IMG/VR virus record: IMGVR_UViG_3300006043_000050
Coordinates: 6,954-70,953 of that record
Reading direction: 5' to 3' (one strand)
Source: a virus
Length of the DNA stretch: 64,000 bases
The translations under genes were made by a program, and so were the position numbers. This document shows positions 1-64,000 of the stretch, one piece after another (the first letter of the stretch is position 1; each line of letters opens with the position of its first letter). Below the pieces are notes generated by a model, which was not told where the DNA came from, ran no database searches, and was given only the letters and a program-made list of their open reading frames with translations.

Positions 1-2923
1 TCGTACCACGTTGCCGATCTGATAGATTGCCGCTCGCTCGCTCATCTTGCCGCTCCGCTGAAGACCGCTCAGCAACGATAGCAGAGTCCCCGTACTCTTT
101 CCGCAGCGCTTCCCAGGCCTGGCGGTTCACGCCTTCGGGGCTGTCACTATTCAGCGCGTTGTACTGCTCGAAGGTGATACCGGCCGAGGCACGATCAACG
201 TCCGCCTCGTACTGATCCTGCAGGCGCTGAATGGCCTGGTCGTAGCCCGGTGATCCTTTCTTGATGCCGGCGGCCTTGGCCTGGCGGTCGATGTAGCGCT
301 TGCGTGGGGTCGCCAGGATCTCCGGTAGGGCCGGCGCCTGGTCATTCGCTTGAGCGGGTACCGCCTCTTCACTGGCCGCTGATTGATCAGCAGCAGGCTG
401 CTCGCTCAGTGCACGCTGTCCGTCGTTGGTCTGTGTTGCAGCAGGAACACCTGCTCCACCAGCTTCTGCCGGTCGCCCGGCAACGGCAGGCCGTTCAGCC
501 ACAACTGGCTCTCGCGCCACGTTATCTGCCGCATCTGGCACAGCAGGCGTATCGCCTGCGGCTCGGTCATCAACAGGCCCTGGCCGACTATCAGCACCTT
601 GCACCTCCTGAGACGCCTGGTCAGTGAACGAACTGGGGAACTCGCGCGCGAGCGGCAGCAGCTCGGCCATCGGCGCATTGAGACGGATCACCTTCACATC
701 ACCGCCAGCCTCGCGCTCTGCCAGCCACTGATGGTGGCCATCAAGAACATAGCCATCACCGGACACCAGAATGGAGCGCTCGGTACCTCCCCGAGCAGCA
801 GCACGCCCTACCCGCTCCGGGCTGAACTCGGCCTGAGTCGGGCGAAGGCTGCGGGCGGGCACGGTCTGCTCTTCATGAGTGACGCCGCGGGCGTTCATGA
901 AATTGACCATAGCCCCGCGATGGTCTGCACGAATCTGCGGCATTTCAGCTCGCGGCACACCGAGGCTACCGGACTGCTGGTTGAAACCCACCCAGCCGCC
1001 GCCGAGGTCTTCACCCTGCAGGTCACGGGCAACGGTCGCACCGCTGTCACGCGCCCCGTCACGTGACAGGTCCGTGACAGGTCTATTAACGGTCGGCGCT
1101 TGGCGTTCCATGCCAGGCCCGCCAATCGGCCGGACCTGGGCGCCTGGCTCAACGAATGGCGCAGTCGCACCACGCTGCGCGTTGCCCTGGCTATCCACCA
1201 CCATGGTGCTCGGCGCAGGCAAGCCCAGCGGCGCGGGAGGCGGCACCGGCTCACGCGGTACAGCGACAGCCCACCCACCTTCATGCGGGACGATAATCGG
1301 GCTCTCGCCTTCGCGCTGCAGTTGGTTGAACAGGCCCAGCAAGCGCACGTCTCGTTCGCCACGGAATGGGCGCCCGTTCTTCTGCACGCGGATCTCGAAG
1401 TTCGGATCGCCAGCCACTGGCGTGGCCTGCACCTGCTCGGTCTGCATAGGCCCGGTATCCGACTCAACCGTCGGCAGTGGAAGCGGTTGCTCGATCTGCT
1501 CCACCTGTTGCGGGCCAGTGTCCGATTCGACGGTAGCAAGCGGCGGTTGAGTTGGCAGTTCGTCTACCTGCGGCACCAGTTCATCCAGGCCGCGAGCGTC
1601 CTGAGGGTCGAAGCCCTGCTGCGCCCAGGTGTCGAGTTGCCGCTGTGCGGCGGCCAGAGCCTCAGCCTCTGGCACCTCAACCATCGTCTGCAGGTCGCGA
1701 TTGTAGCGGTAGAATCGCAGATTGCCGTTCTCGTCCAGATCGGCCGGGAACAACTCCTGAGCGATCGCCAGTTGCTGGCTGATCGGCTCGTATCGACCAC
1801 CAGGCTGGGTATCGGGCGCACCGCTGAGCATCGACTGACGCACAGCATCCTGCACAGGGGTCTGGCTGCCAGTTGGAGCGCCATCAACGGCAGTTGCAGC
1901 AGCGGCAGACAGCGGGCCAGCAGCAGGGTCCAGCCCCATTTGCTCAGACGGTCGGCGTGCAACGTTGACCGCGCCGCCAATCGCGGAGCCTGCCAGCGTG
2001 CCTTCCACTGCGGCGCGCGGTACGCCCTCCATCAGCGGCTTCCGCTCTGCCCAGTTCTGCAGCATCTGCTCCTGAACGGACTGCGGCAGCTCTTCCAGCA
2101 CGCCCTCAGTCAGCGCGCCGCCTGCAACACGCCGGGCAAGACCTGACGATTGCCCGGCCACCTGACCAACGCCGCCAGCCAGTGCACTCTCTACGTCGAT
2201 TAGGCCAGCACGCTGCGCAAGGCGCGCACCAAAGCCACTCAGGGCAGCACCAGCTACGCCAGCACCAGCAGACGCCAGGGCAGCCCGTCGCGGGTCCACC
2301 TCGCGATCAATCTGATCCATGGTGCCGCCGGCAATCACAGCACCCTCACCACCAGCACCAGCAACAATGGCTTGCCGCGCCGCCTGGCCAGCAGTTGCCG
2401 GGTTTGCGATCAGCCCTGCAGCACGCCCACTCACCAGCGCACCACGGCCAATGGCACCACCCGCCAGCATCTGCGGCAGCGACTCAGCCACCAGACCGGC
2501 GACATTGCCCGGATTGCTCGCGTAGGCGCCAGCGATATCCAGGGCGTCACCCTCTTCCCAGGCCTGTTCGATCTCTGCGGTACCGGCCTGGCGCGCTGGG
2601 CTGTATTCGTCTCTTGCCTCTTCCTGCCATTTGCTGGGCTGGAAGCCTGTCGCCTCACCAATCTTGTCGGCGGTCTCGTCAACAACACGGCGGCCGGTCA
2701 GGGCGCCGACACCCACATCAGCCAGACCAGTGACCACGCCGGGCAACTGCTGCAAGCCGCGTTTCAAGTCGGTGCCCAGGTCGCCGAGAAGAGAGGTGTT
2801 CTGTTGCCGACCAGTTTCAGAGCGGAGGTCAAACTCATCAAGCAGATTTGACTTGTTGGTTGTTACTTCCTGCCCCTGCGATCCACCGTCGCGTAGACCA
2901 AATTCGTCAAGAAGATTTGCCAT
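1..2923 (-). CDS. Giant virion ejection / large polyvalent protein, N-terminal part only; contains a ParB/Srx-like domain
   Basis: Absent from the ORF track because it runs off the edge. I translated it from ATG 2923 (MANLLDEFGLRDGG...) with no stop down to position 1. It has an Ala/Gly-rich N-terminus and the segment SLRPTQAEFSPERV...SILVSGDGYVLDGHHQWLA (~640-900). Confidence 0.85.
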   Translation of the reverse strand, partial: MANLLDEFGLRDGGSQGQEVTTNKSNLLDEFDLRSETGRQQNTSLLGDLGTDLKRGLQQLPGVVTGLADVGVGALTGRRVVDETADKIGEATGFQPSKWQEEARDEYSPARQAGTAEIEQAWEEGDALDIAGAYASNPGNVAGLVAESLPQMLAGGAIGRGALVSGRAAGLIANPATAGQAARQAIVAGAGGEGAVIAGGTMDQIDREVDPRRAALASAGAGVAGAALSGFGARLAQRAGLIDVESALAGGVGQVAGQSSGLARRVAGGALTEGVLEELPQSVQEQMLQNWAERKPLMEGVPRAAVEGTLAGSAIGGAVNVARRPSEQMGLDPAAGPLSAAAATAVDGAPTGSQTPVQDAVRQSMLSGAPDTQPGGRYEPISQQLAIAQELFPADLDENGNLRFYRYNRDLQTMVEVPEAEALAAAQRQLDTWAQQGFDPQDARGLDELVPQVDELPTQPPLATVESDTGPQQVEQIEQPLPLPTVESDTGPMQTEQVQATPVAGDPNFEIRVQKNGRPFRGERDVRLLGLFNQLQREGESPIIVPHEGGWAVAVPREPVPPPAPLGLPAPSTMVVDSQGNAQRGATAPFVEPGAQVRPIGGPGMERQAPTVNRPVTDLSRDGARDSGATVARDLQGEDLGGGWVGFNQQSGSLGVPRAEMPQIRADHRGAMVNFMNARGVTHEEQTVPARSLRPTQAEFSPERVGRAAARGGTERSILVSGDGYVLDGHHQWLAEREAGGDVKVIRLNAPMAELLPLAREFPSSFTDQASQEVQGADSRPGPVDDRAAGDTPAVPDAADNVAREPVVAERPAVAGRPAEAGGAGVPAATQTNDGQRALSEQPAADQSAASEEAVPAQANDQAPALPEILATPRKRYIDRQAKAAGIKKGSPGYDQAIQRLQDQYEADVDRASAGITFEQYNALNSDSPEGVNRQAWEALRKEYGDSAIVAERSSAERQDERASGNLSDRQRGT
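1022..1078. repeat. Cluster of five GTCAC/GTGAC motifs including the palindrome GTCACGTGAC
   Basis: Motifs at 1022, 1046, 1058, 1063 and 1074; the 17-mer CGTGACAGGTCCGTGAC (1062-1078) is identical to 34904-34920. Confidence 0.75.
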
Positions 2924-2935
2924 TCCGCTCTCCAA

Positions 2936-2959
2936 AAGAAAACCCGCCGTAGCGGGTTA
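2936..2959 (-). terminator. Rho-independent terminator
   Basis: Minus strand AACCCGC-TACG-GCGGGTT followed by TTCTTTT. Confidence 0.75.
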
Positions 2960-3002
2960 AGTCTCTTGGTCAGCGATCTGAAAGACGAACCCTACAGGGG
3001 GT
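2960..3002 (-). promoter_or_regulatory. Phage late-promoter motif, copy A
   Basis: Minus strand ACCCCCTGTAGGGTT (2988-3002), then GAGACT 22 nt downstream; 65 nt upstream of ATG 2923. Confidence 0.75.
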
Positions 3003-3021
3003 TAGCATCAGATTTGAGCGA

Positions 3022-3513
3022 TTACTGACGACCGATCGTCGTCGATGTACTCCCATTTTGAATGGTGGTAGATCGGCTTCCATCGCTTCCAAAGCAATTC
3101 GTATAGGCACCATTGGTCAGGCAATTGGTGACCACCCTCTTACGACTTGGCTCAGGCTCTGGAATACCGTTCTCCGCGCGAATGCGCTTCTGCTCCATAC
3201 GCTCTCTAACGATCTCGCCAATAGTCGGAGACTTACTACTGTCTTTCACTACGGTGACTTTCGTTCCGGTTCCCGACTGAGAACTGTTGCCCCGCATAAT
3301 CTCGGCAGCCCGCAAATTACGCTCAATGACAGAAGCACTACTTTCAGGCTCAACCGTTCGCTGCACTTCTCCCAGGTACTGGGACTCACCACCGCCAGGC
3401 GGGCAAGGAACCTGAGAAAAAGCGATCGCACCATCAGGCCCGACACACTTGAATATCTGAGCGTTTGCAACCGATGCAAACATTACCGCCACGATGAAAA
3501 TGTAGATTTTCAC
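3022..3513 (-). CDS. Exported DUF4124-like protein (moron)
   Basis: GTG 3513 after GGAGG; signal peptide followed by AQIFKCVGPDGAIAFSQVPCP, a typical DUF4124 N-terminus. Confidence 0.7.
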   Translation of the reverse strand: MKIYIFIVAVMFASVANAQIFKCVGPDGAIAFSQVPCPPGGGESQYLGEVQRTVEPESSASVIERNLRAAEIMRGNSSQSGTGTKVTVVKDSSKSPTIGEIVRERMEQKRIRAENGIPEPEPSRKRVVTNCLTNGAYTNCFGSDGSRSTTIQNGSTSTTIGRQ

Positions 3514-3596
3514 GACGCCACCTCCATGCAGTAGCCCAACGCTACCACCAGCCTGACCATCAGTCACCTAGTCAGGCCACGACTCGACACGCGGCG

Positions 3597-5306
3597 CTAC
3601 TGACCTACAGATATGCCTCGTTCTCGCAGCAGTTCAATGACCCGCTCAGCGGTCATGCCTTCATCTCTAGCCGTTTGCTCTACCTCTGCGCGCGACACCT
3701 GTCTCCGTGAGCCTCGGCCCTCCTGAGAAGCTGAAACTGGCTGACCGGTAGTAACGTCAATGATCTGCCTGCCAACGATGGGCCGCCCAGTTTCATCACG
3801 ATCAAGGATAACGTCCTGCGTGATGTAGCGATCTTTCGCCTGAGTCGCCAGGACGTTGTAGGCCTGTTGAGCCACATTGCGCTGCTCTTCACTGATGTTC
3901 GGGTCGGAGATCTGCGCGCGCAGTTGCTCGAGGCGCTGCCGATCTTGAATGCCCAGTTCGCCCTCGTCGATCTGCTGTTGCAGGCGCTGCTGGTTGAGCT
4001 GTTCGGTACCCATACGCTGCACTTCCGCACCACGGCGGACAGACGCATCGGCAGACTCGTTCTGCAGGCGTTGCTGCATGGAGTCCAGTCTGGTGTTCTG
4101 GATCTCTGCCAAGGTTGGAGCACGTGAACTGTCACGAACCACGGTCACGCGCCCACCGCCTTCGCCGATCTGGCCACGGCGACTTTCCTGAATCGTCTGT
4201 GCACGGATATCGTTCGCGCGCCCGAAGCGATCGAGCGCCAGTTGAGAGTCACCTGGCTGGCCTACCGAAAACGTACCTCGACCATTTCCCACGTTACCGA
4301 CTTGACTGCCAGTACCTGCACCAGCTACTGCGGTTGGATCGTTGGTAAACTCAGGCACACCATTTTCACCAACTCGCCCAGCAACACCCTCACCGGCCTG
4401 GTTCCAGTCGGCGCTGGCACGCCCTGGCATGCCAAGGCGGGGCTGCTCGACCTGCACCTGCTCAGCTTGCGGGCGCGGCATACCAAGGCGCGGCTGCTCT
4501 GCTGGCTGTTCCTGGCGCGGTTGAACGCCAAGCGCGCTACGCGCGGCCTCACCGACACCGGAAAGAGCACCTCCGACACGATCAATACCAGCCTGAAACT
4601 GACTGACCGCCTCGTCACGATAGCGGGTAGATCCGCCTGGAAGCGTCGCCGGATCACCACCAGCCACATAAGCAGCGGCATTTCGAATAGCGTCCTGGCC
4701 AGCAGCGATCGGGGTACGCACAGCACCGGCCACCGCCTGAGCAGCGCCAAGCGGTACATCCAGCGCACGCGACCCGGTCGACGAAGCTTGTCCGGAAGGC
4801 TGGCGGGTAGGCATGCCAAGGCGCGGTAGCTCAGGCTGCATCAGGGTGGTGGTCGGCATACGCACGCCAAAGCCGCGGCGCGGCTCTTCGTCAACCAGGC
4901 CACCATCAGCAAAGAACTGGCGCGGGCCGTCGGCTTGCTGACCTTTCGCAGCAGCCATCACCGCCTTTGTGAGGCCGAACCCCTTCTGCTTGTGCGTGGC
5001 ATTCTTCAGCTGATCGAGCACCGCGGCGCCCAGCGCGTGCACGTCCTGCGGCGGCATTTCGTACTCGCCATTACTGACGGCAACCGGCACCTGCTTGCCA
5101 GGCATACCAAGCCGCGGCTGCTCCTGAGCAGGCGCACTCTGGCTCTTACGCCCAGGCATGCCCAGCCCGAGTTGAGCCGTGGTGTCGGCCGGCAGAATGT
5201 AAGTCCCTTCCGGAACATCCTTTCTGATCGAATCGGACGTGCCAGTGCCTGGCCCTTCGATCAATCCGCCGTTGGCGGCATGCTTGCGCTTGGGAAGCCC
5301 GTACAT
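3597..5306 (-). CDS. Internal virion / DNA-ejection protein with PRLGMP repeats
   Basis: 569 aa; GGLIEGPGTGTSDSI and FADGG motifs, five (R/G)LGMP repeats, coiled-coil C-terminus; lies next to the giant gene. Confidence 0.6.
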   Translation of the reverse strand: MYGLPKRKHAANGGLIEGPGTGTSDSIRKDVPEGTYILPADTTAQLGLGMPGRKSQSAPAQEQPRLGMPGKQVPVAVSNGEYEMPPQDVHALGAAVLDQLKNATHKQKGFGLTKAVMAAAKGQQADGPRQFFADGGLVDEEPRRGFGVRMPTTTLMQPELPRLGMPTRQPSGQASSTGSRALDVPLGAAQAVAGAVRTPIAAGQDAIRNAAAYVAGGDPATLPGGSTRYRDEAVSQFQAGIDRVGGALSGVGEAARSALGVQPRQEQPAEQPRLGMPRPQAEQVQVEQPRLGMPGRASADWNQAGEGVAGRVGENGVPEFTNDPTAVAGAGTGSQVGNVGNGRGTFSVGQPGDSQLALDRFGRANDIRAQTIQESRRGQIGEGGGRVTVVRDSSRAPTLAEIQNTRLDSMQQRLQNESADASVRRGAEVQRMGTEQLNQQRLQQQIDEGELGIQDRQRLEQLRAQISDPNISEEQRNVAQQAYNVLATQAKDRYITQDVILDRDETGRPIVGRQIIDVTTGQPVSASQEGRGSRRQVSRAEVEQTARDEGMTAERVIELLRERGISVGQ

Positions 5307-5332
5307 TGCCTATCTCCCATTGATGATGCTGG

Positions 5333-5376
5333 ATTGTTTGCCCCGTCCGCCAACCTGGCCAAACCCTACAGGGGGG
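5333..5376 (-). promoter_or_regulatory. Phage late-promoter motif, copy B
   Basis: CCCCCCTGTAGGGTT (5362-5376), then AACAAT 23 nt downstream; upstream of ATG 5306. Confidence 0.75.
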
Positions 5377-5976
5377 CTAAACCTCTACAGCCTGCTTGAA
5401 CTGCGTCCAGAACAACGGAACAGGCAGGTCGCCTTCCAGCCTTACCCGCGGTTGTGGGTAGTCCTCGATGATCGAAGCAGGGTCGATCGGGGGCAGTTGC
5501 TCCCATCCATCTGGCGCTACTTGGTCGCCAGGAAAGTAAAAGCCGCTGAGTTGAAAACTGGCAAGCGGTACAAACGCCCCACCCTGGTACAGTCCAACCT
5601 GCACAACGCCGCCCGCGTAACCTCCATCGCCGGACATAGAGCGCGACACGTAAAGCTCGATCGGCAGGTCCGCTGCGGTCAGCGGCACCACGTTGTTCGA
5701 CGGGTCGACAAGAACAAAGGCGCGCTCGGAATACTCACCAGCTGGCGCAACAGGAATCGTCAACGATGTAAGCCAAACAGCGCCTGGCTGATCCCAAGAC
5801 CAATCAATAGGGTCACCGTCCAGGCTGGCAAGTGTGTAAGCTGTCGGCTCGTATGGGTAGTCCGGTTCGAACCAGAGCCCCAAACCGATCTGCGCGTCGC
5901 CGTTGGTGTGCCACGACCCTTCAACCAGCTCGACCGGGTAGTAGCGAATTACTGCTGTTCCGTCTGGATAAGCCAT
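5377..5976 (-). CDS. Hypothetical virion-module protein
   Basis: 199-aa ORF in operon order with overlapping neighbours. Confidence 0.6.
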   Translation of the reverse strand: MAYPDGTAVIRYYPVELVEGSWHTNGDAQIGLGLWFEPDYPYEPTAYTLASLDGDPIDWSWDQPGAVWLTSLTIPVAPAGEYSERAFVLVDPSNNVVPLTAADLPIELYVSRSMSGDGGYAGGVVQVGLYQGGAFVPLASFQLSGFYFPGDQVAPDGWEQLPPIDPASIIEDYPQPRVRLEGDLPVPLFWTQFKQAVEV

Positions 5977-6488
5977 TCTGCAGCCTCCTGTTCAAACGCC
6001 TGCTGCGTTGTATGGTGGTGGTCGCCTGCAGGATGTACACGCCACACATACCCAACCTGCGGCAGTTGGTGAGGCCGAAGCAGGCTGCGCAGGCGCGCGT
6101 CTGTGGTGTGCGGTGACGACTCCATGGCCTTGACCCAGGGCAGCACGTCAGCGCGGCGGTACACGGTCAGCGCATGCCCGGCGCGAGGGAACGGGTAGCG
6201 TCGACCATCGAGATACTCGACAACCTCCATGGTGACCACTGCACGATGCTGCTGCAGCCCTGCCAGGCATGCCTCGACTGCCCCTGGCAGCAGGTAGTCA
6301 TCGGAATCGAGATAGGTCACGAACTCATGTTCGCCCTGCTGGTACCCGACAGCCCGCCCCTGGCCAACCGACTTTCCCGCGTTGTCGATCAGGTGGACGG
6401 TGACGCCCTGGCCTACCGTGCTGGCAATAGCCTGCTCGAGCCAATCGGCCCTGGTGCCTTCATGCGTGAGGATGTGCAGGTCAATCAT
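5949..6488 (-). CDS. Glycosyltransferase family 2 (GT-A fold)
   Basis: Start re-called at ATG 6488, overlapping the upstream TGA; LEQAIAS...HLIDN...GRAVG...FVTYLDSDDYLLPGAVE carries the DXD motif of GT2. Confidence 0.85.
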   Translation of the reverse strand: MIDLHILTHEGTRADWLEQAIASTVGQGVTVHLIDNAGKSVGQGRAVGYQQGEHEFVTYLDSDDYLLPGAVEACLAGLQQHRAVVTMEVVEYLDGRRYPFPRAGHALTVYRRADVLPWVKAMESSPHTTDARLRSLLRPHQLPQVGYVWRVHPAGDHHHTTQQAFEQEAAEWLIQTEQQ

Positions 6489-8260
6489 CCGAACATCCTC
6501 CCGTAGCGCGGCTGGCTGGCTGGCGATGCCAGGTAGAAGGTACCGAACCGACTGAATGATGCCGCCGGCACGAAATCCAGAGCACCGAAGCGCCCTTTCT
6601 TGATCGCAATCTTCGGTTCGTCCGCGTCGAGTATCGTGGCCACCTGAGCCATCGGCACTATCACGGCACCTTCCGTGTTGCGCACCTCTCGCTGATAGGT
6701 ACTCAAGCGCAGCGATCGAGGAATGCCGGCAGCAAGTGGCGCAGCAACCCCGGTAACAGTGATCCTGGCAATGCCGATCTGCGTCGCGCTGCTGCCATTG
6801 ATGAAGCCCCACCCCCAGACCTCACCGTCCGCGACGGGCGTCGAGAAGCCAATATTCTCGATGCCATTCCCGCCGTTGCCGGCGTTGCTGCTCGCCGGCA
6901 TCTCTTCCGGCCCGTATCCCAGCAACGCCTGTGTCTGGCTTATGGTTCCTGCTGCGCTCTCAGTGCGCAGCAGTGCGATATCGGAATGTATGGGCAACGT
7001 GGTCGGCGCGGCCGGCGAGATATCCGCATCGACTGCAGGCCTAGCCAGCAGCCTCATAAGTCGGTGACGCACTGGCATTCCAGACGCATCGAGAAAGAAG
7101 GTGTCTCGGTACTTCTGAACGAAGATACGCGCCGCTTCGATCTGCGGCAGGCCGGCATCCAATCCAGCGATCGAATCGACGAAACTCACCGACAGCGATC
7201 CGATTCCATTGGTCACCACCAGCAGCGCCTGGCCCGTCACAATGCGGTAAGAGCCACCCACAGCCTTGCGGCAGCGCGCCCGGAATGACACCAGGGTCAC
7301 CGGCACAGGATCTGCACCAGAGGCATCAACCCAGGCGTACACCGCAGGCAAGTCGAAGCCAGCAGCCTGAAACGTCCCGGCATCACCACTGAAGCTATCC
7401 GATTCCAGCGCCGAGCCAAGGTCTGCCGGCCCGACGATCTCGGACCATTCCAGAGTGGCCACACCATCCTGGTAGTGAATGCCCATTGCAAGCATTGATC
7501 CGACAGTCGACACCCCACCACCATCCGCCTCCAACTCGATGGCCACACTCAGGCGGCCACGGTGATAGTGGGCGACCGGCAGCCTGGCGCCGTAGCGAAT
7601 GGGCACGATAGGCGATCCCTCGTAGATCACGTGCCGCGGGTAGAAGCCACAGCCCGTCAGCCCCCGCACATAATCCTCGCTGAACGAAACCGACCGAACA
7701 GAACCCGCCCCCGCCCAGCGCACCAGCACTGCCAGCCAAACAGGCTGATCAGTCACCACGTAGCCGGTACCACCATCACCAGGCGGCTCAGCATCCGTGT
7801 AAAAGTGGACGAAGATCACCCCACCATCGAACTCGGTAGGAAACGAGTTGTAGAGCAGGAAAGGATCATCAGGAAGCGGATCGCCGAAGGCCTGAACCGC
7901 ACCCAGGCCACCCTGGCGCTCTTCGGCAGGCACCTCTGTCACTGCGTCGCTGCTCGGCGCCATGCGTTCCCGACCTGGCGACACCGAGGTCACGATACCG
8001 TCGATCATGGATTCGCCCACCAATGGATCAAGCACGCCACGGTACTGGTTAGAACCCTCGAACCGGCCAGGCACCTCGACAACATCGACAGTCACCCGGC
8101 CACCCTGCTTGCGCGCCTTGAACACGAAGCCGTCGAATATGCCGCTGCGCGAGCCGGTAGATCCAGACTGACGATGCAGGGCAGCGCCAAGCCTGTTGGC
8201 GTAACCTTTGTGCCTGGCGGCGACCGCACTGGTCGCGCGCAGCCGAACTGGCCCGGTCAT
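6485..8260 (-). CDS. Putative tail/virion structural protein
   Basis: 591-aa beta-rich ORF, translationally coupled within the late operon. Confidence 0.55.
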   Translation of the reverse strand: MTGPVRLRATSAVAARHKGYANRLGAALHRQSGSTGSRSGIFDGFVFKARKQGGRVTVDVVEVPGRFEGSNQYRGVLDPLVGESMIDGIVTSVSPGRERMAPSSDAVTEVPAEERQGGLGAVQAFGDPLPDDPFLLYNSFPTEFDGGVIFVHFYTDAEPPGDGGTGYVVTDQPVWLAVLVRWAGAGSVRSVSFSEDYVRGLTGCGFYPRHVIYEGSPIVPIRYGARLPVAHYHRGRLSVAIELEADGGGVSTVGSMLAMGIHYQDGVATLEWSEIVGPADLGSALESDSFSGDAGTFQAAGFDLPAVYAWVDASGADPVPVTLVSFRARCRKAVGGSYRIVTGQALLVVTNGIGSLSVSFVDSIAGLDAGLPQIEAARIFVQKYRDTFFLDASGMPVRHRLMRLLARPAVDADISPAAPTTLPIHSDIALLRTESAAGTISQTQALLGYGPEEMPASSNAGNGGNGIENIGFSTPVADGEVWGWGFINGSSATQIGIARITVTGVAAPLAAGIPRSLRLSTYQREVRNTEGAVIVPMAQVATILDADEPKIAIKKGRFGALDFVPAASFSRFGTFYLASPASQPRYGRMFG

Positions 8261-9192
8261 TCGCCAGACAGGATGTTGGCCTGCAGGGTACCGGCAGCGT
8301 TGACCGCACCCTCGGCAGCGGAAGCAAATGCGCTGGTGATCTGCCCAAGCGCGCTGTTCTTCTGGCCATCCGAAGCCGCAACGCGGAGCCTGTTCTCGTC
8401 CAGCTTGCCATTCATGCGCAGATTGGCCGCCTGCAGACGCAGCTCTTCGAAGCCGAGCTGCACCCGGTAGTACTGCGACATGGCATCGTTAAGCGACGCA
8501 TAAGCGGATACTTTCGCCCTGGTCGCCTCGATATCCTTGTTCGGCAAATCCATCAGGACGTTGTAGTAGTTTGCGATCGACTGGAAGATACCCATCTTCA
8601 GCGCGACAGCCTGCTGCTCTGCGAATTTCAGCAGGTCCAGCTTGATCTCGGCATCACGCACGGTCTGCGCGCGATTCACCTCACCGATCGCATCGGCTGC
8701 TCGCTCTTCTGCTCGGGTAATGGCCTTGAGCATCGCACCAGGCGGCGCAACAAATCCCCTGGCCGAGAACTCGGAGCGGATCTGCTCGACAGCCGTATTG
8801 CGGGATCGATACTCACGATCACGGCTTTCATGCCAGACCGCCTCGAACACATCCTTGCTCAGACCGAAAGGCTGCTGGCCGGTGATGATCCCTACCAGCC
8901 ATTCCTCCGGGGCGTAGCGCAGCGCGCCGCTGATCTCGGGAAAGTACTTGTCGATCAGACCTTCCGTCTCGGCGTTGATGAACTGCAGCGTGCTGCTGCT
9001 GCTGTCTAGCTGTAGAAAGTCAGTCAGCGCCGCCGGCTTCGGCATCTGCGGCACGTTCGGCGTATAGCCGAGATTCGCCGACGTGATGTTCGGGATGAAG
9101 GTACTGACGCGGCCAGATACGTTCGTAGCCCTTCCCAGCGCATCCTGGGCGAAGCTGAAGAGTTGCGCGATGTTGTCGTCGATACCGGCCAT
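8257..9192 (-). CDS. Putative virion structural protein (helical)
   Basis: 311-aa ORF coupled to its neighbours in the late operon. Confidence 0.6.
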   Translation of the reverse strand: MAGIDDNIAQLFSFAQDALGRATNVSGRVSTFIPNITSANLGYTPNVPQMPKPAALTDFLQLDSSSSTLQFINAETEGLIDKYFPEISGALRYAPEEWLVGIITGQQPFGLSKDVFEAVWHESRDREYRSRNTAVEQIRSEFSARGFVAPPGAMLKAITRAEERAADAIGEVNRAQTVRDAEIKLDLLKFAEQQAVALKMGIFQSIANYYNVLMDLPNKDIEATRAKVSAYASLNDAMSQYYRVQLGFEELRLQAANLRMNGKLDENRLRVAASDGQKNSALGQITSAFASAAEGAVNAAGTLQANILSGE

Positions 9193-9193
9193 G

Positions 9194-11044
9194 TCAGCCT
9201 CTCCTGCCGTAGCCGCGGCGCTGAGACACCCCGACTTCTAGCTCGATATTGTCCACAGACGCATAACTCGCGTCGGTCAGTTCCAGGCGCACATTCCACG
9301 TCCGGCCGCTTACGCCTTTGGCCAGCACGGCCCTGCTCTGCGGCGATCCGCCAACCAGCTTGTAGATCCGTTCCGGCCCATCATCAGTGCACAGTCGCAG
9401 GAAGCACTCGCCGTCGGTGCGCACACCCACAAACGCCATGGCCATGCGCTTCTGGTGCGCGTCGCCGTAGTCGGACGCACCGAAGTCCACCAGGGCATTG
9501 ATCACCTCCCCTGTTTCGCCACCAAGGCGATACAGGCCATCCTTGCGCCAGGCATACGCATGGCCATCGTCATAGGTGAAGCCGAGGAAATCGAAGTCGC
9601 GATAGGTGGTCAGCGCGCCGGTCATGTAGTTGACGGCATACTGCAGCGCCTGTTGCTTGGCAGACTCAGCCTTGCTGAATACGGCCACGTTCTCATGCGC
9701 AAGCATTTCGATGATCCAGCCGATACTGGCCTGATCAGTGATCCCAACGGAGTCGACAGACGCCAATTCCAGCACCATGGTCAACGTCGCCTCGGCGCTG
9801 GCCACGCCGATCGACTCCATCGCGATCATGATCAGCGCGGTTTCCAGCACCGCCTCTTCATTCACGAATATGGCGTCGCTGCCGTCGCTTTCGCCTTCAG
9901 GCATGTACGGCTCGACGATGTTGGCGACCAGGCGAAGGGGAATTGTCACGTTGACACGGTTGAACGGAACCTCACCGATGGCCGCTATCATCGCCGGCAA
10001 GGTCGCCGAAAACTGGATATCGTTGCCCGTCTGCAGTTTCGCGGTGAAGATCGGAGGCGGCAGCACAGCCACCATGCTCGAAGGGATCTCTTCAATCGGC
10101 CCCAACGAGGCCTGGAACCGCAATGCAGACAGTTCGCCCTTCATCCATGCCACATCGGGTGCGTCGCTGATCGCGGCGACCATCGCGGGTAGCTGAGCCG
10201 AGAACTCGATAACGCCCCCGACGCGATCCAACTGCGCAGAGAACTGAAGCGCCGGCAGCCTGCCCAGCATCCAGCTCACGTCATCTACATCGCTGATCGC
10301 AGCAACCATGGCCGGTAGCGAAGCGGAAAACTCGATAGCCGGGATGGTCGACCCTATCTGCGGCGAATCGACGTAGTCGACAACGCTGTAGAGCACAACA
10401 CCGCCGTAGGCCTCTCCAGATGACAGCGCCGCAGATTGATAAACCTGCTCGTCATTGATCAGGTAGGTGACGACACCCAGGCTTCGCCTGATCTCGACAA
10501 CGGCGCCGGCCGGCAGTGTCGCCGGACCAAACACGGTCGCCCCGAACTCGACGATGCTGTATTCCTCGCGCCTGGCGACGATGCTATGCCGCATGCTCGA
10601 GTAGACGTGCTGGAAGGTCCGGCCAGACAGGCCAACCTGCACACCGATCGGCGATGGCGGCAGTGTGCAGCGAAAGTAGCCCTCGTTCGGTACCGGACTG
10701 ATCGTTCGACCGCCGCCATTCCAGCCGATGCTGTCGAACTGATCGATTCGAGCAGGCACCGCAGCGCGCCCAGGTACCGCCGGATAGCACACCTGCTCGG
10801 TACGCGTAACAGGCTTGAACGGCGAATAGCTGGTGCCGTAGCCGTTCGGATCACTGATGCCAGCCCAGCCAGCAGGTATCTGTCCGGTTGGTTGGTAGCT
10901 GCCCGAACTTGACCCAATGCCGAAATTCAGGCCACTGGAACTTCCTGAGACCTGACGGGTAATGCAATACGCTGGGCGCGTTGGCACGGCCGGCACAGCC
11001 GGCACGTATACCAAGCGTGGCGTCTTCTGCAGGCGGTTCGCCAT
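9194..11044 (-). CDS. Putative tail structural protein
   Basis: 616-aa ORF with repeated IEFSAxLPAMVAAI segments. Confidence 0.6.
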   Translation of the reverse strand: MANRLQKTPRLVYVPAVPAVPTRPAYCITRQVSGSSSGLNFGIGSSSGSYQPTGQIPAGWAGISDPNGYGTSYSPFKPVTRTEQVCYPAVPGRAAVPARIDQFDSIGWNGGGRTISPVPNEGYFRCTLPPSPIGVQVGLSGRTFQHVYSSMRHSIVARREEYSIVEFGATVFGPATLPAGAVVEIRRSLGVVTYLINDEQVYQSAALSSGEAYGGVVLYSVVDYVDSPQIGSTIPAIEFSASLPAMVAAISDVDDVSWMLGRLPALQFSAQLDRVGGVIEFSAQLPAMVAAISDAPDVAWMKGELSALRFQASLGPIEEIPSSMVAVLPPPIFTAKLQTGNDIQFSATLPAMIAAIGEVPFNRVNVTIPLRLVANIVEPYMPEGESDGSDAIFVNEEAVLETALIMIAMESIGVASAEATLTMVLELASVDSVGITDQASIGWIIEMLAHENVAVFSKAESAKQQALQYAVNYMTGALTTYRDFDFLGFTYDDGHAYAWRKDGLYRLGGETGEVINALVDFGASDYGDAHQKRMAMAFVGVRTDGECFLRLCTDDGPERIYKLVGGSPQSRAVLAKGVSGRTWNVRLELTDASYASVDNIELEVGVSQRRGYGRRG

Positions 11045-11047
11045 GGG

Positions 11048-11488
11048 TTATTGCTCAGGGATGGCCAGCTCGAACAGCGAGAACGATTGCGGCTGACCGT
11101 TCACCAGCGGCAGTTCTGCAATGTACATATCGCTGCCCAGCGGTCCAGCAGTACCCTGGAAGCGCACGGCAGATGCACTGGCATCACCAGCATCACCGTC
11201 CAGCACATATCGGAAGAAGGTCGGGCTGCCGTCCGCGACGTTGTTGCCGGTCCAGTTCTCCGAAACCGACTTCTTGAGAACGCCCAGCGGCGCTGCAGCT
11301 TCGAATGTCACAGGCGTTCCGTCGCCGCCAACGCTGATTTCGCAGAGCAGCGTAGCGCCGCCCAGCGCCGCGTCGGCATTGGCCGGCACAGATCCGGCAT
11401 AGATGCGGACCAGACCGCCATCTAGGGTCTCTTTCAGAGAACCGGTTACGGCAAGCGACACGCGCATGCCAGTGCTTTGCTTGATCAT
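11048..11488 (-). CDS. Putative virion structural protein
   Basis: 146 aa; LKETLDGGLVRIYAGSVPANADAA resembles small phage tail proteins. Confidence 0.6.
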   Translation of the reverse strand: MIKQSTGMRVSLAVTGSLKETLDGGLVRIYAGSVPANADAALGGATLLCEISVGGDGTPVTFEAAAPLGVLKKSVSENWTGNNVADGSPTFFRYVLDGDAGDASASAVRFQGTAGPLGSDMYIAELPLVNGQPQSFSLFELAIPEQ

Positions 11489-11497
11489 GATCGATCC

Positions 11498-12016
11498 TCA
11501 GAGAATATTGGTGGGGATGTAGGTCAGGCCAACCGAGAGCCGACCAGGGTGCTCAGGGCTGATCTTCTTCACGGTGCTGAATCGCACCACGGACAACAGC
11601 AGCCCACTGTTGGAGCCCTTCACCGGGTTGGAGACGATGAACGAGCCGTAGATATCGCGCTCAGCGGTAGCGGTGAACTCGGCCTTGGCGTCGGTGTTGT
11701 AGTAGCTGCCAGCATCGTTGTAGACGCGCAGCCATTCAGGACGGGTAGCCTCGGAGTACTCCGTGAACTCACCCAGCACGCTCGGAATATCGGCGGCGGT
11801 CATGCCCTCGGCCGGCAAGACGTTGTTGCGGAACAGGCCGCAATAGAAGCTAGGGATCGGCGCAACGTCGCCGAACGGCGCCTGGATCAGGAAGTCGATG
11901 CCAGCCTGCGGAATGCGGTTCAGCTTCACTTCCCGACTGATCACGATGCCGGTCTTCTTGTCGTAGATTTCCAGCTCATGCCGGAAACCGAGGATCTTCA
12001 GTACTTCGGTGCTCAT
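11498..12016 (-). CDS. Putative virion structural protein
   Basis: Start re-called at ATG 12016 (MSTEVLKILG), overlapping the upstream stop. Confidence 0.6.
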   Translation of the reverse strand: MSTEVLKILGFRHELEIYDKKTGIVISREVKLNRIPQAGIDFLIQAPFGDVAPIPSFYCGLFRNNVLPAEGMTAADIPSVLGEFTEYSEATRPEWLRVYNDAGSYYNTDAKAEFTATAERDIYGSFIVSNPVKGSNSGLLLSVVRFSTVKKISPEHPGRLSVGLTYIPTNIL

Positions 12017-13197
12017 AGGATCTCCAACTCTGCGAAGTCGCCCACGGCGAGGTTGTTGGGGCTCGGCGTGCCGTGCATGGTGGTGACGACCATCGGGATG
12101 CCATTGTTTTCGAGAACGCCAACAGCCCCCGCGCTGGTAAGATCCGGCGCGTAGGTCTGGCGATTGGGTAGGGAAACTTCTCCGGCTGCATTGCCGATCG
12201 CGAGGCCATATCGGGTGAACCATGCGACCCGGCCATCCGGCAGCCTGGCGGAACCTGGCACAGCCTGCAGGTCGAGCACGGCAACCTGGCTCGGTGCATT
12301 GGTGTCCAGGCCGGTGATGAAGTAGGTTTTGTCAGCGACCACGTACACGCCGCCTTCAGTCGGCGCGATCACTGTCGGTGGCTCTGGGTACTGGAAGAAC
12401 CCCGCTACGGGATCCATCAGGTGCGGATACATCGGCGACGTGAACACCACGCACCGCCCGCTCGCCCCCACCAGAACAGAGTGATAGGCCGCCAGGATCG
12501 AGCAGGCTGGCATCGGCACCAGGCCGATAGTGGTCAAAGTTACCGACTGATCATCGACCTTGGTGATCGCCATCGCGCCGCCGATCAGCAGCCCCTGGCT
12601 GTAGAGAGTCGAAGCGTTTGCAGGGCTGACGTAGACCCGAACCGATCGAGGATCACTGCTCAGCACGCGCAGCGCCTTACCTTCGCCCAGCCGCACAATC
12701 AACGGCTCGGCGCCGGACTCTTCACCATCCGCACCGAACGCCGTCACCGCCACCTTGTAGATGCCGGCCGGCAGCGCCCCGTCGATCACTTCAACGTCGA
12801 AGCCTGGCACAGACACAGCCCAAGGCTTCACCTCGCGACCATCAGTGCGCAGGCTGTCAAAGGTTCCACTCAGGTAGACCTGGCCGAAGAGCGCCGCACC
12901 GGACAGATCGCCGCCCCCAGTGATACTGCCAATAACCTTGGCGGAATCAGTCTGACGTGAGTAACACCCGATATCGCCTCCATCGACGTACACGACTCGC
13001 CCGGGCAGCGAGACAGCCAGGCGCATATCGTCAGCAGCCAGCACGCGCGCATGGCTCGCACGCATTTCAAGCTGGCCGCCCTCGGTTGGGTCGAGGTTCA
13101 CCAGCTCACGTACGAAACCCGCAGGCAAGCGCTCAGGCTTGGCGATGTTGTTCGCGCCCTTGGCCCAGTTGTCGGTGCGGGTAGTTGGGGCTGGCAT
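12013..13197 (-). CDS. Putative tail (tube/nozzle-like) structural protein
   Basis: 394 aa, beta-rich; first gene after late-promoter copy C. Confidence 0.55.
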   Translation of the reverse strand: MPAPTTRTDNWAKGANNIAKPERLPAGFVRELVNLDPTEGGQLEMRASHARVLAADDMRLAVSLPGRVVYVDGGDIGCYSRQTDSAKVIGSITGGGDLSGAALFGQVYLSGTFDSLRTDGREVKPWAVSVPGFDVEVIDGALPAGIYKVAVTAFGADGEESGAEPLIVRLGEGKALRVLSSDPRSVRVYVSPANASTLYSQGLLIGGAMAITKVDDQSVTLTTIGLVPMPACSILAAYHSVLVGASGRCVVFTSPMYPHLMDPVAGFFQYPEPPTVIAPTEGGVYVVADKTYFITGLDTNAPSQVAVLDLQAVPGSARLPDGRVAWFTRYGLAIGNAAGEVSLPNRQTYAPDLTSAGAVGVLENNGIPMVVTTMHGTPSPNNLAVGDFAELEIL

Positions 13198-13228
13198 GCA
13201 GCAGACTCAGGTCGGTTTCGATGACCAA

Positions 13229-13272
13229 AGTCTGCTTTCAAGGTCGAGTCCGGAGCGAACCCTACAGGGGGT
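13229..13272 (-). promoter_or_regulatory. Phage late-promoter motif, copy C
   Basis: ACCCCCTGTAGGGTT (13258-13272), then CAGACT 23 nt downstream. Confidence 0.78.
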
Positions 13273-13335
13273 CAGATGGCACGACAGCCTGTCCGAGCCT
13301 ATAGTGGCGGTCTGTCAGCATAAGGAGGTTCTACA

Positions 13336-13776
13336 TTGGACGCTTTTAAGATCACCAACACGCCGTCATTCAAGTCGCTCTTCACAAACATCGACGACGG
13401 CCACTACGTAATGAAGGACGCAGTTCGCCGGCACCTTGAGCGCTGGCAAGATATCGCTCGCCACTACAACCTTCGATTTGAACTTGAGGCTAGTCAGCAG
13501 TTGAGCGGCACAGGGCAAATAATCGGCAAGTCATTTACAGTCATCTCTGACTTCAAGCTCAACGGACCTGCCGTGAGCGCAGAAATACTAATCCTTGGTG
13601 CTGACTTACTCACTGGAAAACAGGTACTTATCGACTCCTATCTGATCAACTCAGACCGACAGATACTTTCCAGCATCACACACAAAGTCATTCCGTTCAA
13701 AGACACATCGGTAAATGAACATCAGGCTATCTGCGAAGCATTTCATGCGGTCGCCGAACACGGCAGGATTAAGTAG
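13336..13776 (+). CDS. Hypothetical moron protein (opposite strand, lower GC)
   Basis: TTG start after AGGAGG; TATAGT at 13300-13305 upstream; hairpin GCCCTCAC-TTCT-GTGAGGGC downstream. Confidence 0.7.
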   Translation: MDAFKITNTPSFKSLFTNIDDGHYVMKDAVRRHLERWQDIARHYNLRFELEASQQLSGTGQIIGKSFTVISDFKLNGPAVSAEILILGADLLTGKQVLIDSYLINSDRQILSSITHKVIPFKDTSVNEHQAICEAFHAVAEHGRIK

Positions 13777-13842
13777 CCTTGTTGCCCTCACTTCTGTGAG
13801 GGCTACGGAATGTCACTAGATTGGCCATGTAAAGCGTTGCCA

Positions 13843-14463
13843 CTATGGCACGCTCCAAGCAGTGAATCCGTCAGGAATAGGGTATGAGAACTCGGCAGCT
13901 GTTCCCCTTATAGTGACGCTTGCGGTTCCCGCGTTCGCTGCGACCGCTGGACGAACTGCTTCTGCAATCCCTGTGAAGGCTGCGGTAGCGCCAGCACCTG
14001 GCGAGCCCCCTCCCACCCAACTCCCATTCACAGAAAACCACAGCTCACCTGTCGAGAAGTCAACGGCGATTCCTATAACAGACCCGTTACCCCACCCGAC
14101 TTGGTATGCGGAGTTGGCCGAGCTGAATCGAACTGTTCCGCTGCGCAGCAAAGCCCAACTGCTAGAACCTGAACCCGGGAGGTTTGTAAGCGTCGGGCCG
14201 AATCCCACCCCACACACATGAATAGACGGGTCGTACGCGTTTGTTCCACCAGCCCCCGAATTGAGTCCGACTTCGCAGTACTTTCTGCCGCTTGATCGGT
14301 ACAAGGTGCTGGCGAGGTTCTGCACACCGCTGCCGCCTCGCGTAGCAGTTTTCTGACCACCAGCAACAGACCAACCAGCGGTCTTCTCCGTAGTACTCCA
14401 TAAAAGAGGGTCAATAGGCTCTACCGTATGGCGCCGCTGCGCGAGAATCCCCGGGTTGCTCAT
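13843..14463 (-). CDS. SPRY/B30.2-like domain protein, tail-fibre associated
   Basis: GRKYCEV...GSVIGIAVDFSTGELWFSVNG is a typical SPRY pattern. Confidence 0.7.
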   Translation of the reverse strand: MSNPGILAQRRHTVEPIDPLLWSTTEKTAGWSVAGGQKTATRGGSGVQNLASTLYRSSGRKYCEVGLNSGAGGTNAYDPSIHVCGVGFGPTLTNLPGSGSSSWALLRSGTVRFSSANSAYQVGWGNGSVIGIAVDFSTGELWFSVNGSWVGGGSPGAGATAAFTGIAEAVRPAVAANAGTASVTIRGTAAEFSYPIPDGFTAWSVP

Positions 14464-15929
14464 GCTGCCGTCATCCTACCGGCCATCCACCACGTATTGC
14501 TTCCAGTGCGCAGCAGAGTCGCGGCCGAACCTACACCATCCAATACGTTTGTATCTGCAGCGTTATAGGTCACTGAAAACCCTTCACCCGTAACGGTCAC
14601 TGCACCAGCACCGACCTGCAGCACGTAAAACTCCGGCAACACTCCACTGACAGCCCAGCTTGCCGTTGCCTCTGCGCCGATAGTCAGCGTAATTGGCGTT
14701 GCGCTGTCGCACAGCAGCCACTTCCCGGCGTCGGAAGGGGTGACTGCGCCGCTTGCCGTGATGGTTCGAGACGGCCTCCCAGCAAGCGCGGCCTTGGCAT
14801 TGAGCGCAGCCTGCAGATCGGTCTGATCCGAGAGGGTGCCGGCCAGATCCCCCCACGCAGTACCAATACTTAGGTTTCCGCCTCCGAGCAGGCTGCTACC
14901 GTTAATGCTCTTGATGTTAGTACCGCTGACCAAGGTGTCCTGCTTGCCGCTCACCGTAGCGATCAGGTCGGTGATCTGTTTTTGCAGCTTACCGAACGCC
15001 ACCAGCACACTGTCGGAACTGGTAATCGCGGTACCGGTGGCCAGGCTCAGGCCACTGAGTACGGTGGCCAGGACGCGCGCAGCGGTGTGGTAGAGGTTGG
15101 TCGAGCCCTCAGTCAGGCTGTCGGTGTTGGCGTTCGCCGTGGCGCCAGCCGCGATGCCTGCCAGCTTCGACTTCTCCGCATCGGTGTAGGCGTTAGTGTC
15201 TGGGTTGCTCTCGTAGAGCACCTTGACCTGGGCGGCAGTGATGGGGTCAGCGCTGCCAGCCTGGGCGACCCATTCGCCGTCGCTTTCGTCCCAGATATAG
15301 CGCTGCACTGGATCGCCAGCGCCCGCGTCTACGTCGGCGTAGTCGCCTTCTTCAGCAGTTGGCAGGGCCGTCTGCAGCGCGGTGAAGTTGATAAACGTGC
15401 CACGGTAGTGGCTGCCTTCCAATCCCGCCAGCTTGGCCTTCTCGGCCGCGGTGAAGTTCTCCTGGCTCAGCCCGTAGCCGGCGACCTTGTCGACCTTCAG
15501 GTCTAGCTGCACAGATAGCGCACCAGGCTGAACGGCGGTATCAGCCAGAGCACCTTGCGCTTCGGTTGCGGCGCCGATATCACCTGGCGTCTCAGGTATA
15601 AACGGCTTCCCAGCAAGATCGCCATAAGCGCCGGAGAGTGCTACGGCAGAAAAGATTGGCAGCCCTGACAGATCGGTGTAGTTGCCGCTCAGCGCCACGG
15701 CGGAAAGGCTGGCAGCGTTCGCCGGGGTGTACGCCAGTGCAGCGGTCACATCAGAGCCGGTCAGCGACACCACGCCAGTGCGCCCGTTGAAGCTGCTCAC
15801 GCCAGCACCACCGCCGCCACCAGTACCAGGCACGCCGCGCAGTCCGGCAAGCACGACAACCGGAGTTCTGCGCGGCGCAGCACCCAAGACAATGGGCTTG
15901 GCTACCTGTCCGGCGCCGATCACCTTCAT
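14460..15929 (-). CDS. Tail fibre protein
   Basis: 489 aa; VSSFNGRTGVVSL, LSAVALSG repeats, AITSSDSVLVAFGKLQKQI and TNIKSINGSSLLG fibre motifs. Confidence 0.75.
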   Translation of the reverse strand: MKVIGAGQVAKPIVLGAAPRRTPVVVLAGLRGVPGTGGGGGAGVSSFNGRTGVVSLTGSDVTAALAYTPANAASLSAVALSGNYTDLSGLPIFSAVALSGAYGDLAGKPFIPETPGDIGAATEAQGALADTAVQPGALSVQLDLKVDKVAGYGLSQENFTAAEKAKLAGLEGSHYRGTFINFTALQTALPTAEEGDYADVDAGAGDPVQRYIWDESDGEWVAQAGSADPITAAQVKVLYESNPDTNAYTDAEKSKLAGIAAGATANANTDSLTEGSTNLYHTAARVLATVLSGLSLATGTAITSSDSVLVAFGKLQKQITDLIATVSGKQDTLVSGTNIKSINGSSLLGGGNLSIGTAWGDLAGTLSDQTDLQAALNAKAALAGRPSRTITASGAVTPSDAGKWLLCDSATPITLTIGAEATASWAVSGVLPEFYVLQVGAGAVTVTGEGFSVTYNAADTNVLDGVGSAATLLRTGSNTWWMAGRMTAA

Positions 15930-16531
15930 GCAGTCACCTCGTCAGCAACCTCGATATCGCTGATCGCCGTCAGCGGGTAGATCTGGCCGCCCGGGGCGAT
16001 CGCTTCCACGTCGTACTTGCCGCGCTTCCACTCCAGCGCGGCAGCAGTGGCGGCATCCATCTTGAGCACGAACGCGCTATGCGCCAGGTCGACCTCGATC
16101 TCCCCATCCGGGCTCTCGGCCGGGTCGCTGTGCCAGGTGAACAGCACGGTACCGCCTGGCTTGTCACGCACCTGGGCGCGGCAATTCCAGCCCGTCAGAT
16201 CCATGGGCTTGTTCAGCACCAGCAGGCCCGAGCCGCTGAACGCCTTCCAGCAATGCGCGTTCAGAGCGTTGAGCTCGACGGTGTCGGCGTCCACCAGCTT
16301 GACGATCTGGCTTTCGTCATCCGGCGTGTTGAGCTCGGCCGGCGCCTTCACACAGGTAACACGCACCGGCCAACCATCCGGCACGTTATGCCCTACCACC
16401 GTCAGCCGCACCGGGGCAGTGCTCGGCATGCCAGTGATCGGCAGATACAGCAGCTCGTCCTCGGCGTACAGGAAGCCGAACTCGAACGTCTTGCCACGCT
16501 GGATGGTGATGGGGATTTCAGGCGCCGACAT
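15926..16531 (-). CDS. Hypothetical virion-associated protein
   Basis: 201-aa ORF coupled to the tail fibre gene. Confidence 0.6.
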   Translation of the reverse strand: MSAPEIPITIQRGKTFEFGFLYAEDELLYLPITGMPSTAPVRLTVVGHNVPDGWPVRVTCVKAPAELNTPDDESQIVKLVDADTVELNALNAHCWKAFSGSGLLVLNKPMDLTGWNCRAQVRDKPGGTVLFTWHSDPAESPDGEIEVDLAHSAFVLKMDAATAAALEWKRGKYDVEAIAPGGQIYPLTAISDIEVADEVTA

Positions 16532-16541
16532 GCCAGTCTCC

Positions 16542-16925
16542 TTACTCGCCGCTCAGGCGTTCCTTGAGGGCGTAGCCCATGAGCGGCCAGACCTTGGCCA
16601 CGGCATTTTCTCGGGCGATCTTGCGGCCGATCTCAGCATCGAAGTTCTCCGGGCTGGCACAGGCCGACTCGCCGGTTACGGTGAAGCCGTTGCGCAGCAC
16701 CAGAACGCAGAAGGTCAGCAGGTGAAGGGCATCAGGGGTCTGACGGGAAGCCGCAGCGTTGAGCGCGCCACCAGAGAATGCTGCATCCTCGACAGCCTTG
16801 CGATCGCCCTGGCCGGCGGTGAAGTAGTGCTCGCTGACGATGTTTGCCTGCAGGTCTGCTGGAGTAATGCGCGGCGCGGTCAGGCCTTTGGCCTGGATTT
16901 CCTGCTCGATTGCTTGGTCGCTCAT
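16542..16925 (-). CDS. Gp49 family protein (N4 Gp49 / Sf6 gp66-like)
   Basis: LTFCVLVLRNGFTVTGESACASPENFDAEIGRKIARENA signature; start ATG 16925. Confidence 0.85.
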   Translation of the reverse strand: MSDQAIEQEIQAKGLTAPRITPADLQANIVSEHYFTAGQGDRKAVEDAAFSGGALNAAASRQTPDALHLLTFCVLVLRNGFTVTGESACASPENFDAEIGRKIARENAVAKVWPLMGYALKERLSGE

Positions 16926-17416
16926 TGTGGTGCTCCGATGATCTTGCACTGCCTGTGCAGGGATACGAGCTGCTCCTGCAGCTTCAGGATTTGGTCGCGC
17001 TGGACTTCGAGGCCGGCAACGAGGGCTGGATAAGCTCGTTCAGCAGCGGCTGTAAGTCTTGGGGCTCCTGCATCAGGCTCGCCGGCAGCGGTGGTGGCTC
17101 CGTCCACTCGCACTGCGGGGCAGGTGGCAGCGACTCGCAGCCCGCAATTACCGTCAGCGAGGCAGAGATGCAGAGAATCGGCACGGTCTTCAGCACGTTG
17201 TTTCCCCTTCAAGAAAGCGTCTTCGCGCGCAGCCTGGTCGGTAGCTACCTGGCGCTGCAGACGGTTGGTGTTGCGCAGCGACTGGACCGACGCAGCGTGC
17301 TGCTTGGCCAGGGTGACGGCGTTGTCACGCTCGAGCGCCACGGTATCGAGGCGCAGATAGAGCATCGCCAGGGCAATGGCCAGGCCGGCGCAGGCGGCGA
17401 CTAGGGCGCGGATCAC
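16922..17416 (-). CDS. Rz: Inner-membrane spanin (Rz-like)
   Basis: GTG 17416 overlaps the endolysin stop; N-terminal TM, coiled coil, and the C-terminal AGEPDAGAPRLTAAAERAY motif. Confidence 0.85.
   Translation of the reverse strand: MIRALVAACAGLAIALAMLYLRLDTVALERDNAVTLAKQHAASVQSLRNTNRLQRQVATDQAAREDAFLKGKQRAEDRADSLHLCLADGNCGLRVAATCPAVRVDGATTAAGEPDAGAPRLTAAAERAYPALVAGLEVQRDQILKLQEQLVSLHRQCKIIGAPQ
16984..17196 (-). CDS. Rz1: Outer-membrane spanin lipoprotein (Rz1-like), embedded in Rz
   Basis: Lipobox VIAG-C followed by a Pro-rich mature chain, in an alternative frame inside Rz. Confidence 0.8.
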   Translation of the reverse strand: MLKTVPILCISASLTVIAGCESLPPAPQCEWTEPPPLPASLMQEPQDLQPLLNELIQPSLPASKSSATKS

Positions 17417-17967
17417 TGGACGCTCCAGCACTTGGCGTGGCGCTCAAGCTGGCGGGTCCACACGCCCCAGCAGCGCTGGTTGGGCTTGCCGTTGACCACG
17501 GTTGAACAGTCGTAACCTGCAGCACGCCGCCACTTCAGCAGCGCGTCGCAGGCCTTCGGGTACTCGCCAGCCAGCAGATGGCGGCGCATAGAGGACGATC
17601 GCCAGTTGCCAATGCCGTACTGGCCGGTGAAGTCGAGGTAGAGGTCGTATTCCTCTTGGAACAGCTTCACACCCGGCAGCGAGGCCTGGAATCGACGCTC
17701 TTCCTCGTCGTGCAGCGCCCTGGCCAGTTGCTGGGCGCGCTCGCGGGTGATGGGAGGATCTGCCAGGGTGACGCGCGTGCCGTCCTCGTAGCGGGTCGAA
17801 CCGTGGCCAATGGTCGGCACGTCGCCCTTTGTCGGGATGTGCGGTGCAAGCATCTCGACGCCATCCTTCTGCACCACCGGGCTTTCGCCCTCGCTCTTGA
17901 TCCAGGCGCCGAAGCCGGCCAGGCTGAGCGTCAGCGCCGTGACGGCAATTCGGTTGCGGATGCTCAT
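17413..17967 (-). CDS. SAR-type endolysin, GH24 lysozyme
   Basis: Weakly hydrophobic N-terminal anchor, then SEG...GDVPTIGHGST catalytic region and GLxxRR-like C-terminal region. Confidence 0.88.
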   Translation of the reverse strand: MSIRNRIAVTALTLSLAGFGAWIKSEGESPVVQKDGVEMLAPHIPTKGDVPTIGHGSTRYEDGTRVTLADPPITRERAQQLARALHDEEERRFQASLPGVKLFQEEYDLYLDFTGQYGIGNWRSSSMRRHLLAGEYPKACDALLKWRRAAGYDCSTVVNGKPNQRCWGVWTRQLERHAKCWSVQ

Positions 17968-18203
17968 TGCTCTGGACTCACGCCGCCGGCCAACTGCTTG
18001 GCTACGCGCCGCTTCTCACGCCAGACAGAAAACTGATCGCGGTACTTGAATAGCAGCAGGCCGATCTGAAGAACGAGATAAAGGATCGTCAACGCCGTGA
18101 TCCACTCGGCCGGCGACATGCCGAACCACATAGACCCAGCCACAACAACTGGAGGCGCCGCCTTAACTGCTTCGAGAGTCGTATCCTGCGCTGCCTGGTT
18201 CAT
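17964..18203 (-). CDS. Holin
   Basis: About 79 aa with hydrophobic segments and a basic C-terminus, immediately upstream of the endolysin. Confidence 0.75.
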   Translation of the reverse strand: MNQAAQDTTLEAVKAAPPVVVAGSMWFGMSPAEWITALTILYLVLQIGLLLFKYRDQFSVWREKRRVAKQLAGGVSPEQ

Positions 18204-18241
18204 TCCATAGGTTCCCGTGCTGAACAATCTGCGTTGACGGG

Positions 18242-18284
18242 ATGCTATGAAGCGGAACGAACAGTGGCGAACCCTACAGGGGGT
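18242..18284 (-). promoter_or_regulatory. Phage late-promoter motif, copy D (lysis operon)
   Basis: ACCCCCTGTAGGGTT (18270-18284), then TAGCAT 22 nt downstream. Confidence 0.78.
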
Positions 18285-18940
18285 CAGGGCCAGGCTTTGT
18301 TGTGGTGCTCAACGTCCTGGCGGGTGATGCGGCGCAGGTCGCAGTCGGGGCGCTCGCCGAAATAGGCAGTGAATGCAGCCAGGGCGGCGTCGGCGCGGCC
18401 GAGGTCCAGCGTCTCGCTATCTGGCACACTGAAGGCGCGATGCAGCGCCCAGTTCACCAGATGCCGGTGATGGGCCGCGCTGATCTCTGGCTTCGACGTC
18501 TTTTCAGCGGTGAGGCCTCGAACAGGCAGGCGGTATCCTTCCAGTTTGAGCGTGCCACCCAGGCGCGGTGTCGGTACCAGGCGGATGCTGGTGTCGCTCT
18601 GGATGGCGAAGCGCGGAATGTCGGAGCGATCGCGCCAACCTGACATGTTGTCATCCAGCCACTCGCGCGAAACTAGCTTGAGCGGGCAACGCTCGGTAGA
18701 ACCTGCCTCAAGCAGGCCCAGGTGATCGATCTCGTACAGCGCCTGGCTCAGCGGGTAAACGGATTCACCTGCAGCGATATCGACCTCGAAACTCGAATCA
18801 TGCAGCAGGCGCCCGCGAATGCAGGCCTCCTGCTCTGCCTCAATGAGCCAACGCGCAACGTCAGACTGATCGAACAGGTATGGCGCCACCGTGTCCTGAG
18901 CAGTGGTCCTGAAGTCCTTGGTCAGCTCGTCGAGGGTCAT
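18284..18940 (-). CDS. Putative head-tail adaptor protein
   Basis: 218 aa downstream of the capsid genes; MTLDELTKDFRTTAQD...HHRHLVNWALHRAFS resembles podovirus adaptors. Confidence 0.6.
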   Translation of the reverse strand: MTLDELTKDFRTTAQDTVAPYLFDQSDVARWLIEAEQEACIRGRLLHDSSFEVDIAAGESVYPLSQALYEIDHLGLLEAGSTERCPLKLVSREWLDDNMSGWRDRSDIPRFAIQSDTSIRLVPTPRLGGTLKLEGYRLPVRGLTAEKTSKPEISAAHHRHLVNWALHRAFSVPDSETLDLGRADAALAAFTAYFGERPDCDLRRITRQDVEHHNKAWP

Positions 18941-19776
18941 GCGCCAGCACCGAAACGGTTGATGTGCTCAACGATCTTGGCACGCATGGTCTCAACCTTT
19001 TGAGTCTTCGCCAGCTTCAAGCCATTGCAACGAGTTGCCGCGAAGTTCACCAGTGCATCCTTGTCCTGCATCTGGTTGACCTGATCGATCACAGCGAAAT
19101 CTTCCTTGCGATCCTCGGTCTTGGCTTGCTGTTGCTTGCCCTGTTCCAGCAGTGCCTGGGTGTTGTCACTGGCTGCGGCTTCATCAGCCACTACCAGTTC
19201 ACACTCCTTGAACAGGTCGCAGTGGCGCAGCAGGGTACGAGCAACGCCGGTCGGCAGGCTGCGCACCTGGCCTTCATCGAAGGCGAGACCGGTACCGTAC
19301 AGATGGTCATTCCATTGCGGACGGCGGCCGATGTACTTCACGGCGATATGGCCGGCCTTGGAGGGCAAACCGCTGGAGGTAGGCGCAGCAGTCGCTGCCT
19401 TGGCCAGAGCCAGCGCAACGGCCTCTTCGGCATCCGGCAGATCTTTCAGCGCGCGCACAGTGGCATGCAGGACGGTTGCCTTTGCACGGTGCTCCAGGGG
19501 CAGGTCGGCAAAAGGCAAGATCAGCGGACTGGTTTTAGTCGTCGAGCCGACCTCCTCACCGAATACCCATCCATCAGCCACCTTGGCATCGAGCCACTTC
19601 TGATGCTCTTGCTCTGGGGTCAGGTCCGGGTTTTCGATGTAGGCAGTTACACCAGCAATAATCCCTTGCTGATAACTCTCATCGGCATCTTCCCAGGCGA
19701 CCGTTTCTTCGCCGAACAACTGGCCAACCGACGCGAGAAGCGCGTGAGCAGCGCCAGCAATTACCATTACTTTCAT
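18937..19776 (-). CDS. RyR-repeat-like domain protein
   Basis: EQEHQKWLDAKVADGWVFG...TKTSPLILPFADLPLEHRAK matches the RyR domain pattern. Confidence 0.65.
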   Translation of the reverse strand: MKVMVIAGAAHALLASVGQLFGEETVAWEDADESYQQGIIAGVTAYIENPDLTPEQEHQKWLDAKVADGWVFGEEVGSTTKTSPLILPFADLPLEHRAKATVLHATVRALKDLPDAEEAVALALAKAATAAPTSSGLPSKAGHIAVKYIGRRPQWNDHLYGTGLAFDEGQVRSLPTGVARTLLRHCDLFKECELVVADEAAASDNTQALLEQGKQQQAKTEDRKEDFAVIDQVNQMQDKDALVNFAATRCNGLKLAKTQKVETMRAKIVEHINRFGAGA

Positions 19777-19798
19777 GTTCTGCTCCCATTTGGAGAAA

Positions 19799-19826
19799 GG
19801 GCGAGCCGAATCACTCCGGCTCGCCC
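19799..19826 (-). terminator. Hairpin terminator after capsid-accessory gene
   Basis: 10-bp stem GGGCGAGCCG/CGGCTCGCCC followed by TTTCT on the minus strand. Confidence 0.6.
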
Positions 19827-19841
19827 TGGCTGGCCCAAGGA

Positions 19842-20315
19842 TTAACGCGGGCCTACTTGCTCACCACTGACCAGCACCTTGATATCGCTGACCTTGGCAT
19901 TGGCCGCGACAGCAGTGGTGAGGATCAGGCGTGCCGGCTTGGGCAGGGTCACCAGTTTGGAACCGGTGGCACGCTTGCGGCCGGCAGCAGCCAGGTCGAT
20001 GCCAGTACCGAAATAGACGTCATCCTGCGGAACAGCAGTGGAGTCCACGCCATCCTCGTACTTGAAGCCCAGCTTGCCGGTGATGGTTGCGGTCATGCCG
20101 GTAGTCACGAACACCGACGCATCATCCAGACGCAGGCCTTCCGGCAGCGGGCCGAGATCGATCACATCGCCAATGCCGATCGCTGCAGCGGAGTCGGAGT
20201 TGACCGCAGCACCTGCGGCATTGGTTGCGAGGGCGAACACCAGATTGGTGACGTTGCCATACGGGACGTTACCGAACTGGCGCAGGCTCAGGTTTTTGAG
20301 AGTCACATTAGCCAT
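19842..20315 (-). CDS. Capsid decoration/auxiliary protein
   Basis: 157 aa, beta-rich, directly after the major capsid gene. Confidence 0.6.
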   Translation of the reverse strand: MANVTLKNLSLRQFGNVPYGNVTNLVFALATNAAGAAVNSDSAAAIGIGDVIDLGPLPEGLRLDDASVFVTTGMTATITGKLGFKYEDGVDSTAVPQDDVYFGTGIDLAAAGRKRATGSKLVTLPKPARLILTTAVAANAKVSDIKVLVSGEQVGPR

Positions 20316-20377
20316 GATTGCCTCCAGAGGCTGATTGGCGAATGGGCAGATCTAGCCTGCCCAGTTGCTCGATTGGC

Positions 20378-21661
20378 TTACGCCTGGTTGAGAGGAACCA
20401 CGGTGTCCAAAACTGCGGCGCCGTAGTCGGTGAATTCCTTGCGCTCGCCGGTATCCACCTCGAAGCGGATCTTGGAGACGCCGCGAATGGTGCCGATCAG
20501 CAGCTCGACTTTGTCGCCGTGGTCCATTTCCTTCTCCGACCAGAAGAACGGAATACCGGAGCGGTCAGACTTCGCCAGGGCCTCTGCCACAGCCTGACCA
20601 CCCAGGATGATGGCGCGGTCAACTGCATAGGCAGTACCGAAGCTTTCCGGAATGATCACCGAGGACTCGGTTTCGCTGGTGTAACTGGCGCAGTACTTGA
20701 TCTGGCCGCCAGCGAAGAAGCGGATCGGGATGTTCTGCTTGATGATCAGGAAGTTGTTCCACAGACCAACTTCACCCCTGAAGATCGGGTGATTCTTGGC
20801 CTGCGAAGCACGCGCGAACGCGGCAGCCTGCATCGAGCGGAAGTTCGGATCGGCGGCGAACTGGTTGTACTGCAGCGGGGTCACCAGCATCACGCGCAGC
20901 GGCTCGTCCTCGGCGGCATCATCGCCTTCGAACTTGACGATCGGCGGCGGCAACACCATTTCATCCATCACCGAACGCATGGCATCCACGACGCTCATTT
21001 TCAGCACGTCGGTGCTGGCGATATCCATCTCGCCGGAATTCACCTTGAAGCCCGACACACCATTGCCATCAGCAACGAAGTGACGGTTACGGGTGGGCGC
21101 CTTCACGGTATTGACCATCACCTCGGCAAACGCAGGATCGCCTTCCAGCGGAACAGACCAGGTCTTGTTCCAGACATGGCCGCGAGCACCAGCTGCATGC
21201 ACAATCAGCGACTGGTCGCAGTAGCGATCCATGGTCGCCTGTGCCACCGGGCGGCCGAGCTTGCGGAAGTCGAAGGGCGAACGAATGTCCGTCATGGTGT
21301 CGCTGAGCTTCACCGGCAGACGCGCCTGGTTCACGCGCAGTCGATCCTGGCTCAGGCTCATGCCGGTACCGCGACCTTCCGCATAGGCACTGCCCATGAT
21401 CGGAATCGCACCGAACGGGTTCAGCAGGTTGAAGGTGATTTCGTCACCCATACCTTTGCTCAGATCCATACAGCGCACGATGGGCATGTGCACGCTGGTC
21501 TGGTTTTTCACCGTGGCAATGGCGCTGCCTTCAGTTTTGTCCATCTTGCCAATGAGGCGAGACAGCTTGTTGTTGCGTTTTAGGTGGGTAGCAAACAGGC
21601 CTGCCGCCTGCTGCACCATGTTCTGCTTGTCGCCGTATGGGGCGTGGGAATTACTCGGCAT
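20378..21661 (-). CDS. Major capsid protein (N4-gp56/DUF4043 type)
   Basis: 427 aa; DLSKGMGDEITFNL, EGRGTGMSLSQD and GEVGLWNNFLI motifs; follows portal and scaffold. Confidence 0.85.
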   Translation of the reverse strand: MPSNSHAPYGDKQNMVQQAAGLFATHLKRNNKLSRLIGKMDKTEGSAIATVKNQTSVHMPIVRCMDLSKGMGDEITFNLLNPFGAIPIMGSAYAEGRGTGMSLSQDRLRVNQARLPVKLSDTMTDIRSPFDFRKLGRPVAQATMDRYCDQSLIVHAAGARGHVWNKTWSVPLEGDPAFAEVMVNTVKAPTRNRHFVADGNGVSGFKVNSGEMDIASTDVLKMSVVDAMRSVMDEMVLPPPIVKFEGDDAAEDEPLRVMLVTPLQYNQFAADPNFRSMQAAAFARASQAKNHPIFRGEVGLWNNFLIIKQNIPIRFFAGGQIKYCASYTSETESSVIIPESFGTAYAVDRAIILGGQAVAEALAKSDRSGIPFFWSEKEMDHGDKVELLIGTIRGVSKIRFEVDTGERKEFTDYGAAVLDTVVPLNQA

Positions 21662-21688
21662 GACGCACTCCTTGAGATTCGTCTGGCC

Positions 21689-22729
21689 TTACAGGCCGTT
21701 CAAATAGCGTTCGATCTGCTCCTGCGACCAACCATCCATGGCGTTGATCAAGCCAACGCCATCCATGGAAGCCATCGCTTCGTTGGTGGTTGCAGGGCCA
21801 GTCCGAGCACCAGCGAAGTCGGACAGACTCGCCGGCGGCTCGGCCTTGGCCTTGGCCACAACTGCTTTCGCAGCAGCCTGCAGATCGGGTTTCTGTTCCT
21901 GAGTCATACCGGTGGCCGCCTTGAAGGCATCGATAGCCTCGATAACCTCCTGGGCGGTGCCGCTGGCCAGAACAGCCTTGTATCCGGCTTGGGCAAAGCT
22001 GGGTTGCGAGGCGATCCAGTCGGCAAGTTCCTTGCTCTCAGCGATCGACTCGACGTCGGGGTGTGCGGCCAGAATCGCGTCGAAGTGCGCCTTACCGGCG
22101 TCCTCGACATGGCGGTGCTGCATCGGCTCCAGCAGCTTCTTGAGCTGCTGCATCTCTTCCCTGAGCGACTGCGTTTTCTGATCGGCAAGCCGTTCGGCAA
22201 TCGCCGAAACGCCCTTGACCAGAGACTCTTCCGAGAAATCGCCGAACACTGCAGGGTCAATCCCTGCATCGATCGCAGCCTGTGCAGCTTCCAGATTCTG
22301 ATCCGCGGTGGTGGCGGCCTGTCCTGCATCCTTGCGCGCCTGCGCTTCAGCCCTGAGCGCTTCCAACTCAGCTTCTGCTGCCTCACGCTTCTCGCGTTCA
22401 GACTGCAGTTCCTGCTCGGCCGCCCTGGCCTTGGCTCGCTGATCAGCCAGCACACTGAAATCAATCGTGTGCTTCCCATCCTTGGCCAATACCACCGCAT
22501 TGTCCGAGTTAAAGCCGTCCAGCTTTTCCTCGGTAACCCCGTTGTTTCCAGCTTCCTGACCTTGCTGAGCGCCTGCATCATCCACAGCATCAGTAGCAGC
22601 GCCGGGCTCGCCGCCATCTTCCAGCGCATTGCTGGTATCGCCCTCTTCGCCCAGCCCCAAAAGCTGCGCGACCTGATCGCCATTCAGAGGCCCATCAAAG
22701 CTTCCGATTAACTCTTCTTGATTACTCAT
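21689..22729 (-). CDS. Scaffolding protein
   Basis: Acidic coiled-coil ORF between portal and capsid; start re-called at ATG 22729. Confidence 0.7.
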   Translation of the reverse strand: MSNQEELIGSFDGPLNGDQVAQLLGLGEEGDTSNALEDGGEPGAATDAVDDAGAQQGQEAGNNGVTEEKLDGFNSDNAVVLAKDGKHTIDFSVLADQRAKARAAEQELQSEREKREAAEAELEALRAEAQARKDAGQAATTADQNLEAAQAAIDAGIDPAVFGDFSEESLVKGVSAIAERLADQKTQSLREEMQQLKKLLEPMQHRHVEDAGKAHFDAILAAHPDVESIAESKELADWIASQPSFAQAGYKAVLASGTAQEVIEAIDAFKAATGMTQEQKPDLQAAAKAVVAKAKAEPPASLSDFAGARTGPATTNEAMASMDGVGLINAMDGWSQEQIERYLNGL

Positions 22730-22824
22730 GCCTTTCCCGCCACATATCGCCGTGGCCGCTTGAGCTCGGCAGATGCAAGGCGTTGCCACCTCGCGCTTCG
22801 CCAGGTAATCCCGGCTTGCGAATG

Positions 22825-22882
22825 AGTGTCCCGAAGGGGGCGAAAAAGAAAAAACCCTACAGGGGGTCAGCTCTGTAGGGCT
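22825..22882 (-). promoter_or_regulatory. Late-promoter motif copy E fused with the portal terminator
   Basis: Minus strand AGCCCTACAG-AGCTGACCCC-CTGTAGGGTT-TTTTCTTTTT; motif at 22853-22867, then GACACT 22 nt downstream. Confidence 0.75.
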
Positions 22883-22888
22883 TTCTGG

Positions 22889-25174
22889 TCAGGCGAGGTT
22901 GTCGGTGGTCCTGGCAGTTTCGATTCCCTGCATTCCGGTACCAGGCTCTGCTGGTACCGGCGGGAATGCCGGGCTGGTGTTCTCGCGCACTGGGGGTATC
23001 TCGCTATCAGGCCCACCTGGCTGCACATACGGTGATTTGATGTTCATCGCTGCAGTATCAGTCGCCTGCGGGAAGTTCGGGTCGTCGCCTCCCTTCTGCT
23101 TGTACCCTGCGCCCTTCATAATCTCGTCCGCCACAGGCGCAATCATCGGCATCTGAGCAATCTGAGCACCACCCTGCATGGCAGAGTAAGCCGCCTGCAC
23201 GCCGATCTGAACCGCCTGAGCCATGATCCTCTCGATCTCCGCCTCGTTGCGGCGTTCTTTAAGTGCCAACTCGCGCATCTTCAACTCGACACCAGACTTG
23301 GCCAGAGCATCTTCCACGGCCTGCTTGATGCGCTGCTCGACCTGCTCTGGAGTTTCTTGCTGCGAAGCCGCGCGGATAGCCTCGATCACGTCGCGCTTGA
23401 AAGGCACATCCATGAGGCTGACCAAGAACGGCATCATGGCCGCCTGGTAGTGCTGCGGCATGGGCTTCACCGCCTCAGAGAGTGCAGCCAGTTGCTGCGA
23501 GCGATAGCTGTTGGTGCTCGGCACGTCCTCGAGCGCGACTTTCAGGCGAGTACGCTGCAGGTCGTTCGACAGGTACGTGAATCCAGTGCCGTCCGTTTCC
23601 GGCTTGTTGATCACCACAGTGCGATCGGCACGGACTGCATCACCCTCGATGATGATCGTGTGCGGCTCACTCCCCAGATCCTTGACGATCATCGACAGCA
23701 GGATCTCGCCGATCATCGTCCGGCCGGCACGGAAGTTATCCATAATCCGCCCTAGGCTCTGATTGCTCTGTTCGATCTGCATCTGCTCTTGACGCCCGCT
23801 GGTGGCGGTACCTTCCTTGCCCATGAAGCCAGTCGTGACCGCCGATACACGCTGAATAGCTGAACGGTTGTCCTGCAGCATCTGGAACTGCTGAGCGTTC
23901 AGCTGGAAATCGCGCTCAATCTTGAAGATCGCGCCTTGCTTGGCCATGGCCGTGTCGTTGAGAACGATATCGGAATCAACGCGAGCCACCTGATTCCTCA
24001 CCTGGGCGTCAGACATATCAGTAGCGCCCTTGGTGCGAATGGTGCGCACTGAAGACATGCCCCAGCGCAGCTTGCTGATTCCGCTGTTCAGGCTGTCCTG
24101 CGGATAGATCATGCCGCGCACATATCCATAGGGCACGTTAGTGCTGTCCTCACGGAAGCCCCAGAACGGCACGTATTGGAAGTGGCGATGGCTGTACGGG
24201 GTCGGTCCATCAAACAGGCAGTGAGGGCCTAGCCAGAAACTACGGCGCACGCGAGCAACGACCGCGCGGGTGAATTGAGCGCGCCCGCTCGCCAGCGCGA
24301 CGACGTGATTGATGTTCCTCTCGTCGTACTCGACTACGCGACCGTTCGGCGTGCGGATAACGCCAACATCTACCCAGCGCCGGTACCAAACCTCTGCCAG
24401 GCATACTTCCTTGGAAGTCGGGTTGTACCAGCGCTCTTCACGCACCGACCAGGCACGACCATCAGCCCAGGCGTTCTGCAGCCCTGTCGACGCACCGCCA
24501 TCTGCTACCTCGATAGCGTGGCCAGCCCACCACGAAGGGCCGTTGCGCCCGATCATGGTGATCAGTTCCTTGTGCTGCGGGAAAACCCGGGCGATACGCT
24601 CGGGACGCATCCAGCGCTGGCGACGCAGCCAGTTGGCATCGCTCAGGTCTCGCTCCTTCGCGGTGAAATCCCAGTGAATCTCGTTACGATGCACAGCCAG
24701 GCAGCGATACGGGAACTTGAATGGGTCGCTCTCGCGGCTCACCTCTACCCAGCCGATGCCGACAGCGATCTGCGGCCGGAAGGCATCACTGCACGCATCG
24801 TCAGCCTTTGCATGCCGCTCTGCCTGATTCAGCTTGTAGTTCAGCGCATCGGCCACGTCCTGGCCGCCAACGTCACCATCCGGGGTCACGCGCCAGTCAG
24901 TGCGGGTTGCACTCTCGTAGCCCTGGATGGACAGCAGCGCTGGGCCGATCAGATCCTCGACCGCCGGCGGAATGCCCAGCGCACGCTGCCTGGCCAGCAG
25001 CTCGCTGTCGAGCTGGTTGCCGTCGGCATAGTCCATTTCCTTGTCGGCCGTGCTGCGCCACTTCGGCTGTTCCTCGATCTCATGCATGATCTCGGTGTAC
25101 TCGTCGAGCGTCAGCGCGAGCTCGTCTTTCGCCTCTTCGGTCTGGTCTGGGTGCTTGAGTGCGGTAGCGTCCAT
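22889..25174 (-). CDS. Portal protein (P22-like)
   Basis: About 760 aa directly after terL; DYADGNQ and YVPFWGFREDSTNVPYGYVRGMIYPQDSLN segments. Confidence 0.85.
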   Translation of the reverse strand: MDATALKHPDQTEEAKDELALTLDEYTEIMHEIEEQPKWRSTADKEMDYADGNQLDSELLARQRALGIPPAVEDLIGPALLSIQGYESATRTDWRVTPDGDVGGQDVADALNYKLNQAERHAKADDACSDAFRPQIAVGIGWVEVSRESDPFKFPYRCLAVHRNEIHWDFTAKERDLSDANWLRRQRWMRPERIARVFPQHKELITMIGRNGPSWWAGHAIEVADGGASTGLQNAWADGRAWSVREERWYNPTSKEVCLAEVWYRRWVDVGVIRTPNGRVVEYDERNINHVVALASGRAQFTRAVVARVRRSFWLGPHCLFDGPTPYSHRHFQYVPFWGFREDSTNVPYGYVRGMIYPQDSLNSGISKLRWGMSSVRTIRTKGATDMSDAQVRNQVARVDSDIVLNDTAMAKQGAIFKIERDFQLNAQQFQMLQDNRSAIQRVSAVTTGFMGKEGTATSGRQEQMQIEQSNQSLGRIMDNFRAGRTMIGEILLSMIVKDLGSEPHTIIIEGDAVRADRTVVINKPETDGTGFTYLSNDLQRTRLKVALEDVPSTNSYRSQQLAALSEAVKPMPQHYQAAMMPFLVSLMDVPFKRDVIEAIRAASQQETPEQVEQRIKQAVEDALAKSGVELKMRELALKERRNEAEIERIMAQAVQIGVQAAYSAMQGGAQIAQMPMIAPVADEIMKGAGYKQKGGDDPNFPQATDTAAMNIKSPYVQPGGPDSEIPPVRENTSPAFPPVPAEPGTGMQGIETARTTDNLA

Positions 25175-25185
25175 CTGATGGTTCC

Positions 25186-26466
25186 TCAAGTGCGCCAGTC
25201 GGGCGCTGGGGCTTCTTCGTATTTGGGTTCCATGTCGTTGGGCATCACCTCAACGGCCTGGCCGATGTAGCGGAACATGTCGGAGCCATGGCTGAACTCG
25301 TCGTGCAGCGGTCCCAGTGGCTCCCTGGTCTGAGCGTGCAGCGCACGGCGGTACCGTTTCAGGCACTCGATCAGTCGCGCAGTCTTGTCCTTGTCGAAAT
25401 AGCAGCGCGGAAACATCATGCGCACCGCCTTGATGCCTTCCTCGACACTGGTTTGTGCCAGGACGATTGGCTTTCTGCCCATCGCCTGAAGCTGCTCTTC
25501 GGTGCTCTTGCCGGTCTGGTAGTTGCGGGTGCGTCCGTCGTGCGGCAGGTAGTCATGGCCCCAGCGATAGGGGCGCTTCTCGATCTGCGCGACGTACCAG
25601 TCGAGCGTCCGGTGGCTGTCCTCGATGTAGTCGATGATTCGCACGTCCATCGGACCGCGCTGCACGAAGCCGATCGTCATCGCATCGTTCCAACCCAAGT
25701 CCCAGACCGTATGCACAGGAAGGGTCGGGTCATACGGCACACGCTGCACTCGGCCGCTGCTGATCAGGTCGATGATTTCGTGCTTGTAGATCGCGCCATC
25801 GGCCACAGTGCGCGGCTTGCCTTCCCAGATGTGTTCGTAGTCTTCCTGGGTCATGGAGCGCTTTGCGCGAAGGCGCTCGTCGTTGAGGACGGCCGGGAAC
25901 CAAGGGTTATCGCGCCAATTGATCTCGCACACCCACATGTCTTCGTCGGCGTTCTCGATGAAGCGCATGTAGGTTTCGTCGGTGTTCATGTCCGGGTTCA
26001 GGGTCAGCCAGATCTCGCTGCCCTCTTTCCGGATCGTCGGTACCAGCACGTCCCATGACTTCTTGCTAACGCCGTGAGCCTCTTCGACCCAGACGATATC
26101 GACACCCTCGAATGACTTGATCGAGTCGACGGTGTGCGACTGCAGGCCGGTGAACAGGAAGAGCGTGCCGTTTTTCCCGCGAATCTCGGTATCAAGCACG
26201 TCGTAAAACGATTCGAGGCCGAGCTTGACGATGTAATCCTTCAGCAGCCGGTGCACGGAATCGCGCATCGACTTCTGCACTTCCCGGGCGCAGAGGATGC
26301 GCAGCGGATTGCGCGCGCCCATATCGAGCAGCACCTGGGCGACACCATGCGACTTACCACCGCCGCGGCCACCGTGCATGACCTTGTAGCGCATCGCCTC
26401 GTACAGCGGCGCGAGCTTGTAGGGCAGCGTCAGGTTGAGCTGCAAGGGCTGCACGAAAGCGCTCAT
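25186..26466 (-). CDS. terL: Terminase large subunit (PBSX family)
   Basis: Walker A HGGRGGGKSH, CAREVQKSMRDSV, WVEEA, and a RNase-H-like C-terminus ending HDEFSHGSDMFRY. Confidence 0.95.
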   Translation of the reverse strand: MSAFVQPLQLNLTLPYKLAPLYEAMRYKVMHGGRGGGKSHGVAQVLLDMGARNPLRILCAREVQKSMRDSVHRLLKDYIVKLGLESFYDVLDTEIRGKNGTLFLFTGLQSHTVDSIKSFEGVDIVWVEEAHGVSKKSWDVLVPTIRKEGSEIWLTLNPDMNTDETYMRFIENADEDMWVCEINWRDNPWFPAVLNDERLRAKRSMTQEDYEHIWEGKPRTVADGAIYKHEIIDLISSGRVQRVPYDPTLPVHTVWDLGWNDAMTIGFVQRGPMDVRIIDYIEDSHRTLDWYVAQIEKRPYRWGHDYLPHDGRTRNYQTGKSTEEQLQAMGRKPIVLAQTSVEEGIKAVRMMFPRCYFDKDKTARLIECLKRYRRALHAQTREPLGPLHDEFSHGSDMFRYIGQAVEVMPNDMEPKYEEAPAPDWRT

Positions 26467-27056
26467 TCGTCTTCAGCCCTCGCCGGCGGACGCACGAATG
26501 TCACCGTGCTGGCTACCTGAATCGCGCCACCGTTGGCGCCAGTGTGCTCAGCGGTGATCTTGTCGCCGTACTTCTTGGGCGCCATCTTGCTAGCCAGCCA
26601 CTTGCGGGCATCGACACGCAGGCGGTTGCGCGCAACAGCAGTCGAGTCGAACACCACTTCGGTATGGCCTTCGCCGTCGTCATCGTGCGATCCGTGCTTG
26701 CTGGCCAGGATCATCGTGCACTCTTCGTCGGCGATGGACAGGATCTCTTCAGCGAGAAAATCGGCTTGAGCCTCGCGCGCACGCGCGTACTGTGCGCAAA
26801 ACTCGGCACGCTCTTCATCAGCCAGCCAGCGAATCACCGTCGATACGTCAGGCATTCCAGGCAGTGCGCAGGCCTTTCGCAGACTCATTCCCTCTGCAAT
26901 GGCAGCACACAACGCGATACCGATAGCCTCAGTGAATGAACTCGGCCTACCTGGCTTTCTGGTGCGCGCAGTCGAGCCGGTCGCCTTCTTCTTGGCTACC
27001 GGCTTCTTGACTGGCTTCTTGGGTACGGGCTTGGCGCCCTGATCTTTCTTGGTCAT
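26463..27056 (-). CDS. terS: Terminase small subunit
   Basis: GRPSSFT...IAEGMSLRKAC...QYARAREAQAD...RLRVDARKWLASKMAPKKYGDK. Confidence 0.9.
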   Translation of the reverse strand: MTKKDQGAKPVPKKPVKKPVAKKKATGSTARTRKPGRPSSFTEAIGIALCAAIAEGMSLRKACALPGMPDVSTVIRWLADEERAEFCAQYARAREAQADFLAEEILSIADEECTMILASKHGSHDDDGEGHTEVVFDSTAVARNRLRVDARKWLASKMAPKKYGDKITAEHTGANGGAIQVASTVTFVRPPARAEDE

Positions 27057-27062
27057 GCCCGG

Positions 27063-27106
27063 AGTCTTTCCGGGCGGGGGATAGGGTGTCGAACCCTACA
27101 GGGGGT
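27063..27106 (-). promoter_or_regulatory. Phage late-promoter motif, copy F (terminase operon)
   Basis: ACCCCCTGTAGGGTT (27092-27106), then AAGACT 23 nt downstream. Confidence 0.78.
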
Positions 27107-27219
27107 ACTGTCTATGGCCTATCCAGCGTTTTTTGGCCAGGCGTTGCGCCTGTACTGCCATCTAGATATCACTGAGCTACCATGCTGGGCTTCTAGGGAA
27201 ACCAGATACAAGGTTCATC

Positions 27220-27996
27220 ATGGAATACATCACATCGGCACTAAACAAGGTCTCGTCATTCTTCGGATCGCTCGACTACTCAATTCTTACGGGACTGATG
27301 GACCTGAACGATGCCAGAAACATCATGGCCATCATTGGCGGTGTATTCGTCATCAAGACAGCTATCAGCAAATGGGGGCATGCAGCAGTCTGTAGGGCAA
27401 AAATCTCGCACCGGCTCAATCGCGCCACAGGTGTAACCGACATTTCAATCGCAAACCTCAAAGACAAGCCGCTGATCGTTTACCAGATCATCGCAAGATT
27501 CGCTAAGTCGAAATCCTTCATCACGCTCAAAGAGTTCAGCCCGCCGCTAGTGGTGGATGGGCTAAAGGCCACCTCGGTAGTCATCGACGATTTTTCTTCC
27601 CTCAACTCGTCTCTTGATCCTTTTTCCGACCTATCGGACAGGATGGATATCCTGCTTTTGACGAATGACGCCATCTTCAAAGCAAAACGCGCAAAGGCTC
27701 CCGAGCAATTCATTGCCAAAGCAACGCGAGGCCACACAGAAATAACGAAATCGACCAAGAGGCTGAACGGCAAAGTGTATACGGATGATGCGGCATACGC
27801 TCTCAGCTATGAACATGAAGGAAAGCTTTGTATCAGTTTCCTGCTCAAGCACGGGTTTATCGTGGATGACTGGCCTTTTCACATCAACGCAATTCCACGA
27901 GAGTCCATGCAGAGCAAGGAATCGCTCGAAGAAGCTTTGTCAGCGCTTTCCGAAGAGATCCGCACCCCCATACATGCCCACAAGCTTGGTAGCTGA
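27220..27996 (+). CDS. Hypothetical membrane-anchored moron protein
   Basis: 258 aa, lower GC, opposite to the late operon; hydrophobic segment IMAIIGGVFVI; followed by a bidirectional terminator. Confidence 0.75.
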   Translation: MEYITSALNKVSSFFGSLDYSILTGLMDLNDARNIMAIIGGVFVIKTAISKWGHAAVCRAKISHRLNRATGVTDISIANLKDKPLIVYQIIARFAKSKSFITLKEFSPPLVVDGLKATSVVIDDFSSLNSSLDPFSDLSDRMDILLLTNDAIFKAKRAKAPEQFIAKATRGHTEITKSTKRLNGKVYTDDAAYALSYEHEGKLCISFLLKHGFIVDDWPFHINAIPRESMQSKESLEEALSALSEEIRTPIHAHKLGS

Positions 27997-28017
27997 ATCA
28001 CTAAGCATCCAAAGACA

Positions 28018-28044
28018 AGAAAGCCCGCACTCGGCGGGCTTTCT
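28018..28044. terminator. Bidirectional terminator
   Basis: AGAAAGCCCGC-ACTCG-GCGGGCTTTCT between convergent genes. Confidence 0.85.
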
Positions 28045-28057
28045 CTGCAGCGGTGGA

Positions 28058-28336
28058 TCAGGCGCTCGATCGCGCCCAGTGCAGCACCTGATCGCTCGTG
28101 CGGTTGAACACCATGCCGGCACTGGCGATACGCATGTCACTGCGCACTACGAGCCTGTCCGTGCGATCCAGCGAGCGAGGCTGCATCACGTCAGCCAGGT
28201 TGTGTTGCGCCACTGCAGCGATGTGCTGGTCGGCGTATGCCTGGACGGCCAGGTGATCGGCCGGTACCGGTGCGGCGAACGCCACACTGCAGGCCAGGTA
28301 CAGGATGGCGAAAACAGACAGCAGGACTTTCTTCAT
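28058..28336 (-). CDS. Small exported protein
   Basis: MKKVLLSVFAILYLACSVAFA signal peptide; lies downstream of late motif G. Confidence 0.7.
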   Translation of the reverse strand: MKKVLLSVFAILYLACSVAFAAPVPADHLAVQAYADQHIAAVAQHNLADVMQPRSLDRTDRLVVRSDMRIASAGMVFNRTSDQVLHWARSSA

Positions 28337-28375
28337 CTTCGGACGCCTCGACAGGTTGAGGTAGTTGGCAGCCCG

Positions 28376-28419
28376 AGTGTTTCGCTGGCGTCCCTGCCAG
28401 TTCAAACCTTACAGGGGGT
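28376..28419 (-). promoter_or_regulatory. Phage late-promoter motif, copy G (one mismatch)
   Basis: ACCCCCTGTAAGGTT (28405-28419), then AACACT 23 nt downstream. Confidence 0.65.
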
Positions 28420-28777
28420 CGGCCGGCGTGAAGGTCACATCGAACTCGCCCATCAGCGGCACCGCCTGACCATCAGCCTGGCCATTGCCATAGTGCAGAT
28501 GCCGGCGCTCGGTGCGCGCTTCTGCACGATCATCACCAGGGAAGTACTTCGCATTCATGTGCATGTGGTTGCAGATGATGCCGGCCATCGAACCAAGGGC
28601 AGCAGGATCTGCATCGGGTACCAGGCAACCAGTGCTCAGACTGCCGCCATCGATCTCGACCGAGAACACGGCGATCGGATCATCGCCGTGCTCGAATAAT
28701 TGAAGAGCGTAGTGGATGACCATAGGCATCATCTTCGCCTGCAGGTTAATGCCGCTTTCTTGAATTGGATTGCTCAC
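28409..28777 (-). CDS. Hypothetical protein
   Basis: GTG 28777 preceded by GGAGG. Confidence 0.6.
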   Translation of the reverse strand: MSNPIQESGINLQAKMMPMVIHYALQLFEHGDDPIAVFSVEIDGGSLSTGCLVPDADPAALGSMAGIICNHMHMNAKYFPGDDRAEARTERRHLHYGNGQADGQAVPLMGEFDVTFTPADPL

Positions 28778-28847
28778 AGTGATTGCCTCCAGGGCATGTT
28801 CGTGAAATCTGCACGGGCGATTTGCGCCCCTCCCCACCTAAACCTAC

Positions 28848-29069
28848 CGTCACACAAGCGTCACAGACGAAACGTCACATGTGACGCTTAAGTGACGCCC
28901 TTCTGCGCCGCCTCCAACTTGCGCTTGCGCCAACGCTCAGTCCGCTTGGCGCCTGGGCTGCGCTGCTTTTCTTGAGCCGCTACAGGTATGCCTTGCAGTT
29001 GCTCATGCGTCACACCAGGCGTCACATGTGTGACGCTTCCAAGCGTCACAACTCCATCCAATGTGACGC
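28848..29069. repeat. Ten CGTCAC/GTGACG motifs, including palindromes CGTCACATGTGACG and GCGTCACATGTGTGACGC
   Basis: Five copies in 28848-28898 and five in 29007-29069; perfect palindrome at 28873-28886. Confidence 0.85.
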
Positions 29070-29520
29070 CCTGTAATGCCCCTCCAGCCGCCTTTCCGAT
29101 AGTCCTTTCGACCCGATTAAGGCGCCCCTGTATCTCCCCATTGAGCAACGCGGCTTGATGCCCGACTTCGATAGTGGCGGCCTGCATCATTACCCCTGCC
29201 TGGATCCTGGCGAGCATGCGATCCTCGGCCGGGGTCAGGATGATCACGTGATCGCCGATCTCCAGATTCACGGTACCGTCAGGGAGTAGCGTCTTGGTCA
29301 TGGGCCTGGCTGGTGGATGCACCTCGGCCGGCACGAACACGCCGCGCTGCACCCGTATCGCCAGGCCCTCTTCGACCAGGGCACGGATACGATCGTCAAT
29401 GATCGGCAGCTTCAGTCCAGTAAACGCCTGCAGCGTCTCCCGTGTAACGATCTGCTCTTGTTGATGTAGGTCGCGCAGCGCGTCGAGGACGATCTGCGTC
29501 GATGATCCCTTAGCTGTCAT
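28888..29520 (-). CDS. Winged-helix DNA-binding protein, candidate late-gene activator
   Basis: IVTRETLQAFTGLKLPIIDDRIRALVEEGLAIRVQRGVFVP is a wHTH pattern; sits at the end of the early-right operon. Confidence 0.6.
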   Translation of the reverse strand: MTAKGSSTQIVLDALRDLHQQEQIVTRETLQAFTGLKLPIIDDRIRALVEEGLAIRVQRGVFVPAEVHPPARPMTKTLLPDGTVNLEIGDHVIILTPAEDRMLARIQAGVMMQAATIEVGHQAALLNGEIQGRLNRVERTIGKAAGGALQGVTLDGVVTLGSVTHVTPGVTHEQLQGIPVAAQEKQRSPGAKRTERWRKRKLEAAQKGVT

Positions 29521-30687
29521 TGCTCGCTCTCCCCTGTGTCACGAATCAGCCCCTGCTCTCGCAGGATTCGCCATTGCTCGGCCAGCCAGGCCTGGAACTC
29601 GATTGCAGCTAGATAGGAAGGGTCGCTGCGCAGCGCTTCGAGCATGCTCGGCGCCCGCGGTGACACCATGGTCACGTACCACCCGTCACCATTCTCTGGC
29701 GTGCTGATGATGGTCACCTTCCCCTCATGCATCGCCGCCGCCCTTCCACTCCAGCGCCCTGGCGTTATCCAGCGCGGCCTTCACGCTGCAGGCGGCATCG
29801 TGCTGGTCCACAGTGACGCAGTTGTCCTCGTCCTCGATCTCGTCGCGCATGTAGCCCTGCAGGTACACGCCAGTTGCGTCACGCAGGGTACGGAGGGCTT
29901 CGAGTTCGGCGTATAGGCCGGCAGGGATGCGGTTCACCTGGGTCATCTGCGCGGCGCTCCCTTCAATATTTCAAAGACATCAGGGCTCACGATCATGGTC
30001 TTCTCAGGCAACATGTCGTTGCGAATGATCGTGATTCCTCCCCACTGGCCCTGGTGAGGCGACGGATGTTTCAGATCGCATCCGCAGCGCTCCGGATGGC
30101 TCTGCGGCTCACGGCATTGTTCAGTCATCTCCAATTCTCCACTGGGTCGCGCTCTGCGCTGTTTGCCCACTCGCTGCCGAAGACCTCCATAGGGCCGAAG
30201 CACGGCGGCTCGGATTTACTCTTGAAGCCGGCCAGCCAGTAGTAACCACTGTGCTGGGTGGCGCCGCAGTGGTCGCACTGCATCCAGGCGCCGAAACCGG
30301 GGGCGCTCTGGCGCCGGTATAGGTGCTTCCTCATGCCTGGCCACCGTGCTTGTTCAGGAACTTCCTGCACTTCGCCTTCACCGTCTCGCCATTGCGCTGG
30401 TCGATGGCTTCCTCTCCGTGCATGACCACGTCGCGCAACAGTTGCAGGGCTTCCTGCCATTCGCCCATCGTATTCGGCCCCTGGAGCCTGGCGACCTGAT
30501 CAGACGCCAACGGCGCTTTGCGCTTTGCCATAACGCGCAGGCAGTTACCGCACGTCACTTGCGAGGCGTTGGTGGTGATCTGGATCTCGTCCCCCTCGCG
30601 CGGATTACAGACTGCAGAGCAATCACACTCCTGCGGGCCGCAGCCATGGATGACGTAGTGCAAAGTCTTTTTGCTCACGGCGGGCAC
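29517..30687 (-). CDS. Five small coupled hypothetical ORFs (29517-29732, 29725-29946, 29943-30128, 30125-30334, 30331-30687)
   Basis: Overlapping ATGA/GTGA start-stop coupling, typical of a nin-like region. Confidence 0.6.
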
Positions 30688-31379
30688 GCCTCCTGTTGCT
30701 TTTTCAGGTCGCGCAGCAGCGCCCGGTAATGGGCGGTGATCTGCTTGAGTTCGTCGATGGTGTATTTGCGGGGTCGGTGATCGGCTTCGAGCGCTTCAAC
30801 TGCCAGCAGGCCGATGCGCTCGATCAGGCCGGCACGGAAGCCGTTGCGCACGGACTCACCCTTGCGGGCGTACTTGGCAGAGCCACCGTTGCAGCCTTTG
30901 CACTGGAGCCAGATGTTGTTCTCTTCCAGGCGCAGTTCAGGCCTGGCGCCTTTGCTCAGGTAGTGGCCACCGTCCCAGGCGCCACCTGTTTTCCAGCCTT
31001 GAGCAGCTTCGACCTCTGCCTGGCTCTTGCCGCAGCTGATGCAGCCGCTACCGATCGACAGTTCATAAACCCGGCGGTACGCCTGCACTGCGCTGGTAGC
31101 CTCCTGAACGTAATCGCCATGGCTCTTCAGCTTCTCCCGGCGCTCGCCGATCTCGCGCCGCTCCCGCTGCTCGATGGCAATGCGCGCCTTCTTCTGGTTG
31201 GCAGGCTGATCAGCGATCGCCAGGCCGCACTGCCAGCAGCAGACCTTCTGGCCTATCTTGGGCGTGAATTTCACGTCACAGGCGGGGTTGGCGCACTTGC
31301 GCTGGCGTGGCTTGCGCTCGGCAATGCCGCTGGCCTTGGCCTTCAGTGGCGTCTTGCGCTTGAGCTCAGTCCTTTTCAT
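30675..31379 (-). CDS. ninG: NinG/Rap-like recombination endonuclease
   Basis: CISCG...WDGGHYLSKGARPELRLEENNIWLQCKGCN zinc/HNH-like motifs. Confidence 0.88.
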   Translation of the reverse strand: MKRTELKRKTPLKAKASGIAERKPRQRKCANPACDVKFTPKIGQKVCCWQCGLAIADQPANQKKARIAIEQRERREIGERREKLKSHGDYVQEATSAVQAYRRVYELSIGSGCISCGKSQAEVEAAQGWKTGGAWDGGHYLSKGARPELRLEENNIWLQCKGCNGGSAKYARKGESVRNGFRAGLIERIGLLAVEALEADHRPRKYTIDELKQITAHYRALLRDLKKQQEACPP

Positions 31380-31549
31380 TGGCGCCCCCGCCGTAAATGC
31401 GCGAGGAAGTCGGTGGCCAGGTAGATCCAGTAGAACGGCCATAGAAAAGTGCGCCGACCAAGCGCAGTCACATCGTGGACAGACAGCAGCGTCACAACGA
31501 AACCGCCGAGATAGATCAGGACGATCGCTGTGATGATCTCTTCATTCAC
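31376..31549 (-). CDS. Small membrane protein, not in the ORF track
   Basis: GTG 31549, VNEEIITAIVLIYLGGFVVTLLS...LWPFYWIYL; coupled at both ends. Confidence 0.55.
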   Translation of the reverse strand: MNEEIITAIVLIYLGGFVVTLLSVHDVTALGRRTFLWPFYWIYLATDFLAHLRRGRQ

Positions 31550-32112
31550 TGCTCACGCTCCCCAGGCATCAAGTCGCTCAGACTCTCAATCCCTTCTTCG
31601 GTCATGTCTGGCCAGTACTTCTCGATCAGGTGCTGGCAGATGCCGCGCCAGAACTCTTTGAAGCGCTCTTCGGTCATGTAGTCGAATGCGATCGACTCCG
31701 GTACCAGGCGCGTCACCCGGCCCAGGTCGGGAATGTCGAACGCCTCATAGGTGCAGCACACGCCGGCATCGAGCTGCAGTTTCTTGATGGTGGTGTGGGC
31801 GTCGAGGCCTTGGAACTTGTCGATCTGCTCAGCGACCACCCGACCGAGGCCGTGAACTAGCTTGTGAAACTTGTAATTACGCGGCTGTTTGATCTCGCAG
31901 CGCACCTGATCGTTGATGCGATACTCGCGCTCTTTGCACAGGTATCGGTCGATGCTGCCGTAGGCCACCAGGGCCTTTAGCACCTCACCGGTTTCCTGAT
32001 CGACTACAGCACGCCAGCGCATATAGATCGGACGCTGGGCACGCGCCTGGCGCTTCTTCTTGGCCTCTGGCGTCTCAGCCTTTGGTGTTGTGGCTGTCGC
32101 TGCCTTACCCAT
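31546..32112 (-). CDS. NinB/DUF1367-like protein
   Basis: VRCEIKQPRNYKFHKLVHGL...VPESIAFDYMTEERFKEFW. Confidence 0.6.
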   Translation of the reverse strand: MGKAATATTPKAETPEAKKKRQARAQRPIYMRWRAVVDQETGEVLKALVAYGSIDRYLCKEREYRINDQVRCEIKQPRNYKFHKLVHGLGRVVAEQIDKFQGLDAHTTIKKLQLDAGVCCTYEAFDIPDLGRVTRLVPESIAFDYMTEERFKEFWRGICQHLIEKYWPDMTEEGIESLSDLMPGEREQ

Positions 32113-33725
32113 GGCGCACCCCCTGCTGATCTGTGTTCAGGGCCTGCTGATCCCAGCCATAGGCACGGTTGAAGCACAGGGCGCACATGCGTATGTACTG
32201 GGCGCCAACGGCGCTCACCGGCTCGACCTGGCCGCGAATGTCATAGAAGCGATCGCCGATCTTGGTGATGACGTGATCGCTGTCATACCAGGGCTCAGCA
32301 TCAGGAAACGCCTGCTTGAGCAGCAGATAAACCCGGAAACAGCCTCCATTCAGGCCGTACCGGGCCATATCCGGGTGCACGTCGCGCAGGGCAGCGAGGA
32401 AGGCGATCACTTCAGACATTGACGTTGCCCTCCCCAGCTATCGACCGGCCAACCTCCGGCATCTCCATCCAGCCGCGCAGCATGCTCACAGGCTCGTAGG
32501 TGTGGGTGATCGCCGTGTCATTCAGTTGGCCGTCGTACAGACCAATCTCCAGTTCAGTAACGCAGAACTGGCCAGATGGTTCATTCCAGATTGCGATGCA
32601 CGCCCAGGGCAGCCCGGTGTCGGCGATAAACAATCTGTCCATAGGCGCAGTGCTTGCCGGCATCCATGCCGGGGTAGCGCTCGACTGCACCTGGGCGCGC
32701 CGAGCATCATCCAACAGCGAAAGGATCTCCTGCGGCTCAGTCAGGCGCTCGTACTCTTCCCGCTGCGCAGGGAAAAGCGCGGCCTGCTCTTCGGTGAAGT
32801 CTTCGCCGTGCGCATCGCGGAGCATCACCACCGCCAGTTCGCGCAGGCGCTTTTGCTGTTCGGCGTTCACTGGGCCACCTCCTGCACCAGGGCGATGATG
32901 CTTTCCACACCCTTGGCAAAGCTGGCCGGCTTGCACTGCATGCACTGGCGCAGACGGTCGACCAATTGCGAGCGGCCACCCTGCAGCTCGAGCAATAGGC
33001 GACCATCGCGGACGATATCGATCGCGTGCTTGCGGCCTTCCAGCCAGCCGACGCGGTCGAAGTGGCCTTTCTGGGGGATTGGCAGATGGGCGAGCATGTT
33101 CACTTGGCACCAGCCTTGCCGATCTCAGCAGCAGCGCGCAGAACGGCAAGCCGGCAAGCAGCCATCTTGTCAGTTGGGGTTTTGTCGCAGGACAAAGTCT
33201 CTTCTGGCTTTTCCTCTCGAGAATCGATGTATGGCTCTATCGCTGACCAGCAATATCCGTGCAGCTTCGAAAACCTGAATCCACGATTCTCCCATTCCAG
33301 CCTTTTTGGGGTAGCCACAACGAAGAAATGACCAAAGGTCTCTGCCCCGACGACCAACTCAGCAGGTGCACCAAAGCTGATATCAATATCTAGATCCGCT
33401 GCCAGCCTCAGAGAATCCCCATCATCAAACTTGGGATTCCAATGACGTAAGAACTCACCATCCTTGTAAAGGCTAATAGCCCCTGAGTCGTCGATGAAAA
33501 GATCGCAACCCAGAGCCTTTGCTGCGAAATACAGCATTTCAGCATCACCCATCACCGCACACCTCCCCGGCCAATCACGGCCAAACGCCCGTCGGCCACC
33601 AGCACACGGCGTTGGCCACGGATCAGAATCAGTTGGTCACCCTCACGGGCCATGTCGTAGCCACGGGAGAGCAGGAAATCGACGGAACCACGCAGGTCGC
33701 CCTGCATGCGGCGTTCAAGATTCAT
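32105..33725 (-). CDS. Five coupled hypothetical ORFs (32105-32419, 32412-32870, 32867-33103, 33100-33555, 33552-33725)
   Basis: Start-stop overlaps with GGAGG-type RBS. Confidence 0.6.
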
Positions 33726-34389
33726 GAGTTACACCTCGCTTGGCCTTGCTCAGGCGCTTCGATTCGCTGATCAGCTCCCCGACCGATTTGCCTGCCCGGG
33801 TGATGGCCAGTCGGCCACCAGCACCGTTCGCCAGCACAGCCAGGCACGCGCTGCGATTGCCAATCAGCAGCGGATCTGGCGCCTTGAAACGCCCGCCGCT
33901 CTCGGCCTCGGATATCCCGATCATGTGTTTCGGGTAGTCGTCGCCCACCCCGCCAGCGATCACGAAAGCCCGGTACCGCCGCGCAAACTCCAGGCCCTGG
34001 AACTTGTAATCTTCCTCAGACTTGGCGGTGCAGAGCTTCACCCAGCCACCCATGTCATCCAGCACGCGATGCACAATCGGGTCATCGAACACCACGGACT
34101 GATACGGCCCCACGCGACGCACAGCCTTGTCGACCCGACTCCAGGCCAGCATCCCCTGGTCCTGGCTGGTACCGTCGATCAGCCGCACCACGTCGGCCGG
34201 CTTCGGCGCAAACTGGCCGCTATCCGGGTTCTGCACATGGGCGTTCAGGCCGCGGCGCACCGACTCAACGTCGTAGCCCACCAGGGCATCGAAAAACACA
34301 TCGACGAAACCGGTAGTGATCTGCTTGCCGTATACGCTCATGACCTTGGCGAGCATCGCGGCCAGCGCTACCTTGTCTTCAGCTTTCAC
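33715..34389 (-). CDS. DUF6475-like replication accessory protein (P-position gene)
   Basis: FAPKPADVVRLIDG...GPYQSVVFDDPIVHRVLDDMGGWVKLC; directly after the initiator. Confidence 0.7.
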   Translation of the reverse strand: MKAEDKVALAAMLAKVMSVYGKQITTGFVDVFFDALVGYDVESVRRGLNAHVQNPDSGQFAPKPADVVRLIDGTSQDQGMLAWSRVDKAVRRVGPYQSVVFDDPIVHRVLDDMGGWVKLCTAKSEEDYKFQGLEFARRYRAFVIAGGVGDDYPKHMIGISEAESGGRFKAPDPLLIGNRSACLAVLANGAGGRLAITRAGKSVGELISESKRLSKAKRGVTHES

Positions 34390-35458
34390 GGACGTAGTCC
34401 CCTTCGATTACCGGGTCGTCTTCTCGCAGGAAATCCCGCACACCACTGCCGCCTTGCTGCCGCTGCAGCTGACGAACCACCTCGTTGTTCGCGTCCTCGA
34501 TCTGCTGCTGGCGGTTTACTGCCCCAACCTGGCGCGGCTGTCTCTGCGCGATACGAGCCTGCGAAGTCCGCATCCAGCGCTGCCAGGTGGCCTTCCAATC
34601 CGCCATCGGTTTACCGTTGCCCTTCCAGTAGTCGAGGAACTGCTCCAGCTCCCAATCCAGATTCACGTCGGGCGCCTTCTCCTTCGCCCAATCCAGCATT
34701 TCGGTTGTCACCAAGAACGGCAGCGGCAGCGGCTTCTTCGGCTTGGCGCGTGCGCCTTCCGGTTTCGCCTTCGCTGCTGGCTTCCTCGCCGGCCGTCCCT
34801 GTGACTGGTCACCAAGGGGGGCTAAAGGGGGTTCTATTCCCTGTCCCTCTCTATTCCCTGTCCCTCTCCCTGTCTTAGCCGTGTCAGGTGCGTGACCTGT
34901 CACCGTGACAGGTCCGTGACTTGTCACGGGTGACTCAGGCAGTTCCAGCGCCGCGAATGCCTCGCGCAGCGCCTTGGTCGTCGTGTTGAAAGGCAGCACC
35001 TGGCCGGCCTCGCGCAGAGCTGCGAATATCCGTGCCCGGTCTTGCCGCTCCTTTTCCTTGCGCTTGTTCTCGCTCTCCTTCGCCGCCCGGTGCTCGACTC
35101 GCTGCGCCCAGGCGTCGATCGCTTTCTCAGCAACAACCGGGTGATACAGCCGCCCGTCTGCGCACTTCACGAACCCTCGCAGCGCGCCATCGCGCACCTT
35201 TTTCCAACTCTTCAGATCACGGCCGAACCCCGCATAAGCAGCCAGGGCCTGTTCGGCATCCGGCAAAGAGCCGGCCGGTACCTGATTCCAACTCGCGCAC
35301 CACAGCAGGACCGCGGCGCGGAACTCGTCACCGCTCGCCTCGATCGCCAGGTCGCTGTCACGCAGCCGGTTCACATCCAGCGGCATGAACGGCAGCCCGC
35401 GCAGATCAACATCAGCAGGCACCAGCGGCGCCGGCAGATCAGTGGCTGTCATCAGCAC
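34379..35458 (-). CDS. Phage replication initiator (YdaU/DUF1376-like)
   Basis: VDLRGLPFMPLDVNRLRDS...WCASWNQVPAGSLPD...DGRLYHPVVAEKA; C-terminal FLDYWKGNGKPMADWKATW; internal iterons. Confidence 0.85.
   Translation of the reverse strand: MLMTATDLPAPLVPADVDLRGLPFMPLDVNRLRDSDLAIEASGDEFRAAVLLWCASWNQVPAGSLPDAEQALAAYAGFGRDLKSWKKVRDGALRGFVKCADGRLYHPVVAEKAIDAWAQRVEHRAAKESENKRKEKERQDRARIFAALREAGQVLPFNTTTKALREAFAALELPESPVTSHGPVTVTGHAPDTAKTGRGTGNREGQGIEPPLAPLGDQSQGRPARKPAAKAKPEGARAKPKKPLPLPFLVTTEMLDWAKEKAPDVNLDWELEQFLDYWKGNGKPMADWKATWQRWMRTSQARIAQRQPRQVGAVNRQQQIEDANNEVVRQLQRQQGGSGVRDFLREDDPVIEGDYVRES
34832..34934. repeat. Putative replication origin: six GTGAC/GTCAC iterons plus a direct repeat CTATTCCCTGTCCCTCT x2
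   Basis: Iterons at 34892, 34899, 34905, 34916, 34923 and 34930 inside the initiator gene, as in the lambda O/ori layout. Confidence 0.7.
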
Positions 35459-35627
35459 CCTCGGCAGCCAGGTAGTCGGTGACGATCTGCACTGTCGCCT
35501 GCTCAGGCGTCAGGCCCTTGCTGCGTGCGTAGTGCTCAAGCCGGGTCCGCTGTGTCGCCGACATTTCGGCGATATAGCGGCCGATCTCGTCATCGACCTG
35601 TTTCGGTGTTGGTGTTGTCATGCCCAT
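35439..35627 (-). CDS. Small hypothetical protein
   Basis: ATG 35627 after GGGAGG. Confidence 0.55.
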   Translation of the reverse strand: MGMTTPTPKQVDDEIGRYIAEMSATQRTRLEHYARSKGLTPEQATVQIVTDYLAAEGADDSH

Positions 35628-35646
35628 AAGGGCCTCCCGAGGGCCT

Positions 35647-35829
35647 TCAGGCCGCTGCACTGGTTGCTTTACGCTCTTCCTCGTCGAGCCAACGCTCGAC
35701 GATTTCCCGCACCAGCACCGCGCGGCGTTTCCGCTGCTTACGGCACTGGTCCTCGATGCGATCGAGGGTTTCATCATCGAAACGCGCCTTGATTTCGTTG
35801 TGCTTCACAAAGTCGGAGTAACTGCCCAT
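35647..35829 (-). CDS. Ribbon-helix-helix-like regulator (CII position)
   Basis: IKARFDDETLDRIEDQCRKQRKRRAVLVREIVERWL. Confidence 0.7.
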   Translation of the reverse strand: MGSYSDFVKHNEIKARFDDETLDRIEDQCRKQRKRRAVLVREIVERWLDEEERKATSAAA

Positions 35830-35859
35830 GACGCTCCCCTACAGAGCCAAATCAGAAAA

Positions 35860-36093
35860 TCAGGCAACGATGGCCAGCTCAGGCCAAATGCGCTGCCAAT
35901 CATCGGGACGCAGGGTTTTTCGTGTTACGGACGCAGAGGTTTCCAACTCGAGCGCGGCAGCAACTTCGGCGGATGCCGTCTTGTTGCCGTAAGCGATCTG
36001 CCGGAGGTAGCCACGGGTGGTGCCAGTCCGCTCGATCTGCTCGTCGGTGGCACTTTTCAGCCAGTTCAGCAGTTCACAGTTCTTGGTTCGCAT
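35860..36093 (-). CDS. cro: Cro-like HTH repressor
   Basis: GTTRGYLRQIAYGNKTASAEVAAALE...LRPDDWQRIWPEL; divergent from cI. Confidence 0.88.
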   Translation of the reverse strand: MRTKNCELLNWLKSATDEQIERTGTTRGYLRQIAYGNKTASAEVAAALELETSASVTRKTLRPDDWQRIWPELAIVA

Positions 36094-36123
36094 TGCAGGG
36101 TCTCCTATGCAATGCGGCGAGTA

Positions 36124-36177
36124 TTACCCAAGGGTAAACGTATTTTCAATACCTACAGGTCATTTACCTGCAAGTAA
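36124..36177. promoter_or_regulatory. OR operators (three 14-bp sites)
   Basis: TTACCCAAGGGTAA (36124), ATACCTACAGGTCA (36149), TTACCTGCAAGTAA (36164); consensus TTACC-N4-GGTAA. Confidence 0.85.
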
Positions 36178-36197
36178 CAATCACAGAAGATGGCTTC

Positions 36198-36995
36198 ATG
36201 GATCTTTACGAAATACGCCGGCGAAACCTTCGCCTACTGATGGATCGCGAATTTGGTGTTGGGGCTCGGGGCGCTCAGACCCGCATGGCCGATCGCCTGA
36301 ACAAATCGCAGAACTACATATCCCGCTGCCTGGCGGACGGCGACAAAGCAGGCTCGAAGAACATCGGCGAGGATTTTGCGAGAGCTATCGAACTTGAGTT
36401 CGATCTACCGATTTATGCGATGGACACCCTCGCTACTCTGGATGGCCAGGTAACCACTGCCGGCCCTAATCCAAGCGTTCGCCCTGACGTGGTGGCCATT
36501 CTCGAAATGGCACCATGGGATAGCTCTACGCCTTTAGACGACGATGAAGTGGAGTTGCCTTTGTACAAGGAAGTCGAGCTGGCAGCCGGTGGTGGACGCA
36601 CGGCTGTGCATGAGGTCAAAGGGCGCAAGCTCCGCTTCTCCTACGCAACCCTGCGTGCGGCCGGTGTAGATCCTGCTGCAGCTATCTGTGCACAGATCAC
36701 CGGCAACAGCATGGAGCCGATGATTTTCGATGGCTCCACCATTGGCATTGATACCGCTACCCAGAGCGTTCTTGATGGTGAAGTCTATGCCCTTGAGCAC
36801 GACGGCATGCTGAGGGTGAAGCTACTGTATCGCCTTCCTGGCGGAGGCCTGCGAGTCAGGAGCTACAACCGTGACGAGTATCCAGATGAAGAGTATTCGG
36901 CCGACGATATCGAAAAGCTGAACATCAGGGTCATCGGCTGGGTTTTCTGGTGGTCTACGGTTCGCCATAAGCGCGGACTGCACCTGGCACGCTGA
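36198..36995 (+). CDS. cI: CI-like repressor with S24 autopeptidase
   Basis: N-terminal HTH; ITGNSMEPMIFDG (catalytic Ser) and LRVKLLYRLPGGGLRVRSYN (Lys). Confidence 0.93.
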   Translation: MDLYEIRRRNLRLLMDREFGVGARGAQTRMADRLNKSQNYISRCLADGDKAGSKNIGEDFARAIELEFDLPIYAMDTLATLDGQVTTAGPNPSVRPDVVAILEMAPWDSSTPLDDDEVELPLYKEVELAAGGGRTAVHEVKGRKLRFSYATLRAAGVDPAAAICAQITGNSMEPMIFDGSTIGIDTATQSVLDGEVYALEHDGMLRVKLLYRLPGGGLRVRSYNRDEYPDEEYSADDIEKLNIRVIGWVFWWSTVRHKRGLHLAR

Positions 36996-37000
36996 GCCGG

Positions 37001-37129
37001 ATGAACAGATGGCTGCGCTTTTTCGACGCGCTATCCCGCGGTGATCGCAGATCCGTTAGGCTTTTAGTGGCCTGGATTGCCGTAGTCCTCCTGATGGCTC
37101 TATCTCTGAGCCTGATACCAAACTCCTAA
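37001..37129 (+). CDS. 42-aa single-pass membrane peptide downstream of cI
   Basis: MNRWLRFFDALSRGDRRSVRLLVAWIAVVLLMALSLSLIPNS; starts 5 nt after the cI stop; hairpin CTGGGCGAC-CTA-GTCGCCCAG follows. Confidence 0.5.
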   Translation: MNRWLRFFDALSRGDRRSVRLLVAWIAVVLLMALSLSLIPNS

Positions 37130-37186
37130 TTTCACACTGCACACTGGGCGACCTAGTCGCCCAGGGAACAGTCACGCCTAAAATAA

Positions 37187-37259
37187 TTACCCACGGGTAT
37201 TGACTGATAAATTTACCCTCGGGTAATGTTCGCCCCATGAGCAGGTAATGATTACCTGT
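37187..37259 (+). promoter_or_regulatory. pL promoter with OL operators
   Basis: TTACCCACGGGTAT (37187) and TTACCCTCGGGTAA (37213) overlap TTGACT-18-TAATGT; palindrome CAGGTAATGATTACCTG downstream. Confidence 0.8.
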
Positions 37260-37278
37260 AAAGAGAGTGAGGCGAGCC

Positions 37279-38488
37279 ATGTATCTGCATCCCGAAAAGA
37301 TCAACAGCGCACAGCCGCTGCCGTATCCGGGCCTTCCGGAGCGTGAAGAACTGCGCAAGCGGACTCTTGATGTGATGCGCCGCGTCGTGCTGAACGATCT
37401 GCAACAGGGCGTGCCGGCGCTGATCGAGTCTTTCGCCCAGTTCTGCGCCGATCGCCTCGACAACGACACTCGCTATTTGCTGTGCATTTCCAGCGTCACT
37501 CAGGCGAAAGACGCCCTGGCCATGACCAACAAATGGCTGGCTGAACACGTCGACAAATGCCGCCCGCTCTTCGTTGAAGAAGAGATCGAGCGCCGCATTC
37601 TGGCCGAGAAGTTCGCCGCCCTGGAGCTGCCGCAATGATCCGCGCCAACAACTGGCTCCGGAACCTCGATCCGCGCGATCCCGAATACCTCGACCCGCTC
37701 ACTGATGAAGAGCAGGTCGAGCAAGAGGACGACGAAGCCTGGCAGGCAGAGTGCCGCGAGCAGGATGCAGAGGTGGCGTATGTCTAAGGCAGCCCACTAC
37801 CGCGCCCCCGCTACTGGTCAGTTCATTTCTGAGAAGACCGCGAAGCACCTCGACCTGATGTTCATGGCTGAGGACTTCAAGCGCTGGGCTCTCCAAGCAT
37901 CCGCAGCCGGCCGTAAGGACGAAGCGCGCGATATGGCTCGTCGCCACAACGAACTGAAGCGTGATGCTCAGGCAGCACTTCGTGATGTCGAGGTGGCTCA
38001 TGTCTGACTGGAGCAAAGCCAAGGCCCGCGAAGTGATCGACCGCCAGATCACCCTGAACAGCATTTCTCTGGCTCCTGATGCCGAGCACTGCGAGGGAAT
38101 GATCCAGATGGCCTACGCCCTCGGACTGCTGACCGATCAGGAACTGCAAAGCCTGACTGACCAGATCAACAGCACCGTGACCGCGCGCCGCAAACAACTG
38201 CGCACCAACCAGAACGCAGCCCTGCTGGGCCTGGCGGTGACCCATGGCTAACCCATTCACAGGCCGCTGCTTTGCCGAGGCATTCGCCCGCGCCACTGCG
38301 GCCGGCGTGACCGATATCCGCCAGATCAAGCGAACCGTCCGCCGCCGCGGCACTTGGTTCATCACCTGCGAGGTGCCGGCATGAGCCGTTTCACGAAAGA
38401 CACCCTGCGCGCTGCCGCCGTGTGGCTCGCCATCTGGGGCGCCTGCATGGCAGCAGCCCTGATCAAGTACGGAGTACCGCCCGCATGA
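37279..38488 (+). CDS. Six small early-left ORFs (37279-37638, 37635-37787, 37780-38007, 38000-38251, 38244-38384, 38381-38488)
   Basis: Translational coupling throughout; first genes after pL. Confidence 0.6.
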
Positions 38489-38715
38489 CAACAACAGCCA
38501 CAGCCCCCGACAGCCTGATCCGCATGCCGGAGGTGCTGAAACGAACCGGCCTTTCCCGCGCATCGGTGTATCGGCTGATGGACGCCGGCGACTTTCCGGC
38601 CAAGCGGAAGCTGATGGGCACCGGGCGCAGCTCTCCCATCTGCTTCTCGGCCAACGAAGTACAGGCCTGGATCAACAAGCGCATGAACCCCGCCAACGAC
38701 GGCGAAGAACAGTAG
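38485..38715 (+). CDS. alpA: AlpA-family HTH protein / excisionase
   Basis: LIRMPEVLKRTGLSRASVYRLMDAGDFP signature. Confidence 0.88.
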   Translation: MTTTATAPDSLIRMPEVLKRTGLSRASVYRLMDAGDFPAKRKLMGTGRSSPICFSANEVQAWINKRMNPANDGEEQ

Positions 38716-38725
38716 GACGGCAACC

Positions 38726-39496
38726 ATGGCAACTCAGGACAAAGTCGCGCCGAAGATGGCGTTGTGGGAATCGGTGAAAACCACCGACAAGGCGTTCACC
38801 AAAACTCAGAAGCTGGAAGGCCGCGACGTTACCAGCATCAACGGCATGTATGTCGTTCAGCGCGCCACCGAGACTTTCGGCCCGATCGGCAAGGGCTGGG
38901 GCTACGAGATCCTTGCGGATCGCTTCGACCAGGGCGCCCCGATCAGGGACAAGAAGACTGGCGAAGTGATCGCCCATGAGCAGATGCACACCATCCTGCT
39001 GAAGCTCTGGTACGTGCATGGCGGCAAGCGGAACAACGTCACTCAGTACGGGCACACCCCTTTCGTTCGTGAAGGCTCATGGGGGCCATACACCGACTTC
39101 GATGCCCCTAAGAAGAGCCTCACCGATGCCATCAAAAAGTGCCTGAGCCTGCTCGGCTTCTGCGCTGACGTGCACCTCGGCATGTTCGAGGACGAGATCT
39201 ACCTGCAAGGACTCGAGCTGAAGAAGCGCCTGGAAGAAGCTGGCGAAAGCGGCAAACAGGAAGTCATGGACGAAGCCAAGGCAGCGTTCCGCGCATGGGT
39301 TGACACCCAGATCGAAGTTCTCGCCTCCACCAACAACCAGCGCGCGCTGGAAGCCATGCGCAAAAACATCTGCGAGAAGGCTCGCGAGAAAGCAAAGGTC
39401 GTGAACTACGACCCCGCCGACGTAGAGCGCCGCATCAACGAGGCCGCCGACGAGCGCCTGCAGTACCTCAACGACAAATACCCGACCGGTAAGTAA
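38726..39496 (+). CDS. Rad52/Sak-like single-strand annealing protein
   Basis: ATETFGPIGKGWG...DAPKKSLTDAIKKCLSLLGFCADVHLGMFED. Confidence 0.7.
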   Translation: MATQDKVAPKMALWESVKTTDKAFTKTQKLEGRDVTSINGMYVVQRATETFGPIGKGWGYEILADRFDQGAPIRDKKTGEVIAHEQMHTILLKLWYVHGGKRNNVTQYGHTPFVREGSWGPYTDFDAPKKSLTDAIKKCLSLLGFCADVHLGMFEDEIYLQGLELKKRLEEAGESGKQEVMDEAKAAFRAWVDTQIEVLASTNNQRALEAMRKNICEKAREKAKVVNYDPADVERRINEAADERLQYLNDKYPTGK

Positions 39497-39521
39497 CCCC
39501 GTCCATCACGGAGAAGCAGAC

Positions 39522-40589
39522 ATGACCATCATGAACCACGTGAACATCGAAACCGGCACCGTGAACATTGCCGTTTTCAACCAAACCGACGCTGCCCTGG
39601 CTGCGTTGCGCGAGAAGTATCAGGTCGTGCCTGATGCCAACACCGATGACGGCTATGCCTTCGTCAAGGACGGCATCAAGGAACTGACCACCCTTCGCAC
39701 CCGCCTCGAGGCAGTGCGCAAAGAGGTGAAGGAACCTTACTTGCAGGCCGGCCGAATCATCGACGCCGAAGCCAAGCGCATCACCACCGAGCTCACCACC
39801 CTGGAAGAGCCCATGAAGGCGGCCAAGAAAGTGGTAGACGACCGTGTCGAGCGCGAGCGCCAGGAGCGTATCGCCCGCCTGCAAGAGAAGGTCGACGCCA
39901 TCAAGGCAATGCCTGGCCAGGTTCGTGGCAAGAGCAGCGAAGAAATCGAAGCCATGATTGATCGCGTCGGTGAGATCGACGTCATGCATGACTTCTTCGA
40001 CCTCACCAGGGAAGCCGTAGCAGCCAAAGACGCAGCGATGAACGAGCTGACCCAGATGCTGGGCGAGCGCTTGGAGTTCGAGGTCAACGAGAAGGCACGC
40101 CTGCAGGCTGAAGCCGAGCGCGCCGAACTGCAACGCCAACTCAAGGCACAGCAGGAAGAGAACGATCGCATCCTGCGCGAGCAGCAAGCCGAAATGCAGC
40201 GCCAGCAGGACGAGATCAAGCGTCAGCAGCAGGAAATGCAGCGTCAGCAGGACGAAATGCGCCAGCAACGTGAAGCTCTGGACCGTGCCCAGGCCGCCCT
40301 GCAACAGCCTGCACCTGCCGCCGAAGTCGCCCAGGTCGAAGCGCCAGCCGAAGTGGTCGCAGCCAAACCGGCACCGGCAACCAGCAAGGCCAAGCCCGAC
40401 AACCGCCAGTGGCATGCAGTGGTTACCGACAAGTCCGCACTGATCGCCGCGATCGCCGCAGGCTTCGGCACCGAGGATCTGCTGATCGTCGACCAGGCCG
40501 CTCTCGACAGCCTGGCCAACGACAAGCGCAACAGCCTGGAACTGCCGGGCGTTGTCGCCCAGCCGGTACCGGCCACCCACGCCGCCTAA
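39522..40589 (+). CDS. Coiled-coil protein of the recombination module (DUF1351-like)
   Basis: 355 aa; RTRLEAVRKEVKEPYLQAGRIIDAEAKRI and a Gln-rich heptad repeat. Confidence 0.6.
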   Translation: MTIMNHVNIETGTVNIAVFNQTDAALAALREKYQVVPDANTDDGYAFVKDGIKELTTLRTRLEAVRKEVKEPYLQAGRIIDAEAKRITTELTTLEEPMKAAKKVVDDRVERERQERIARLQEKVDAIKAMPGQVRGKSSEEIEAMIDRVGEIDVMHDFFDLTREAVAAKDAAMNELTQMLGERLEFEVNEKARLQAEAERAELQRQLKAQQEENDRILREQQAEMQRQQDEIKRQQQEMQRQQDEMRQQREALDRAQAALQQPAPAAEVAQVEAPAEVVAAKPAPATSKAKPDNRQWHAVVTDKSALIAAIAAGFGTEDLLIVDQAALDSLANDKRNSLELPGVVAQPVPATHAA

Positions 40590-40663
40590 CCCAATCCCTG
40601 AATAACCGACCGCGCCGGCCCATCCGGCGTGGGTTGGGGTTCCTACACCCTGGAGTCACTGAA

Positions 40664-41242
40664 ATGTCCAATTTGATCAACGTATTCGACTTCGAAACCA
40701 CTGGCATTCCGGACTGGAAACAGCCCAGCGAAGCCGGCCACCAGCCTCATATCGTCGAGGTCGCCGCCCTGCTTTGCGACGCCGAAGGCAACATCAAAGA
40801 CCGCTACCAGGCGATCGTCCGCCCGAACGGCTGGGTCATCCCTGAAGAGTCGATCAAGCAGCACGGCATCACCATGGAACGGGCCATGGACGAGGGTATT
40901 CCCGAGGTCGAAGCCCTCGAAGGCTTCCTGGCAATCCACTCCCTGGCCAGTATCCGTGTCGCCCACAACGCCACCTTCGACGACCGTATCGCCCGTATCG
41001 CGATCGCCCGTTACCACGGCAAAGACCTTGCCGACAGCTTCAAGGAAACCACCGAGAAGTTCTGCACCTGCAATAGCTCGCGCGGCCCGGTAGGCCTGGG
41101 CAAGTTGCCAACCCTGGCCGAGGCCTACAAGCACTTCACTGGCGAAGACCTGGTGGAAGCCCACCGCGCCATGCCCGACGCCCTTGCCTGCGCACAAATT
41201 TACTTCGCCTTGAAAGGCATCCGCATGCCGGATGCCGCGTAA
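40664..41242 (+). CDS. DEDDh 3'-5' exonuclease (DnaQ-like)
   Basis: VFDFETTG, VAHNATFDD and AHRAMPDA motifs. Confidence 0.92.
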   Translation: MSNLINVFDFETTGIPDWKQPSEAGHQPHIVEVAALLCDAEGNIKDRYQAIVRPNGWVIPEESIKQHGITMERAMDEGIPEVEALEGFLAIHSLASIRVAHNATFDDRIARIAIARYHGKDLADSFKETTEKFCTCNSSRGPVGLGKLPTLAEAYKHFTGEDLVEAHRAMPDALACAQIYFALKGIRMPDAA

Positions 41243-41243
41243 C

Positions 41244-41545
41244 GGCCCGGATGGGCAGGGCACGGCAAGGCTAGGCACGGCCGGGCGCGGCAAGGGCTAC
41301 TCGATAGCGGTCTGGCGATTCACTGAGTCGCCTTTCCGGTGCCGAGAGGCATCACACGGCGGGACGTGCTCAGGCACGGCGAGCCGGGGCGAGGCGCGAC
41401 CAGGCAAGGGCTGTAACCAGCGGTCTGCCGATTCTTCGAGTCGGCTTTCCGGTGGCATCAACCACTAGCGGCATCGCATGTCCGGGCAAGGCGAGGCACC
41501 GCGGGGCGCCGCGCGGAATGGCGAGGCAAGGGCGCATAGCGCACA
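41244..41545 (+). ncRNA. Array of three GGC-NN pentamer-repeat RNA units with conserved hairpin linkers (candidate guide RNAs)
   Basis: 10, 10 and 12 pentamers starting at 41244, 41358 and 41470, each ending GGCAA-GGGC; 36-nt linkers at 41306-41341 and 41419-41454 are 31/36 identical with compensatory stem changes. Confidence 0.8.
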
Positions 41546-41564
41546 CATTCATTGGAGAAGTCAG

Positions 41565-42134
41565 ATGCAAACGATCAAGGTAAAAATCATCGGCACCCGT
41601 CCTCTGCTCATGCACAGCGACATTTTCGCCGATCCGCTGAACCCGCTGACCAAGGCGCACAAGGCGCTGACCAGCAAGCGGAAGAAAACCGACGAAGATC
41701 ATGAAGCGATCGCCCAGTCCGAATGGCGCGGTGGCATGTACTTCGATGAAGAGCTCGGCCCGTATGTCCCTGGCGTGAACATCGAATCAGCGATGGTCGC
41801 CGGCGGCAAGCTCTCCAAGATGGGTACCCAACTCAAGCGCTCCGTCGAGGTCATGGACGAGCGCTGCAAGCTTGAATACACCGGCCCTCGCACCGTTTCC
41901 GGTTTGTGGGAACAGCGTTTCTACGACGCACGCAGCGTGAAGGTGCAGACCGCACGCCTCACCCGCTACCGCCCTCTTTTCCGCGAATGGTCGCTGACCT
42001 GCGAGATTGCTTTCGACTCCGAGACGATCAACCGCGAGCAGGTCGTCAAGTGCCTCGAAGACGCCGGCCAATACTGCGGCATCGGCGACTATCGCCCGAA
42101 GTTCGGCCGCTTCTCGGTGGAGGTGCAGGCATGA
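41565..42134 (+). CDS. RAMP-superfamily (Cas7-like) protein
   Basis: ATG 41565 after GGAGA; N-terminal strand TIKVKIIGTRPLLMH, PYVPGVNIESAM (compare RAMP PxIPGSSxKG) and C-terminal G-loop GIGDYRPKFGRF. Confidence 0.78.
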   Translation: MQTIKVKIIGTRPLLMHSDIFADPLNPLTKAHKALTSKRKKTDEDHEAIAQSEWRGGMYFDEELGPYVPGVNIESAMVAGGKLSKMGTQLKRSVEVMDERCKLEYTGPRTVSGLWEQRFYDARSVKVQTARLTRYRPLFREWSLTCEIAFDSETINREQVVKCLEDAGQYCGIGDYRPKFGRFSVEVQA

Positions 42135-42619
42135 GCTCAACCACTTGGAGCCTGGCCGGCGCCGTCGAGAAGTTCATCGCTAACAACTTCAACGATGGCG
42201 ACCTGATCAGCCATGACTGGCTGTCCTGGGCGCTCGAACTTCCGACCCCGAAAACGGTTGATCAGGCGCGAGAAGCTCAGTTCGTCGCCATGAGCCGTAT
42301 CGAGGACTTCAAGCAAGCGCTGCTCGAAGACCACTGCATCTACATCGTGTCCGTCCGTGGCCAGGGTTACCGCATCGTGCCGCCACGCGACCAGGCGCGC
42401 CTGGCAGCAGCTCGCGCCCTTCAGGCAACCCGTCGCGAAGTGGCGACCTGCCAGAAGGTCATGACCAAGACGCGCACAACACTGCTCAGCACAGACGAAA
42501 TGCGCCGCCACACCGACACCCAACTCAAGATCGCCGCCTTGTCCGGGATGCTCGACAAGAGCGGTCGCAACATCTTCGCCCTCTTCGACGGCAACAAGTC
42601 CTCTAACCAGGGAGCGTGA
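42131..42619 (+). CDS. Winged-helix-like / helical accessory protein coupled to the RAMP gene
   Basis: ATGA overlap; IVSVRGQGYRIV resembles a wHTH wing; long C-terminal helices. Confidence 0.6.
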   Translation: MSSTTWSLAGAVEKFIANNFNDGDLISHDWLSWALELPTPKTVDQAREAQFVAMSRIEDFKQALLEDHCIYIVSVRGQGYRIVPPRDQARLAAARALQATRREVATCQKVMTKTRTTLLSTDEMRRHTDTQLKIAALSGMLDKSGRNIFALFDGNKSSNQGA

Positions 42620-43035
42620 TCATGCACCACGAAACAACACTCAACCTGCCGTCCCCTTCCTCGAAGGAAGCCGAGCGCCAGTGGCTGGCCGACAAGTTGG
42701 CCGAGTTTCAGGCCCGGGGCGCGCAGGCAATTGAAGCACCGATCGAGAAGCGCCCACTGGTCAGCGGCCAGTGGCGCTCTTCCGACATGACGATCATCAC
42801 CGAGGGGCGCCGCCATGAGCAGGCCGCAAAGGCCCACCGCAAGGCGGGCGGCCGCCCCATCGGCGCCGTAGTCGTCGACAGCCCTGCCCTGGTCGAGCGC
42901 GCCCGCGCCATGGCTGGCCTGGGCCTCTCCAAGTATGCCGCCTCCCGCGCACTTGAGATCGGCACCGTGCGCCTTGAGCGCATGGCCAAGAAGCACGGTT
43001 TCCAGTTCGCCACCAAATCCCCTAAAGCCGCCTGA
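42616..43035 (+). CDS. Hypothetical protein with C-terminal HTH-like segment
   Basis: 139 aa; [29 protein letters not shown]. Confidence 0.6.
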
Positions 43036-43045
43036 GGACACAGCC

Positions 43046-43966
43046 ATGTGGTTCCGTAACCTGCTGATTTACCGCCTCACACAAGCCATCGAACTTGCCG
43101 CCGAAGCGCTGGAAGTCGCCCTGGCCAGCAAGCCCGCCCGCACCTGCGAAAGCCAGGAAATGACCACCTACGGTTTCGCCGCACCGTTCGGCAAGGGCGA
43201 CAACGCGCCCCTGGTGCACGCCGTCGAAGGCATGCTGCTGATCAGCACCCGCAAGCAAGAACGCATTCTGCCCGGCTCCGTAGTGCGTGACGCACTGAAG
43301 GAGAAGGTCGACGAGATCGAAGACACCCAGATGCGCAAGGTCTTCAAGAAGGAGCGCGACCAGCTCAAGGACGAGATCGTGCAGGCCTTCCTGCCGCGCG
43401 CCTTCATCCGCAAGTCCAGCACCTACGCAGCAATCGACCCGGCAGCGGGCCTGATCTACGTCGACGCCAGTTCGCCGAAGCGCGCCGAGGATCTGCTGTC
43501 GACCCTGCGCGAATGCCTTGGCTCCCTGCCTATCCGCCCGGTGTCCGTGAAGATCGCCCCCACCGCCACCCTGACCGATTGGCTCAAGCAGCAGAAGGCG
43601 GCCGAAGGCTTCGCCGTGCTCGACGAATGCGACCTACGCGACACCCACGCCGAAGGCGGCAGCATCGCGGCCAAGCATCAGGATCTGACCAGCGAAGAGA
43701 TCCAGTTGCACCTGTCCACCGGCAAACAGGCCACCAAGCTCTCCCTGGCCTGGCAGGACAAGCTGTCGTTTGTCCTCGACGACAAGCTGCAGATCAAGCG
43801 CCTGCGCTTCGAAGACCTGCTGACCGACCAGGCCGCGCAGGACGGCGGCGACGACGCCCAGTCCCAACAGTCCGCCAGCTTCTTCCTGATGATGCGCACC
43901 TTCCGCGACTTCGTTCCCGAACTGCTCACCGCCCTGGGCGGCGAAGAAGTGCCCACCGGTATCTGA
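43046..43966 (+). CDS. rdgC: Recombination-associated protein RdgC
   Basis: [11 protein letters not shown]...[10 protein letters not shown]...[15 protein letters not shown]...[18 protein letters not shown]. Confidence 0.95.
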
Positions 43967-43994
43967 CCAGCCAGCAGCGAACAGGAAAATCATC

Positions 43995-45008
43995 ATGCCT
44001 ATCCGTCACAGCATCATCCATCTGATCGATAAGAAGCCCGATGGCAGCCCTTCCGTGCTGCATGCCGTCGCCCACGCACTGCCTGACTCGCAGGCACGCG
44101 ACAACCTGCTGACCGATCTGAACGAGACCTACAACGCCAAGCCAGGCAAGGCCTGGGGCCTGTTCCATGAGGAATCTGGCGCCTATCCGCTCAGCGGCTG
44201 GCTGCGCGATTACCTCGATGGCAAGCAGGACTTCGTCGCCTTCAGCCGTGTGGCCGTCGAGCACCTGCAGAAGCTGATGGAGGAATCCAACCTTACCGTT
44301 GGCGGTCACGCCATGTTCACCCACTACCAGCAAGGCATGACCGAATACCTGGCCATTGCCCTGCTGCACCACAGCGAAGGCGTGACGATCACCGAAGACC
44401 TCGAAGTTGTGCCGGCCAAGCACCTCGACCTGACCCAACTGCACCTGGCCGCGCGCATCAACCTGAGCGAATGGCGCAACAACCCGAACTCGCGCCAGTA
44501 CATTTCGTTCATCAAGGGCAAGGGCGGTCGCCGCGTCTGTGACTACTTCCGCGACTTCATCGGCTGCCAGGAAGGCATCGACGCCCCCGGCGAAACCCGC
44601 ACCCTACTCAAGGCGTTCAGCGACTTTATCGAGAGCGAAGATCTGCCGGAAGAGTCCACCCGCGAGAAAACCAACACCCTGGTGGGCTACGCCACCAGCC
44701 AGGCCAAGTTGGGCGAGCCTATCAGCCTGGAAGAACTGGCCGCACTGATCGACGAGGAACGCCCAGCCGCGTTCTATGAGTTCATCCGCAACAAGGACTA
44801 TGGCCTGTCGCCTGAAATCCCTGCGGATAAACGCACCCTAAATCAGTTCCGCCGCTTCACCGCGCGCACCGAAGGCCTATCGCTCAGCTTCGAGGCACAC
44901 CTGCTGGGCAACAAGGTCGAGTTTGACCAGGCGCGTAACCAACTGGTGATCCGCAACCTGCCGACCCAACTGGTCGACCAGCTCAAGCGCGCAGGTGCTT
45001 CCTCATGA
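43995..45008 (+). CDS. yejK: Nucleoid-associated protein YejK/NdpA
   Basis: [17 protein letters not shown]...[12 protein letters not shown]...[23 protein letters not shown]. Confidence 0.93.
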
Positions 45009-45256
45009 GCCTGACCAGCAAAGCCAAGACCTTCCACGTCTGCGTTGCCGTCAGCTACGTGATCGCCCGGGCGCGCCGACCGCGCGCCCTGGATGACCTG
45101 CTGAGCGAGCGCGGTACCGGCCGCCCGATTCCTGGCGAAGAGGTGCTGGCCATCGCCCGTGACTGCGCAGAACGCGGGTTCACCATGATCCCGAGCTGCG
45201 ACCACCACGGTGATAACGGCGGCTGCCTTGGCCATCCGGTGGAGGCCTCGGTATGA
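45005..45256 (+). CDS. Small hypothetical protein
   Basis: Coupled 83-aa ORF; [16 protein letters not shown]. Confidence 0.55.
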
Positions 45257-47874
45257 CGGTCTGCTACGAGAAGTTCCTGCAGCAGAAGGTGCGCCTGGCT
45301 GAGCCGCAAGGCTTCGAGGTCGACCAGTCTGCCTTCCATGAACTGCTCAAGCCCCACCAGCGCGCCATTGCAGCATGGATGGTTCGCCAGGGACGCGCGG
45401 CGTGCTTCGCCGCGTTCGGCCTGGGCAAGTCGATGATCCAACTGGAAGTGGTGCGCGTCACCCGCCAGCTGGCCGGCGGCTATGCGCTGATCACCCTCCC
45501 GCTCGGTGTGCGCCAGGAGTTCGTCCGCGACGCCGCCAAGCTGGGTATCTCGGTGAAGTTCATCCGCCGCTTCGAAGAGGTGGAGGACGAGCAGACCATC
45601 TACCTGACCAACTACGAAACAGTCCGCGACGGCAAGCTAGATCCTCGCTTGTTCAGCGTGGCCAGCCTCGACGAGGCAAGTTGCCTGCGCGGGTTCGGCG
45701 GGTCGAAGACCTTCCGAGAGTTCATGGCGCTGTTCGCCGGCGACGATCGCGCCAACGGCGTCCGCACTGAGGGTGTCCGGTATCGGTACGTGGCCACGGC
45801 CACACCGAGCCCGAACGAATATATCGAAATGCTCGCCTACTCGGCCTTCCTGGGCGTGATGGACGTTGGCCAGGCCAAGACCCGGTTCTTCAAGCGCAAC
45901 AGCGAGCACGCCGACCAACTCACCATCCATGCCCACAAGGAAGCCGAGTTCTGGATGTGGGTCGCGTCCTGGGGGATTTTCGTCCAGCGCCCGAGCGATC
46001 TGGGTTTCAGTGACGAAGGCTACGACCTGCCAGAACTCGACATTCGTTGGCATGAGGTGCCATCCGACCATTCCAACGCCGGCCATGAACGCAATGGCCA
46101 GGGCCGCCTGCTGCGTAACACCGCCATCGGCGTGCAGGACGCCGCTGCCGAGAAGCGCGAAAGCCTGACCGCCCGTGTCGCCAAGATGATGGAACTGCGC
46201 GCCGAGGATCCAGACGCCCACCGGATCATCTGGCACGACCTCGAGGCCGAGCGCCACGCGATCGAGAAAGCCATTCCCTCTGTCGTCAGCGTGTACGGCT
46301 CGCAGGATATCAACGAGCGCGAGAACGCGATCATCGACTTCAGCGACGGCAAGTTTCCTGAACTGGCCGCAAAGCCCGTCATCGCCGGCAGCGGCTGCAA
46401 CTTCCAGCGCCATTGCTCCTGGGCCATCTACCTGGGCATCGGCTTCAAGTTCAACGACTTCATCCAATCCATTCACCGTCTGCACCGCTTCCTGCAGGCC
46501 GGTCGCGTGCGCATCGACCTGATCTACACCGAGGCCGAGCGCGACATCCGCCGCCAGTTGGAAAGGAAGTGGAAACAGCACAACACCATGGTTCAGCGCA
46601 TGACCGAGATCATCAAGAAATACGGCCTGTCCGTGGCCGCCATGGCTCAGCAGCTCACCCGCGCCATGGGCGTCGAGCGCGTCGAGATCAAGGGCAAGGA
46701 CTACACCGTCGTCAACAACGACACCGTCCTCGAAACCCGTCGCATGGAGAGCAACAGCGTCGGCCTGATCATCACCAGCATCCCGTTCAGCACGCAGTAC
46801 GAGTACTCGCCGAACTACGCCGACTTCGGCCACACCGACAGCAACGAGCACTTCTTCCAGCAGATGGACTACCTGATCCCCGAACTGCTGCGGGTGACCA
46901 TCCCCGGGCGCCTGGCCTGCATCCACGTCAAGGATCGCATCGTGCCCGGCGGCCTAACCGGCCTGGGCTTCCAGACCGTCTACCGCTTCCACTCCAAGGT
47001 CTGCGACCACTTCGAGGCGCACGGCTGGGCCTACATGGGCATGAAGACCATCACCACCGACGTGGTACGCGAGAACGCCCAGACCTACCGCCTCAGCTGG
47101 ACCGAGCAATGCAAGGACGGCACCAAGATGGGCGTCGGCATGCCCGAGTACCTGCTGATCTTCCGCAAGCCGCCGACCGACAACAGCAATGCCTACGGCG
47201 ACGTGCCCGTGGTGAAGGCAAAGCCCCTGTGCATCGACGAAGAAGGCAACATCGTGCCATTCGCCATGGACAAGAAGCTGACCGTCACACGCGGCAACGG
47301 CTACAGCCGCGCCCGCTGGCAGCTCGACGCCCACGGCTTCACCCGCAGCAACGGCAACCGCCCGCTGACCGAGGCCGACTTCGAAGGCATCCCGCACGAC
47401 GTGATGTTCAAGCTCTACCGCGACTACAGCCTGTCCAGCGTCTACGACTTCGAGCACCACGTCACCATCGGCGAGGCCCTGGAGGTCTCCGGCAAGCTGC
47501 CCACCGGCTTCATGCTCCTGCCACCACAGAGCGTGCACCCCGACGTCTGGTCGGATATCTCCCGCATGCGCACGCTCAACGCCGAGCAGTACAGCAAGGG
47601 CCAGGAAATGCACCTGTGCCCCCTGCAGTTCGACATCGTCGACCGCGCCATCGTCCAGTACTCCATGGAAGGCGACCTGGTATTCGACCCGTTCGGCGGC
47701 CTGATGACCGTCCCCTACTGCGCCATCAAGCTCAAGCGCAAAGCCCGCGCCCACGAACTGAACCCCCGCTATTTCGTCGACGGCGCCGCCTACTGCAAGG
47801 ACGCCGAGGACGGCATGAACGCCCCCGACCTCTTCGCCCTGCTCGATGCCGAGCAGCAGGAAGGTGCGGAATGA
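45253..47874 (+). CDS. SF2/SNF2-like helicase fused to an N4C/N6A DNA methyltransferase
   Basis: FAAFGLGKS, LDEAS and TATPSPN helicase motifs; C-terminal ITSIPF (motif IV variant), HLCPLQ and VFDPFGGLMT. Confidence 0.85.
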   Translation: MTVCYEKFLQQKVRLAEPQGFEVDQSAFHELLKPHQRAIAAWMVRQGRAACFAAFGLGKSMIQLEVVRVTRQLAGGYALITLPLGVRQEFVRDAAKLGISVKFIRRFEEVEDEQTIYLTNYETVRDGKLDPRLFSVASLDEASCLRGFGGSKTFREFMALFAGDDRANGVRTEGVRYRYVATATPSPNEYIEMLAYSAFLGVMDVGQAKTRFFKRNSEHADQLTIHAHKEAEFWMWVASWGIFVQRPSDLGFSDEGYDLPELDIRWHEVPSDHSNAGHERNGQGRLLRNTAIGVQDAAAEKRESLTARVAKMMELRAEDPDAHRIIWHDLEAERHAIEKAIPSVVSVYGSQDINERENAIIDFSDGKFPELAAKPVIAGSGCNFQRHCSWAIYLGIGFKFNDFIQSIHRLHRFLQAGRVRIDLIYTEAERDIRRQLERKWKQHNTMVQRMTEIIKKYGLSVAAMAQQLTRAMGVERVEIKGKDYTVVNNDTVLETRRMESNSVGLIITSIPFSTQYEYSPNYADFGHTDSNEHFFQQMDYLIPELLRVTIPGRLACIHVKDRIVPGGLTGLGFQTVYRFHSKVCDHFEAHGWAYMGMKTITTDVVRENAQTYRLSWTEQCKDGTKMGVGMPEYLLIFRKPPTDNSNAYGDVPVVKAKPLCIDEEGNIVPFAMDKKLTVTRGNGYSRARWQLDAHGFTRSNGNRPLTEADFEGIPHDVMFKLYRDYSLSSVYDFEHHVTIGEALEVSGKLPTGFMLLPPQSVHPDVWSDISRMRTLNAEQYSKGQEMHLCPLQFDIVDRAIVQYSMEGDLVFDPFGGLMTVPYCAIKLKRKARAHELNPRYFVDGAAYCKDAEDGMNAPDLFALLDAEQQEGAE

Positions 47875-48776
47875 ATATCGGCGAAATGATCGCAGCCATT
47901 CTTGGCCCTGGCATTCACGTCCTGAGCTTTTCCGGTGGACGCAGCTCGGCATACCTCACCTGGCTGATGGAGCAAGCCAGAAAAGCGGGCTCGTCCGTGT
48001 ACTTCGTGTTCATGGACACCGGGGCAGAACACCCCATGACCTACCAATTCATTCGCGACGTAGTAGCCCACTGGGGCATACCCCTTGTGTGTATCCGAGT
48101 GAAGTACGACGAGCGCCTAGGGAACGGCAACACCTATGAAATCGTGCCTCTGGACAAGATCGGCCCCGACCTCGCGCCATGGCTTGGCATGGTGAAAAAG
48201 TACGGGTGCCCTCAAGTATCAAGGCCCTACTGCACATCCCGCATGAAGACCGAGCCGCATGACAAGTACTGCGATGAAGCCTTTGGGAAAGGGAATTACA
48301 CCACCTGGCTAGGCATTCGTGCTGACGAACCCGATCGCCTTGGCCATAGGGATGGCGTTCGGTACCTGGCCGAACTTTCCGACTTCGATAAGCAAGACGT
48401 TATCGACTGGTTCAGGACTCAGCCTTTCGACCTGGGCATACCAGAGCACCTGGGTAACTGCGTTTTCTGCATCAAGAAAGGACTGAACAAAGTCGCTCTC
48501 GCCGCGATGGACGAGCCGGAACTTGCTGCTGAGTTCATCGCCATGGCCGAAGGCCCCCATGTGCGCATTGAAGGCCGCAAGCATGCCCACAAGCGCATGT
48601 ACCGCAAGAACAACCACCTAAGCGACGTGATCGCCATGTATGCCGAACACGACCGCGACCAACTCTACAGCCGCACCAAAGGAGGCCGCCAATACGAATC
48701 CGGCTCTTGCTCGGAGTCGTGCGAAGTCTTTCCCACCGATGCCGCCGCAATCATCCATAAGGAATCCGCCGAATGA
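47871..48776 (+). CDS. PAPS-reductase-family (PP-loop) protein
   Basis: SFSGGRSSAYL, FMDTGAEHP, WLGIRADEPDR, GNCVFC and SCSESC. Confidence 0.85.
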   Translation: MNIGEMIAAILGPGIHVLSFSGGRSSAYLTWLMEQARKAGSSVYFVFMDTGAEHPMTYQFIRDVVAHWGIPLVCIRVKYDERLGNGNTYEIVPLDKIGPDLAPWLGMVKKYGCPQVSRPYCTSRMKTEPHDKYCDEAFGKGNYTTWLGIRADEPDRLGHRDGVRYLAELSDFDKQDVIDWFRTQPFDLGIPEHLGNCVFCIKKGLNKVALAAMDEPELAAEFIAMAEGPHVRIEGRKHAHKRMYRKNNHLSDVIAMYAEHDRDQLYSRTKGGRQYESGSCSESCEVFPTDAAAIIHKESAE

Positions 48777-50581
48777 TCACCCAGACCCTGCACCACTTTC
48801 ATTTCTGCTGCGGCCTGGGCGGCGGCGCCAAGGGCTTCAACCGCGCCCGCCCGGTAGTCGGCAACGTACAGGCGCGCTGGGAATGCCTGGGCGGCATCGA
48901 CGTTGACCCGGCAGGCCTGCGCGACTTCGAGAAGCTGGCCGGTGTGCCAGGCACTCTGATGGACCTGTTCACCCGCGACCAGTACACCCGCTTTCATGGT
49001 GCTGAACCGCCTGCAGGTTGGCGCGAGGCCTCGGCCGACGACGTGCGCCGCGCTGCGCAGAACAAGCGCCCTGATGCCGTCTTCATCAGCAGCCCCTGCA
49101 AGGGCGCCAGCGGTCTGCTCTCCGAGAAAATGAGCCAGACCCCGAAGTACCAGGCGCTGAACGAACTGACCTTGCGCTGCATCTGGCTGATGGGCGAGGC
49201 CTGGAAGGACGATCCGGTCCCGCTGATCGTCTTCGAGAACGTGCCGCGCCTGGCCACCCGCGGCCGGCACCTGCTGGACCAGATCAACAGCCTGCTGAGC
49301 CACTTCGGCTATGCCGTCGCCGAAACTACCCACGACTGCGGCGAGCTCGGAGGCCTGGCGCAGAGCCGCAAGCGCTTCCTGCTGGTCGCCCGCCACGTCG
49401 AGAAGGTACCTCCCTTCCTGTACGAGCCGGAGAAAAAGAGCCTGCGCGCGGTCGGCGATATCCTCGGCCGCATGCCGCTGCCGGGCGATATCGACGCCGC
49501 TGGCCCGATGCACCGCGTACCCTCGCTGCAGTGGCAGACCTGGGTGCGCCTTGCCCTGGTCCGCGCCGGCAGCGACTGGCGCAGCCTCAACGAACTGGCG
49601 ATCGAGGACGGCCACCTTCGTGACCTGATCATCGTGCCGGAGTATCACGGCGGCGTGCTCGGCGTGAGCAAATGGAACGAGCCGTGCGGCGTGATCGCCG
49701 GCGCGAGCCGCCCCATGAACGGTAAATTCTCGGTCGCTGATCCCCGGTACCGCCAGGCCGCCAACTGGAATCACGGCCAGCAGTTCGGCGTCATCCGCTG
49801 GGACGAATCGTCACCAACCATCCCCGGGCAGACCATGCCCGGCCAGGGCACCTTCAGCGTTGCCGATCCTCGGTACCACAACTGGCACAAGGGCGCGAGC
49901 AGCCGCAAGCTGCACGTCGGCAAGTGGGAAGGCCACACCGGCACCGTGACCGGCTCGCAGCAAGTGGCCAGCGGCGCCCTGTCGATCGCCGATCCGCGCC
50001 CCAACTGGAACCGCCACAGCGGCAACTACCGTGTCGTGCCCTTCGATAAACCGGCCGGCACCATCATCGCCGGCGGCAAGGGTGTACAGGGTGGCCAGCA
50101 GTCCGTGGCAGATCCTCGAATCCTGCATCGCGGCAAGGGTGACAACTACCTCACCGGCGGCCACTACGGCGTGATCCCGTTTGACCAGAACTGCGGGGCC
50201 ATCGCTGCCAGCTCGCGCTATGACAGCGGGCGATTCAGCGTCGCAGACCCGCGCATTCCGGCAGCCAATGACCGCCTGACCTGCATCATCCGCAGCCTTG
50301 ACGGCACCTGGCACCGCCCGTTCACCACGCTCGAGAAAGCTGCGCTGCAGAGCCTGGTCGACCCGGAAGAACAGCTGATTCTCGACGGCCTGAGCGACAA
50401 GGACTGGAGTGAGCGTATCGGCAACGCGGTCCCGCCCGCGGCAGCCGAGGCCATCGCCCATGTCATGGGTACCACCCTGCTGCTGGCCGCTGCCGGCGAA
50501 ACCTTCATGCTCAGCAACATGCCGGTATGGGTGCGCCCGGTGGCCGTAGGCCTGAGTGTCGCCGAGGTGCCGCAGGCATGA
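48773..50581 (+). CDS. DNA cytosine-5 methyltransferase with repeated central region
   Basis: FCCGLGGG (motif I), SSPCKG (catalytic PC), FENV, QSRKR and terminal IGNAVP. Confidence 0.9.
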   Translation: MITQTLHHFHFCCGLGGGAKGFNRARPVVGNVQARWECLGGIDVDPAGLRDFEKLAGVPGTLMDLFTRDQYTRFHGAEPPAGWREASADDVRRAAQNKRPDAVFISSPCKGASGLLSEKMSQTPKYQALNELTLRCIWLMGEAWKDDPVPLIVFENVPRLATRGRHLLDQINSLLSHFGYAVAETTHDCGELGGLAQSRKRFLLVARHVEKVPPFLYEPEKKSLRAVGDILGRMPLPGDIDAAGPMHRVPSLQWQTWVRLALVRAGSDWRSLNELAIEDGHLRDLIIVPEYHGGVLGVSKWNEPCGVIAGASRPMNGKFSVADPRYRQAANWNHGQQFGVIRWDESSPTIPGQTMPGQGTFSVADPRYHNWHKGASSRKLHVGKWEGHTGTVTGSQQVASGALSIADPRPNWNRHSGNYRVVPFDKPAGTIIAGGKGVQGGQQSVADPRILHRGKGDNYLTGGHYGVIPFDQNCGAIAASSRYDSGRFSVADPRIPAANDRLTCIIRSLDGTWHRPFTTLEKAALQSLVDPEEQLILDGLSDKDWSERIGNAVPPAAAEAIAHVMGTTLLLAAAGETFMLSNMPVWVRPVAVGLSVAEVPQA

Positions 50582-50583
50582 GC

Positions 50584-50835
50584 CTAATCGTCCGCGCCCC
50601 GGTTGCGCTCTTCGCTCAAGAGAATCTTGAAGCGGTGAAACGCCACCAGATGCCCGCCGCCTTTCGCGCTCCAGGCTTCGCGTGCGCTTTGGTAAAGGCT
50701 ATCCACCTCACCCAGCACGCGCCGGTATCGCTCGACTTCGAGCACCAGCCGGCGCATTTCCGGGTTATCGGACCAGATCTTTCGCAGTTCGCCCTTCGTG
50801 ACCGGGCGGAAGTCGGGGAGGCGGTAGTTGTCCAT
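50584..50835 (-). CDS. Small SOS-boxed protein antisense to the early operon
   Basis: ATG 50835 (MDNYRLPDFRPVTKGELRKIW...); LexA box 10 nt upstream. Confidence 0.7.
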   Translation of the reverse strand: MDNYRLPDFRPVTKGELRKIWSDNPEMRRLVLEVERYRRVLGEVDSLYQSAREAWSAKGGGHLVAFHRFKILLSEERNRGADD

Positions 50836-50844
50836 GGCAGAATA

Positions 50845-50860
50845 CTGGATATAAAAACAG
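50845..50860. promoter_or_regulatory. LexA (SOS) box
   Basis: TA-CTGGATATAAAAACAG-TA fits the gamma-proteobacterial CTG-N10-CAG consensus with an AT-rich spacer. Confidence 0.85.
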
Positions 50861-51210
50861 TATTCTTGCACGCACCTGGCCACCCGTCATCCGCAGCCGA
50901 TGCGCGGCAGTCATCCAAGGAAACCGGTGCCACAGCACATGGCGCCGCACTCCAGACTGGTCGCCGCGCACCGGTAAAGCCAGGCGATAACGTCGGCAAG
51001 GAACTGGGTGGCGACTTCGATAAGCAGCTCGCGAAGGAAGTGTTTCATTGCGATTCCGACCTCTGTGTTGGTAACGCCCACAGTCTGCTGTCACGACCTC
51101 GACAGTTTCCTCTTGTGGGTTTTCCAACGCAGTTTCGCCGAGGCGAAAACCATCACTTCGCACGACTTTCCCATTTTCCGAAGGCGTCACGACCGACGCC
51201 CCGTCAAGCC

Positions 51211-51357
51211 ATGAACACCCCTACCTACTGCCGCGAAACCGGGCGCCGTATCGGCGTATGCCCGTGCCCGCTGTGCAGCAAAACCAACCTGGCCGGACTT
51301 CCCTGCCCGATGCCGCCGGCCAGGCCAGACAACGATTATCCCACACCTGTGAGGTGA
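51211..51357 (+). CDS. Small Cys-rich peptide
   Basis: MNTPTYCRETGRRIGVCPCPLC; early operon resumes here. Confidence 0.5.
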   Translation: MNTPTYCRETGRRIGVCPCPLCSKTNLAGLPCPMPPARPDNDYPTPVR

Positions 51358-51360
51358 ACC

Positions 51361-52950
51361 ATGAACAAGCAATGCGTGAACTGCCCTGGTGCGACTGATC
51401 ACACCACTGCTGAATGCCCGGTGATGGTCGAAGCGTCTGCAACAATCGACCCGATCCACTCCGCGATGATGCTGGGCATGACGCCAGAGCCGTGCGAGCC
51501 GGTTATCGAAATCACTCGCCAGGCCGTGACCAAGCTGCTCGACGTGGTCGAGTTCGGCGACCAACTGGAGCGCGTAGAGAAGGATCGACTGGTCGCATTC
51601 GTGAAGGATCTGCTGGCCGAGGATCAGCCTGAACTGTGGGCCACTTACAGCCCAGGCCCTGGCGAGGTTCATCCGTGCATGTCGAAGGAACATGCAGAGC
51701 GGGAGGCAAAAGCCGCTATCGAGGTCTGCGAAAAGATGAAGGCAGACCGGATCGACCGCGGACAAAGCGTCGAGTTCTGGCCGAAGATCGTGGTCGAAGT
51801 GATCCCTTCCCCATTCACTCCCCTGGAACACTTCGAACTGCTGGCCGAGGAAACCATCCAGCATCGCGATCAACTGGTCGAGTACGTGGGAGAGCTGAAA
51901 AACAAGCTCAAGGATACCCCTGAGCCTTCCTGGCGCGCATTGATCCGCCTCGCCATGAATCTGCTGAGCCTGCGCAACCATGTGCCTGGCAGCGACATAG
52001 ACCTCTGCGTAAAAGCGCTGGCTGACCTGCTGGATGGCAAGCACTCGCCAGCACTAGAGCCATCCGAGGCATGGCGCGAAGTTGCAGAGATTGCCCAGAC
52101 CGATGCACCTGCAGTTGTAAACCAGCAGGTTACTACTGCCGCCATTGCGCCTGATGCACTGGAGCAAGCCAGGCGCCACCTATCCAACGCCATCGAGGAC
52201 GCCGAGGACGGCAAGACCGCTGCCGCACTGCCGGCGTTGCATGAGGTTGCCCACTACCTGGCGCAGGTCGCCGCCCCAGCCCCGAAAACCATGGGCATGG
52301 AAGCGATCTGCGGCAAGTACGGCAACGTGCTGCGCCCGTTCATGGCCATGATGGAAGCCGAGCTGCACGCCAACACCGGCAAGGGCGACCGCCCAGGCTG
52401 GCTGGCGATGTCGCCCGAACAGTGCCTACTCGAAATCTACTACCACACCGCCAAGCTGCAGAAGGCCGTGAAGAACAACGACATGAAGGGCGTCCGCGAG
52501 TACACCGCCGACGTGGCCAATATGTCGATGATGCTGGCCGATACCTGCGGATGGCTGGACGTGGTGAGCAGCGAGCTGGCCAACGCTGAGACCGCGGCTC
52601 CCTGCAACCACGAATGGACCGACGACGGCCAGCACCTGCTGGTCTGCACCGCTTGCGGTGCCCAGGAAGATCACGACCCACGCTGGCGGGACATGGCCAC
52701 CGCGCCGCGTGACGGCACGATGGTTCGCCTGCTGGTCGAGTTCACCGAGCACGCAACCGAGGACGCCGACCAGGCGCCAACCATAGGCGCTAACAACTTC
52801 GAAAACGACGGCGAGGACCGCTGGCAGTTCGCCGGATGGTGCTGGTCGCATGACCACTTCACCCAAGGCCAGGGCGAGCCTATCGGGTGGCTTCCCATGC
52901 TCGACGAGCCGCGCCGCATTGCGCCGGCACAGCAGGAGCAGCAGCCATGA
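51361..52950 (+). CDS. Mosaic Ead/Ea22-like protein with a MazG-like domain
   Basis: FMAMMEAELHANTGKGDRPGW...REYTADVANMSMMLAD helical MazG-like segment; C-terminal WRDMATAPRDGT...PIGWLPM. Confidence 0.6.
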   Translation: MNKQCVNCPGATDHTTAECPVMVEASATIDPIHSAMMLGMTPEPCEPVIEITRQAVTKLLDVVEFGDQLERVEKDRLVAFVKDLLAEDQPELWATYSPGPGEVHPCMSKEHAEREAKAAIEVCEKMKADRIDRGQSVEFWPKIVVEVIPSPFTPLEHFELLAEETIQHRDQLVEYVGELKNKLKDTPEPSWRALIRLAMNLLSLRNHVPGSDIDLCVKALADLLDGKHSPALEPSEAWREVAEIAQTDAPAVVNQQVTTAAIAPDALEQARRHLSNAIEDAEDGKTAAALPALHEVAHYLAQVAAPAPKTMGMEAICGKYGNVLRPFMAMMEAELHANTGKGDRPGWLAMSPEQCLLEIYYHTAKLQKAVKNNDMKGVREYTADVANMSMMLADTCGWLDVVSSELANAETAAPCNHEWTDDGQHLLVCTACGAQEDHDPRWRDMATAPRDGTMVRLLVEFTEHATEDADQAPTIGANNFENDGEDRWQFAGWCWSHDHFTQGQGEPIGWLPMLDEPRRIAPAQQEQQP

Positions 52951-53753
52951 GCAAGCGCACCTTTTCCGGCACCGAGGCCGATCTTTGCGCGGCATTCATC
53001 GAGCAGTTCAACGCCTTACCCGGCTGGACATGCTACCCGGAAACAGCAGGGTTCGACGTGCTAGTCGTGCACGATGACGGCCGGCAGATCGGTGTCGAGG
53101 CGAAGTTGAAGCTGAATGCCAAGGTCGCCGACCAGATCCTGCCGGACGCATGGGCGATTCGCTGTGGTGCACCTGGCCCTGATCACCGCATGGTGATCGT
53201 CGGCGATATCACCGAAGCCAGCCTTGGCATCGTGAAGATGCTCGAAGCGCTCGGCGTTGCCGTGCTCAAGCCCTATATGAATCAGCGACTCACGAAGCGC
53301 GACTTCCCTCGCGACTATGAGTACTTCCCCGATTTCCAGCTTGATGGCTGGATGCGCCGAGGCTTTGCCTGGCAGCCACAACTGGACGACTGGAACCCGG
53401 TCGAGCGCTGCAAAGTGCCAATCGTGGTACCGGACGTGCCGGCCGGAGTGCCTGCCCCCTTGCGTTTCACGCCATGGAAAGAGGCAGCACTGAAGGTGCT
53501 GATCCAGCTTCGCCGCCAGGGCTTCATCACTGCCAAACAGATCACCGAGCACGGCATCAGCTCTACCATCTGGACGCAGGGGCCAACCGCCTGGCTGCAG
53601 AAGGGATCAGTACCAGGGCAGTGGGTCGCAAGCGATCGACTGCCGGCGTTCGATAAACAGCATCCAGAAGCCTACGAAAAGCTGCTGCAACTCGAACAGG
53701 AAAGGCCAGCACTTCAGCAAGGTCTGGAACTGACCACAGTGGGTGGCAAATGA
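52947..53753 (+). CDS. Hypothetical protein with a PD-(D/E)XK-like motif
   Basis: ETAGFDVLVV...IGVEAKL. Confidence 0.55.
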   Translation: MSKRTFSGTEADLCAAFIEQFNALPGWTCYPETAGFDVLVVHDDGRQIGVEAKLKLNAKVADQILPDAWAIRCGAPGPDHRMVIVGDITEASLGIVKMLEALGVAVLKPYMNQRLTKRDFPRDYEYFPDFQLDGWMRRGFAWQPQLDDWNPVERCKVPIVVPDVPAGVPAPLRFTPWKEAALKVLIQLRRQGFITAKQITEHGISSTIWTQGPTAWLQKGSVPGQWVASDRLPAFDKQHPEAYEKLLQLEQERPALQQGLELTTVGGK

Positions 53754-55659
53754 GCACCGTGCACATCCACGCCCCTCAAGGCTTCTACATCGCCCAGGTT
53801 CGCCGCCGCTTCGAGCGCAAGTGGACGCAGGTAGGCGGCGAGTTCAAGCAGAAGCAGCGCGCCCAGAGCACGGCGGCCAGCAACATGGTCGGCGAGTTCG
53901 TCCGCGCCCGCGTGCTGTTCTGCGCTGAGTGGTACGACCCGGTTGTCGTTATGGAGGCCAGCAGATCATGAGTGCCACCAACGATCCAGCCTTCTATCGA
54001 CCCACCGTCTACGACTGGAACGCCACTTGCGATATCTGCCTGCGGCCTCGCAGTGCTGGTGGCCACCAGAAGTGCTCGAAGAAGCGCCAGGCCTTGCGCC
54101 GGCAACAGGAGAGCAAGCAGAAATGACCCTTCCATACGAGAACACCACCAGCGGCGATAAGGCCTTTGCCGATATCCAGAAGATCCTCGGCCGCTTCGGC
54201 TGCGATAACTACGGAATCATGCATAAGGTCGGCGAGCAGATCACCCTGATCCAGTTCGAATGGCGCGGGCGCACTGTGCAGGTACCTGGCCACTGGGGCG
54301 GCTACGCAACTCAGTGGCTGAAAGAACACCCGCACACCTCTCGCATGCGCTCGACCAAGGCAGAGCACCAGGCAAAAGCGATGGAAATTGCCAAGGTGGC
54401 CGTCTGCTCAATCCTGCGCGACTGGGTTAAAGCTCAGGTCACCATGGTTGAGTGCCAGATGATGACCCTTGAAGAGGTATTCATGCCGCACATGCTGCTT
54501 CCTGATGGTCGCCGCCTGGTCGAGCACGCCCAGAAGCTGCTGGGCAAGGTAGGCGATGCATGAACATCGAAATCACCACCGTGAAGAAACTACGGATCGG
54601 CGACCTGATGGGCGAGCCGTACAAGCTCGACCCTGTGTCGGTGATCCTCGAGGACGACGAGCCAGGCCGCGGCCGGCTGATCCTCGAATGCGCTGGTGAA
54701 TCGTGGTCGGCATGGTGGGGCGCCATGAGCGGACGCACCGTCGCGCAGTTCGTGTGCGACAGCGGCACCGATTACGTCATCGGTTGCATCGCCAGCCAGG
54801 TACGTGAAAGCCGTTTCTCCGGTGATGCCCTGCACGCGCTGGCCAAGCGTTCCGTGATTGCTCGGCGCCTTGGCCAGAGTGATTACTGGGAATATGGCGA
54901 TCGCCTTGAGAAGCATGAAGCGGCAGAACTGTGGAGCGAGCTCGACGAGTTGCAAAGCGTAGAAGGTGATCAGGCCTGCTGGCGGCACTCCGATCTGCTA
55001 ACCCGACTGTTCGGCGAAGAATGGTGGCACATGGCGTCGACGGCCACTGAGCCTAACCCGGCATACCACTACCTGCAACGCCTGGTCGCAGCGGTACAGG
55101 CTGGCCTGCTCAAAGCCGGTTTGGCGCAATCGAAGAAAGGCAAGGTGGCAGCATGAATCCGCGCATTATGAAGAAGCTGAGCAAGCGCATCGCTGTGCAT
55201 GCAGAAGCCCTGGGCTACAGCGTCGATCTGGATGGGCCTTGCGCTGTAGAATTCACCGAGAAAGGCACCAGCAGGAAAATATCGCATCGCAATCGTCGGC
55301 GCTGGGACGGATCGGTACGCCTCGGGTCAATGCTAACCCTACAGCGGACGCCGTTCTTCTGCTGGACAGACTACGGCCCGGACGGTGGCGAGGGTGATGG
55401 TGCGATTGCCTGGGAGCACATGCGCCATCGGGTTCGCAGCCAGATCGACGACCTTGCCAGGGACTGGTCGCACCCGGCCGCGGAACGCGGCGAGTGGCCT
55501 CCATACATCGACGGTAAAGCGCCAAGGCTTCCCCGGTCGACCCCCGAGGTTCTGCGAGCCATTGAGCATTACGCGCTCGTCGAACTGGAACGAAAGGCCA
55601 TCAGACGCCTGGCCGCTCAGCAGAGGCGCGCTGCATTCATGGCAGGTGCCAAGCCATGA
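53750..55659 (+). CDS. Five coupled hypothetical ORFs (53750-53971, 53968-54126, 54123-54563, 54560-55156, 55153-55659)
   Basis: ATGA coupling throughout. Confidence 0.6.
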
Positions 55660-56168
55660 ACTACCAACCCAAAGCCGGCCGCTGCCGCGCCTGCACCAAG
55701 CTCTGGGAGGACTGCAGCGCGCTGCCCTTTCACACGATGCCGATTCACAGCCAGGACGGAACTGAAGCGGTGGTGATCTGCAGTGCGTTCCTCAAGGCAT
55801 CCAATGCTGCACCGTCGAAGGCACGCGCACCTAAGCGGATCTACCTGAGCGGGCCGATGACCGGGCTGCCGGACTTCAACTATCCGGCGTTCAACGCCGA
55901 GGCCGCCCGCCTGCGCGCCCTTGGGTACCACGTCGAGAACCCCGCCGAGAATCCGCCCCAGGATAGCTGGGAGGCGTACATGGCCGTGTGCATTCCTCAG
56001 ATGGCCACCTGCGACACGATCGCCCAGCTACCAGGCTGGTCGGAGTCGCGCGGGGCGCTACGCGAACGGCAGGAGGCGGTACACCTAAGCATGGTGATCA
56101 CACCCGCGGCGAAGATCGTCGCGCGCTGCCTGGATACGGTTGATTCCGACGATAGTCCGCAGACATAG
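55656..56168 (+). CDS. Zinc-finger N-terminus fused to a DUF4406 domain
   Basis: YQPKAGRCRAC...C...VVIC followed by RIYLSGPMTGLPDFNYPAF...LPGWSESRGA. Confidence 0.8.
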   Translation: MNYQPKAGRCRACTKLWEDCSALPFHTMPIHSQDGTEAVVICSAFLKASNAAPSKARAPKRIYLSGPMTGLPDFNYPAFNAEAARLRALGYHVENPAENPPQDSWEAYMAVCIPQMATCDTIAQLPGWSESRGALRERQEAVHLSMVITPAAKIVARCLDTVDSDDSPQT

Positions 56169-56322
56169 CTGCCTGCAATGCCCAATCTAGCTAGGGGTTG
56201 CATATTTCATGATGGCGATAGGCTGGTATCCCAATACGGGAACTGAGCATTTTTTCTGCCACTCGGAAAAAACGCTGCTCAGCGCGTTATACCAATTAGA
56301 GAGACAAGCCTAGGGAGCAGTT

Positions 56323-56538
56323 ATGGAATCGCGCGAAGGACTACTGATCAGCATCATCGATACAGCGACCGTGGCGACAGTCGCGTTTGACCAGATCGAT
56401 ATGCTGGTAGCAGATCTGCTCGCTGGCGGGGACATGCGCCAGATCTGCAGCAGAATCCTCTACACCACTGGCGATGCCCGGGGTGCTGTGCAACACGAAC
56501 GCCGGCTGGCGGAAGATCAACAGCGCGAGGCGGGCTGA
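56323..56538 (+). CDS. Small hypothetical protein at the prophage end
   Basis: 71-aa ORF after GGGAG. Confidence 0.55.
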   Translation: MESREGLLISIIDTATVATVAFDQIDMLVADLLAGGDMRQICSRILYTTGDARGAVQHERRLAEDQQREAG

Positions 56539-56590
56539 TCCTTCCAGCTCGCCTACCGCTCGTCAGAAAAGGAGGCAGGGAAAAACGAAA

Positions 56591-56686
56591 TGGTATGCCG
56601 ATTGGTATGCCTGAAAATTAGAACAACCGAAAAACGCTTATATAACAGCGAGTTGGAAAAGACGTTAGAATCCTGTCTCTCGACCA
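56591..56686 (+). other. Putative attR: arm-type repeats plus a tRNA 3'-end-like core
   Basis: TGGTATGCC twice in tandem near 56591-56613; GAATCCTGTCTCTCGACCA (56668-56686) resembles a tRNA T-arm/acceptor 3' end, Pro-like and one base short. Confidence 0.6.
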
Positions 56687-56690
56687 AATC

Positions 56691-56720
56691 AAAAACCCGC
56701 CTTAATCGGCGGGTTTTTTA
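56691..56720 (+). terminator. Rho-independent terminator after the att core
   Basis: AAAAACCCGCC-TTAATC-GGCGGGTTTTTTA. Confidence 0.85.
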
Positions 56721-56896
56721 TTTCACCATGACTCCAGCACCGAAATTCGCTGGACTACGCTACAGCCCGATACAGCAGGTTTATCAATGACTTAAGCGAG
56801 TTCAACATATGCCGGTGCTTTCCGAAACCTGACCTGACTTCCGACCGCCTGACTCCTATCCGGCCCTTGGAATCCAGGTCTTTCCAAGGAGTCATC

Positions 56897-58096
56897 ATGG
56901 CTAAGATCAAACTCACTAAGTCCGCTGTCGATGCGGCGCAACCCCAGGCAGAGGCCGTCGAACTCCGGGACACGCTGGTCCCCGGCTTCCTGTGCAAGAT
57001 TACCCCGGCGGGTCGCAAGGTGTTCATGCTCCAGTACCGGACGAACGCTGGCGAGCGCCGCAAGCCCTCGCTAGGACTGTACGGGGAGCTGACCGTCGAA
57101 CAGGCGCGGTCGCTGGCGCAGGAATGGCTGGCCCAAGTCCGCCGAGGCGGAGATCCCGCCGCAGAGAAGGCGGAGGCGCGCCAGGCACCTACGGTCAAGG
57201 AGCTATGCACGAAGTTCATGGAGGACTACTCCAAGAAGCGCAACAAGCTCAGCACCCAAGCCGGCTATCAGGCTGTCATCAATCGCAACATTATTCCGCT
57301 GCTGGGACGCAAGAAAGTTCAGGACGTGAAGCGTCCTGAAATCGCCGGACTGATGGAAAAGCTTTCGTACAAGCAGACCGAGGCGAACAAGGTATTCAGC
57401 GTCTTGCGCAAGATGTTCAACATGGCCGAGGTATGGGGCTATCGGCCCGACGGTACCAACCCTTGCCGTCACGTCCCGATGTTCCCTGCCGGCAAATCGA
57501 CTCACCTCATCAGCGACGAAGAAATGGGCAACCTGTTCCGACAGCTCGACAAGATCGAGTCGGAGGGGCTGGAGAACTACGTCATCCCTTTGGGAATCCG
57601 CCTGCAGTTCGAGTTCGCCGGCCGCCGCTCGGAAATCATCGCGCTGGAATGGAACTGGGTTGACTTGCAGAACCGGCGCGTCGTCTGGCCTGACAGCAAG
57701 ACAGGCGGCATGTCTAAGCCCATGAGCGAGGAAGCCTATCGGCTACTCTCGACGGCACCCCGGCAGGAGGGTAGCCGCTATGTGCTGCCTTCTCCTAGCC
57801 ACGCTGGCAAGCATCTAACCACGGGCGAGTATTACGGTGGCTGGAGCCGTGCGCTCAAGGCGGCTGGCGCTACGCACGTGGGCACGCACGGCATCCGCCA
57901 CCGTTCGGCGACCGACATTGCCAATTCGGGCATCCCGGTCAAGGTCGGCATGGCGCTAACGGCGCACAAGACCGTCGTCATGTTCATGCGCTACGTCCAC
58001 ACCGAGGATAAGCCGGTGCGAGAGGCGGCCGAACTGGTGGCGAATCGGCGTAAGACGATCACCGGGATGCAGGGAGCCAAGGAGGTGGCCGCATGA
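56897..58096 (+). CDS. int: Tyrosine integrase, Tn4371 type
   Basis: MAKIKLTKSAVDAAQPQ...; catalytic GRRSE, K, HGIRH, AHK and RY residues. Confidence 0.95.
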   Translation: MAKIKLTKSAVDAAQPQAEAVELRDTLVPGFLCKITPAGRKVFMLQYRTNAGERRKPSLGLYGELTVEQARSLAQEWLAQVRRGGDPAAEKAEARQAPTVKELCTKFMEDYSKKRNKLSTQAGYQAVINRNIIPLLGRKKVQDVKRPEIAGLMEKLSYKQTEANKVFSVLRKMFNMAEVWGYRPDGTNPCRHVPMFPAGKSTHLISDEEMGNLFRQLDKIESEGLENYVIPLGIRLQFEFAGRRSEIIALEWNWVDLQNRRVVWPDSKTGGMSKPMSEEAYRLLSTAPRQEGSRYVLPSPSHAGKHLTTGEYYGGWSRALKAAGATHVGTHGIRHRSATDIANSGIPVKVGMALTAHKTVVMFMRYVHTEDKPVREAAELVANRRKTITGMQGAKEVAA

Positions 58097-59160
58097 CCCG
58101 GCGCAAGGCATCCGTCTCAGCGCCAGCAGCGCCGCCCGCGCTGCTGGGCGACATCCGGGCACTGATCGAAGCGTCGCGCCAGCGCGTCGCCTCGGCGGTC
58201 AATGCCGAGCTGACATTGCTGTTCTGGCGCATTGGCCAGCGCATCCATACGGAAGTGCTTGCCGGGCAGCGGGCCGGGTACGGCGACGAAATCCTGCCGA
58301 CCCTGGCGGCGCAGCTTGTCCGCGACTACGGACGTAGCTTCGCGGACAAGAACCTGCGCCGGATGGTGCAGTTCGCCGCCACCTTCTCGGACGAGCCAAT
58401 TGTCGTGACGCTGTCACGACAATTGAGCTGGTCGCATTTCGTGGCGCTGCTGCCGCTAAAAGACCCGCTCCAGCGGGACTACTACGTGCAAATGGCCAGC
58501 GCCGAACGCTGGAGCGTGCGGACGCTACGCGAGCGCATCGACTCGATGCTATACGAGCGCACGGCGCTGTCCAAGAAGCCGGACGAGACGATCACGCAAG
58601 AGCTGGCGGCGATGCGCGATGCGCAGCGCATGTCGCCGGCGCTGGTCATGCGCGACCCGTACATCCTCGACTTCCTGGGCCTGCGCGATACCTGGCAGGA
58701 AGGCGACCTGGAAGCCGCGATCATCCGCGAAATGGAGTCTTTTTTGCTGGAGTTGGGCGCGGGCTTCTCTTTCCTAGCCCGGCAGAAACGCATCCAGATC
58801 GACGACGAGGATTTCCACCTGGACCTGCTGTTCTATAACCGCAAGCTGCGGCGGCTGGTGGCGGTGGAGTTGAAGATCGGCGAGTTCAAGGCAGCATACA
58901 AGGGGCAGATGGAGCTTTATTTGCGTTGGCTCGACAAGCACGAACGCGAACCGGAGGAAGCCTCGCCGCTGGGCATCATTCTTTGTACCGGCAAGAAGTC
59001 AGAGCAGATCGAGTTGCTGGAGCTGGACAAGTCGGGCATCCACGTAGCCGAATACCTGACGACCCTGCCGCCGCGTGCGGTGCTGGGGGAGCGGTTGCAG
59101 CAGGCGACCGAACGGGCGCGGTTGCAGATCGAGCAGCGGCAGCCTGGCGAGAAGTCCTGA
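58093..59160 (+). CDS. yhcG: YhcG/DUF1016-family PD-(D/E)XK protein
   Basis: LSWSHF, RDPYILDFLGL, LELGAGFSFLARQ and DLLFYNRKLRRLVAVELKIGEF. Confidence 0.93.
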   Translation: MTRRKASVSAPAAPPALLGDIRALIEASRQRVASAVNAELTLLFWRIGQRIHTEVLAGQRAGYGDEILPTLAAQLVRDYGRSFADKNLRRMVQFAATFSDEPIVVTLSRQLSWSHFVALLPLKDPLQRDYYVQMASAERWSVRTLRERIDSMLYERTALSKKPDETITQELAAMRDAQRMSPALVMRDPYILDFLGLRDTWQEGDLEAAIIREMESFLLELGAGFSFLARQKRIQIDDEDFHLDLLFYNRKLRRLVAVELKIGEFKAAYKGQMELYLRWLDKHEREPEEASPLGIILCTGKKSEQIELLELDKSGIHVAEYLTTLPPRAVLGERLQQATERARLQIEQRQPGEKS

Positions 59161-59399
59161 CAGCAGCATCTGTCCAACCGTACACCCAAACCACAGCACG
59201 AGCATGTGGCAACGGATCTCTTGCTCTATCGAGGCTCCATGCTAGTGTGGAATCGCCATAGGCCGATAAGGAACTGGCCTGCGGCTCAAGGATGCGCTGG
59301 GGCTAGTGGGCGCGAGCGCCCAATCACATGATTATCGCGGGCAGCAGCGCCATGTTCTATGCCGATCGCTGTTTTAATTAAATATCTCAAACTATAAAG

Positions 59400-60647
59400 T
59401 CAGTTAATTTTTTCAAAATATTCACGAATCAAGTCATCATTTTTTAAATACGAATCGAGAACCTGAAACAGAAAAAGATCCCCGCTAATATTTATATCAA
59501 ACGGGATCATTGAGTTATCTATTTTGAATGTCTTTATTTTTCTATGCCCCTTGATGTTGGCATTGCTCAATCTTTCTTGATAGCTATCCAACGTATATAC
59601 GATAAATTCGTGATCCAAGTGAGTTATAAAAAAATCATCGCCTTTTGAACTGTATTCAAGATGGATGACTTGCGTTACGACGTCGTCGCCTGCCACCTCA
59701 AAGTCCTCCATCAATTCTTCAAAAGTCAAACTTAGCTTCTCTGCGTCATGGTGAATCCATAGATTGTTCTCATATTTATCGGTGGAGTAGAACTTTGACA
59801 ATCTAGGAAGGGAAGATATTTTCAATCGCAACGGAGCGCCAAACTCCATCTCCTCCATTGCAGGGACATAATCGGAGACGTAATCAATCCTGAATGCTAT
59901 TTCGGACAGCATTCCTTTTTCAATGAGTTCCTCGATAGAGGTAAGCAGCTTCCTCGGAACTTTTATCCAGAAGTGTCGCCCTATGCGTTCATCGCGTATT
60001 GTCTGACTATCCTTGTCGTTGAATATCTGAATATTCTCGTTCAGGCTGACAAGACTATATTTAGAGAACTGAGCATCTTCCTTTCTTATGTCAATTCCAA
60101 TTTTCTCGTACTCACGTTCAACTACCTTGGAATATTTTAGCTCCAGCATCTCAGCCCTCCCCATGATTGATTGGTGCTTGGAATAAAAAATGCAGCCAAT
60201 GCGATAATTTGCGTAATTTTCTTTTATGTACGAAACACCATCTTCGTCATGGATATGCTTGTAGGAATTGTTGAGAATTTCTAGCGATCCCGGATACTCG
60301 TTGAGATAATTATTTAAGTAGTCCATTAAATGCTGGATTGTCTTTATAGCCAATCGCTTGTCCACTAGATCAAGCTGTGGCCCATAAAACTTGGCTGCGT
60401 TTGGATGGTCGCGTTTGGCTTCAAATTCTTTCAGAATGGCCGCCTTTTCATTCATGCAGCCCTCCGTATAAGCACGCATTACGTCTGCCTGAAAGCTCTC
60501 ATTTGCCAGAGAGGTTTGGATGAGGGGAAGCAATTTCTTGACAAAGATCGGGTCTTTATTAAGAAAGACGTAGCAAAATTTCCCAAAGCTGAATAACGCG
60601 ATTTTTTCCGAAGAAAATTCATTGATTTCTTCAAAGATATTTTTCAT
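59400..60647 (-). CDS. Hypothetical low-GC cargo protein
   Basis: 415-aa ORF that is visibly AT-rich and co-oriented downstream of gajB; no family recognised. Confidence 0.8.
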   Translation of the reverse strand: MKNIFEEINEFSSEKIALFSFGKFCYVFLNKDPIFVKKLLPLIQTSLANESFQADVMRAYTEGCMNEKAAILKEFEAKRDHPNAAKFYGPQLDLVDKRLAIKTIQHLMDYLNNYLNEYPGSLEILNNSYKHIHDEDGVSYIKENYANYRIGCIFYSKHQSIMGRAEMLELKYSKVVEREYEKIGIDIRKEDAQFSKYSLVSLNENIQIFNDKDSQTIRDERIGRHFWIKVPRKLLTSIEELIEKGMLSEIAFRIDYVSDYVPAMEEMEFGAPLRLKISSLPRLSKFYSTDKYENNLWIHHDAEKLSLTFEELMEDFEVAGDDVVTQVIHLEYSSKGDDFFITHLDHEFIVYTLDSYQERLSNANIKGHRKIKTFKIDNSMIPFDINISGDLFLFQVLDSYLKNDDLIREYFEKIN

Positions 60648-60935
60648 ATTTTTTACTCAACTCGCCGTAGTCCAAATAGTAAGCGACGGAACCTTGAGCG
60701 TCTCCACTTTGTGGATCGCGCTGCTCCACGTTCGCTATTCGCTCATCCCTGACGGGACTGGCATTCGCCAGCCCTCCACGGCCCGACACTGTGATCCGGG
60801 CCTGCGCGCTCCGCTTGCATGTTGAGCTGGCGACAGCAGGGCATGCAGAGCGAGCCGCGCGCAGATGATTCAGCCAAACGCTAAACAAAGCTGTAGGGCA
60901 TCCCATAGAGAGCGCGGTTGCGCTACTCGTGATTT

Positions 60936-62735
60936 CTATGGAATTTGATCGTATCCAAAACTGCATGAGGCAAGCTTGCGAGTTACTTGATACTCTTCGC
61001 CAGAATACTGGCGAACTCGACCTCGTTCCGAAACAAGGTGCAGGTTCTTCCTTGCCCGCGAACCAATGACATACAGCAATTTCATCGCGCTTTCTTGACC
61101 GTTCGGATCATTGAAATGCGGCACCATATCTTCTAATAATGCATAAGCGATCACTGCATCGAACTCGGCTCCCTTGACGCCGTGTATCGTCGAGATGGTG
61201 ATTCCAGTCCTATGCTGAAATACCTTCCTGAATGTCTCAATATCGCCTATAAATTCGCTACCTTCACTCTTCAATCGATTTACCCGGGCTTGCGAACTAT
61301 CGAAGAAGGCAACGTGATGCTCTTGAAGCAGCGTGAAAAGGCGAAAGTCGATTGCTAAGTTTGCAAACAGACGCTCGAAAAATGCGCTCAAGTAGGTAAG
61401 ACCATCTGTTTCATCGATCTTAATTGCATTGCACTCCCTCAACAAGGACCTCCGCGTGAGCTTCGACACGCTAGCCCCGGCCGCCTCTAGGTCATTCAGA
61501 ATCTCCCCGGCCCACCGCAGTCTGCGCACATACATTCCCGGCGATGCCTGAGTAAGTGCAATCTTAGAAAGCCTGTACCAGAAATTCTCTGTGTCCCGTG
61601 CAAAGGGAACCATACCGGGGCCATCGAATGAGTACTCCGGCATGCTGGCGACCAAACGACGTGTCATGCTTGCAAGATGCGTCCACTGTGGCGCGAGAAT
61701 GCACACCTCGTGAGGTGAGATGCCCATAGTCTCAATGTTGAAACGGATGAGCCGGATGAGCTCAGCGTCCAGATCATTTTTGCTCACTGTGTCGTCGAAT
61801 GAAATAAGGCTTGGGTACGCCTTGTCCTCGGATGCGGCTTCGATGCGTGTGTTGTGAACGTTGTAGTTTCCGAAGTACTCAATGATGCGCTCAGAAGAAC
61901 GGTAGTTCCGCGACAGTTCGAGTTCGTCCAAATCGATATTGGCCATCGCCTTGAAATCCTCGAAGGCAATCGGATATCCGCCAAGCGATTGATAAATCGC
62001 CTGGTTAGGATCTCCGACAATAAAGGCCTTGGTCGCACCTTGACCAGCTTTCAGAATGGCGGTGATGATCGAATACTGAATTCGTTTGGTGTCCTGATAC
62101 TCGTCGATCAGCACGAAAGAGAACAACTGTGCCAGAAGAGTGCTGATCGCAGGATGACGTGCGATCAGTTGGTACGCATAGTAAAGAATGAGCTCAAAGT
62201 CTAGCTGCCGACTTTCGTGCAGAATCTCAAAATACTTGCCCAATATGACGTGAAGACCCGAATGCTTCCAATCTTGTGGGCAGGAGAGCACATATCCAGT
62301 TTCGGTGTAATAAAACTCACAATCCCAGAATGTTATTTTTGGCTTCTGGTAAGGCTTGCACAATGCCTCCAGGATTTTCTCGCGCTCATGCTGATCGATC
62401 ACACGGAAGCCTCGATCCAACGCTTCGTGATAGATGCCGTACGGTTTCAATATCCATTCAAGACAGAACGAATGTATCGTTCCTATCCATAATCGGGATG
62501 TATCCACCCCAAGGCTCTCAATGCGCTCGTGGATTTCGTCGGCGGCACGGTGCGTATAAGTGATGGCAACGACAAACTGCTTGTTCGATTTCAGCCTGGA
62601 CAACTCATAGGCGATTTTGTAGGTGAGCGTGCGCGTTTTCCCGCTGCCCGGGCAAGCGATGAGAAAGACGCTCCCTGGCTTCAGAATGGCTGCTTCCTGC
62701 TCGGGATTCAGATCATCTTTGTTCCACATGAACAT
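60936..62735 (-). CDS. gajB: UvrD-like helicase (Gabija GajB-like)
   Basis: ACPGSGKT, IDEYQD, VGDPNQAIY, NYRSS and STIHGVKGAEF; 2 nt from the OLD gene. Confidence 0.8.
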   Translation of the reverse strand: MFMWNKDDLNPEQEAAILKPGSVFLIACPGSGKTRTLTYKIAYELSRLKSNKQFVVAITYTHRAADEIHERIESLGVDTSRLWIGTIHSFCLEWILKPYGIYHEALDRGFRVIDQHEREKILEALCKPYQKPKITFWDCEFYYTETGYVLSCPQDWKHSGLHVILGKYFEILHESRQLDFELILYYAYQLIARHPAISTLLAQLFSFVLIDEYQDTKRIQYSIITAILKAGQGATKAFIVGDPNQAIYQSLGGYPIAFEDFKAMANIDLDELELSRNYRSSERIIEYFGNYNVHNTRIEAASEDKAYPSLISFDDTVSKNDLDAELIRLIRFNIETMGISPHEVCILAPQWTHLASMTRRLVASMPEYSFDGPGMVPFARDTENFWYRLSKIALTQASPGMYVRRLRWAGEILNDLEAAGASVSKLTRRSLLRECNAIKIDETDGLTYLSAFFERLFANLAIDFRLFTLLQEHHVAFFDSSQARVNRLKSEGSEFIGDIETFRKVFQHRTGITISTIHGVKGAEFDAVIAYALLEDMVPHFNDPNGQESAMKLLYVIGSRARKNLHLVSERGRVRQYSGEEYQVTRKLASCSFGYDQIP

Positions 62736-62737
62736 GA

Positions 62738-64000
62738 TCAGAACACCGCGAGTACATCGTTGATGCGATCATCTGGGAACGTGGCAAGCATCTCGTTTCG
62801 GATGCCGACGAAGTCGATGTCTCCATTTCGGAAGGCCAGCAGCTTGGCCCTAAAGTCGTCGAATACGGCAGACGCAGTGAAGATATCTTCTGCATCGATG
62901 TAGTTCACGCGGTAGCTCAGCACGTTAAACCAGACTTCCTTAGTGACCACCGGATGCGCAAAAGCGATGGCGTCCAAGATGTACTTCGGAATGGCGGTCT
63001 GCGGATCGATCTTCTTTCCCAGCAAGATGGCAAACCATCCCTTGCCGTAGTTGTCCGCCATGGTCAATGCGCGCTGACCGAACAACGCGATGTCCGCTGA
63101 TTCGAGCTCCGCCTTGGCCGTCGCGATGGTTGGTGCATCCTTGTAGACATCAGGAAGGATGCCGACCACCTTACGCGCATTGCCGGCGGCAATGAAGTCG
63201 ACCTCGAAGGTATGGGGGGCAAAGAATGGAGAAACCCACCCGTTATCTTTGAAGGTGTCTTCCAATAACGCTTTCCTGGCGACCCCTTTTTCCTGGGATG
63301 CCTGATACTTGCCCTTGCGCCGGAGCAGCCCTTCGGAGTCTCCCGCCGCCGGCGTTGTGTCAATGATGGACTTGTCAAGGTCGGTGACGATGCTGCACCG
63401 CTTCCGGATTCGGGCATCATCGAAAAGAACCGCGACGTTCTGAAATCCAGTGCTGCGGATATTAATTAAACTGATGCCGAGTTCATCAAGGCTGACGCCT
63501 AGCACGTTCTTGATCAGGATCGGAACGAGAATTTCTTCTGCATCGCCCTCCACTAAGAGGACGCTCTTGGCAAACAACAAGTTGCTACGGACAGCATCCA
63601 GGTAGCGTTGAATGTTGCCGATCTCTTCTGGGTTTAGGCCAATTGCAGGCTGGTATGCCTCGCAACGATCACCTTCTCTGCCGAGGATGTTCACGTTCTG
63701 AACATTGCTGACCTCAGAGATGTGCGTCGAATGGGTCGAATAAATGATCTGTGTGTCGTCGTATTTGAGCTTGTCGAACAGTGTTTTCTGGATATGTGTG
63801 TGAATGTGAGCTTCCGGCTCTTCGATAAGCAGAAAGTTGGCGATCGACTGTTTAGCCTTTTGATACTTGAATTCAAGCAGTTTCAACGTGAGGAATATCA
63901 GGTTTGCTCCACCAAGGCTCAGCTCGTGGATCGGTCCTTCGTGGCTCTCCCCCGATTCGCCAACGAACAGCTTGAGCGACTGGAACAACTTGTCAGCTTC
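62738..64000 (-). CDS. gajA: OLD-family ATP-dependent nuclease, C-terminal part (Gabija GajA-like)
   Basis: LSLGGANL, LLIEEPEAHIH, YSTHS and TOPRIM LLVEGDAEE...IVTDLD; frame open to the window edge. Confidence 0.82.
   Translation of the reverse strand, partial: EADKLFQSLKLFVGESGESHEGPIHELSLGGANLIFLTLKLLEFKYQKAKQSIANFLLIEEPEAHIHTHIQKTLFDKLKYDDTQIIYSTHSTHISEVSNVQNVNILGREGDRCEAYQPAIGLNPEEIGNIQRYLDAVRSNLLFAKSVLLVEGDAEEILVPILIKNVLGVSLDELGISLINIRSTGFQNVAVLFDDARIRKRCSIVTDLDKSIIDTTPAAGDSEGLLRRKGKYQASQEKGVARKALLEDTFKDNGWVSPFFAPHTFEVDFIAAGNARKVVGILPDVYKDAPTIATAKAELESADIALFGQRALTMADNYGKGWFAILLGKKIDPQTAIPKYILDAIAFAHPVVTKEVWFNVLSYRVNYIDAEDIFTASAVFDDFRAKLLAFRNGDIDFVGIRNEMLATFPDDRINDVLAVF

What the first reader, a model, noticed from the sequence alone, without database searches (positions are those of the whole stretch)
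41244..41545. Three-unit GGC-NN pentamer array: candidate non-contiguous guide RNAs
Starting 1 nt after the exonuclease stop: unit 1 GGCCC GGATG GGCAG GGCAC GGCAA GGCTA GGCAC GGCCG GGCGC GGCAA; unit 2 GGCGG GACGT GCTCA GGCAC GGCGA GCCGG GGCGA GGCGC GACCA GGCAA; unit 3 GGCAT CGCAT GTCCG GGCAA GGCGA GGCAC CGCGG GGCGC CGCGC GGAAT GGCGA GGCAA. GGC opens 22 of 32 pentamers in strict 5-nt phase while the last two bases vary, and every unit ends GGCAAGGGC. Units 1 and 2 are followed by a 36-nt linker whose only five differences are a compensatory pair (GGCGA/TCGCC versus GCCGA/TCGGC) and three loop bases, which points to selection on RNA structure. With a RAMP gene immediately downstream, the simplest model is that one protomer grips each GGC and presents the NN for pairing. 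This matches my recollection of a recently reported phage system called VIPR (GGY/NN repeats plus a RAMP protein); I cannot verify that here, and if correct this would be a new member rather than a new class.
Basis: partly seen in the sequence, partly recalled or inferred. Interest (0 to 1): 0.95.

Follow-up and report, generated by a model that had tools for sequence, protein, structure and literature searches.

The report
Phage VIPR guide-RNA locus, type II
This is a real member of the recently described phage VIPR system: three gapped GGY/NN guide RNAs, a Vipr RAMP protein and its accessory gene. Two of the three guides have clear predicted targets in rival phages.

Summary

**Identity**
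- The protein at 41565-42134 matches the solved SUSP1 Vipr protein over its full length (PDB 36pp, E 1e-51). The GGY-contacting residues are kept.
- The next gene is a vap1 homologue.
- The three tracts are the only places in 128 kb (both strands) with 6 or more in-phase GGY per 10 pentamers.

**Comparison with relatives**
- Across 43 related guides, GGY is conserved (0.4-1.1 bits entropy) and NN is near-random (1.95-1.98 bits).
- Tails 1 and 2 fold into three hairpins with strong covariation. Unit 3 keeps only the first hairpin.

**New here: predicted targets under the published 1-nt-skip rule**
- **vrRNA2** matches exactly, at 120 or more viral contigs. Every match is in frame on the peptide GVQT[E/D]GDAQ of a virion-module gene of unrelated prophages. 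The backwards control gave 0 hits.
- **vrRNA1** matches the 3' end of the exonuclease gene in eight sibling phages. At least three of them lack the cassette at that junction. The window's own allele escapes (14/20).
- **vrRNA3**: no target found.

**Verdict:** a new member of a known kind (type II VIPR, in a prophage of the Pseudomonas mendocina group), not a new class. Interest is moderate.

The parts
40664..41242 (+). DnaQ/RNase T-like exonuclease gene, the left flank of the cassette. Its last codons (41189-41217, peptide AQIYFALKG) are the window's own allele of the site that vrRNA1 matches in sibling phages. That allele is predicted to escape.
   Evidence: Pfam RNase_T 5.8e-15; phrog_192 4e-35. 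Own site scores 14/20 against 18/20 in L157-L164.
41244..41293 (+). vrRNA1 guide: 10 pentamers, 9 GGC and 1 GGA. NN string: CC TG AG AC AA TA AC CG GC, then the constant AA.
   Evidence: The sibling loci L009 and L010 carry GC instead of AC in unit 4.
   Evidence: Covariance model R1, 66.7 bits, E 6e-15. Covariation in 30 tails.
41358..41407 (+). vrRNA2 guide: 10 pentamers, 6 of them GGC. NN string: GG GT CA AC GA GG GA GC CA, then the constant AA.
   Evidence: Exact 1-nt-skip matches on at least 120 viral contigs.
41408..41468 (+). vrRNA2 handle and 3' tail (P1, P2, P3).
   Evidence: R1, 65.5 bits, E 1e-14. L010 shows a G-C to A-U double change in P2.
41470..41529 (+). vrRNA3 guide: 12 pentamers, 7 of them GGC. 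No target found.
41530..41545 (+). vrRNA3 handle with a short tail. Only hairpin P1 (GCGC-ATA-GCGC) is present, and it runs straight into the vipr ribosome-binding site.
   Evidence: Read from the sequence. No R1 match here. The last units of L002, L012 and L023 likewise keep P1 followed by a different sequence.
41565..42134 (+). vipr: 189-aa Vipr RAMP protein.
   Evidence: PDB 36pp_D 'SUSP1 Vipr protein', E 1e-51. phrog_4652 1e-75. 487 homologues at E <= 1e-10.
42131..42619 (+). vap1 homologue, 162 aa. Its start overlaps the vipr stop.
   Evidence: Found directly after vipr in more than 20 related loci. 28% identity, E 7e-8, to a phiSUSP1 gene at KT454805.2 28034-28462. phrog_5926 3e-39.
42616..43035 (+). 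orf139, the right flank of the cassette. In sibling phages it follows the exonuclease gene after only about 40-60 bp.

Best explanation
This is a type II VIPR module carried as a roughly 1.4-kb accessory cassette in the early recombination/replication region of a prophage of the Pseudomonas mendocina (Ectopseudomonas) group.

**How it works (from the published homologues, inferred for this locus)**
- The + strand is transcribed through three vrRNAs, vipr and vap1. No sigma-70-like promoter was found in the cassette, so read-through from the early operon is likely.
- Each vrRNA is a run of 10-12 GGY-NN pentamers. It is capped by the constant GGCAA-GGGC handle and a structured tail.
- Vipr protomers polymerise along the RNA, one per pentamer. 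They hold each GGY and expose each NN.
- The filament reads double-stranded DNA with one skipped base per dinucleotide and blocks transcription there. Vap1 assists.

**Predicted targets here (computed here, function inferred)**
- **vrRNA2** reads codon positions 1-2 of the invariant peptide GVQT[E/D]GDAQ. That peptide lies in a virion-module protein of a widespread family of unrelated prophages of about 40 kb. Synonymous changes therefore cannot give escape.
- **vrRNA1** reads the last codons (ARVYFALQG) of the exonuclease gene in sibling phages. Three of the eight demonstrably lack the cassette at that junction.
- The carrier's own allele (AQIYFALKG) is not matched.
- The vrRNA3 target is unknown.
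For: **Vipr homology**
- Full-length match to the solved SUSP1 Vipr, E 1e-51.
- In that alignment the GGY-contacting residues named in the cryo-EM paper are kept: H17, R138 and D177. W178 is replaced by Tyr.

**vap1**
- It is syntenic in more than 20 loci and matches the phiSUSP1 gene.

**Tracts**
- Phased GGY tracts are unique to this spot in the window.
- They lie beside vipr on the same strand in 25 of 27 foreign loci.
- NN is hypervariable and GGY conserved.

**Tail**
- 98% of cells are paired, against 32-64% when partners are slid.
- 76 double-change cells, against 25.7 in shuffles (0 of 500 shuffles reach it).

**vrRNA2 target**
- All are in one frame on one peptide, in loci of 35-70% GC.
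- The same pattern read backwards gave 0 hits. The vr1 and vr3 patterns of 18 bases also gave 0 hits.
- All four of its nine variable units that are not GGY still have matching NN.

**vrRNA1 target**
- All 8 hits of a 17-base pattern fall on the same site of the exonuclease homologue in relatives.
- Homology between the window and L161 or L163 stops at 41209-41230 and resumes at 42621. Only about 40-60 bp lie between in those phages.

**RNA libraries**
- Contigs from RNA-seq libraries of four studies span the array, vipr and vap1 of a 95-99% identical relative.
Against: - No experiment on this locus exists. The RNA-library contigs show presence only, not transcription, ends or strand.
- vrRNA2 and vrRNA3 carry 4 and 5 non-GGY pentamers, against roughly 80% perfect units in the family. 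The discovery paper reports that disturbing GGY abolished silencing.
- The window's vrRNA1 has one mismatch (A for G) to all eight sites. The exact matcher is the L009/L010 version.
- Exact vrRNA2 targets with named hosts are in Stenotrophomonas and Achromobacter prophages. In 400 Pseudomonas-genus species representatives there was no exact site.
- The 3-4 family members found in 300 of those genomes carry G[T/P]QT variants scoring 14-16 of 18. A target in the actual host group is therefore not shown.
- The eight vrRNA1 targets were found through the pattern itself. The link between 'cassette absent' and 'target allele' is therefore ascertained, not sampled.
- No target was found for vrRNA3.
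Confidence: 0.85

Rival explanations
1. It is a VIPR locus by descent that is partly decayed. vrRNA1 may work, while vrRNA2 and vrRNA3, with 40% of their pentamers no longer GGY and a truncated tail on vrRNA3, would be relics that no longer load Vipr efficiently.
For: 6/10 and 7/12 GGC units, against about 94/91/93% G, G, Y per position in 43 related guides. vrRNA3 keeps only hairpin P1. GGY perturbation abolished silencing in the published assays.
Against: All nine variable NN of vrRNA2 still match the target exactly, including the four units with a degenerate triplet. This is not expected for a drifting relic. [quoted passage not shown] Short last-unit tails recur in L002, L012 and L023. vipr and vap1 are intact.
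Confidence: 0.1
2. It is a working VIPR locus, but the predicted targets are wrong. The matches to the GVQT[E/D]GDAQ gene and to sibling exonuclease genes would be by-products of codon-periodic conserved motifs. The true targets would then lie elsewhere, for example in regulators of resident prophages of the real host, as reported for the P. fulva clade.
For: No exact vrRNA2 site in 400 Pseudomonas-genus genomes. Named hosts of exact targets belong to other genera. vrRNA3 has no target. The actual host pangenome could not be searched.
Against: At least 120 hits against 0 for the backwards control, and 0 for two other 18-base guide patterns. All 8 vrRNA1 hits fall on one homologous site in relatives of this very phage, at the edge of the cassette, with the own allele diverged. 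Chance hits, as seen for vrRNA3, are scattered over unrelated genes.
Confidence: 0.2
3. It is not an RNA guide array at all. It would instead be a DNA-level repeat (protein-binding iterons or a recombination site), or the coding sequence of a small peptide (ORFs 41232-41468 and 41452-41583).
For: Mechanical ORFs overlap the region. GC-rich short repeats can serve as binding sites.
Against: The 5-nt period is out of step with codons. L010 differs by a whole-pentamer indel and rewritten NN with unchanged flanks. The tails show RNA-type covariation including G-U. The neighbouring protein is a homologue of a protein solved in complex with just such RNA.
Confidence: 0.02

Closest known systems
Pseudomonas fulva prophage VIPR (type II), bioRxiv 10.64898/2026.04.26.720920 and 10.64898/2026.04.26.720927
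   Same: Same gene order (vrRNA1-3, vipr, vap1), same prophage setting in the Pseudomonas group, and guides of 10-12 units. The published complexes have 10-11 subunits. The published role is repression of competing prophages.
   Different: The named members of this Vipr's 90% cluster and of the vap1 cluster are all from the P. mendocina group (Ectopseudomonas) or unnamed Pseudomonas species. None is from P. fulva. This locus is therefore probably outside the >90% 'P. fulva clade'. Published targets of that clade are mainly lysis-lysogeny regulators of resident prophages. Here the predicted targets are a virion-module gene and the exonuclease gene of siblings.
Escherichia phage SUSP1 VIPR (type II; PDB 36pp)
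   Same: Vipr is about 47% identical over its full length with the GGY-reading residues kept. A vap1 homologue is present. It shows the GGY/NN code with a structured 3' tail, and targeting of conserved codon-periodic sites in rivals (bioRxiv 10.64898/2026.10.15.759431).
   Different: SUSP1 is a lytic myovirus with one vrRNA upstream and three downstream of the genes, and a pseudoknotted tail. Here all three vrRNAs are upstream. The tail is three hairpins (no pseudoknot was sought rigorously), and the last unit has a short tail. SUSP1 guides aim mostly at a satellite.
Class 1 CRISPR Cas7 (RAMP) backbone filaments
   Same: A RAMP protein polymerises on a guide RNA, and its thumb flips out bases at a fixed period.
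   Different: There are no cas genes, no CRISPR repeats and no spacer acquisition. The period is 5 nt with only 2 nt read. It recognises double-stranded DNA with a skipped base and has no nuclease.

Membership tests
VIPR (type II) | Vipr protein: a minimal RAMP homologous to characterised Vipr | tested here: met
   PDB 36pp_D SUSP1 Vipr, E 1e-51, query 1-188 to chain 1-190. tblastn hits to 136 phage records including SUSP1-like phages.
VIPR (type II) | Residues that read G1 and G2 of GGY (SUSP1 H17, D177, R138, W178) | tested here: met
   In the HMMER alignment, H17, R138 and D177 are identical and W178 aligns with Tyr (aromatic).
VIPR (type II) | vrRNA made of at least 4 (typically 9-16) tandem YNNGG/GGYNN pentamers next to vipr | tested here: met
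   10, 10 and 12 units. These are the only tracts with 6 or more in-phase GGY per 10 pentamers in 128 kb.
VIPR (type II) | GGY conserved and NN hypervariable among related loci | tested here: met
   Entropy of 0.42/0.59/1.08 bits against 1.95/1.98 bits in 43 unique guides. L010 has rewritten NN with identical tails.
VIPR (type II) | Invariable, structured 3' tail after the repeat tract | tested here: met
   Met for vrRNA1 and vrRNA2: R1 hits at E 6e-15 and 1e-14, with covariation at 0/500 shuffles. vrRNA3 keeps only the first hairpin. The SUSP1-type pseudoknot was not tested.
VIPR (type II) | vap1 accessory gene beside vipr | tested here: met
   Syntenic in more than 20 loci. Matches the phiSUSP1 gene at E 7e-8. 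That this phiSUSP1 gene is the published vap1 is inferred from its position next to vipr.
VIPR (type II) | Carried by a phage or prophage, with no cas genes or CRISPR array | tested here: met
   The record is an IMG/VR provirus of 79 kb. Neighbours are phage exonucleases and recombination genes. No Rfam or CRISPR hit in 40000-44000.
VIPR (type II) | vrRNAs of about 100 nt are made and co-purify with Vipr | not testable with these tools
   The only data are RNA-library contigs covering a 95-99% relative. These show presence, not processing or binding.
VIPR (type II) | Natural targets obey the 1-nt-skip rule, with the skip base on the codon wobble position | tested here: met
   vrRNA2: at least 120 exact in-frame sites. 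vrRNA1: 8 sites, 17/18. vrRNA3: none. Other skip lengths were compared only inside the window, not in the collections.

The most novel reading that the evidence does not exclude
The vrRNA-vipr-vap1 cassette may behave as a selfish insertion that polices its own empty site.

- vrRNA1 is aimed at the last codons of the exonuclease gene exactly where the cassette begins.
- It matches the allele found in sibling phages, three of which demonstrably lack the cassette at that junction.
- It spares the diverged allele linked to the cassette.
- In a mixed infection, or on superinfection of a lysogen, cassette-less siblings would have their early operon silenced. This would be a guide-encoded form of marker exclusion.
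- vrRNA2 would extend the same weapon to an unrelated prophage family through an invariant peptide motif that cannot escape by synonymous change.
Probability: 0.35. Interest if true: 0.6.

Novelty: new member of a known kind. Interest (0 to 1): 0.4.

Why it matters
VIPR was described only in 2026, and few natural systems have mapped targets. This locus adds a prophage-borne type II system from the P. mendocina group with two concrete, testable target predictions.

- One target is an invariant peptide-coding site in a virion gene that is shared by prophages of many hosts.
- The other is the cassette's own empty-site flank in sibling phages.

Both illustrate how a code that skips the wobble base can lock on to protein-constrained sequence. 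They also suggest that VIPR cassettes compete at the level of phage alleles as well as whole elements.

For annotation, it shows that phrog_4652 and phrog_5926, still listed as 'unknown function', mark vipr and vap1.

Tried and rejected
- **Family searches.** Pfam gave nothing for Vipr or Vap1. Rfam gave nothing for the array.
- **Promoters.** No sigma-70-like promoter or terminator in the cassette.
- **Exact scans.** The window's own vrRNA1 (18 bases) and vrRNA3 units 3-11 (18 bases) gave 0 hits in viral contigs.
- **vrRNA3 sub-patterns.**
  - Two 16-base sub-patterns gave 40 and 32 hits scattered over unrelated genes, about what chance gives. The best extension was 20-21 of 24.
  - A small cluster on an 'IIRKETGAPRA' protein in ~45% GC contigs does not extend.
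  - The single metagenome hit (20 bases) lies in an unrelated protein, and its number is near chance.
- **vrRNA2 in Pseudomonas.** In 400 Pseudomonas-genus genomes the 7 one-mismatch hits are unrelated frames, not the target family.
- **The target protein.** No Pfam or PHROG family. Only one record in the cultured-phage collection. 'DNA transfer protein / Inj_translocase' is a lead from one UniRef name and a language-model neighbour, not a finding.
- **Vipr in Pseudomonadaceae.** A family-wide sample of 401 genomes holds Vipr only in the genome already known.
- **Other vrRNA tails.** None in the provirus flanks or in the eight vrRNA1-target phages.
- **Other guides.** No other guide from the 27 related loci hits the fetched target loci at 17/18 or better.
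- **P. fulva sequence.** The paper's supplements are not held, so I could not compare with it.
- **Not run.** Structure prediction and complex prediction, because the sequence match to a solved Vipr made them unnecessary.

Full report
**1. The observation**

The region reads exactly as described.
- The exonuclease gene stops at 41240-41242.
- One base later, three tracts of GGC-led pentamers begin at 41244 (10 units), 41358 (10 units) and 41470 (12 units).
- GGC opens 9, 6 and 7 of them.
- Each tract ends GGCAA followed by GGGC.

I counted in-phase GGY over ten consecutive pentamers at every position of both strands. Only these three tracts reach six or more, and the first reaches nine. No other position in the window exceeds five. 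The pentamer phasing is therefore real and unique in 128 kb.

**2. What the literature says**

Three preprints describe VIPR:
- The discovery paper (10.64898/2026.04.26.720920) reports a minimal RAMP protein, Vipr. It reports vrRNAs of 9-16 GGY/NN pentamers followed by an invariable structured 3' tail, and an accessory gene, vap.
- In those vrRNAs the NN dinucleotides read double-stranded DNA with one skipped base per unit. Binding represses transcription.
- The cryo-EM paper (10.64898/2026.04.26.720927) shows one protomer per repeat. G1 is read by H17 and D177. G2 is held by R138 and W178.
- Type II is exemplified by phage SUSP1 and by a Pseudomonas fulva prophage. The cloned P. fulva locus is 'vrRNA1-3, vipr, vap1', the order seen here.

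**3. The proteins**

*Vipr.* The 189-aa product of 41565-42134 has no Pfam family.
- It matches the chain deposited as 'SUSP1 Vipr protein' (PDB 36pp_D) at E 1e-51 over its whole length.
- In that alignment H17, R138 and D177 are identical, and W178 aligns with Tyr.
- It is phrog_4652, listed as unknown function.
- It has 487 homologues at E <= 1e-10, all 'hypothetical'.

*Vap1.* The next gene (42131-42619) overlaps the vipr stop.
- It follows vipr in more than twenty related loci.
- It matches a phiSUSP1 gene at E 7e-8. It is phrog_5926.

*Setting.* The record is an IMG/VR provirus of 79 kb.
- The neighbours are phage exonucleases, a recombination exonuclease and a nucleoid-associated protein.
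- Named members of the two 90% clusters come from Ectopseudomonas mendocina, E. khazarica and unnamed Pseudomonas species. None comes from P. fulva.

**4. The RNA, by comparison**

I fetched 27 foreign loci encoding relatives of Vipr at 32-99% identity.

*Guides.*
- 25 of the 27 carry phased GGY tracts on the vipr strand beside the gene.
- The sibling provirus L010 (Vipr 99%) has identical flanks and near-identical tails. The NN strings of units 2 and 3 are completely different, and one guide is a pentamer longer.
- L010 also shows a G-C to A-U double change in the tail hairpin.
- Over 43 unique guides, the entropy per position is 0.42, 0.59 and 1.08 bits for G, G, Y. It is 1.95 and 1.98 bits for N, N.
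- The last unit before the handle is constant, GGCAA.

*Tails.* An alignment of 30 tails folds into three hairpins:
- P1, directly after GGGC.
- P2, with an outer 2-bp and an inner 5-bp stem.
- P3, often closed by a GNRA loop.

Controls on that fold:
- 98% of cells are paired, against 32-64% when partners are slid.
- There are 76 double-change cells, against 25.7 in shuffles. None of 500 shuffles reaches the observed covariation.
- A covariance model built from it finds exactly two tails in the window, 41294-41355 and 41408-41468. It finds none in the provirus flanks.

*Unit 3.* It keeps only P1 (GCGC-ATA-GCGC) before the vipr ribosome-binding site. The last units of L002, L012 and L023 likewise keep P1 followed by a different sequence.

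*Other searches.* Rfam 15 has no family for this RNA. No sigma-70-like promoter lies in the cassette, so read-through from the early operon is the simplest inference.

**5. Predicted targets under the published rule** (GGY replaced by one free base; both strands)

*vrRNA2.*
- The nine variable units (18 specified bases) match at least 120 viral contigs exactly.
- Every match is in one reading frame on the peptide GVQT[E/D]GDAQ, with the skipped base on the wobble position. The loci range from 35 to 70% GC.
- The same pattern read backwards gives 0 hits. Two other 18-base guide patterns also give 0.
- The peptide sits in an invariant block (LRLNKGVQTEGDAQRA) of a 340-690-aa protein with no Pfam or PHROG family.
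- In L056 that gene lies just upstream of an 806-aa lysozyme-domain protein and tail-fibre genes.
- Named hosts are Stenotrophomonas and Achromobacter. One UniRef entry calls it 'DNA transfer protein'. A language-model neighbour is the P22 injection family (a lead only).
- The family is nearly absent from cultured phages and absent from this window.
- It occurs in 3-4 of 300 Pseudomonas-genus species representatives, as G[T/P]QT variants that score 14-16 of 18.
- The four vrRNA2 units whose triplet is not GGY still have matching NN. This argues that they are read.
- The constant terminal AA does not match, so it belongs to the handle.

*vrRNA1.*
- The window's own version has no exact hit.
- With the one base that differs from L009 and L010 left free, eight contigs match.
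- All eight carry the L009/L010 base. All eight fall on the same site, antisense to the last codons (ARVYFALQG) of the homologue of the exonuclease gene that precedes the array. The phages are related, with exonuclease 52-82% identical.
- The window's guide scores 17/18 there. Its own allele (AQIYFALKG, 41189-41217) scores 14/20.
- In L161 and L163, nucleotide homology to the window stops at 41209-41230 and resumes at 42621, with only about 40-60 bp between. L160 has a different insert of about 0.8 kb.
- In these three phages the exonuclease gene is followed by the homologue of orf139, with no vipr or vap1 match. For the other five this was not established.
- None of the eight has a vrRNA tail in the stretch fetched.
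- The array-vipr-vap1 unit is thus a roughly 1.4-kb indel at this junction. vrRNA1 is aimed at the allele seen at the empty site.

*vrRNA3.* No credible target was found.

*Self-matches inside the window.* The best scores are vr1 16/20 at 44489-44517, vr2 15/20 and vr3 16/24. Only the first is unusual (P about 0.03 by unit-order shuffles).

**6. Expression**

Seven RNA-seq libraries hold more than half of the sampled words. I laid contigs from four of them, each from a different study.
- The contigs are 0.2-4.9 kb long and span the array, vipr and vap1 of a 95-99% identical relative.
- That relative has the L009-type vrRNA1, a rewritten vrRNA2 guide and a 273-nt insertion at 42615.
- This is compatible with transcription through the cassette. 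Contigs show no ends or strand, and DNA carry-over cannot be excluded.

**7. Verdict**

The locus passes every defining VIPR feature that can be tested in silico.
- It is a new member of a known kind, probably a P. mendocina-group lineage outside the published >90% P. fulva clade. I could not compare sequences with that clade.
- The mechanism (filament on GGY, NN read with a skipped base, repression) is taken from the published homologues and inferred for this locus.
- The two target assignments are computed here, and their biological effect is inferred.
- Open points: the degenerate triplets of vrRNA2 and vrRNA3, the one-base mismatch of vrRNA1, the missing vrRNA3 target, and the lack of an exact vrRNA2 target in the host group.

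Noticed in passing
window 44489-44517 (- strand), inside 43995-45008: vrRNA1 matches its own prophage at 16/20 NN under the 1-nt-skip rule, inside a nucleoid-associated-protein gene (phrog_3767). Unit-order shuffles reach this score in 3% of trials. The published clades showed no self-hit at 80% or more, so this is either chance or a weak self-site.
   Followed up: partly
L160:5815-6591, compared with window 41230-42621: The junction between the exonuclease gene and orf139 holds a different insert of about 0.8 kb in L160. It holds nothing in L161 or L163. The junction looks like a hot spot for accessory cassettes in this phage group.
   Followed up: no
L002:2250-2322, L012:2140-2198, L001:2429-2480: The tail model finds tail-like elements upstream of the first guide tract in three related arrays. 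These were not in the training set. Some arrays therefore start with a tail, whereas in the window the first guide abuts the exonuclease stop codon.
   Followed up: no
L239-L242 (Pseudomonas-genus genomes G496, G613, G526, G563): Pseudomonas copies of the vrRNA2 target family carry GTQT or GPQT instead of GVQT, and often V or A instead of the final Q. This lowers the guide match to 14-16 of 18. It could be lineage divergence or escape from VIPR-type targeting.
   Followed up: partly
window 41356-41404 and 42615, in RNA-library contigs of runs X4, X5, X16: A 95-99% identical relative present in RNA-seq libraries of several unrelated coded organisms has a rewritten vrRNA2 guide with unchanged tails. 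It also has a 273-nt insertion after vap1. The prophage's host seems to be a common companion or contaminant of those cultures.
   Followed up: no
window 41565-42619: PHROGs v4 lists phrog_4652 (Vipr) and phrog_5926 (Vap1) as 'unknown function', and Pfam has no model for either. Rfam 15 has no vrRNA family. Current annotation pipelines will therefore miss VIPR loci.
   Followed up: yes
window 38726-45008: The cassette sits among three exonuclease-type genes (phrog_7838, phrog_192, phrog_724) and a nucleoid-associated protein. This is an early recombination module.
   Followed up: partly
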